The notes below the pieces were generated by a model. That model did not search any database and was not told the origin of the DNA. It worked only from the letters and a program-made list of their open reading frames with translations. A stretch of 64,000 nucleotides of DNA from Camelus ferus (lineage: Eukaryota), in assembly GCF_009834535.1 (NCBI RefSeq), contig NC_045696.1, forward strand, positions 20,896,001 to 20,960,000, in the 5' to 3' direction. The position numbers and the translations under genes were made by a program. Below are positions 1-64,000 of the stretch, piece by piece (position 1 is the stretch's first letter; each line of letters opens with the position of its first letter).

Positions 1-739
1 AACTATTATAACTGCGTTGAAAGTTACTACTTAAGCTCCTGTGGCTATTATGCGGATAATTCTCTTGGATGAATTAGCCACTTTATTTAATATAATTACA
101 GATTTGTTAAGCTAAACATTCCACAGCCAAGAAAACATCTGATCCTTCCTTTATGCAGAAAAACATCATGTTGTACTAACAACTATGCTTTAGCTCTAAT
201 GAAGAGTGTTGTCTAAGAGTGTTGTCTAAGCTGATTTTACACTCAGTGTGAATAAAAGAGATAAGTAGAATGAGAACTTAGCATAATGATCCGTGCCATG
301 TTCCTAAAGTACCAGCAGACTAAATATTATAATTTAATGTATTTATGAAAAAAACCTCTGATTTAAAGCATTTATATGCTTGGACATTATTTATATTTTT
401 ATACCATGTAGTAATTGTTCTGATCTGATAATTCCTCAATAGGAATTTCTTGTGTTTTGAAATTTAAGTGTTTTGAAATTTTTAGGAGCTTATCTTTTTA
501 AAATTAATATATTCTTCCTAGAGCTTAACCCTAATTTAATATAAAGACTCAGATAAGATTTTTCTCTTCCAGATTTAGATGAGTTTTCTGAGACATAAGC
601 ATATTTGTTATTTCTTAATCAAAATGAAAGAAAACATATTATATCTGTTTATTTTTGTGATTAACAAGGTACTGGGACTCCACTAGAGCACAGATTCGTT
701 TGATCCACACCTTTCTGAATAAGTAGCTATAGCTCATTT

Positions 740-1379
740 TGTAACCGGTGTTCCAGGATCTTGTTCCGTCCCAGAAAGAATTCAAAGACGAGACATGGAG
801 GTTAAAAAAGTAAAATGAGGCTTTATTAAGGGATGGATAGTACATTCTCAAGGGGAGAGCGGGCAGGCTCAGGTGAGCAGCTGCCCTGAGTTTCTTTGGC
901 AAGTTGGTTACATAGGGTGTAAAAATGAATGGGCAGAATATTCATTGGGGAGGGAAGGATTTGGGGTCGTATTCCCTGATTATCATCCCAACTCCACCTT
1001 CCCAAAGGGAGGAGGGATTTTCGTCCTTATTTAGTCTGGATCGGAAGTGTCATGGCGTCGGTGCATGATGGGTACTTCTGGTCTGCAAAGTTAATTTTAT
1101 TGAAGTGAGGGCAAATGAGCAAAAGGTTACATTCGGACACTAGAAATTCCAGCCTTTCTCACTTTTGTTTGTTAGCCTCTGGGCCACTCATCACCCCCAA
1201 AGTATGACCACTTATCAGCCCAGTTTCGTGCTTTTCTTTCTCTGCCCAGGGACCCCTGGTGCTTACATGATGTTTGGTTTCCTGCATTTGGCCTGTGTCT
1301 CTCCTTTCTGCCCAATTCCTGCCATCTGGTCTGCGTCCCCTTTTCTCTGCTCATATCTAGCTATCTGCCTGCTCTAACA
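740..1379 (-). mobile_element. Young ERV1-type solo LTR
   Basis: TG...CA termini (tgtaacc...ctaaca); 4-bp TSD-like flanks attt/gttt; AATAAA on - strand (ctttatt 821-827); more CpG retained than in the flanks. Confidence 0.8.
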
Positions 1380-1683
1380 GTTTTATTTTCTAACAAGCAA
1401 CAAATGCAAGACAGCAGTTTAAAATGAGGTAACATGAAATTGGACTATTTTCCTTTTAACTATGTTCTAACTCTGAATTACTTTATTATGTTCTGTTATA
1501 AATCTTGTTTTGCCAAACAGGCTGCCTTTTACCTATCTCTTTTATTTCACACCAGTTTTGGAGACTTAGGTTTCTTTAAGAGTCTATCAAAAAAATTAGA
1601 TCGTCTTGCCAGCTAACAGGCTTGCACTCCTGTCTCTACATCCTCTCTTTATAGCTCAAAATACTTTTGACGTGCATGTCTCG

Positions 1684-2135
1684 TGGCAACTCTAAAGAAG
1701 ACACACAGCAAGAGATGTGAGTTGAAGTTTTATTCGGAGTCTTGCCGAGGATTGTAGCCCAGGAGACTGACAGTTAGCCTTGAGGAACTGCTCTGAGGAC
1801 ATAGGGGAGAAGTCAGTTTACATATGACTTTTGACTAGGAAATACATGTAGTCAGGCATACATCTTGGTGAAAGATTACTGCTGATCACAAAGAACAAAT
1901 AGCTTAAGTTAATGATTATAGTGCTTTTCTCTTGTATGGGAGGAGGCAAGAATCTGGGGCCATTGAAATTCTTCCTGGGATATGCATATAACTATCCAAG
2001 GGCCTGCTGGTCCAAAGCACAGAGTGCCTCTTCCTGTGGCTCATCCTGAATTTTTTGGGGGGTGCACTGTTGGTGGTCAATTACAGTGAGTGAGCCTTGG
2101 AGAACTGGGTGGTGAGCAACACTCTTTTTCGTAGG
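1684..2135 (-). mobile_element. MER41-like ERV1 solo LTR (artiodactyl MER41_BT-like)
   Basis: Blocks such as gagatgtgagttgaagttttatt, gttaatgattatagtgcttttct and agcacagagtgcctc resemble the reverse complement of MER41-family LTRs; boundaries approximate. Confidence 0.7.
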
Positions 2136-3924
2136 GATCCTAATTTTTCTGCCTGCACACTAGCCACCAGGTGTGAATAGATAAACTTGCATATGTTGAT
2201 AAAGGGAGACTTACTGCTGAAAGTATGGTAGATACAACAGGATCTCTAGCTACATTCTGGCAGTCTATGCACTGTAGAAAATAAATAAACTTCCTGAACA
2301 AGTGAAATGTTTCCTCAAGATATGGAGCGAAGTGAGGAACCTCAGAAGCCATGCCCACAGATCTAATGCAAGGCTGGTCTGTAATAATTAAATCTGGTCT
2401 ACAGTGTAGACTTCTAAAAACAAAACTGGACAGAATTTCTCAGCTTTATTTATTCTGCCCCTTTTTACTTTACTTTTCAATCTCCAGACAACTTCTGTAA
2501 TCTCTTTCACAGCAGCTGTCACTTTCCTACTCTCAAATGCAAATGCACTTCAAGATTTGTATTAGGTAGAGGAGAAAAATAATACTCTGAAGTTAGTTTA
2601 TGCAATGTATGTGAATGCAACAGTGTGCATAGGAGAATCTGTGAAAGTGTGTGTGCTTAAAGGGAAAGTAAATGCCTTGTCTCAGGTCTTAAAAGGTTTT
2701 ATTAATAAACATTGGTTGCACTTATATATATTTGAATCCCTTGCCTCTTGACTGCTCCTTTCAACCAGACTGCCTGCTCTTGACATGTGGTTGGCAAAGA
2801 GTAGTCAACCATATCTAAGCCAAAGGGAAAAGATTTATAACTATTTAATAAAATCTTATCATAAAAAATAACTCTGGAGAAGAATAAAGTGAAAAAGTGC
2901 AGTGGAGCATTTCACATACTCTGCTAACCCTGAACCAAAAAAAAAGAAAGAAAAAAAAAAAACCCATAAGCATGTTTGACTGTCCTTTATGATTGGATTA
3001 CTGCACTCTGTTGATTCTTATTTTGTGGTTGGCTTTATTCCTTTGATAACTATGTAAGTTTAAAAAGCTAAAGCTCTAAACTGTTCTTAGAAACAATGAA
3101 CAGTACATACATGTAAATTTTTAAAATGTGTGCAGTATATTGTATATATGCATTTACATGCAATATATTGTATATATGCAGTCAAATTGTAACAGTTCTA
3201 AGTAATAAAACTGAAAAAAAACAAAAACAAAAGGATTTTTTAAAATTAAAAAATATTTTAAAGGTTTGAACACACAAATATAGCTAAGGCACTTTTTGTT
3301 TCTGTTCATATATAGAGTGTCTCTGTAAATACAAGTACACAAATTACAGTTTTGATATAGGTAATCTTTAAACATCTGTGATTTCTAAAAATATCAGAAA
3401 GGATATGTCACATTGTGAAATGAAGGTATAGGCTAATTCATAATTTTTCTGCATGGAATCAAGAGATGTCTTTTAATTGTCCAGGGCTCTAGGTACAATA
3501 TATATATGAAAAACATCACCTGAGATGTAATTAGATGTAAAATTGAAAACCAGTATAATATTTACACCTTCATTGCTTCTGTGGTCGCTTTAGGGCAATT
3601 AAAACTAATTAAAAACACAGAGAGAAACCAGGACACATCTGGTTTGACAGTGAGAGCCATGGGATATGTTTATGCTTCTACAACTGACTATTAAGGTTCA
3701 AACTAAAACAAAGACCTTTTGTCCCAAGCCATTGTTAAAATTTTTGGTATACTCTTCATTTGATGTCTGCCAAGTAGCTTCTGGTAGCATGTATACCAGT
3801 ACATCCATACATTATCATTAGCTGAAGCCAGTGAAGCTCCCACAATCCAAGAGCATATTATTCAGATCAGCAGCTTACTGTATTATTCTATTATTCAAAC
3901 ATTCATGTTTAAGAAGTTAATTTT

Positions 3925-4155
3925 TTTAGACTAAGCACCAGAATGTGTTCACATTTCACCAGTTTCCTCATTAATGAACTTTATCTGTCGTAGGATCCAA
4001 GCTGACACACCAGCCTGCTCTAGTCTGTGCCGGTTTTCCAAGCTCTCTTTACTTCTCATGACCTTGAGATTTTTGAGGCATATTTGGTCAGGTACTTTAT
4101 AGTATGTCCCTCAAATGAGGTGTGTCTGATACTTTTCTTATAATTTGAGTCTAGT
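3925..4155 (-). mobile_element. Old L1 (L1MC/MD-like) 3' UTR fragment
   Basis: ttcacatttcaccagttt...catgaccttga...ggtcaggtactttatagtatgtccctcaa...tgtctgat resembles the L1MC 3' UTR in antisense. Confidence 0.7.
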
Positions 4156-4159
4156 CTCT

Positions 4160-4810
4160 TGGATTCTAGAATACCACACTTTCTTTCCTTATTATCCTGC
4201 TATAACATTGTTTCTCGGTCAGATTTGCTGCTTTTTCTTCTTTTCCCCGACCTTTAACTTTGAGTGAGCAACAACTACAAAGAAAAGTTAATGATGTGAG
4301 GTGATCGAGGTGTTGGTTATGTTAACTGTCTTGATCTTGGTAATCATTTCACAATGCATATGTAATCAAAATATCACGTAGACTTTAAATATATGCAACT
4401 GAATGTACAATTATTTTTGTCAATCATTCCTAAATAAAGTTGGGGAAAAATATTGAGTGAGTGAGTCAAGACCCAGCCCTAGATCTAGTATCTTTTTTAT
4501 CTACCTCTTTCCCTTGGGGATTTTATCTAGTTCTATGACTTTAAATAACAGTTATGTAGAGATAATTCCCAAATCTAACTCTGGTCATAGTTTATCTTAT
4601 AAATTCAAGATTTATTTTTCAGCTGCCTTTTTGACTCTCTCTTTGAATGCCTTTCAGATTTGTGAAAATTAAAATTTTCAGAACTAAACTCCTAATCTTC
4701 CAACCCTATCTCATGTAAAAATCTGCTGTCTCTGTCTTTTCCCATCTTATTCAATAGTAGCTCCATGTATTCAGGTCCTCAGGCCACAAAACTTGAAGTT
4801 AGACTATAAC
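4160..4810 (+). mobile_element. L2a RT-region fragment, interrupted by an L1 insertion
   Basis: Decayed FKYHLYADDSQIY-like region (tttaaataacagttatgtagagataattcccaaatc); aactaaactcctaatcttcc; caggccacaaaacttgaag. Confidence 0.7.
4269..4452 (+). mobile_element. 5'-truncated L1MA-type 3' end
   Basis: L1MA 3' terminus (ggtaatcatttcacaatg...aataaagttggggaaaaa); 9-bp TSD TTGAGTGAG at 4260-4268 and 4453-4461. Confidence 0.8.
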
Positions 4811-5800
4811 AGTGTTGGTGATCTTAGTAATGAGTCTTAAACTTTTAAACAACAGAAGGCGTTTTTTATTTACGGACTATTTCAGGTCCTAAATGAACTA
4901 AGTTTAATAAAAAAAATTTATGTACCAAAAATTTTCAGAATGTATCCTAAGGATTTGAGGTAGTTGAATGTTTGTTTCAAGAAAATCAGTATGTGTTTCA
5001 ACGTTCCATTAAACCATCATAACTGTCCTGAATCTTGGTTTGATTTCAGAGGATGTGATTCTAAAATGCTGGCCTTACAGAGCCCAGAAGCTTCTCTCAA
5101 ACAATATTTTCATTTTTATGAAATGGGTTCAGATATATTGGAAAAGGAAGCCATCATTTATTAAACAATTATTGGCTGTCAAAAACCCTGCTTAGGACAT
5201 TTATATTCCAGGACTATAATGTATTAGAAACCTGATGACTGGTCCAGGATGGATTGACATTATTGGATCTGTCTGGAACAGTATAATTTTGAAAGGATGA
5301 CCTTCAGGCTGGTATTTGCCTAGGTGAGGCAGACCGCAGGGCCTGTCAGTAGACATCCAGACATGTCCTGCTGGGAGATAAAATATGCTCCATAGTTGTT
5401 AGAAAAGCATTAATCTTAAATTCAGGGCATCAAGCCTACCTATTATGGCAGTTGGCATGCTCTGTCTATCAAATGACAAAATATTCAAACTTAAGATTTT
5501 CATAGTGGCACAAATGTAAATAAATACATCTACTGATATACTGATTCAGTATACGTACTCTGCTTAAAAAGCATTCTGACAATCACTTTTGTCCATTCAG
5601 TCAACAACTCTTATATGATGAAGTGGACCAACATTATAGATCTTTACAGACACCTTTCACTGAGAAGAGAACCATGTCTGTCTATTCAAACCAAGAGTTA
5701 CAGATAAAAACACTGTTCTATACAAAGCATAAAGTTTTTCCCACAAAACTTATTCAATCAAAAGTCAGTACTGAGATGAAAATATTTCATTCAGGCTATA

Positions 5801-5975
5801 CTTGCCAGACAAATACAGGACACTCAGTTAGATTTGAATTCTAGGTAAACAATGTATATTATTTTAGCAATACAATATTTGGATCATACTTATACTAAAT
5901 AAATTTTTCATGGCTTTACTGAAATCAAATTTAACTAGGAGACCTATGTGTTTGTTTGTTAAATCTGGCAACCAT
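5801..5975. mobile_element. MER53-like palindromic hAT MITE
   Basis: ttgccaga...aaatacaggacactcagttagatttgaatt...aaatttaactagg...aaatctggcaacc; self-complementary ends. Confidence 0.75.
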
Positions 5976-6011
5976 GATTATGAAAAAATAACCCACCTAT
6001 GAAATATTTTT

Positions 6012-6205
6012 TTTATTTATTCAGTCAGTACTTATTTATTGAGCACCTAGTGTGTGGCAGTAATACTAATGTACATGCAGGTTTCAGTGAATAAGAGTGG
6101 ATTCAATTCTTCAGAATGCTTTCCATGTTGTAGAAGAGAAAGACAAGTAAATGGGTGCCTCTGAACAGCACGGTAAGTATTGCATTAGGTATTCATGGAA
6201 ACATG
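6012..6205 (-). mobile_element. L2 3' end fragment
   Basis: atttattcagtcag...atttattgagcacctagtgtgtggcag, the typical L2 3' terminus in antisense. Confidence 0.65.
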
Positions 6206-6692
6206 GAAGCTTTTCCTCCCCTATTTGTATTGCCCTTTATGCTGGTAATTGTGAATGTCTTTTAATTGGAATGGGAATTTCATTTTATAGCCAAAGTCAC
6301 TGCATGGTATATAATGTAAAATAGATCATCAATTAGGACAAAGAATTTACCAAATATATTTCATACTGTGTAGAAGAAAATAATTATTGCATTTTAAATT
6401 TTACATCTTTGCAGCTACTAGTATTAGTACAGACTTTTTAACCACCTGAGGCCTATTAATTGGACAGATACTGTACAATATGCTTTGCTTTATTGGTTCT
6501 GATTATAGGAGAGAAAACTACAATATGACATCATTTTAAAATCTTATGAATGCAGAGGTCATCTTCAATTTCTTCAAAATGACACCCATTATATCTTTGA
6601 ATTGAGTATTAACTCAGAGGATACAAAATCTCCACATGTTGCTTTTTCCCTTAACTATAATTTAGATTTAATTTCTGCATTTCATTTTTACT
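6206..6692. repeat. Long inverted repeat, left arm (487 bp)
   Basis: Aligns end to end with the reverse complement of 7348-7841; manual alignment gives ~51 substitutions and 5 small indels. Confidence 0.97.
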
Positions 6693-7347
6693 ACCAGTAG
6701 AAGAGGGTTTTATTTGGCTTATTACCATGAGTCTCAGATTAAGTTAATTATGAGTTACAATTTTCATATTCCTTTAGTTAATTATATACTATTTAAACAG
6801 CTGTCACCATATGTTTTTTGGTTACTTTTTCACTAACATGTGGGAAATTAATAATTTCCACTTGTGGCACAAAAATATAATGTGAGAGATGTATGTCTTT
6901 GATTATAGCTCATAGCTATCTAATGAAAGACCTTTGAATATATGCCACTGTTTCTTATACCTGAAATTGTACCAGTGTCTGAATTAAAATATGAGGAGGA
7001 GGCATAAATCCATGATCACACTCATTGCTAATAATAGTAGCAAATAGTTTATTGTTGTATTAAATTGGAGGTATTCAATTTCTTTCCTAGTTTAACCTAT
7101 CAACATGTAAAATATAAATAAATTTCTCATCTTACTTCATTTTAGGAATAAAACATGGCTTTTTCTTACATTCAGTAAATTTGCTAATTTGCAGCAGAAA
7201 GGGAAAACTCTTTAATGTGACTGTCTCAGGTGAATAACTGTAGTACCATTAGTGACCAAATTACTGGTGAAACATGGTTTCATTAATTTTTTTTTTCCTT
7301 TCAGTGAAGACTGATAAAATAGGGCTAAAAATTGACATGCAAAAGGG

Positions 7348-7841
7348 AGTGAAAATGAAATGGAGAAATTAAATCTGAATTATAGTTAAGGGAAAAGCAA
7401 TGTGTGGAGATTTTCTGTCCTCTGGTTTAATACTCAACTCAAAGATAATGATATAACTAGTGTCATTTTGAGGAAATTGAAGATGACCTCTGCATTCATA
7501 AGATTTTAAAATGACGTCATATTGCAGTTTCTCTGCTATAATCAGAATCAGTAAGGTAAAGTATGTTGTACAGTATTTGTTCAATTAATAGACCTCAGGT
7601 GGTTAAAAAGTCTGTACTAATACTAGTAGTTGCAAGGGTGTAAAATTCAAAACGCAATGATTATTTTCTTCTACATAGTATGAAATAATATTTGGTAATT
7701 TCTTTGTCCTAACTGATGAACTGTTTTGCATTATATATACTAAATAGTGACTGTAGCTATAAAATGAAATTCCCATTCCAATTACAAGATATTCATGATC
7801 ACCAGCATAAAGGGCAATGCAAATAGAGGAGGAAAAGCTTC
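7348..7841. repeat. Long inverted repeat, right arm (494 bp)
   Basis: Reverse complement of 6206-6692 (e.g. cctcaggtggttaaaaagtctgtactaatactagtag vs ctactagtattagtacagactttttaaccacctgagg). Confidence 0.97.
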
Positions 7842-9730
7842 AGTTCGCTAATTCATCAGTATAATTAGCAACATGCTTACACTGTCTCTATCAAGTGAAC
7901 TGGGATGAACATATCTCATTGGTCTTGAGTTGGAGTTACCTAATATGAGGTCACAGTTGCCAATAGTCACTATCCTCAATCCTTGCACATTAGAAAGTTA
8001 AATTAGTTAAATCACAAGTCCTCAGTATTGTCTGAAAACAGTATTTCTCAGATTCTTAAGTAGAGGAAATGTCCTAGGAATTTAAAAGGATGCAGAAAAG
8101 TCTGAGTAAATAAATGTAAAAACATTTAGATTCTGTATAGATTTAATAAAACTATTTAGTTTGATAGAAGGGAAAATATGTGGCTAATAAAATTGTCAAG
8201 ATGAATTTTATGTTCTTTATGGCTTAGACCATAAAGGAAAAGCATTAAAGTTTCTTTTGTGTCTTATCTTAAAGCAAAGTCATAATTTATACAGAACATT
8301 TATAGTAGTTAAATATGTCTTCTGTTTAAGAATACAGTCTCACTCCAGCACAGACACAGGATTAAGCCAAGGAAATATATTCAGTTACCCAAACTTTTTG
8401 GATGGTTTCTTAAAATTGCTGATTATATTAAATTTTGCTCTAAAAGAATAGTGATTTTTTTTAAATGTTTATAAACATCTCTCTAGACATCAGTTCATTT
8501 AGTACCATTTTACAAAACCCCGAACAAAACACTATTAGGGATGAAATCTTTCAAATAAAGATCATACATACAAAAATGTATTCCATATACACTATTATTG
8601 CTCTCTTCTGGATATTGAACCATCACCATCACACTGTGAAATAAATGGGTTCCTGCCTCCTCCTGCGCCTATTTCAGTGACTTTATTTAGTCAAGTAATC
8701 ATATGAAATCCAACGTGATTTTCTGTGTGGGAGATAGGAAAGCAGAGCACAAAAGTGAGATACGGTGGAGCAGAAGAAGAACAAGAGGGAAGGAGCACAA
8801 AGAAAGCATGAAGTCATTTAGTGAGAAGGAGTATGTCCAATCCACAAGAACATTTATGAAATAAACAGAGACATCCCAAACTTCGCAGTGTGAGAAGCTG
8901 TTATTGGTATTGATTTTAGTTTACAAGTTCTTTCTCTCTCTTTCTCATTTAAGAAGGTAACATAAAATCCATAAATAATATGCATCCAGAGAGTCAGTTT
9001 CACTAGAAGGATCCGGAGAACGGCAGCACATTAATCTTGTGACCGTGCATCGGACCACTCAGAGATACAAAATGTAGAAGGGCCTCTCGACGCTCTAAAG
9101 ACATCAGGCTCGTGTTTCTGACCTCACAGCCCCCCGGAGAAATATTTAGTGATGGTAGTGGAAACCCAAAATGTCCATGTACAATCACACGTACATATAC
9201 TAAAGCAAGCACACACAGATATACGCATGAGTAGGCACATAAATGTTACTTGAAATTGTGGGCAGATTAAATATTCACAAAATTAATAGTAACGATTTAG
9301 CCACTACCACTCTCTTTGGTTTGAACCACTATATTCTGGCTTCCTGCTTTATTGTCAATGTGTCTCCTGTGACATCTGTGGCTACTAATACTGCTCTTTG
9401 AGGCATGACCAACAGTGGGAAAGACTCTTGATACATAGCACGCAGCATAGGGACACAGATAACCGAAGGAAAGCATGCCTTTCATAGCATAAGTCCTTTC
9501 AGGTTCAATGAGCACAAAGTAAAAGATTCTTTTCAACTCTTTGCAATAGCACAAATCACCGACAACCTTCAAGTATTCCCTTAGCTTACGATAATAAAAT
9601 AAACAGAAAAGGGAGAAGGAACAGGAAGTGTAAAGGCGACTGCTTTCTGATAAGAATATACATTGTAAAGACAGCCTGGGGAGGACCAAAATCAGAAGGC
9701 CTGGCACCCAGTCACTGAACCAGAAGCCAC

Positions 9731-10092
9731 TGTAATTAGTCAGCCTGAGCTGCCCTAATAGGAGACAACAGACTGGGTGGCTTAAACAACAGAGATTCAT
9801 TTCCTCACAGTTCTGGAGAGTGGAAGGCCAAGTTCAAGGTGCCAAAGGGTTGGTTTCTGGCCAGATGGCCTTTTCTTTGTGTCCTCACATGGCCATCCCT
9901 CTGTGCACATGTGTCCTGGGGTCTCTTCCTCTGCTTATAAGGACATGAATCTTAGTGGATTAAAGTTCTACTCTTACGACATCTTTTAACCTTACTTATC
10001 TCTTAAACAGCTGAATCTCTAAATATATAGTCACATTAGGGGTTAGGGTTTCAACATATGAATTTAGAGGGGACACAATTCAGTCCATAACA
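9731..10092 (-). mobile_element. MaLR solo LTR (MLT1A/B/C-type)
   Basis: gggtggcttaaacaacaga...ctcacagttctgga...caacatatgaattt...cacaattcagtccataaca; degenerate 5-bp TSD gccac/accat. Confidence 0.9.
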
Positions 10093-10109
10093 ACCATCAA
10101 GGAGCTTAT

Positions 10110-10345
10110 ATAAGTGCATAACTCTCCATGGTGGAGTGCCCAGTTTGAGTCATGGCTCTGCACTTACTGCTTCTACTAACCTTGGATGATATAGTTAACT
10201 CTCCAGTACTCAGTTTCTCATCAGTAAAATGGGAATTAGAGCAGTAATTCCTTCATACGATTTTTGTGGAAGTTTAATAAGGTGATTCATATAAAGTTCC
10301 TGCTGTAGGGCTGGGTACATAAAAAAATTATCCATAAATGGTACT
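10110..10345 (+). mobile_element. MIR SINE
   Basis: MIR core ctcagtttctcatcagtaaaatggga. Confidence 0.8.
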
Positions 10346-13142
10346 GAAAAAATTTATTTTATTCCGTAAAATAAAATTTATTCCGTGTACTTTATGAAGT
10401 ATACGGAAGGAGCAAGTTATGATAAGACTTTGTATAATTGTGTAATTATTTCTTTCCTTAGTCACTTGGACAAAACACTTTGTTTTTGCATCTTTGTTAA
10501 CTTATCACTAGGTTGATGAAAATACCTGCCTTTCATATATAACAATTTTGGTATCAAAACAATGAGATAATGCCTATGTCATGTTCTGAATTTCACAGAT
10601 ATGAGTCCTACTGAAAATATGGAATTTAGTGTTAATAAACAACAGCATAAATACTAGCTTAAAAGTCATTTCATCACAATTAAAAATTCACAACTGACTA
10701 GAATGTGTAGTAGATGCATGAATTTGGCCTCTGGGCCATTTGAATATTGGATGTGCTTCTGTTTTGCTGTTTTTGTTGAGTTGTATTTTGTCTTGATTTA
10801 ACATGAAAGCGTTCTGAAAAGGATAGAAAACAGAGGAAATATTCTGAGTGACATTTCTCTAAGCTCTTTCCTATTTACCTGGGCTGCTGCTTGGAACCAT
10901 GGAACACTGATTTCTGTGTTGGACGGAAGAACTTGAAGGGAAATCTCTGTCATTTTCTCTCTGTGTCATTTTCTTATTCTCCCTCCCTCTTTATGTGTGA
11001 ATGAAAAAACGTAGGAAAAATGAATTTAGGAGACAGATAGTAATCATCAGCCACTTGTTACTTATAGTTCACTTATCATCCAAGTGAATTTTTCAGTCAT
11101 CCTATTTATCAAATTAGCAGTGTATGATATAACACATTTTAAAAATCTTTGAAAAAAGAATATATAGGGGTACTAAAGTAAAAGAATATAGTTGGTATAA
11201 ACACACAGTATTAAAGAAAAATCAACTCAAGTGCACTAAATAGCCATTTTTTAAAGGGTTATAAATTCAAATGTATAGCTAAAAGTCCAAAAGTTACTCA
11301 TCTGCAAAAAAAAAATTCGTGAAAATGCCACATTTTATTTTATTTTGACTTTTGAAAATAGATTATATTTAATTTAGGCTAACCTACTTTCAGTTTTATA
11401 ATCATGAAATGTCAGAACATGCCACTTAAGCCAATTTTTTATGCTTGGCTTCTTCAAAAATGACATAACGTTTTTATTAAAGCATTTTTTTCTATTTTTA
11501 TCTTGGATTGTTTGGAAGAATTAAAAATATTATCTCAAGAACATTAGTAACTAAGATTAAACAAATAAAAACAAAGTATATGAAAGCTATATTAAAAAAA
11601 GTACTTTTAAGGATTTCAGAACTTGTTTTTCCATGTTAAACTTCTTCTAAAAATATACAATTATTTTAATTTGCAGATTTTACATTATTTAGATGATACA
11701 GTGAATGATTTGTAGATGAAAAATAAAAGGGAACCCACTTGTCAATATTTTTATTGAATAATATCTATTTTCACTAAGCAAATTAGGATAATTCTAGTTA
11801 GTTCAGATACATGTTTTCATTGCTCTTAAACATACTTGGTGATATTTTATTTATACAAATTCTTCTCTAGTTTGTATTTTGCGTTCACTTAGCCAGAAAT
11901 AATAATACTGAGATATCTATGAAATGCTACATACCTTTCGATTTATTGACCATAGAAAGGTATCAGAAATACCCGTGAAGTGTGTGCATGTATGTGGTTG
12001 GTTCTAAGTACTTGGCTTTCCCACATCCTGATATATGATTATAACTGCAGATTTATTTCTACTATGGTCTGATATCAAAAGCTACTAGAAAGCTATCAGA
12101 AAACTGATATCTAACCCTTTAGCCAGATGCCAAAAAACTGATACTTGGTTTTCCAAAATACTTTCAGTGCAGAAACATGCACCAAATTATGTCTTTTTCT
12201 TGATGATGTGAGTTCTTTTTTTTTTTTAAATTATCTATAGGGATGATTTTTACAAGCAAAGGAGACTTTAAGAAAATTCCTTTTTCATATGAACAGTTGT
12301 ATTTTAATTTATTAAATGATTCAGAAAACCAGTTATTTAATTCTATTTTAAATGTGTCAGATTTTATTCACCTTTGAGAGATTTTAGAATAAAGGTTTAT
12401 CCATTCACTGATTTAATACTTCAGAGATTCTAAGATGCATTATAACCCAATGTGTTGGATTTCCCTTTTAAGTAACGAAGTCTTATGACTAAATATGGTG
12501 ACCTTTATATTCTCAAAAATGTTAAAATGGTCTAAACAAGCTTTGGAAGAGCTTTATTTAATATCTTAAGTTTTAATCAATTCTTTAATTATACCTGCAA
12601 ATTAAAATTACATAATTGGTACTTTGATAGGCACAATTCTCTTAAACATTACAAGAGTATAAAATATCAAATATGCACAGTTTCTTAACTCACAAATATA
12701 AATACAAAGATTTTTGTTTCTTAATGATTTACATATTTGATTCTAAATCATTTCAGTGTTTAAAGAGCCTTACTCATTCAGGGAAGGCAGTTCTTACCAA
12801 CTTAATAGGATATTATAAGCAGAGATTTTGGCTAAGTCTGAGACCAGAGCAGCAGACTCCCAGAGTGTTTTTAATATTAATAAATTATCATACTAAGACC
12901 TTTCTGAATAAGCTTAAGACCTTGAAAGAGAATTGTTCTTAAGGCTTGAACTAGCTAACTCCTTTTCTTCTAACTAAAATTTGAAACATTTAGGTTGAAC
13001 ACACAATTGAATGTTTCATTTTCTTGGCTTCTAAAATATATAAACATATTTTCCCTAACACTTGTTCAAACTCATGGATTTATAAACTTCAATGGATATT
13101 TACAAATACATACAAATGAATGAATTCTAGATACTAAACATC

Positions 13143-13680
13143 CTATGGCCATGTCTTGATTGCCATCATGTCTGACATCTCCAAGTTTGGCCATGAATTT
13201 CCTCTCCATTTTATGCTTTCAGCCTGGGCTTTTGATTGTACTTTTCTTCCAACTCTTGCAGCACATGCTGCTTGAGCACGACAAAGTTGGCCAGATCCTC
13301 ACAAGATGGACTAGTTTCCAGCCTCCTTTTAAAAAACCAGATCCTCTTTCTTGTCAGCCTTGACTTTGGTAGTGTTCTTGATCCAAATTGGTTGGACGAC
13401 TGGGAGCCATAATTCTGTAATCTGCTGACTTGTGGTCTGCCCAATGCCTAAATTATGCATGGTAGAATAAGACCATTTTCTCAGTAGACACTGTGAATAT
13501 AAGCATTTGCACAAATTAAGTCCAAGAGCAACCCTTCCCTTGCAGATATAATTTGTAATGACGGGTTACTCCTATAGTTGGATGACTCCTCTTAGACCTG
13601 AACACACTCAGTTCTAGCTTCGTCATTTTAGTCATTGGTTATGGCTGAAGTATTAGCAAATCTAGGAGCTAAATAACTCC
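13143..13680 (-). mobile_element. Probable ancient R4/Dong-clade LINE fragment (Mam_R4-like), post-RT region
   Basis: Minus-strand translation across frameshifts gives motifs in R4-clade order: TKLEL..., KLYLQGKG (cf. RLYLPRKxGGRGL), KW..EIHGQ (cf. W..K.LHGQ), KTWP* (cf. KTW.W). Confidence 0.55.
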
Positions 13681-15322
13681 ATCTGAGAAAAGACATATTT
13701 GGGATTTTGAATACTAGTGCAATTCAAAAATACTATGTTTTATTGTATTCGTTATTGATAACATTTCTTAAGTATCTATCTTCATCTTAAACCTAGAACT
13801 CAGAATGAAATGCAAAATAGACGATTTACATCTATATTTTTGAATATCATTGGGTTCTCTTCTGTTTTCCTACTTGAACACTTCCTATAAAACAAGTGCC
13901 TTGTTATTGCATTTTAAATATGCAAATATATTTTATGTTGTACAAAAAGATTACGATAGAAATATTTTAAAATAGCCAAGGAGAGTCTCTAATGTCTAAT
14001 AGTCTCTAATAGAAAAAAGAATAATTGTTTAAACCTATAAGAAAAGCAATAGGAATATCTTGTTTTCATGCTGTTCTAAAGAATCCTCCCTGGAAAACAT
14101 TCAGAACAATGTGACGGGTCACATAAAAGCAAGTTACAACTCAAGAAAAGTCTAGGGTACAGTAATAAATTCATGTTCCACATCAGCAGAAATATAGGTG
14201 AAATATAAGAAATAAAAAGCTAAAGAAAGAACAATTAAGGTTCATGGAATCATTATAGAAAGATAAGCAAAAAAGATAATAATTGTGCTTTTTTTCTTAT
14301 TCAATATCTGATTTAGGACTTCTTGACAAAAATTTAAATAAAAATGGTTTGAATGAAAATATATGATTTGAAGAGTAAGGGGGGTGTAAAGGGAGGAGGT
14401 AATAAGGAATCTGAAAAATCCTGCATTGCTGGTCAAGGCTGCATTGCTGTCTGCTGTGTGAGGATCCTTCCTTCATCAGGGAAGCAACGGTCTTAATGAC
14501 CGTCCTAGGACATCGACAGCGATACCTAGGCCATTCTCAAGAAACTACCGCAGTATGTGACATTAATGGGAAGCAATAAAATCATAGGAAGTTTTCAGTT
14601 TTTATCTCTCATTCTTTATCATTAGAAATTTTGCATGCTTGCTGTTTGTTAAAGTTGTGATTAGAGAAATGACGATGCTTATTATCAGTGCTCCAGAAAA
14701 GAAGAGAAATTATATTATTGGCTGAAATCCTTACTGACATTCATCTAAGGTATGGAGGAGCACAGCATTTCAACAGGCCTGAGGCTAAAGAGTAACTGGG
14801 CAATATCTTCTGTGCTTGACTGTGAATGAACCTCTCCAGGGTCCTTCATCAGAGATCAGGAGGAGGTGGAGTTACTGAGGGAGGAAGGACTTCCTCACAG
14901 TCCACATTTCTGAACAAAAGAAGTCAAGAAAAGTTATTTAAATAATGGAAGGCTAAGAAATTAGGGTGGTGAATATGAGATAATTATCCTAAACATGAAC
15001 TAAAAGAGAACTGTTACTTAACTCTTTTGGATAGCATCTGTCTCTGAGCAACTGAAATTACCATTCATGAGAAGATACTATTTTCTTTAGGGCGTGTCAA
15101 AGAGAAGAGTGTTTCTATAGACTTATGACAAAAACAATCAACTTAAGAAAAGGATTTCTGGGCAGTATGTGCTTTGGGAGGAGACTGATTTCCAGGAAAT
15201 ACAGCTAAGAAAACTTCGGGCAATGATGGCTCCATCAAGTTTGAGACCAGAGGTTGACAGATGAATAAGTAAACAAGTTAAGCAGATCTTCTCTTTTCAC
15301 TCTGCCACCAGGGAATCAGTCT

Positions 15323-15345
15323 TTCTCTCTCTCTCTCTCTTCTCT
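15323..15345. repeat. (CT)n microsatellite
   Basis: tctctctctctctctcttctct. Confidence 0.8.
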
Positions 15346-16094
15346 TGATTCTGGAGATAAGTAGATAAATATAAATATAAATATCTGGTCACTGTATGGG
15401 AAACACAGATAAGAGAAAGATATGAACTATGAAAAAGCAATGAGAAAAGCATTTGTTAAACCATTTAAACTAATGGCTAAATGAGGTATAATGTCCTTTG
15501 TATGTTTATAGAAATTCTTTCCCTTCCCTACCAACCAAGCTACCCAAGGGAGCTTTTTTTTTTCTCTTCCTAGTAAAATTTTCCCAACATAAAATGTGAG
15601 TTTTATATATGAGCCAGAAGAAAAGCCATGCCATACTCTCCAAGAGGCCCGGGGATTTCAGTAGAACGAAATATGCTCATATTTGTGCAATGCTCACTAG
15701 GATTTTGGAGAGGATTGCTCCTTCCAGAACAGAGCTGACGGACAAAAGTAGAAAATACTGTGAGGTTGTAACTGCATACCCTACCAACTGGAATAGCTTC
15801 TCTTTGGAACATGGGCCGTTCCTGGGGAGACAATGGATAGAGAAATAAGGTTGAAATATGAGTTTATCCCAGTCTTCCACATCTCTTCATGTGGGTTTAA
15901 TATAAACAGACGCTTAAGACCAGGTTTCCACCAAGAAATAAAACGGATGAGTTATATTTTGTTTTCTTTTTAATAAACATATAGTAAACAAAGAAACATG
16001 TAATGGCACTTACTCCATTAACCAGATTTCCCACCTTTTTCCTGAAGAATGCAACACTCCTAATCTATGCGGTTTTCTTGTGATACCAACTGAA

Positions 16095-16410
16095 TGGATG
16101 AATAGAAGTGCTTGCCAAGGGGCTGGGAATGGGAGAAATAGAAAAAGGTTGGGAAAAGGGTGCCATTTTCTAAACATGACTAAAGTTGGTAACACTGCAT
16201 TATTGTATTACTGAAATTTTCTAAGAATAGACCTTAAATGTTCTCAGCAAAAAAACCCAAAAAGGTAAATATGTGAGATGATGAATGTGTTAATTAACTC
16301 AGTGGGGGATCCTTCTGCAATGTACATGTGTATCAAATCATCATGTTGTACACTTCAAATAGCTTATAAATTTTTTTCACTTATACCTCAATAAAACTGG
16401 GAGAGAAAAG
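16095..16410 (+). mobile_element. L1MA-type 3' end
   Basis: gaatagaccttaaatgttctca...tatgtgagatgatg...ttatacctcaataaaactggg. Confidence 0.85.
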
Positions 16411-18589
16411 CAGCTGGCAATTGGTGAGTGTTCCTGACTTTCTCGGAACATGATTCGGCTATTCATTGGCCTCCATTTGCAGGTATTCATTCTTTAATAA
16501 TAAGGCCTTAAAGCATCCTTAGGATGTGTTGACTGAGTACCCAAGCAGTGCAAGTGTATGAAGAAACAAAATCTTTTTATAGTGATTCCTTTTCTTTTCT
16601 TATAATCTGAGACAGGAGGCCTGGTGACCTTGTCCATCACCCCCCGGTTATCAAATTAGAAGAAGCAGTAGGCCACAGGAGATTTACCTCTGAGCCTTTC
16701 TCAACTGAAATCACGTTTAATTTGGTTTATCCCACCTGCTCTAGCTTTCTAAACAACAAAGTGTTTAGTAACACCAGCAACTAAGTAAAAAATCTTGAGA
16801 GAATTACTTTTAATCAGTTGAAGCATGTAACCTTCGCTTTCTCATGGTAGTGCCTTTAAATTCATGAACTGGATACTCATTTTTCATTCTTAATCACCCA
16901 ACCTAGAACATTCAGAAATCTAAACATTCTGAAATTTTCAGAAATCTTCACTCAATGTGACACATGAAAATTGATTAGACTCTACAAATACTCCCATATA
17001 GAATCGAAGTAGAGGTGGGAAAGTATAATCTTTATTACTTTCAAAAGCTTATATTTAATTTAGTCAATCAATATTAGTCAATTTACTCAATTAACATTAA
17101 TTCAAAATCTATAAATTCCTGTGGGAGGTTTCAATTTCTTAGTTATTGAAAAACACTGCTACTTAAATCCTCACTGAATTTAATATAACTACATATTCAG
17201 GGAGAGTATAATACTGAAAAAAAATGACTGCTTTTATTTTTTCAGAAATTTTGTTTCACCTTTGAAAACATTTTAATAAATGAAACTACAGAATAAAAAA
17301 GAAACTTGGCTTTCAAAATGAATTTTATTGTAATTAAATTTTTGCCATCTTTTTTTAAATTAGAGAATACTGGCTGGGTGCTCTTTTGGATTATTTTAAC
17401 CATGATGGGGGAGAAAATCCAATACACAAAACAACAGAGGCCAGTCAAATAATTTTTACTAACTTTTAATGTTTTCACATTTTTCCTTGAATAGACCTCA
17501 GTTACACAGAAAATTAATTATGATCTTTAATTCATGGTACACTGTCATTATTGGTCCAACCATAGCTCTTTTCTTCTTATTTATTGGTCAGCTTATTTAT
17601 TTTTAGTAATATAATGGCCCTTGCACGAACTCACTACCCAACAGAAAAATAAGAACATTGACAATAACTTGACTGGGTCAGAAATTGGGGCTTTGCCAAG
17701 AAAGTCCATTATAACTTAACTAATGTGCAGCAATGTAGTGCCAGGTTTATTTTTGTTAGTATGAAAACAATAAAAGCAAGCCAGAATAGGCAAGCAAAAC
17801 TTTTAGATGGAGAGAGAGTTCTCATAGGTAATTTGTAAGAATTCTAGGCACTTCTGCTATGCTGTAATGGATAATCTACATTCTGGGTAGGAACACACGT
17901 TTCTGAGGAGTCTTGCTTAAGAACAATGGACTGTGGTTGCAGCCTGTGACTTCCATCTGTTTCACAGAAAAACAGCAATAAGAAGAGCAAAACAATTACT
18001 TTGAGGAGTGTTCAGTGGTTTTCAAGATCATAGGAGGAATGTGAAAGTATCTCTAAATTTTTTTCCTTTTCAGACAGCAGGTTAAGTCCATATCCCTTTC
18101 TTTATCTTCTCTGCAGAAGTTTTTATAATGTGAATAATTACTGCCACACAGCTGCCAGTAGATGACCCACATATCTATATATTAATATCTATTTATCAGC
18201 ATTTTCCCCAAATTTAGGTCACATTTGCTTGACCCCCGCCATAGACCCTCTTTTTTAGTAGCGCTGCTGTGACATTGTAATGACAGTGCCTTATTGTTGC
18301 CAGATCTTTTTTTCAGAGTCCCCAAAAATAATGAGATTTTTGTTCCAGCTCCTGGCACTAGCCTTAAGGAAAAAAAAGATGAAAGTATAATTTTAATTAT
18401 AGGTGTAATATGAAAAATATAGATGGTTTAGAGAAGCTGTAGAAAGGGAAAAAAAATCACCCAATACAGCAGCTGGAATTATATTGTTAAAACATCAGTC
18501 CTGTCATCTCAGTTGTCTTCTCAAGGCCATCAGTATTTTCTCATTCCTCAGCAATGAACTCTCAGTTCTAACAGTGGATTAAAATGGTA

Positions 18590-19100
18590 TCTCCTACCTC
18601 ATCCCTTCCTACTTACTGGCTTGATTATTTTGTGCCAACCACACTGGCCTCTTGGCTGTTCTAGAATTTACCAGGTGGGGTCTCACTGCAGAGCCTCCAG
18701 CTTGCTGTTCCCTCTCTGGGCACAGGTCTCAGGACCTTTGTAAGTGCTGCTCCCTTTGCCTGTCAGACTCTGCTTCCAGATAGCTAGTTGCGTTGCTCAC
18801 TGTGTCACCTTCTCTACCAGTGTGCCAAGCGTCACCTTCTCCGGGAGGACGCAGCCACTGCGCTATTTGAAATGTCAATCCTATTCCTACTCCCCACAAA
18901 TGCAGTGTCACTGGCTGTTGTCTTTGTTTACTCTAGTTTTCCTTGAAAAAACGCATCCCCTTTTAACTTAAAACATAACTATCTTGGTTGTTTGGTTTGT
19001 AGTCTGTCTTCTTCCAGCTGAGTGTGAGAAGTCAGGACCTGCTGCGCCCCCTCGGTGTGTAGAGGAGTCCTGTCACATGGTTTCTACTCAATAAGCTTGC
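18590..19100 (+). mobile_element. L2a 3' fragment
   Basis: ccacactggcctcttggctgttct...cttgctgttccctct...tcaccttctc...actcaataa. Confidence 0.75.
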
Positions 19101-20120
19101 AGCAAACCCTGTTTCCATTTTATTTTTTTAGTATTATCTTCTGTTGTTCTTTTTCCCCCCATGTGCGTGTTTTTTTCTTGTCTTTCAGTAAGTGATGTGT
19201 TATCCAGCTCTCTGTGAGCTACCCCAGCCCTCCTCTCTGTACCAGACAGGAGCAGAAGTCAGATTTGATAGGGTTTTTGAAGGCTTTAGCCATTCAGAAG
19301 GAGGCATTTTGAAAGTCAGCTGTGTCTTTGTGCCTGCGGGCTTACTGTCCAACACAGCTGCTCCCAGCATTTGGCAGCATTACTAGCCAGCATCTCCATA
19401 ACTGATGCCCTTCCTTCCTCCACTCCCTGAAAGCTCAAGTGAGGTCTTTCTGCCTGTCTGATCCTTGGTCCTTAGCATCTAAGATGTACAAGGTTCCTCT
19501 CCTCCTGGGTTTCTGGCCTGTAAGGGAAACCTGGCCATTTTCTCGCTGCTTGGTTGGGCCCCACACTCTATGCAAAGCGGCTTTTAGTGCTTCACCCGAT
19601 GGATGAGAGCATAGAAACAAACTGGCCTAACTACACATCTGAAACGGTTACATCTTTTACTTCTCCAGTCCTAAAGATCTGCCTCTTTCATCTTATATTT
19701 TTCTCTAAGATGAGTGCTTTGAACATTTTGGAATGTGTTATGTTGTTAACATGATAAAAATATGAAAGGCAAAAAATGTGTGATTTTGATAGAATTTAAT
19801 TTTTTACCTACTGCATATTAAAGAAAGCCCTGGTAGAAATCTTTGGCTGTGATTCGGAAAGATCGGACTGTCTGGGACTAGGGTCAGTGCTGAGGTAGAG
19901 AGTGTGTATATCTTTAAGAAGCCAGAGCACAGAGGTAGCATCAAAGGGACAGCAGTGTTTTCTTTAGAGAGAAACAACTGCCAAAAGGAGGATTATCACA
20001 GCTGCACGAATCTGCCTTCTCCTTTCTTCTCTTGTGCGTCTCCCAGAATTGTGCTCCTGCAGAGCTGTGCAGGCGTCACATCTGCTGAATGAGAAGAGGA
20101 ATCACCCTCTATTATTTCTT

Positions 20121-21368
20121 TTTTTAATTGCAGTATAATCGATCTACAATGTTTGGGGTGAACAGCAAAGTGATTCATGTATGTGTGTGTGTGTATATTC
20201 TTCTTCAGATTCTTTTCCATTATAGGTTATTACAAGATACTGACTATAGTTCCCTGCGCTCTACAGTAGGTCTTTGCTGTTTATCTATTATATATGTAGT
20301 AGTGTGTATACATTAATTCCAAATTCCTAATTTATCTTTCCCTCACCTTTCCCCTTTGGTAACCGTAAGTTTGTCTTCTGTCTGTGAGTCTATTTCTGTT
20401 CTGTAAATAAATTCATCTGTAACAATTTTTAGATTTCACATATAAGTGATATCATATGGTATTTGTCTTTCTCTGATTTACTTCACTTAGTCTGATAATC
20501 TCTAGGTCCATCCATGTTGATGCAAATGGCATTATTTTATTCTCATTTATGGCTGTGTAATATATCATTGTATGTGTATATATATATCACATCTACTTTA
20601 TCCAGTTATCAGTCTTTGGACATTTAGGCTGTTTCCATGTCTTGGCTATTGTAAATAGTGCTGCTAAGAATACTGGGGTGCATGTATTTATTCCAATTAG
20701 AGGTTTTGTCTTTTCTGAATATATATATACCCAGGAATGGGATTGTTGGATCATATGGTAGCTCTATTTTTTATTTTTTGAGAAACCACCATACTGATTT
20801 CTACAGTGGCTACATCAGTTTACACCACCAACAGTGTGAGAGGGTTCCCTTTTCTCCACACCCTCTCCAGCATTTATTATTTGTTGACTTTTTGATGCTG
20901 GCCATTCTGCCTGGTGTGAGGTGATACCTCATTGTAGCTTTGATTTGCATTTCTCTGATAATTAGTGATGTTGAGCATCTTTTCATGTGCCTACTGGCCA
21001 TCTCTATGTCTTCTCTGAAGAAATGTCTATTTAGGTCTTCTGCCCATTTTTTGATTGGGTCGTTTGTTTTTTAGATATTGAGCTGTATAAACTGTTTGCC
21101 TATTTTGGAAATTAAGCTCTTGCTGGTCATATCATTCACAAATATTTTCTCCAATTCCATAGATTTTTCTGTTTTGTTTATGGTTTACTTTGCTTCAAAA
21201 GCTTTAAAGTTTCATTAGGTCCCATTTGTTTATTTTTGCTTTTGTCTCCATTGTTCTAGGAGATAGACACCCCCCACCCACCCAAATTGCTGTGACTTAC
21301 ATCAAAAAGTGTTCTGCCTATGTTTTTCTCTAGGTGTTTTATAATATTCCATCTTACAAGTGTAACAT
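20121..21368 (-). mobile_element. Young lineage L1, 5'-truncated (ORF2 end and 3' UTR)
   Basis: Minus ORF 20810-21001 encodes the L1 ORF2 C-terminal motifs [16 protein letters not shown]...[16 protein letters not shown]; perfect 15-bp TSD CCTCTATTATTTCTT at 20106-20120 and 21369-21383. Confidence 0.95.
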
Positions 21369-22414
21369 CCTCTATTATTTCTTGAAATGATAGGGAAATG
21401 TTTGTGATAAAGCACTATACTAGCCTCATCTGTCAGAAGGGTACCTTCCTAATAGACATAATAGACATAAAAGCTTTTAATCATTTAGGGTAAATTTTCC
21501 ATCAGTAGCCGATGAGTGTGCCCATAAAAATTGGAAAGAATGTAAACATTTTTGCATTATGCAGAAGAATTACTTTTCCCTTCTTAGACTTTACTTAAAG
21601 ATTATGTGAATTAGATACATAAAAATGTATCATTTTTTGCCCCAATTCTTGAGGTAGATACATAGAATAAAGTCAGATAAATAAGTAATAAATTCAAGAT
21701 TTTTCTTCAGTAGATTCTTGTTTCAAAATATGGAAGAGTCACATGGACATATAATGTTAAATGGACCGAATTGTTTAATGAACCTTGTGGCACATGCTTG
21801 TGTAATTCAGGTTTGCTCCTATAGCTCTTTATGGTTTGCATGGTGTACAGATTTTTAATCTCTTCCTCACATCGACAGCATTCAAGAAAATGAGGTTTTT
21901 GACATATCTAAAAGGAGGGAAATCTAATGAAGAAATCATATACACAAGTCAAATTGCGTTTAAGATGTTTTCCTATTTATCACCAGAATTAAAGATGTAA
22001 TTTAATATGGATTTTTGATTAAAACCAGATGGTTCACAGCTGTTCTCAAAATGGAAAGAAAAAAAAAGCATTTTAACTGAAAAGTGTAAGTCATTGAGGT
22101 GGTATCTAATGAGGAAGACATGCTGAACATAGTTTGATTTTGTCTTTGTAGATAGGTCCTGATACCTGACCACTAAAACAGTAACTTGAATAAAAATAAG
22201 TAAATGTTTAGAGTAACATCCTCAGAAGAGTCATGCTGCAAGATGTTCCAGAGATCAGGCAGGTGAACTTTAAGGCAATGTCATCTTGTCTAGGCATGTG
22301 TGGAAAGTTCCCAGAATGAACCAGCCAAAGTCCAAACAACAGGTTGAGAAACTTGAGAAAATGACATGGCCAAATAGTACATTTTCAGCTACATTTTTGG
22401 GAATGAGGTTCTTT

Positions 22415-22986
22415 GTAAGAGATAGATTCTCAGGTGAACTTTATGATTTCTGCCCTCCTTGTTCATATCTTTATGTTATTACTCCCTACCTTGAACATGG
22501 CTGGCCTGTGACTTGCTTCAATCCAATAGAAGTCCATGGCAAAGGTGATGAGATATATGTGATCAAGAACATGATTACATTGCACAACACTATAGTACCC
22601 ATATTGAGAAGAAACTCTCCCATTTGGTGACCTCGAGAAGCAAGCTACTGTGTTGTGTCCTGCCATATTGAAAAGTCAAGGACCTGAGGGTGGCCTCTGG
22701 CTAAAAAATAGCAAGAAAATGAGAACCTCAGTCCAGTAGCCTGCAAAGAACTGAATTTTGCCAACAACCACAGGAGTTGAGAAGTAGATTTCTCCTGAGT
22801 AAGAGCTCATATGAGACTGAAACCTTGGCCAACACTTTGATTCCAGGTATAACATCCTGAAGCAGAGAATCCTATTAACCCAAGCCAAGACTCTGGATCT
22901 GCAGAAATTATGAGATAATAATGAGTGTTATTTTAAGCTTCAGAGTTTGTGACAAAATTATCATATAGCAATACATAGCTAATACA
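22415..22986 (+). mobile_element. MaLR LTR (MLT1E/F/G-type)
   Basis: tggcctgtgacttgctt...aactgaattttgccaacaacc...tgttattttaagc...gcaatacatagctaataca. Confidence 0.85.
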
Positions 22987-25673
22987 GTCATTTTCCAGTC
23001 TACACCTCGTAAGATGCTCCTTATCACTAAAGAAGGACAAAGCCCTCAGGCTTGGCAATGATGTTGCAGGAGGCAGATGTAGACTCATCAGAATGGTTCA
23101 GGGCCACACAGAGATTTCCAGCTCTGAACCCTCAGGAATGACAATAAATAATTTGTACAAAAGTAATACTGCTAAAACTTCCCTATGGACTAGTGGAAAT
23201 ATAAGTTATCAAGGTGGTATCTTGGAAGAAATAATCATTTTTCCTCATTGGTTCAACTTCATAGTACATCAGGTTGGTGGAGACACATAGAGAGCATTCT
23301 TGTTCTCTGTAGAGACTGTATGAATTCAACTTCTTTGCAGGATACTAAGATATTTTAGGAACATAAAGGGCATGATTCCTGAAACCAAGAAGCCACATTA
23401 GTTTTGGAAGACACCACCTTGAAACACAGGTAGGCATGTCACCAAGAATATGTTCCAACAGTATGGTTAATGTCAGGTAACTAAATTGAAAGAAAGAGCC
23501 AGCTATGACAATTTTAACAGTGAAAATTCTTATTTGGAAGTTAATAAAATATTCAATATAATAAGCTATGGATATATAAGAAATATTATATATTGCCTTG
23601 TAACTTACTAAGTTCTTATGAATTTAAGCCACATTTTATGGAACTATTATGTCTGTAATGTGCAACACATCATTTTCTTATTGTCAGTTTATCTTCACTT
23701 TCTCCTTTATTGAAAATACCTACTAGATAATGGATTGATATACACATTATCATCAGTGTAATTTTATCACTCTCAGCAGAGAGGCATTAAAGAGTTTTCT
23801 TCTACAGTGGCAGATGGCAGCAAGTGAAATAGTTGTATGTTATTATATGGAAAGTACACTGTGATGGAAGGGAAAGTGACCAAATATTTTGTTGAGAAGG
23901 CAAGAAGGAAGATTGAATTTTAAAAATCAAAAATTGTGTATCACTGCGTTACTGATCAAACTATAGTTTTCAAAATATCATTCAACACAATTGGCCAAAC
24001 TATACCTCAGGAAAGAATAAAAGTCCTGCAGAGACTGCAGATGACAATCCAGTGCACAAATTCCTAATCAAATCATTACCATCTGCATAATTTGTGATCA
24101 AATAAGCTTTGGCATTTGGCTTGCTGTCTCCTCAAGGATATGAGTCAATGCACAGAAACCTTAAATAGAGAAGAATAATGGATTTGAAGATGGAAAAGAA
24201 TGGCATGACCTACAGAGAAAAGTCAAGAGCTATGTTTATTATTATTATAAACTCTTCTTCTATAAGTTTGTGACTGTTTCTTAAGAATTTACTGACTTTG
24301 TACAGGATAGGGATGACATTCTGCATATTGACCCCTCTACATTAACCAGTCTGCTAATAATTGATGTATTAGTTAACTGACTCTCTTGCTAAGTACTGAG
24401 AGAAAAATACAGGGAGAAACCTTGAGAGCAGGGAATCATTTATTTCTGGAATAACCACTGGGTACTCCCTGGTTCCTTTCCTACTCCTTTCCAGAACACA
24501 ACTAATCTATGTATTAGTGTATTACGTTTTTCTTTTATTTTCTCTTCTTTTATTTTCTTTTTTCTTCTTTCTCTTTTAATTCTTGTACCTGAATTGGAGA
24601 ACTAGGCTGAAATGCACACATGTGAGTAGTGAAATGGCTCTTCAGGAATCTATGATATTACAGCTCATTTTGACATGGACAGAGCCAGAAATTCAGATAC
24701 TCTTAAAACTTGTATGTTATTTACTGCTTTTAAATATATAAAAGAACCAACTTAAATCTATACCTCATAGAAACCAAGGAACTGAGGAAGTAACCAGAAC
24801 CAAGCACTGTCCTTGACCTTTGTCTTTTCTCCGTGTTTCCCGATCCATCTCTGTCTGTTTTCCCTTCTTGAAATTTCTTTGCTTTTCTATGACCCATGGC
24901 AAAATATGCCTTTCTGTATAGTTACTGGGCTTATGTATTATAATCACGGCCTTGTGAACTGGCTAATTGGTCCTAATTGCAAATTCAAGGATATACAGGA
25001 TGATGAACAAACTTGGAAAGGTATCCACTGCTGGTCTAATCAGAGATCGCCAAGAGGATGAACCTTTGTAGACTATAATGGCTCAGAGAAAATTTCCAGA
25101 AAAACTGTAGTGTAATCTTGGAATGGGGTCTTATATAAATCCAGAAATATCATTTCAGTGTCAAGATTTTAAAACTTTGAGCACTTTTATCACTGCGTCC
25201 TTTGCCCTGAACTTAGTGATGTGTACATATCTCCAAGAAAGGAATCTGAACTTTGGCCTCTTTATCTCCATATTCAGAAATGAAAAAGATAAGAGGAAAT
25301 TGCCAATGGAAGCTTTATTTGGGTTGGAATTACTGGGTAAAATTACAGTGCAATCCCTTGCCTCCATTAAAAAAAATATTTTACTCTCATATAGCTGCAC
25401 ATTTAAAAAAAAGAATTCATAAAGAGAGATTTACATAAAAATAACATCAATGAAATGGACAATGTAGAGGAAGGTGCATACAATTTTCTAGGTCTGTTGT
25501 TTAATTAGACACTGGTTTTTTTTTTTCTTTTTTAGTCAATTTAAAGAAAGGTGGTAAATGTTTAAACCAATTTCCATTTTGTTTTCAAAACACTCAATCT
25601 TTGAAACCAAGTAATAACCTATATGATTTGATACTTAATGTCAACTAGCAAAAGGTGTAAAAGACACCTAGTA

Positions 25674-26088
25674 CCACTGGTGTGCTAGATCCAGCATACG
25701 CTGAAAAATGACAGCTGGTTTTGCACATTGGTTGTTAAATATTGCCATTAATAAAGTGAAATTACTTTTCAAACTTGTTAACAGGAAATATTTTAATGAA
25801 TAAATGCTAAGAACAAGCTAAATACTAATTATTTTACCATATTATATTATTATATATGCTCTTGAGTCTACTTTATGTATGTAACTACTACAGGGGAAAT
25901 AAATAATGTTGATAATGTTGGGCCACAGTGCATCACTCCCAATTTGGCATTCAGTGAGGATACACTGGCAGTTCAAAAGTGGTCATAGTGGGACTGTTCA
26001 CACCACAAAAATAGGCAAATGTTACATACTATCAAGGCTTTTTGTTGTTGTTCAGAGAGCTGATTTTTAAACATTTACCAACTTACTG
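25674..26088 (+). mobile_element. MER63-like hAT-Blackjack DNA transposon
   Basis: ccactggtgtgcta... start; ttcacaccacaaaaataggcaaatg...gagagctgatttttaaacatttacca end. Confidence 0.7.
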
Positions 26089-27645
26089 TCTGTTACTGTC
26101 TAGAAATACGAATCATGTATTTGAGGGCTTCAGACTGGTTCTCTAGAGACAGAGGGATAGATTGAAAATCCTAAAGACACGCTTGCAGAAAGACATTCAC
26201 TGGGGAAAATGACCTGTTTTTCTTTGTTTGTTTTGCTTGCCCATGTTGGCCATATTGGGTTGCTGAGTGCTCAGTGCAACGTAATAGAAAATGTGGGACA
26301 GTTGCTTGAACCAGGTTAATTTTGTAAATAATGGAGATCATTGATGAATAGTAAATGAAAGGTTGAATGAGGGGATACAAAAGGAGAAGCCTTCAAGGCG
26401 GACAAAAATGATAAGGCATATTTTATTTTTAGAAGATAAATGTGCCAGGTAAGGTGTAAACTTCCCCCCACCCCCAATCTCATTACTATCTACATTATCC
26501 AAAAGGCTTTTGGACTTGGATTTAATGTTTTGTTCTGAGTAGTTTGGGAGTCATCCCAAGATACAGAGAATTAGAAACAACCAAGAAAATTTAGCCATAT
26601 TCACTTTAAACCTATTAGGCTGTCAAAAGTTATCTTAATATATTCATTCTTTAACCCATTTCTTTATTATAAAACAATAAAAAGAATCTTTAATAAAAGT
26701 ATGGACAGGCATTTAAAGATTAATTCTGTTTACATTATGTTTTCAGAGTCTTCCTATACAATTTTTAGTATCATAATAATATAAAAAATAGGGTAAGATT
26801 TAAAAACTATTGTTCATCAATACCAACATCTGTTAGTAAAAACAAAACATTTTTTAAATAACTCAGTTTCCTGAGATGATTAAAGGCATGCATATGAGCT
26901 GCAATTATCTAAATTATCTTGTAGCATAGAGCAATAAAGTTAAACATTGCTTCATTATATACTAGAAATAATTATTCTATTTTATTGATTAGCAATTAGT
27001 ATGCCTTACCTGTTGGTATAATAAATGTAGACTATAGGATGTATCAAGTATAAGAACCGAATTTTTAAAATTTTGGTTTTTCAATTTCCTTCTATTCTGA
27101 CTTCGTCCTAGTTGAATAATTCACTGAATGGGTTGAATTTAATTTTGAACCAAAGCATATTCAAAAAGTCTGAAAAGAAAATGGACTCATTTCCATTTTA
27201 AATGTCACTGAAATGAAAATGCTGAATGTCCTGGGTAAGTGATTTCCTTTCATAAGGTTAAATATCTACGAAGAATATTAGCTGAGTTTTCTCAAAATTG
27301 CCCTTTAAGTGCTATTGCTGCCAAAAAACAATGCAAGGAAGTGAAGCTGGTATTGTGTGAAAATCACAGTGCCATGACATTGAATTGCTGTGATCTTATT
27401 GCAGCTGAGATGTCATTGCCAATGTTTATTTTAACCAATTTTATAAAGTGATTTTTATTGTTACCACTTAGTGATATGCTTACCAACTTAATTACGTCCC
27501 TTTAAACTGATAATCCAGTGGGTGAGACTTACTATAAACAGATCATTGCTGCACAGTGTGTTAAAAGAGTTCTAATAGAAGTGTTAGTAAGGCTTTTTGC
27601 AGCACAATAAGAATGCTACCTCCCAGAGACCAAGGAAAGGATTTC

Positions 27646-27666
27646 AAAAAAAAAAAAAAAAAAAAA
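27646..27666 (+). repeat. Poly(A) run (A21)
   Basis: Homopolymer. Confidence 0.9.
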
Positions 27667-28229
27667 CGCAATAATTGGGATGCATGTTTAAGGATAAGGA
27701 GGACTTTTTTAAGTCAATTAGGACTTTCCAAAAGAGGATCAAGGTAAAGGCAGAAATGTTCTAACAATCTTAAATAATTAGCTAATGGGATGATGTTCAA
27801 TATAACTAAAAATCAGAAAATTTGAATTAAAGGAAAATTGGTCATTTACAGCCATAGGATCTTTGTATTAAAAGAGCCAGTCTTCGCAATTGGAGTAGCT
27901 CATAATTGCTAGGGAAACTGCAAACTAATTCAGGGTCTTTAAGAAAAAGGTCACAGGTATATTTATTTTGAAATAATTATCTAGGGAATTCTAATGCTTG
28001 TTGTAACATAAAATATAATTAGGTCAAAGCATTATTTTCTAGCATAACAACATGAATTTTTACTGTAAAATTTCATGTTATATCTTCACTTTTACAGTGT
28101 GCCAAGTCCTATTCCGTTTTGGCTGTACACGTTTAAGAATATCAACTTGATGTTTAAACACAAACTACAACTGTTCCCTAAAGTCCTTGTGAGAACAGGA
28201 AACTTTCTAAATTCTATACTTCTGAGGCT

Positions 28230-29378
28230 TCAATTTTTTTCAGCTTTGTTGAGGCATAATTTACAAACAAAATTATAAAATACTTAAATTGTACAACATG
28301 GTGATGTATAACTTTTTAATTTTACTTTTTTTTTTCTTGGTGAGAACATTTAAGTTCTAGTCTCTTAGCAAATTTTAATTATACATTATAATGTTACTAT
28401 CTATAGTCACCATGTTATACATTAGCTCTTTAGAACTTATTTATCTTACAACTGAAGGTTTGCAATTACCAGCCCCTCCCTCTTTTCCCCAGCCTCTTGC
28501 CCCTCCCAATCACCATTCTAGTCCATGTTTTTATGAGTTTGTTTTTTTTTAGATTACACACATGAGTAAGATCATATAGTATTTGTCTTTCTCCCTCTGG
28601 CTTATTTCACTTAGCATAATGCCTTCAGGTAAAACCATGTTGTCACAGGTGACAAGATTTCCTACTTTTTTAAGGCTGAATAATTTTCCATTTTATATAC
28701 ACACACACACACCCCCATATTTTCTTTATCCAGTTATCCATCAGTGAACTCTTAGATTGTTACCATACTCTAGCTATTGTGAATAATGCTGCACTGAGTA
28801 TGGGAGTATATATATCCTTTCGAGATAGAGATTTCATTTCCTTTGGTTATATACCCAGAAGTGGAATTGCTGGATCATATCATAGTTCTATTTTTAATTA
28901 ACTGAAGGACCACCATAATGTTTTCCTTAGTGGCTATACCAGTTTACATTCCTATCAACAGTGTACAAAGGATCCCTTTTCTTCACATCCTCACCAGTAT
29001 TCGTTACCCCTTTTCTTTATTATAATAGCCATTCTAACAGGTGTGAAGTGATAACCTCAATGTGGGTTTGATTTGCGTTCTCCTGATAACTGGTGATGTT
29101 GAGCACCTTTTCATGTACCTCTTGGTCACTTGTATATCTTCTTTGGAAAAATGGCTATTGATGTGCTTTTTCTGTTTTTAATTGGGTTACTTGGGGTTTT
29201 GGTTTTGGTTTTACTTTTTTTTTTTTTTTTTTTTTGCTATTGAGTTGTTTAAGTTCCATATATAGTTTGGATATTAATCCTTTTTCAGATATGTGGTTTG
29301 CAAATATTTTCTCACATTCCATAGGTTGCCTTTTCATTTTGTTGATGGTTTCCTTTGTTGAGGTTTTTTTGTTTGATG
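28230..29378 (-). mobile_element. L1MA8/9-type fragment (ORF2 end and 3' UTR)
   Basis: Minus ORF 29155-29337 (KRQPMECEKIFANHISEKGLISKLY) is L1 ORF2; typical L1MA 3' UTR follows. Confidence 0.92.
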
Positions 29379-30844
29379 CCGTCTGAGACCCTGATTTCTT
29401 AATGTTTTTGCAAGCTAAAAATGAGAGTTCAGTTTTGATTAATTGACTGGCCTTATATTGAGTTCCAAGTCATTATGTTACAAGAAAAACTAACTGACAA
29501 AACTTTTTAAAATATATCCATTTTGATGGTCCACTGCATTTGCTTTTGGCTTGACAAGCAAAGCGCCACCACTCTTGGACACCAATTTAAAAGGTGTCAA
29601 AGATGTTTTTAGAAATAGTTAAAATTTATGTGAAGAAACCTTTCAACCCATTGATTTCAACTTGTTTTCTATGTGCAAAAAAACTCTGGAAGAAAACCCT
29701 TTGCTCAAGTTTACCTAGTTAGTTCAAGGAAAAGTGTGAGTGGAACATAATCTTTATCTTTGACTAATTGTACAATCTTTTGACTATAAAATATGTAGTC
29801 TCATGTCAAGGAAATTTCTCTTTGGTTATGTTTTCTTCAGTAACATGATACTCATGAATTTACCATAGCAGAAATTCTGTGATGGACTTTTCCACATTTC
29901 AAAGAACCAACTGCCAAGAAACAAACAGAAAAAAAATCACGAGGCTTTATGAATAAAACCTGTTCTGTAGTGGTGAGATATATGTAGATTCTGAGATTTG
30001 TAAATTAAGCTATTTTTAATCTCACTTTGACTTCTGATAGACATTTTAAAGAAACTTAAATTTAAGAAATATTGGTTAAGTTTGCTGATGTTTCCGTAAT
30101 GTGTTAGCCTCTAATTGATGGGAAAATCATAAAGTTAAAGTTATTTTTTACTCATTTATGTTAGGGATATTCTGTTTTACTAAGAAGTACATAAGGTAAT
30201 GGATGTTTGGAAAAGATAAGTACTGGTCTATTGCTTCCACGACTGCATTGGCCAAAAGAGTCCTGACCAGGTATCTGACAGATGTCAGTTCCTGTTGCAT
30301 AATAAAGTCACACATGAGATTTTCAGTGAATAAAATGAAGGATAGTCCTAAAATATAGCTCATGTGATCTTAACAGCAAGAAAATGCCCACATCAAGGTA
30401 TTTTCTGATGTCCTAAGGACTTTTTTTGCTCTCTACATCTCCTGAGTGTAGCTGTTGAAATGCCTTTGCTTCAAACGCTATTGTCAAACACTGCATTCAG
30501 TTTTACCTTTAAAATATCAAAGAAACTCTGTCTATCCAGTTGTCCTCTATTGCCAGTCTGATGATTTCTGTAATGTCAGTGTTACACAAGCAATTGATTG
30601 ATAGTTCCCCAGTGTTTTGTAAGAGTATCTGTCTCTCCTTTACCCTAATTAAATGTATTATCTAACATTTATTATTTAGGGGAATTAGAAAATCTTTAGC
30701 TTTTTAAATCAACATTGAAGAACCAGTGAATTTGTCTTTCCTTATATCATTAGCTTCATATATCTATAAATATACTGTACTTAAATAAAGAAAAATACAA
30801 CCTCTCAGAGACAGACACTTCTTATCTTAAAATCATAGCGAAAG

Positions 30845-30966
30845 AGGGATGTTGAGGGTAGGGGAGTATATGTGTGTGGGTGGGGAGGGCTATGTGGGAA
30901 CTTATTTTCTGCTCAATTCTGCTATAAACCTGAAACTGCTCTGAAAAAATAAAGTCTATTTTAAAA
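30845..30966 (+). mobile_element. Very short L1MC-type 3' terminus
   Basis: ctgctcaattctgctataaacctgaaactgctct...aataaagtcta plus A tail; 16-bp TSD AAAATCATAG(C/A)GAAAG at 30829-30844 and 30967-30982, at a TT/AAAA site. Confidence 0.8.
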
Positions 30967-31389
30967 AAAATCATAGAGAAAGGAATAGGACCCAGAGTGA
31001 AATGAGATGTATATCTCAGACTCTGGAAAATATGAACAAAAAATAAGTAAATTCATAGAAATGTGAGAAAGACTCTTAAATGGTAGGATAGTATCAAAAA
31101 TGAAATTGCAATGATGTAAATGTAATAATCTTTTTAAAAACAGTCATACAAAATGTGACTGTAGCTAGGAATCCCTGAACAACAACAATCCTATAACTAA
31201 ATCAGACCAGTGAGGAAGAAAAGAGTTGCTAAAGTATTAGTACGATTTTACGATTAACACTGAATGACTAGAATATTAACAAACCACTGTTGACTTCAAT
31301 CAAATGGTTATTTATAAAGTATGACTTGTGAAAATGGGCCCAGAGTTCAGAATATGATGAAATACTAATAGATTGAAAAAACAATGGAG

Positions 31390-31830
31390 AAATTTCCCCA
31401 GGTAGCAGACTCTGAGATAGAGATGAGTGTGCAGGGAGTGCTTTGGGAGTATTTGAGGATCAACATTTTGGAAGAGAAGGTAAAAAACAAGATAGGGGAA
31501 AGACACTAGTTAAACCATGATGCAGTCTCAGTAATGGGCTCAGCTCTCCACATGGGGAGTTAGGGAGTTGGGATGGCCTGCAAATATTATCTAAAGATGC
31601 AGCAAGGGATCTAACATTATATACCCTTTCCCACCCTGACTATGCTTATCATTGCATGTAGGCATCTCTGGAAAAGAAGCGTGACATTGGGCAAGGTGGC
31701 TCTCTTAAGCTGAGGCAATTTCTGAGGAGGGCTGGCAGTGGAGAACCATCTAGGGCAGCATTTCAGCAGCTCAAGAATGAATTAGTAAATCTTTCATTCT
31801 CACAGGGACATTTGCATTACACATCACAGT
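31390..31830 (-). mobile_element. ERVL LTR16-like solo LTR
   Basis: gcagactctgagat...gggcaaggtggctctcttaagctgaggcaatttctgaggagggctggcag. Confidence 0.65.
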
Positions 31831-33861
31831 CGGTGTCTTTTATAATTGTTTTTTCGCCCCAGATCCAATTCTACATGTGATTCTAGGAACCATTCTTCAA
31901 AAATTCTGTTGGATGGCTCTTCCTGAGGAAAATTTAAAACAGGAAGGTTAGTGGACAAAGTCCAACCCACATTGATATAGCTAGTCTTGAGGCTTGCTTA
32001 AATACTAACAATTCTTATATAACATGATAAAATAATTTTCAGAGGGGTTGAAAATATTAAGTACAAAAACAACACAATACTTTAAGCATGAGTAGAAATA
32101 AATTTATAAACCATCCAATTTGATGAAATGTTTTTTAACAGTATAGTCAGAGAAATTTAATAATGAAAAAGTTTCATCAAATGAAGTCAACAAAAACAAA
32201 ACACAGAATATGTATTCTCTCTCTAAATAATAGCATGTTTTCCATTTGTTAGTTATAGGAGAGCTTATAAGTGAAATATTTTGATTAAAAAATTAAAATA
32301 ATTTATGAAAATAAATTTCAGAGTCAACCTGAGACAGAATTTTCTGATCATATGAATGGCTAAGAAAAATGAAATAGATATTTCTCAATTTTGTGATTTC
32401 TTTAGCACCGTTGGAATTATGCTCTAAGATCTATGTATCATGTACAGTCTCAATTCTTACCTGCTTTCCCTATAGGAAATCTCTCAACATAAGGAGAAGA
32501 GTATTCAAGTCAATAGTTGCTAAGTTGCTAAGTTTCCTTCCAAAGACGTATTCTTGAGGGACAAAAAGAAGGGTGGAAAAGCAAACATCAGTTATAGTCA
32601 TTAGAGGGCTGATGAGTGTTTTCAAACATTAGAGTAAATGGAAACACATTAAATAAAAATGTAATATACTTTTATTGTATATTTAAATGTACCTTCCATT
32701 GGCTTTAACACTATAAATTCTGCAGAATAAAACATTGTGATTATTAATTGGCATGTATTTCTTTAGGTAGCTCTGATAGACCATAAGTGGTTTTGTTCAT
32801 AAAAAAACTAAATTTTCTTTGCTTTGGCGCATACATTTACAATTCTAATTCTTTTAGACTAGCTATTATATTCATGCTGTTTGGGAGGTTTTCTGTTTTG
32901 TGACAGAAATTATGAACATCTGACCAGTCCCATTCTCCAGCCAACACAGTAAATAAAAACCTTATTTTCTTCCCATTCACACTGAGCTATCTCAGTCTTT
33001 AAACTTCAAAAACACTGTTGGGCCATAGTACAAATAGATTCTAGGTACAGATCTAAAACTCACTTTCTGTGTAATCATAGAAAAGTCAATTAGGTTTCAC
33101 ATACCTTTGGTACATTCATTTTTTTATGTAAAATCTTGAGGAAAAAACTATTTTTTATCTTATTTCAGAACCATGTGTAACTGACTCATGTAAATAAATC
33201 AAATGTAACAGAATGACAATGACAGGAGCTACCATTCAGGATTTATCTTCATATTTATTATCTATATATACCCTAAAAAACCCTAAAGGAGTCTTGAATT
33301 TCATCATGTACCTAATGAAGAGACCCAAAATCAAAGAGTTTATGATCATATTCTAGAATCTTTCTGATTCTTGTTTTCATGATGATTCTGGGAATCTAAT
33401 TGTTTCCTGAATATTTACTTAATGTTTGCTAAATGCATGATTAAAACCAAATAATGAACTTTTACATTCTCCACATTTATTATTAGCTTTTGATTTTAAT
33501 ATAGCTTATATGGAATTCCTTAATACATTCTAATTAACTAAGAGGGGTGTAACACATTTTCAAATGTCTAATGAGTAAAGCATGTATGTGAACCTTGTGC
33601 ATGCAGGTTATGGCCTTTTATGAGGTTCAGCTTCTTGATATTTACATAGGAATAATATCTCAAATTTATTTGATATTTAAAAGAGATACTATAGATAAAA
33701 GTGATTATGCAATATCAAGTAGGTCAGAAATAATGACTGATTCTGAGTTCTGTGACAGATATAGCAGTCTACTGATTTTCTAACATTCATATTCTACATC
33801 TTTTATTGTAACAGAACTTTAAGTTTATTGTGAGAATATACCCAGCCAAAAGATTATGACT

Positions 33862-34979
33862 CTCTCCAACACCCATTTACAATAAAAACTCACAGTAAAC
33901 TAGGGATAAAAAGGGACTTCATCAATTTGATAAAGAATATCTGTTAAAAAATCACTATAGCTAATATCACACTTAATAGTAGGAAAATTGAAGTTTACCT
34001 ATTAAGATCAGGAACAGATCTTTATTCTCACCACTGCTTTTCAACTTTATGCTGGAGGTCTTAACTAATGCAATAAGACAAGAAAAGAAAATTAAAAAAA
34101 AATACAAATTGAGAAGTACAAATAAAACTGTTTACATATGCCATCATCATCTATGTATAAAATCTGAAAAAAAATCATCCAAAAGCCTCCTGAAACTAAT
34201 AAGTAATTATAGCAAGACTGGTAAAGTACATGGTAAATATTCAAAATTCAATCACGTTCCTATATACCAGCAATGAACAAGTGGCACTGTAACAGGCATG
34301 AATAAATCAAACTCCTAGATCTGTTCATTTAGCTCTAACCCTGTATTCTTTTTCCTGTGCTTAGTCATTCTGATTCTGCACCTTTTGTAAAAAAATGTAG
34401 CCTATAGTCTGAAATATACAGCATAGCCCATTCTCAAGGCTCTGACCTTTAAGGGTATAACACTTTTCCACTCATATAGAGATTAGAAGTTTGCAGAACA
34501 AAGAATAACATTTGTCTTGTTAGAGGTTTACCGGAACATCATGACCTGATGTACACAGAGAGCTGCAAGAATAAAAGATTCTGATACCAAGATGTTTGCA
34601 ACAACCAACCACACCCCTTCCTTTTTTTGTAGTATAAAAGAAGACTGAATTCTGATGAGTAAGATGGTTCTCTAGAACATTAGTCCCTCATCTTCTCAGT
34701 CTGCTAGCTTTCTGAATAAAGTTGTTATTCCTTGCCCTAACACCTTGTCTCCCAATTTATTGGCCTGTCATGTGGCAGATAGAATGAGTTTGGTCTCGAG
34801 TAACAGCAATTGGAATTAAACACAATGTTATTTACACTGGTACCTGCCAAAATTGAAATACTTAGGTGTAAATCTAAAAATAAAATAAGTACAAGACCTG
34901 TAAGAAGAAAACTTCAAAACTCTGATGAATGAAATCAACTAAATAAATGGAGAGATAGTCCACATTTATTGATAGGAAA
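33862..34979 (+). mobile_element. Old L1 ORF2 RT-region fragment, split by an LTR
   Basis: ORF 34049-34276 LEVLTNAIRQEK...LLKLISNYSK is L1 ORF2; continues after the LTR at 34806. Confidence 0.88.
34288..34805 (+). mobile_element. ERV1 solo LTR nested in L1
   Basis: TGTAACA...GTAACA termini; TSD-like gcac/gcaa; TATAAAA at ~34633 and AATAAA at ~34715. Confidence 0.85.
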
Positions 34980-36392
34980 TCAATTAATCTATGACAACAG
35001 AGACAAGAATATACACTGGAGAAAAGATAGTCTCTTCAATAAGTGGTGCTGGGAAAACTGGACAACTACATGTAAAAGAATAAAATCAGAACATTCTCTA
35101 ACACCTTATGCAAAAATAAACTCAAAATGGATTAAAGACCTAAATGTAGGACTGAATACTCTAAAACTCCTAGAGGAAAACATAGGCAGAACACTCTTTG
35201 ACATAAATTGCAGCAACTTTTTTTTTCAAACCAGCTCCTGGAGTAATGGAAGTAAAAGCAAAAATAAACAAATGGGACCTAATTAAACTTAAAAGCTTTT
35301 GCACAGCAAAGTAAACCACAAACAAAAGGAAAAGACAACCTATAGAATGAGAAAATATTTGCAAATTATGAGACCAAAAAGGGATTAATTTCCAAAGTAT
35401 ACCAACAGCTCATACAGCTAAATATCTAAACAACAATCAACCCAAACAAAAATTGGGCAGAAGACCTAAATAGACATTTAGATCCAAATAAGGCATCCAG
35501 CTGGCCAACAGGCACATGAAAAGATGCTCAACATCACTAATTACTAGAGAAATCAAATAATCAAAATTACAATGAGTTATCACCTCACACCAGTCAGGTT
35601 GACCGTCATCAAAAAGTCTACAAATAATGAATGCTGGAGAAAAAGGAAACCTACACTGTTGGTGGGAACGTAAATTGGTGCAGCCACTATGGAGGACAGT
35701 ATCAAGGTTCCTTAAAAAACTAAAAATAGACTTACCATATGACCCAGAAATCCTACTCCCTATATATCTGGAGAAAACTCTAATTCAAAAAGATGCATGC
35801 ACCCTGGTGTTCTTAGCAGCATTATTTACAACAGCCAAGACCTGGAAGCAACTTAAATGTTCATCAACAGATGAATGGATAAAGAGGTGGTATATATATA
35901 TTATATTGCTATATTACTATATTAGCAATATATAGAATATAACTTAGCCATTAAAAACAATGAAATAATGCCATTTTCAGCAACATAGATAGACCTAGGG
36001 ATTATCATATTAAGTGAAGTAAGTCAGACAAAGACAAATGTCACGTGATATCACTTGTATGTGGAATCTGAAAAAAAAAAAAAAAAGATACAAACGAACT
36101 TATTTATAAACCAGAAATAGGCTCACAGACATAGAAAACAAACTTACGGTTACCAAAGGAGAAAGGAGGCATGGGGAGGGGGACAGATAAATCAGGAATT
36201 TGGGATTAATATATGCACACTACTATATATAAAATAGATAAATAGCAAGGACCTAGTACACAGCATGGGGAACTATCTTGTAATAACGGATAGTGGAAAA
36301 GAATCTGAGAAAGAATATATATGTGAATCACTTTGCTGTATACTTGAAACTAACACAACATTATAAATCAACTATACTTTAATAAGAAAAAA
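34980..36392 (+). mobile_element. Young lineage L1 (ORF2 C-terminal part, 3' UTR, A tail)
   Basis: ORF 34969-35286 QLIYD...[15 protein letters not shown]...[16 protein letters not shown]; same 3' UTR family as 20121-21368. Confidence 0.95.
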
Positions 36393-36899
36393 TTTTTAGT
36401 CACAGAGAAGTAAATCATAGGAAAAAAACCTACAAAATGTTAAATAACCCCAATCTAGTTAGAAATCAAATCAGAGATCAAGGAAGAAAACAGAATTTGT
36501 GTTAAAGGGAAGAAGAAAAAAAGAAATTAAGATATTTACTGTGGTCTATAGTATCAAATTACCAGTGCCTTTAAAAAGTCAAATAAATCAGACACTAATA
36601 AATATTGTTGGACTTTGTTAATCAGATCATTAGTAATAATTGGTGGTTGAGTTTCAGTTACATGCAGTGTTAGGAGCAGAAATAGATTTATTACATATTG
36701 AGATAAATATTGAAGTAATTTTCTTAGAAGAGAAAAAAGGGATACAAGTTTAGTTAATAGTTTAAATTTTAAATTGAATATATAAGTGTATGTAATAGGA
36801 TACAAAAACTGCTTTGAGATATTGTAGTTATTAAATTTTAAATGAAGTACCTGTTGTGATACAAGCAAAATTAATTTGATCAGTTACATAAAGTACCTA

Positions 36900-37355
36900 T
36901 TAAATTCCATCAATATCACACTAGGGGGACAAGTGACGGTAGGGCAAAGGGGAATGGACTTCTTTTCTCTATTTTGCTGTTCCTGTGACCCCAGCAGCAG
37001 CAGTTTACCCCCTCCATTGGCACATCCCCCAGTGTGACTGTTGGTTCCAGCCTCCAGCATCATTTGGCACTGTCAAAACCTGCCTCCTGTGCCCACTTAG
37101 CGGTACAGGTAAACAACAGATTTATCTTCTGCTCAGAAGTCTGGTCCTCAGAGGCAGAAGGTGCTTCATATTTTGGGAACCCTTAATTCTCTGTTTTTCT
37201 GGGCCTAGTGTTGATAGTTACTACCTGTAGTTAATATTTCTGAATTATCTCCACGATCCCTCTGTAACCAATTAATAATGAAGATCACAAACTAATTATG
37301 TGTATAAAATATTCTCTATTAAAATTTCTAGTATATTTTTTTCTTCATTGACCTT
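36900..37355 (+). mobile_element. ERVL LTR33-like fragment
   Basis: cctagtgttgatagttactacctgtagtt...ctctgtaaccaatt...aaatattctctatt resembles the LTR33 3' end. Confidence 0.5.
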
Positions 37356-50199: not shown

Positions 50200-53100
50200 C
50201 CATTCTTACAGTAGGAGTGCTTCTTAACTGTAAACCTTGACAAGAATTTCCTGCTCAAGAAGATGAAGTTGCAAATAACTATTGTTTGTTTCAAAAACTT
50301 CCTGAAACTCTACCTGAACAGTAGATTATCATCTAGCTCTCATGTAGTTTATGGCCCCTTTCTCTAAACAGTGGAGTGTCCATCTACCCTTATCAAATGA
50401 CTGTTCATTCTTCAAGTCTTCAAAATGCTCATCTTGCTGTATCTGCCAGTTTCAAGATATTATATCTTTTATTTGCCCAGCCAAACAGGATTCTATTTTG
50501 GAGGACCTCCACTTTAAAGAAGATCCTAAAAACTGTATGAATATCTCAATCTTGACCTGCCCCTTCAAACATCTTACTAAGAATCTGTCTTGGTACTTGA
50601 TCTCATTTACATTTACTGTAGTTAGCCATAAATTTGGCTTTCCTTGACTAATAGGGTTTTTATTTTTATTTTTGTTTTTGTTTTTGTTCTGTATTTTCAG
50701 GGAAGGGGGTTCTTCTCAGGGATTCAGTAGTCAACAATCTGTATGTTCAGTGATACATAGTGAAAACCTCTTTGCCATCATGGGCTGAGATGTTCACCTT
50801 AGAAACACACATTCCTCTGAGATTTTTTAATCTACCATTCAGGGATTTAACTAATCACTGCAGGGAAGTATGTCTTGCATTGGCTCTGGTCTCTCGTTTA
50901 TTTTTGTCAACCTCCAATGTGAGGTTCATCTGTACTTTCAGAAATGAAGATTACTTTTTTAGAAGTTCTTTGATTATCTAAACAAATTAGAAATTTTTAA
51001 TTCTTGGTGGAAGCTGCCTCATTACCAACAAGCCTACATTTTGTGCTTCTGTCCTCACCATCTGTGTTGTGAATCTAAAGAACAAGTTCATAGGAAGTGG
51101 GATGAGTGGAGACCACAAGAAATTCTTCTTCAACACAGCTCCAAGGGCCAGTGTTTCCAGGAGGTCTCCTCAGATCAGCATCAGTTAGGTATTTTGCTCT
51201 GAAGCCCATATCAAAAGCTTATGAGGACATTCCTCAATTCTTGTCTTGTTTTGTTGCTGGGAGTCTGGCTGTAGGAGAGGTCTCTTCTCTATACTTTCCA
51301 TTTTCTGGGACATAGATATTGTTGTGTTTGGGATTTAAGACAACCATCCCCTAATTAGGGAGCCTATGACATGAGGTCACAAACAAAACTTTGAGCCAAG
51401 TATTGCCAAATTCTCAGAGGTTTGATTATGTGCCCATTTCCTGTGGGCTACACTTGTGCTCATTACATATTTTTACATTGTAACCCACATTTTTTGTAAA
51501 CATCTTTTTATACATCATAATTTCACCAAGATTAATATAAGTTCCTAGTGACTACTTCAAGGAATTTTTTTTATGAACACTTTTTCCCATCTGAAGAGTT
51601 TTTAGAACAAAAGGAGCCAAACATCCAGTTGTCCCTGTATTTGCCTTGGTATGAAGAAGGTTCCCCAAAATGCATATTTCTTAATAGATTTATTGGACAA
51701 AAAAATTTTCTTAAATATGAAAAACTTACAGCCTTTATCTTATTATCCCTCTTCTCCCATCTAAGATTCCTTTATTTCCCTCTACCCCTCTACTTTTTGT
51801 TCTGACCTGCTTCCATTCTCCCCTGGGTGCCCAGGAAACCCTAACTTTCAATTTTCTATTGAAGCAAAACCCCACTAGCATAGGAAAAGTCCCTCAGAAA
51901 TTATTACAAGTCCTAGTCTCAACCAATAGCCCTTGTGAAAGACTTTCCAACGCCTAAACAAGACAGAAATTTAGAATAGTTCTAGGATATAATTCCAAGT
52001 CTCCCAGTTTTGTATTTCTTAGTTTGTATATAAGTGGGGACCTCAGATGCAAAGAGTTAGATGGGAAAGACAAGAACAGGAAGAACGTGATCATGTGTTA
52101 AGAGACCTCATATCACATTATATAGAAAACCAAAGGAGTTTAAATAAGTTGTAGATGTTAGACAAGGTTCTGGGGTTTTTTTGGGGTTTTTTTTTTTTAT
52201 GATAATTCCTGAAGTCTTTTCTGTGAAACTAGATTAGTCTATAATTCAGTGCTATATATCAGCAATCAGCAAACTTTCTGTAAAGGGCCATATAGTAAAT
52301 AATTTAGCCTTTATTGACCTTATGGTCTCTGTTACAACTCCTAAGCTCTGCTATCGTAGAGTGAAAGCAGACACAGACAAAACAAATGAATGTGTATGAA
52401 TGAATCCTGATAAAAATTTGTTAACAACAACAAAAAATGGTAGCAGGTGTAGCTGGAAGCCCCCTGTTCTAAGCAAAGGACAGATGTGCACACTGGAAAC
52501 TTGGGGGATAGGTTAAGCAGACAGCATTCAGAAGTCCATTTTGAAGCAGATGTCACCCGGTCCTACCCTAACTTTTTATGAATAGTCTTTACATAGCAGT
52601 AGAGGATTTAATAGGCAAGCAAACCCTGGAATGGAAGACAATGTGCCATCGTCAGATTTTCAACCTCTGGCTGAACATTTGTAAAGACCTTAGAATGAAA
52701 GTAACATAAGACACAAAATAAACTGATGACCTTATAGATAAAATAACTAGATGTTCCTACTCCAGGCCTTGAAAACCAGAGTAGGGAATCTCTTGGTAAA
52801 GACACTTGGAGATACTGTAAACTAAAAGGATATATTGAAAGATCAGTTATCCCGCATTAGCCAAGAAACTGAAGAAAAAAGAAAACTGAAGGTCCTCCAA
52901 GTGGAAAGAACAGACCCAATTTCCCATTTTACCCTTATGTTCACAAGGAGAATTTTTTCCCCTAAATATGAAGGACAACCTGAACATTTTGACTGATGCA
53001 GGCACATTCAACATTAACCTTTCTCATGGTTATGACTTCTTCCTTGCCATCAACAAATTAATCCAGTCATGAGAATCTTCAGTAATGTACAGAATTCTTT

Positions 53101-53830
53101 GTCTCTTTGCTTATCATTCAGATATTCACCCAAGGAACATTCTTTTTCCTCTGTGACAACACCAGGTCTAATTTAGTAAGAAGGACTCTGTGCAACTGTG
53201 CAGAGAAAAATTCCCATATTAAATCTCCCCTGATGAACTCTTTCCTAAAATCCCTGAGGAGTCCCTATTTGAAATGAGATCACAGCCAATTTAGGATATT
53301 GACTTACTGGCACTTTTATTCCTGCATCATACTGAAAACAAAGATTTCAAGGAATTCCTAAGTTCTTATTTGCAGAAGTTCTGTAATATTGGTAGAATTA
53401 TTGGTGTTAAACCCATAAAAATTCTGATGGTTCCAAATACGCACAATATTCTCTTAAGCCACAGACCCTGATAGTGAAAAGACTCATCATACCTTGGATC
53501 AGTTCTTGGTCTATTACAGTTCTTTCAGTCAAAAGCCCAGTGAATGTGGTTATAGATTTGTACAGGACCTTGGGCCCATAAATAGTGTAGTCATTTTTCT
53601 TTTCCATTTAGCACCAAACCCAAACATTCTTATCTCTTCAGTGTTTCATGACTCTATATGATTTGTAGTGTATATATGCTGCCTTCTTTAATGTTCGTTA
53701 AATCAAAGTTATTCAATATTGATTTATGTTTTTTCCTGGAAAAAATTAACAATATATACCTGGACAGTTAGGTCCCAGAGGTTTGCTGAAGCATTCTTCT
53801 GACTTACACAATCTCTATCAGACATTAAGG
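50200..53830 (+). mobile_element. Ancient decayed ERV1 (gammaretrovirus-like) provirus remnant: putative 5' LTR, gag, protease, partial RT
   Basis: Ordered + strand motifs: Zn-knuckle-like WRYCKLKGY (~52807), protease-like ILTDAG (~52986), RT GYRFVQDLGPINSVV (~53548) and YTWTV.SQRFAE (~53755); putative LTR ending ...gtcaaca at ~50736. Confidence 0.75.
52260..52466 (+). mobile_element. MER58A-like hAT-Charlie MITE nested in ERV gag
   Basis: cagcaaactttctgtaaagggcca-atagtaaata...tatggtctctgttacaact...tgaaagcag...cccctg. Confidence 0.85.
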
Positions 53831-54023
53831 ACAAAGAAGATTTAATATAAATCAAAAACTAAGAGAATTAATCAAAACTTTTTTTAAAAATTTTAAGTTA
53901 GATATATTGTCAAAACTACTTCCTTTGAAAGTTAGAGAAAAAGGTTTATTTTTTGGCAGTTCCTTCCAATTGAATATATAGACTGGTACTTTTTTAGGCA
54001 GCATATTTCTTAGGAACTATTTA

Positions 54024-54506
54024 TGTTAGAAAACCTCGCTCACAGGAAATTGGGCGTCCACACAATATCAGAAGGGAATGCAAAGCTGAGTTTTAGTCCC
54101 CATAGCATGAGAGAAAACACTGCAAGAGAGCGTAGGAGAGTGTGAGATTAGATTGTTGGTTTCCAGCAAATGGCGTGTACATATGAATTAGTCAGCTGTG
54201 GAAGATGCCCTGCAGTCTAGGGGATTGTTATGTCTAAGACTCCAGATCCTTTTTAAGTTGCAAGGGTGACAGATAGTAGATTTTGATTTTACCTGGGAAA
54301 ATGGACATTCCTCCATTAGTGATTCAGACTTCAGAAAGAGAAAGGCAGCAGGCCTTGGGCTGGGGAAGGAAATGATTTTTTCCTGTCCCTGAAGATAAGG
54401 GGCAGGTGGCCTTGGGCCATGTTACTTTGTGGGGATCAATGGGTCCTTCACAATATTGAGTTTAGCAAGTGGTTCAGGTATCAGTTATGGGCTGATAGCT
54501 CTAACA
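54024..54506 (-). mobile_element. ERV solo LTR, family not identified
   Basis: 483-bp GC-richer block with 7-bp perfect inverted termini TGTTAGA...TCTAACA; strand tentative. Confidence 0.6.
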
Positions 54507-56098
54507 ATAAATGCTTATTCCCTTAAGATAACAACTTATCACTTATTCCTAATTTTATTTCACTGTTTATTTGCTCATCTGTTTTTAAATTACAATCCAG
54601 TGCTGGCTGAGTTTTCAGAAATTGAGGGATGGGAGAGGTGTTTTACATGGAGTCTCAGAGAAAATCATCATGGAGATGGTGCAGACTTGAGAATTTAAAA
54701 CATAGCAAGGAGTCATCAGAGGAACATGGGAATAGTCCTAGTGTGGAGTACACTGATGTTTAGTTGATATGAATCAGTAAGGATAATATGTGAAATATAT
54801 AAGCATTATTTCAGGAGTCCAAGAAATCACTGGAGAAGGTAGTGGGAAGAATGGATTTCTCATCAAAATGGATGGATGTTTGCCACTCATTTGTTCCTCC
54901 TGTGTATGATATATATATATCATCATTCAGAATTAGCTTTGATGACAAAAACCAAGAAACTGGTTTTCATTTGAACAGAACTTATTTATCTTCTGTCTCA
55001 TCAGTGTAGGTGATAAGATGAATGTTGAGTGGCCCTGAATGGTATGAATGGTAATTATAGGTTTAATTTTGTAATTTTCAGGTAGTTTTGAATTTTATGA
55101 AGTGTTTAGTAGCACACTGAAAAATATACTCTGTATCCTCCTTTGGATATGTCAAATGTATTTTACAAAGATGTTGTAGCGTAATTACATATTTTATTGT
55201 GTATTCCACTTTGTTTATGCATTCACTATAAATAGGTCTACACATTGACACATTTACATTCTGAATATTTAAGCACAACTACATAAACATACGAAACAGA
55301 ATTCAAACAATGATTAGGACTTTATGGAAGAAAATTATTTAAATAGAAGTTTACTCTGAAATACTTATGTGAACTGTCATAGTGGATTGCAATGATGATG
55401 TACATTTCTTAGTGTATTAGAATTGTGTTACAGTTTGCATTATAATTCAGAAATTTCTGTTTATATGAAACATTTCATTCCAATTGTATTTTTGTATTCA
55501 TATTTCTTAGGTGATTAATTTGGCCTATATCTTAGCATATAATTCTTATAATTCAGTTTAGCTCTTCTGCATGGCAGTTAAATATTTTGACTGAGGAAAA
55601 GTAACCTGTGCTTTAATCATAAAGTTTTCAGTTATTTTTCCAAGTGTATTTTCATCTTGAAAGTTTGCTTTTACTTTTCTTTCAGAATTTCCATTAAGAG
55701 TCCTGTAAGTTTACAACATAGAGTGATTCTATTTGTTGTTTTCTCTTACTCCTGGGATTTAGTTCTGTGGGCTTCAAACTAAAGCCTGGGAAATGTAACA
55801 GAGCCTTTCTTCTAGGTAGTATCTGAAATGTAGTATTTTTACCCCCAAGCATTGACTTGGCTAACATATCTGCTCAGCTTTTTACTTTCTCAGCTACTCC
55901 TTTTAGGTAATGACTTGAAGGTAAAAATGGTGCCCAATGGTGAATTCAACTCTTTGGAACATCTCTTCTCTGGAATTTTGGTCCTATAATTCTTTGATAC
56001 CTTGAAGTTCTACCATGCCTTCAAAAGATTTTGTTCTTGACACTGGGCTAGCATTTTCAGTAGTTCTCAGTGACATGGTTAAGCCGAAACAAACTGAT

Positions 56099-56372
56099 TG
56101 TGGGAGGCTGCTTATAAAACATCTCCCAGAGATTCACAACTATGATCTTCTCTTCCTTGAGTAACATCCTTACTTTGTGGGTGACATGGACCTAGGGACT
56201 TCTTCTGAATAAAGAGAATGCATCAAAAGTGATAGGATGTAACTTATGAGATGAGTTTAAGAGAACTGTGACTTCTGTCATGCTTGTATGCTTTCTCTCT
56301 TGCTGGGAGTCTCTTTTAGACTCTCTATGCTTGGCCTTTCTAATGAAGCAAGCTGCCATGTTGAAAGGCTCC
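56099..56372 (+). mobile_element. MLT1E/F LTR 5' fragment
   Basis: tgtgggaggc...ggacctagggacttcttct...aaagtgataggatgtaactt...tgaagcaagctgccatgttg. Confidence 0.7.
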
Positions 56373-58794
56373 CCTCAACCCTTGTAATTTTGTGGACATT
56401 GTTCTGTCGTCTTGAAACTTTGAAAGCTCCTAAGAAAAAATTGGAAGCCATGCTTATTTCTGCCTCAACCAGTCATCAACCCAAATAAAATCTTTTATCT
56501 GCATTATTAAAAACTTCTTACTAATGAGAACTCTACAGGACAAGTCTTACTGTTGGAAGTTCCCTATCTATCTGTTTATCTATCTACCTACCTACCTACA
56601 AATGTTGAATCTTATTTTGAACTGCACCTGCAGTTCTCTTGTCATTCCCATAAAGTTAATATGTTAAACCTTAAGATACTTTTCTATTTGTTGAATTCTT
56701 CCCGCTTTTTAAAAAATTTATTGAGATTATCATGAGTGTTTCATTTATGTGAAGCTTCCAGTTCTTTCTCATTGACTTAATATCCTGTAATGATAGTGCT
56801 TTGATTCTCTATTTGTTTTTCAAAACCACCACCATCTCTTTCATGTCAATCAGTTGTTTATTATCTGATCTTTAACTTACTCAATTGAATTTTTGCTTAA
56901 AGTGTTTCCAGGCCTAAAGTTTTTTTCTTCTTTTACCAGTCTAGATTGGATTATTTGCATTCTTTTTATATGGTAGGCAGTTTTAAAGTTTTATGTTTGT
57001 TATGTATTTTAAAAACCTTCATTAAGCTTAACATCATCAAATTTCATCAAATTGCCAATTATTATTGAATTAAGTTTCCTTTACTCCCATTTCATCATTT
57101 TCAATGCAATTTGATTCTCTCAGTTACAGTTTGAGGTTTTTATTCACTTTTATGTGGCCTGAGGGTGGTAAGCAACTCCACTAAATATATGTTAATATTT
57201 CTTGTACTATTTTGTTTCTTTTCTTTCTCTGGTTAGTTGTTAAACATCCTGCACAAAGCATTTTTTCCCCTAGATAATGGAGAATGATTTGTATTTCTTT
57301 TTTTCTGGCTTTAGCTTTTTATCAATCTATATAAAGTCCTGGTGTTTTTGCTTTTGTTCCTAGAAAGCCCATGCCAAATATTTGCTTGCTCTGCCTTTTT
57401 CCAGAAGTTTTTTCTTCCACCCAATTATCAAGAGCAGAAAAAGACATAAGAAAATGCTTTTAGATGGTAGCAGCAGATTTGGGGATAGTAGTGAATACTT
57501 GGAATGTTTTCAACTCAGCACTGGATCCCATTTTGATGTCGTGTGTTAGCGGGCTTTTGTAGTAGCCATTCAGACTTATTCCTCTTTTACCCTATTACCA
57601 AAACTTCTTATTTTATCTATATTAAACTTGTTGGCCTTCAGTTTGTCATTTTTTTCTTTTAATTTTGTTTAGTTTAATTCATTTAACTTTACCTGATAAA
57701 CCATATATCACTTTTGAGACTAAGAAAAAAATAAATTAAAAACACAACTTACCACAATATCTATAAGGATAAATAGGAAAAAAACTGCCTATTTTTAGTG
57801 AAAATGCATAAAAGGAAGAATTATCCTTATCACTGAGTTTACCTATCTTATGGCTAGGATTTTCCCAGAAAAACTAAAAATAAGTGCATTATTTCTAAAT
57901 TATTGAGCATTCCATATGGAAGACTCTAGATTTAAATGTTAATCCTAATTCATAGGAATTCTGAATCTTAAAAATAAAGTACATATGAATTAAAAATGTC
58001 TAATTTATGTTATTATTAAAATATGCATACACAATGCATATATAAATCATTAATTTGATATAAAAACTGTCATTCCAGCACAAAACTGTAAAAATTTTTC
58101 TATTAAAGTTTGGTGATTGATTACTATAATTAAATGAGTGTTCAACAAAGCTACTTGAACAAATTATGGAAGAAAAGGAAATTATACATCAGAATTAACT
58201 TGAAAGAAAATTACAATAAAATGAAACTCACCTTTTAATTCAAATTTTATAATTGATTGAGTTATCTCATTTCGTAGCATTGGATCCTTTCCCATTAATC
58301 AGGAAAGCTTTTCATAGAAAGAGCCAATGAAACTTCAAACAGTTAGTAACAGTGACCTATTCAAATAGCAACTTGCAAGAGATATTTTTAGGTCAAAACA
58401 CATTTGCCAGTGTCTCATTCTTAGTTTCATAACAAAATAAAAAATAGATGCCCATAATCATAACCAAATATTTTCTAATTACTCATAGGTTAAATAATAT
58501 ATTTGAAAAGGCAATATATTTATATTTTAATTCTTTAAAATTGCAAGTTATAAGTGTGCAACAAATACTCTTTTATTTTGGATATTCAATAAATAGACCA
58601 TACGGTCTTATATCGTAGATAAAATGAACCAGTAGCATTTGGAGTTTGAACACCATGACCCATTGACTTTATAGCTATAGTAACAAGCTGCTTCTCTGGC
58701 AAATGTAGTAGATATTTAATAAATGTTGCACAACAGATGCTACTTAATCGACTTGATTTTAAATAACAAAAGACTAAAAGTACAAAATTTAGTA

Positions 58795-59068
58795 ATAATA
58801 AAGGTAGCAGCCATTCATTGGACTCGTTATGTTTTGAATTCTTAGCTAAGGGCTATAAATATAAAAATCCATATCACTTATCATCTATGATTTAAATTGT
58901 TTCAACAACCCTGAAAGAGGATTTTATTATCCATATTTTTTAAATGAGGAAACTAAAGCTCTAGGAAGTAACTCATACATAATCACATATTTGTACATAT
59001 CAAAATCAGAACTCTAACTCAGATCTATTTGACCCAAAGTCTTTGTTCTTTTTGTGTACCATGTTGTA
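58795..59068 (-). mobile_element. MIR SINE
   Basis: acaaccctgaaagagg...attatccatattttttaaatgaggaaactaaagctct. Confidence 0.8.
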
Positions 59069-62000
59069 TTTATTTCCAGTTGATATTTTCTGTTTCCTGG
59101 AATTATTAGTTGCGCTTACTTATTCTTACTGCCCCCACTTGAGTTAATGTTTTAGTTATTTTGAATTTTTAAGATGTGTGCTATCTGAAAATTATGAGAA
59201 GTGAGAAATCCAGTCTGATGTAGCTAAACTATAAACACATGAACACACTCATACACATATGTATGTATATATACATAGTTTTGGGTTATTTTGAGTAAAT
59301 ATTCTCCTTAATTTTAGACACCGGGTTATACAGACATTACTCTGTTTGGATTAGAATTTGGATATAAAGTGAAATTCAAGGTTTTGGTTCTATTCTGAAA
59401 GGCGTGATATTACTATACCATGCCATGTTAAAAATGCTGCTATCTGGATTTTAGGCAATTCATCTTCCTTGTATTCAACATAAACTTGCTTGTTTGCTGA
59501 ACAAATGCGTAGGTTAAAAAAAAAAACACAACTAAAACTTTTCACATAAACAAAAATTTCCATGCTAGCTTTTAAATTCAAAATCTTCATTAGATTCTTG
59601 AATATCTTAACAGGAAAGAAGGTTAACATGTTGATTTATACATATATACATGTATATAAACACACATATGCATGTACACATACACATTTGGTGTTTTTTA
59701 AAAAGTCTTTATTTTCTTTTAAATGGTAAAGTCTATTAAATTTTCATAAACATAATAATATATTGGATGAAACACCTTTTCATCTCAAATTACATTTTCA
59801 GGAAAGCATAACTAAAAACAAATCAAACTGGAGGATAGCATGTTTGTATTATGCAGAGAAACAAAACATTATTTTATGTGAAATATATGTTTAGTTCCTA
59901 AATTTTGGTTTAGAAAATTAATAGCATAATTTAATATCAAATATTATTTTTCATTCAAGTATCAAATACTTATTGACCACATGCAATATAATATACATGC
60001 TGTGTGTTTGCCTGCCCTTCTGGGTTCTAGCGGGAAAAGATAAATGGTCTTGCAAGCTGAATTATAGAAAATTTATGAGCAGTAGAATTGATAATTTGGA
60101 GTCCAACCAAAAAATAATCCCATTACAAAAATGTATTGTGTTTTCTTGGTCATGATGAAACTGACCTATATTTTAGAAACATTGTCAGTTCTAAAAATTT
60201 GCTATTTCTCCATAATGCCAGTTGAAAACCTTTCAACTGTAACTGTTACTCAAATAAACCATCCATCTTTTGCACAATAAGAAAAGTGGAGGCTAGCAAT
60301 GAAAACAAGGGTCTTTTCTGGTTAGCAGACTTACCAAGTTGGAAAGACTACCAATATATTTTTGTACAGGAAAACATTTATGAAACAGTTATAAAACTAA
60401 CACAAAATTATGTTTATAGTTGTTATGAAAGATCTGTGAGGGAAATACCCACTTCACCAATTTTCCAAATCTAGCCTGAACCTCCGAATTCCTACCATTT
60501 AAAATGCTTTTCTTTCTTAAAGGAACAGAGAAGATTAAAAATGGTTAGTTGAGGGTAAATTAGTAGAGTAGAACTCCCTGCTTCTTTCTAGTAAGGTTTA
60601 CACTGAGAGATAATATTTATATATACACAGCACTATCAAGAACTACCTGAAATATTCCAGTTTTCATCATGAAGATTTTCCTGATGATGGACACTTCTCT
60701 TTGGTTTGCTATCCATCTGTAGATACATTCAAACTAGTGCAGTATTGTTTTCTTTCTTTTACTTACAAACTATTGCATTGTTTTTTATGCATAGCTGTTC
60801 CTGGATCATTCATGAAATTTTGAGTTAATAAAACAAACAAAATTTTAGGAAACATTTCTAGGAATAGATGTAAAAGACATTTGTTTGTTTTAATATTATA
60901 AGTACTTCTATGCAAGCAGATTAAATAATAATGATAGATCTAACCTGCAGCTTTCCCTTGATGTGTTGGGTTTTTTTTGTAGATAATGGCTCCAATATTA
61001 CAGTATTGATTTCGAGGCACTAAATCTCAGTATAATAAACACCTTTAAAAAACAGATTACCAGATAATTCAAACTCCGTATTTCAAGTGATAAAACAATA
61101 GTTGATAAAATTTTAATATTTTAATGAGATGTGAATTGTATTCCTCTGATTTAGCCTTGTATTAATGTCCTTTCTGAACATGACTTGCCTACTGCTGTCA
61201 AAGTCCAGGCCTACTGATGGTGATCACTTTTTGCACAAGTAAATATATATGTGGACTTGATGTTTCCTGCACTCTTCCTGGGGTCTCTGTTATGTTACGA
61301 TATTTTGTCAAGATATTTTGTCATGTTGTGATCAAAATCAGAGTGTAATTTTTAGAGTACAGGGCCAGTAATAAACCATGCAGCCTAAAAGAGAGAGATT
61401 GATCAAATTGTTTTTCAAAGTAAGAGCAATGATTGACTTTGATAACACCTTCAGATTATTTTATGCCCTTTATTAATTAAGATTTTTGACAATAACTTCT
61501 GAAATCTAAGGAAGATACATACGTATAAAACAAATTTGTTAGCACCCTTTTACATAATGAGCTCTTTCCTTTCACAGAAGGATTTGTTGGGAATTGTTCA
61601 ATAATAGAATGTCAAATAGTTCGTTAGGGGCCTCCTATTTCTTAGTTTTCCTTTATCTGAATTTCCATCTAAGATAATGACTGAAATATGAATCAAATTC
61701 AAGCATCCTGACACTAATTCAATTTTTTTTGAATTATCACATTCCTTAAAAATTATCATAAGATAATTACACGCAAAATAATTGTAACTACAGAATGACT
61801 ATATAAAGCTTCTCAGAAAATATATTTTGAGTAAAGAAAGCCACACTTACCCAAATATTTAATTTGGGCTGTGCAGATGAAATGACAAAAGTAAAAGAAA
61901 TGGTATCTTTTTTCTATTTCCTACAAACCTTCTTTCCAGAGTAACTAAATGCGTGTTTGGACACTGTCCCAAGAACTATGAGGTGGGTCTGAATCTCACA

Positions 62001-62629
62001 GGAAATAAATGAGAGAAAAGAGGAGAGAAGGCAATTTAGTGGACAGGACAGAAGAGTGTACTTAGCATTCCAAAACAGTTTTTTACTGTCTCCAAAAACT
62101 GGAAGGAAATAAAGCCTTCCACAAAAGAGCTAAAATGTTTGTTCCCATATTCCACTCCACATCAAACCCTGATTTCATTCATCACTCTCTTTGTCCCCCA
62201 TTCCTCAGCCAGCTGCTGCTTTCACTCAGAAGCAGAATTCTAGGTCTGTAACTTTCAGATATCCAGCCAGCTCTGTGATGTAATATTTTCAGCAGCACAT
62301 GGATGTCAACTCTTCGCTTTGTTTGTTCTTTCCCCTTTTATCATCAGTACAGCTCAGATGCTGACTTTAACAGCAGAAATGCATATACCATGTGTTTAGT
62401 CCTGATAATGACTATCAATGTTTAATTATATTTTAAATTCATAACAGACAGAAATTATTAATGAATTGTGGTAAACATGCTAGGTGAAATCTGTAACAAT
62501 GTGGTGCTGACATTGTTGTTGGATTTTATGACAGAGTTACCAGACTGAAAATCAGTCATGCATGCCCAGAAAATTTACACAGCTCCTTGCCCAACAAAAA
62601 AGAGGTTAGTCATTTTTTAATATTTGCAT

Positions 62630-62786
62630 ATGATTTCTTGCTCCACCCTGGATTAGCTTTCTGACCTTGGGCAAGTCAGTTATCCTCTCTGGAAACTCAG
62701 TTTTCTCTGTTCAAAAAATTAGCACAAAAGGATTAGATGGGGTAATTTCCAAAGTTTCATCCAGGTTTATTATCCTGTTTCTATGA
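62630..62786 (+). mobile_element. MIR3/MIRc SINE
   Basis: tgaccttgggcaagtca...ctcagttttctc...ggattagatg...tttctatga. Confidence 0.75.
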
Positions 62787-63879
62787 CCAGATAAAGACAT
62801 CTTTCAGAAGGGTGCTATAAAATAGACATACTTTTCACATGTCAGTATTTGACATAAATGAGTTTGCTTCACTACTGTTATAAGCCATACTTATAAATTT
62901 GTGTAAGTGATAATTTTGAGGATTACGGATAACAGTCATGGGGAGATTTATGCATAGCACAATGTATGATAAAATATCTCTTTGTTATTGACAGCTATAT
63001 TTTAATAAAAAACAGTAAGGGAATTTGCTCTGTCTTTACTGTTTCTTCAAATCTTCATTTTAATTGAAAAATAATTGACCTCAAAAAATTCTATTATCTT
63101 ATTGCCACTAATTAAGTTTTATGATCTGATTTATCTCTAATACCAAGGAGTGGAAACTTTAATACTCCACAGAAACTATAATTTAATTCTTCATGGCTAT
63201 AATGCAATTAATAAAATTAAATGTTGCCACTCCATGACAATTCCTTTTTTTTTGAAACACATTTTAAGGAAGTTTATTTGTATTTTTCAAATACCTTATG
63301 CATTTGTTCCAATCGGATTAAATATGTAAACTATTATCTTCATAAATTAGTGATATCACAGTTATTTTAACGATGGTCACCCTCAATAAAATCATATATT
63401 CTGAATTTATAATATAAACATTGATAAAATAGATCCATTCAAATCAGAAATGCTTACTGAACAGCTATAAGACCTTTTGCTAAGAAAAAATACTACTTTC
63501 CTACCTAGCAAGGTATTCAAAATTAATATAAAGTGATTTTATTTTCCAAGACTTGGGATAATAAAAAGAAGCATGATAAAATTCTAGAGTCAAAATTTTG
63601 ATTTAAATATAAGTCATTCACGCATTCATTCATGAATTTGTGCACCTTTATTCATGATTTCTATACCCATTTTTACTGGTTCCCTGGTTGTTGTTGTTTT
63701 AATATGAGAAGCTTGGTAAATTTCACCATATCCTTTCTGTATCACAGACTGTGACTATCATTTAACATAAAAACAGTGCTGATTCCTTTGCCACAAATTC
63801 ATGGGACTTTTCAGAAAACAGATCATTTATATTTACTAACTGGGAAGCAGATTACTTACTCTTTCTGAGTTTCTATCTG

Positions 63880-64000
63880 CTGTCTTTTTAAGCCTGTAGA
63901 ACTTTGTTAAAGCAGTTCTTATGGTAGTTTACTAGAAATGACTTCTTTCAGTTTTGTCTCTCTGAAAATATCTTTATTTATATGTTCTTTTTTGCTGCTA
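63880..64000 (-). mobile_element. Old L1 fragment, runs off the window
   Basis: gacttctttcagttttgtctctctgaaaatatctttattt resembles L1 inter-ORF sequence in antisense. Confidence 0.5.

Follow-up and report, generated by a model that had tools for sequence, protein, structure and literature searches.

A single-copy inverted duplication of about 490 bp in Camelus ferus, probably a neutral relic, with a nominal excess of G-U-compatible differences between its arms

Introduction

Long inverted repeats are very common in vertebrates: LIRBase lists 4,590,178 of them in 208 vertebrate genomes, with arms longer than 400 nt, matches of at least 80%, indels of at most 10% and a loop of at most 100 kb as its listing criteria (PMC8728187, in the portion of that source used here). 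For rice, the same portion attributes a large share of such repeats to adjacent transposons on opposite strands (PMC8728187). The locus described here consists instead of single-copy sequence with a short loop, a form which presumably makes up a small minority of long inverted repeats.

Inverted SINE pairs, for example inverted Alus, are substrates of ADAR and MDA5, and the hairpins of inverted pseudogenes in mouse oocytes belong to the hairpin endo-siRNA loci. If transcribed, the present locus would share with inverted SINE pairs an intramolecular duplex of a few hundred bp with scattered mismatches; however, its arms are neither SINEs nor members of any repeat family. The hpRNAs and other hairpin endo-siRNA loci, such as those of Drosophila (PMC10292708), are also long inverted repeats with a duplex of hundreds of bp on one strand, and they arise from a parent gene, which is also their target, their defining mark being Dicer-dependent reads of 21-22 nt. 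The locus, in contrast, has no genomic relative.

Described short template switches involve tens of bases and events of the ODIRA type kilobases and more, whereas the locus has a 490-bp arm and a 649-bp spacer. Template switching during replication has been described to produce reverse-complement copies (PMC8794818, PMC5453318), and the template-switch and fold-back duplications treated in the parts of the literature drawn on here (PMC8794818, PMC5453318, PMC10766183) resemble the locus in that a single event copies unique sequence from nearby as its reverse complement, the ends are sharp and a target-site duplication is missing. The locus is a further example of a small inverted duplication, or long inverted repeat, as already known from other genomes. 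Its structure, copy number, divergence and surroundings are reported below.

Materials and Methods

The window is the whole stretch of DNA analysed, 64,000 nucleotides of contig NC_045696.1. The control region for strand asymmetry included the window and 100 kb on each side (264 kb), from which non-overlapping pairs were taken by self-BLAST. For inverted copies, G or T in the left copy against A or C in the reverse-complemented right copy reflects A>G together with C>T on the + strand; T>C and G>A fall into the opposite class. A stretch was considered CpG-island-like with G+C of at least 0.5 and an observed/expected CpG of at least 0.6. For the run assemblies, the letters per run were read as contig totals, a reading we infer from the DNA rows, whose values match the genome size.

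Results

Structure of the inverted repeat

Gapped local alignment gives two inverted arms that are reverse complements of each other, separated by a spacer:

6206..6695, no strand assigned, left arm of the inverted duplication (490 bp, 30% G+C), aligning to the reverse complement of 7345-7841
6696..7344, no strand assigned, spacer, the loop of a hypothetical hairpin (649 bp, 29.6% G+C, single copy)
7345..7841, no strand assigned, right arm of the inverted duplication (497 bp, 31% G+C)

The arm pair has a BLAST E-value of 2e-174, well above chance, and the 64-kb window holds no second pair at this level of identity. The arms agree in 436 of 488 aligned bases (89.3%), or in 436 of all 499 columns (87.4%), with 11 gap columns in five events, and the right arm has insertions of 2 and 6 bases relative to the left. 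The repeat search returned six collinear pieces with 86-92% complementarity, all of which the gapped alignment merges into one pair. By the LIRBase definition this is a long inverted repeat, every listing value lying within the limits (arms of 490 and 497 nt, 87.4% matches, gaps in 11 of 499 columns and a loop of 649 nt; PMC8728187, in the portion used). A reading made earlier from the sequence alone had placed the arms at 6206-6692 and 7348-7841 around a 655-bp spacer, with about 89% identity by hand; these limits stand after a shift of 3 bases at each inner end, as does the identity. The two perfect runs that it had singled out, 37 bp at 6415-6451 and 42 bp at 6531-6572, are bounded by differences at 6414 and 6452 and at 6530 and 6573, and the helix lengths agree with them.

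Inverted duplications can come from chimeric long reads, which would make the repeat an artefact of assembly. Against this, the arms are 89% identical and not near 100%, and a unique spacer lies between them. Furthermore, 14 run assemblies contain at least half of the sampled words, and four that are not marked as a possible source (X1, X2 and X5 of study P1 and X13 of study P5, from organisms A and C) contain 0.98-0.99 of them. The inverted repeat is not an assembly artefact, an explanation to which we assign next to no probability.

Copy number and ends of the arms

A search of the animal's own 2.09-Gb genome with the left arm gave two candidates, both scored, which are the two arms alone, and a search with the spacer gave a single candidate, the spacer itself. 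The flanks each match only themselves, except for a 45-bp ancient repeat core at 6015-6060. The positive control was an inverted pair of transposon origin lying 36 kb upstream, for which the first look yielded 9611 candidates, 40 of them scored at 82-85% identity; the search is therefore able to detect repeat families. The arms are unique sequence and belong to no transposon family; the earlier remark that no TE could be recognised in them now has two of two genomic places behind it, set against the thousands of candidates of the control. No target-site duplication had been seen either, and a comparison of the 20 bases flanking each side agrees, as they have nothing in common.

The repeat ends sharply at all four limits, where lenient alignments are no better than shuffles. 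The outer flanks have no continuation of the repeat (score 10, with shuffles averaging 11.9), and the spacer ends have no inverted similarity above shuffled controls (score 15, with shuffles averaging 14.3). The single genomic occurrence, the sharp ends and the lack of a target-site duplication, together with the chance-like perfect runs described below, point to a one-off inverted duplication without a transposon.

DNA transposons with long terminal inverted repeats have the same architecture, two long inverted ends enclosing a short core, and the locus could accordingly be read as the relic of a single insertion of such an element, with terminal inverted repeats of about 490 bp. However, a family active while the arms were identical should have left copies of similar divergence, which a search of this kind detects, and there is no further copy in 2.09 Gb. 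The target-site duplication is missing, and Pfam gives no transposase-like ORF among the 150 longest of the 238 ORFs of at least 55 aa in the window, although a spacer of 649 bp would be too short for a transposase in any case. A relic of this type is thus very unlikely, since neither a family nor a target-site duplication was found, nor a transposase remnant among the 150 ORFs scanned.

Two repeats in the surroundings are recorded in their own right. The stretch at 6015-6060 in the left flank matches two further genomic places over 45 bp at 87-89% and resembles what we take to be the core of an ancient mammalian-wide SINE; it ends about 150 bp before the left arm and is uninformative on which arm is the original. 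L011:105-581 and L011:4194-4668 form an inverted pair of repeat copies of about 480 bp, 76% identical, with a 3.6-kb spacer. Their family has thousands of genomic copies, and the pair is an ordinary transposon-made long inverted repeat with a G-U to A-C ratio of 24:25.

Divergence between the arms

The arms differ by 52 substitutions, 41 transitions and 11 transversions, and two of the 52 are CpG-linked. On the + strand, 28 of the transitions (16 T/C and 12 G/A) are G-U compatible and 13 (8 A/G and 5 C/T) are A-C mismatches, a 28:13 split with a two-sided binomial p=0.0275. The earlier count by hand had reached about 41 transitions, about 28 and about 13 in the two classes and p~0.03, all of which the alignment reproduces, with 11 transversions in place of about 10. 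It had also described all eight differences in one short interval as G-U compatible, and this is correct:

6463..6496, + strand, cluster of eight consecutive G-U-type differences, with partner positions 7548-7581

A run of eight has a permutation p=0.10, given 28 G-U-type sites among 52 differences. Compared with equal thirds, the G-U, A-C and transversion classes (28/13/11) have a chi-square p=0.007, and compared with the neutral transition fraction of two thirds the locus has p=0.077, which is not significant. The wobble skew is nominal, resting on 41 sites, and is too small to carry the claim of a hairpin RNA. The sequence-only reading had proposed that pairing of the + strand has been preserved, a proposal for which the basis is one nominal test (p=0.028).

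The mismatches are scattered as by chance. When 57 interruptions are placed at random, the longest perfect run reaches at least 42 in 23% of trials, and the probability that the second reaches at least 37 is 0.067. Since these run lengths are what random placement predicts, they give no support for gene conversion between the arms, which was rejected; homogenisation by intrastrand conversion, offered earlier as the alternative to preserved pairing, is left with perfect runs (37 and 42 bp) no longer than chance.

With 42 bp as the longest stretch of identity between the arms, flipping of the spacer by NAHR, which was also considered, appears unlikely.

The 5' neighbour of G at the 28 G-U-type sites, tallied by eye, is T in 18, A in 6, G in 4 and C in 0. 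The tally was not counted as evidence, since A>G changes of the ordinary germline kind prefer this 5' context too.

Regional control for strand asymmetry

Strand-asymmetric mutation, whether linked to transcription or to replication, should appear in other nearby inverted pairs. The pairs closest to the locus are formed by three old L1 fragments in the window, two of them inverted relative to the third and with a mutual identity of 65-75% (BLAST):

20162..21358, old L1 fragment
28546..29360, old L1 fragment
35145..36339, old L1 fragment

As asymmetry controls, the pairs of these fragments are unbiased, with 59:52 and 51:53. Over the whole 264 kb, eight other inverted pairs sum to 279:276, with no bias of the + strand, and three direct pairs to 102:101. 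The 28:13 of the locus differs from the 279:276 of the controls in Fisher's test (p=0.034), a comparison with pairs that are older (65-76% identity), are transposon copies, have noisier alignments and provide no like-for-like neutral spectrum; compared with the nearest single inverted L1 pair (59:52), the difference is not significant (p=0.10). With the same controls, the G-U-type share of all differences is 28 of 52 (54%) at the locus against 279 of 897 (31%), and there are 3.7 transitions per transversion against 1.6. In the window, G+T make up a fraction of 0.503, and in the 20-kb bins over 264 kb one of 0.486-0.532, with inconsistent sign. Given the unbiased controls and these flat skews, the wobble skew is unexplained by regional mutational asymmetry.

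This result bears on a mutational explanation of the skew, in which the + strand would be single-stranded more often, as the non-template strand or as the lagging-strand template, and both arms would carry an excess of A>G and C>T of the deamination type on that strand, with a fold that has no function. The low number of CpG-linked differences is in its favour, and under an assumed asymmetry of 1.2:1 the 28 of 41 have a one-sided p=0.052. To our knowledge, however, the strand asymmetries in the literature are smaller than the 2.15:1 of the locus, and neither the eight inverted pairs nor the G+T fractions of the region follow the expected direction. The direction of the skew itself agrees with the A>G excess on the non-transcribed strand of mammals (Green et al. 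2003, as cited in PMC12458470), and transcription would not be needed, since transcription- and replication-linked mutational asymmetries are both described and are mutually correlated (PMC12458470, in the part of that source used). A real but mutational skew is, on balance, improbable. The caveat attached to the sequence-only reading, that a transcription-associated A>G bias would give the same direction, has no regional support, and its corollary, that even a mutational cause would point to transcription of the + strand, is too narrow, as replication asymmetry yields the same pattern.

Predicted fold-back RNA

If transcribed, RNA of the + strand would fold into an imperfect duplex of about 490 bp, as predicted by RNAfold:

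6206..7841, + strand, hypothetical fold-back RNA, in which 464 of 488 aligned positions pair when G-U is counted

The predicted minimum free energy of the 1636-nt RNA is -809.5 kcal/mol for the + strand, with 464 arm-to-arm pairs, and -727.3 kcal/mol for the - strand, with 443. Folding of both strands had been proposed along with the sequence-only reading, and the + strand fold is indeed the more stable, by 82 kcal/mol. Taking G-U as paired gives 27 helices on the + strand, of which the longest uninterrupted ones measure 56, 55 and 55 bp, and 42 helices on the - strand. A long duplex on one strand, as in hpRNAs, is thus present in the prediction (464 pairs, + strand).

These features could be expected of a long hairpin RNA gene, transcribed from the + strand, with a duplex of about 490 bp under selection that tolerates G-U pairs and purges A-C mismatches and transversions; the duplex would be a substrate of ADAR, a substrate of Dicer (endo-siRNA) or a ligand of dsRNA sensors. 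In addition to the stability of the + strand fold and its long helices, the 28:13 split (p=0.028) is not explained by regional asymmetry, and transversions (11 of 52) and A-C mismatches (13 of 52) are relatively few (equal thirds, p=0.007). The split, however, comes from 41 sites only and does not differ significantly from the nearest inverted L1 pair, and canonical RNAi triggered by long dsRNA has been described as constrained in mammals, with mouse oocytes as the exception (PMC11239679, PMC3245926, in the parts drawn on). The expression and gene context described next weigh further on this explanation.

Expression, gene context and possible targets

Parts of the stretch are present in the contigs of RNA libraries. 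The shares of sampled words in six RNA or RNA-like run assemblies are 0.37, 0.26, 0.29, 0.18, 0.15 and 0.12, and the shares expected for the same six from total letters over genome size are 0.41, 0.40, 0.42, 0.43, 0.10 and 0.12. The locus is therefore not enriched above random coverage in the contigs of these six libraries, at the level of word shares. Shares of 0.26-0.37 were rejected as a hint of expression, as the RNA rows would cover 0.40-0.43 of such a genome; the shares appear to be background and give no sign of expression.

The window has 34% G+C and an observed/expected CpG of 0.15, and no CpG-island-like stretch of 300 bp was found in its 64 kb, so that it has no promoter-like CpG island. 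The DNA is mammalian, and some of its ORFs are fragments of L1 ORF2. None of the 150 scanned ORFs (of 238 of at least 55 aa), including three within the arms, reaches the Pfam cut-off, and Pfam returned two sub-threshold chance hits. A search of 5900-8200 with Rfam at E-values up to 1 gave one chance match, to a cyanobacterial sRNA model (E=0.078). At the Rfam gathering threshold, the whole window has a single match, a tRNA-like element at 44772-44843 on the - strand (33.7 bits against a cut-off of 29), which is probably the head of a tRNA-derived SINE and not a working tRNA gene.

Within the 264 kb, a single stretch, L009:6700-7150, is CpG-island-like; it lies upstream, about 49 kb from the inverted repeat and about 43 kb before the window begins. 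The CpG-rich portion of this stretch occurs once in the genome and has an L1 fragment next to it, and the stretch may be a candidate promoter for some unannotated transcript.

In 2.09 Gb, the left arm matches just the two arms, and no extended trans target or parent gene was found in this search, whose scope lies above matches of about 21 nt. The idea of trans targets, raised in the sequence-only reading, is thus not borne out for extended ones. As there is no second arm-like place in the genome, the hpRNA model of a hairpin aimed at its parent gene is inapplicable. When two stretches conserved in both arms were scanned for as exact patterns in metagenome contigs, each gave 0 matching stretches.

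With the missing CpG island, RNA-library shares at the background expectation and arms that resemble no other genomic place, a long hairpin RNA gene under selection is unlikely. The fuller proposal is a unique-sequence mammalian hairpin RNA gene, born in one inverted duplication and transcribed from the + strand, in which pairing has been selected for tens of millions of years and which serves as an endogenous source of dsRNA for ADAR, Dicer or innate sensors without an extended trans target; we give it little credence.

Discussion

The locus is probably a neutral relic, left behind by template switching or by fold-back repair. In a single replication or repair error, a unique, non-coding and AT-rich stretch of about 490 bp would have been copied in reverse orientation 649 bp away, by a template switch to the complementary strand or by fold-back priming after a break. 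Since then the copies would have diverged at about the neutral rate. The long spacer would prevent cruciform extrusion of the DNA and thereby let the repeat persist. Sampling noise on 41 sites would most likely account for the surplus of + strand differences compatible with G-U, and any read-through RNA of the + strand would fold into a duplex as a by-product, with no selected function.

Several observations are in agreement with neutrality. The five indel events per 52 substitutions are a ratio that is ordinary in neutral mammalian DNA, the scatter of mismatches is chance-like (P=0.23 for the longest run of at least 42; p=0.10 for the G-U run), and a gene is not indicated by a CpG island in the window, by Pfam among the 150 ORFs scanned or by Rfam at the locus. 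Against it, the 28:13 split is unmatched by the 279:276 of the controls (Fisher p=0.034), the G-U share is 54% compared with their 31%, and the three classes depart from equal thirds (p=0.007). The divergence of the arms is K2P = 0.117, and with mammalian rates of 1 to 2.2e-9 per site per year the duplication would be roughly 27-59 million years old.

Should the neutral reading hold, the locus is a well-delimited small inverted duplication of an ordinary sort, which may be used as a dated marker and as an example of how a perfect long hairpin template is born in one step. Counting such differences in inverted pairs costs little, controls locally for strand-asymmetric mutation and could be applied to other loci of this kind. 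If the skew is real, the locus would represent a rare long endogenous mammalian dsRNA that is not built from transposons, and it would bear on the load faced by ADAR editing and on the self-tolerance of dsRNA sensors.
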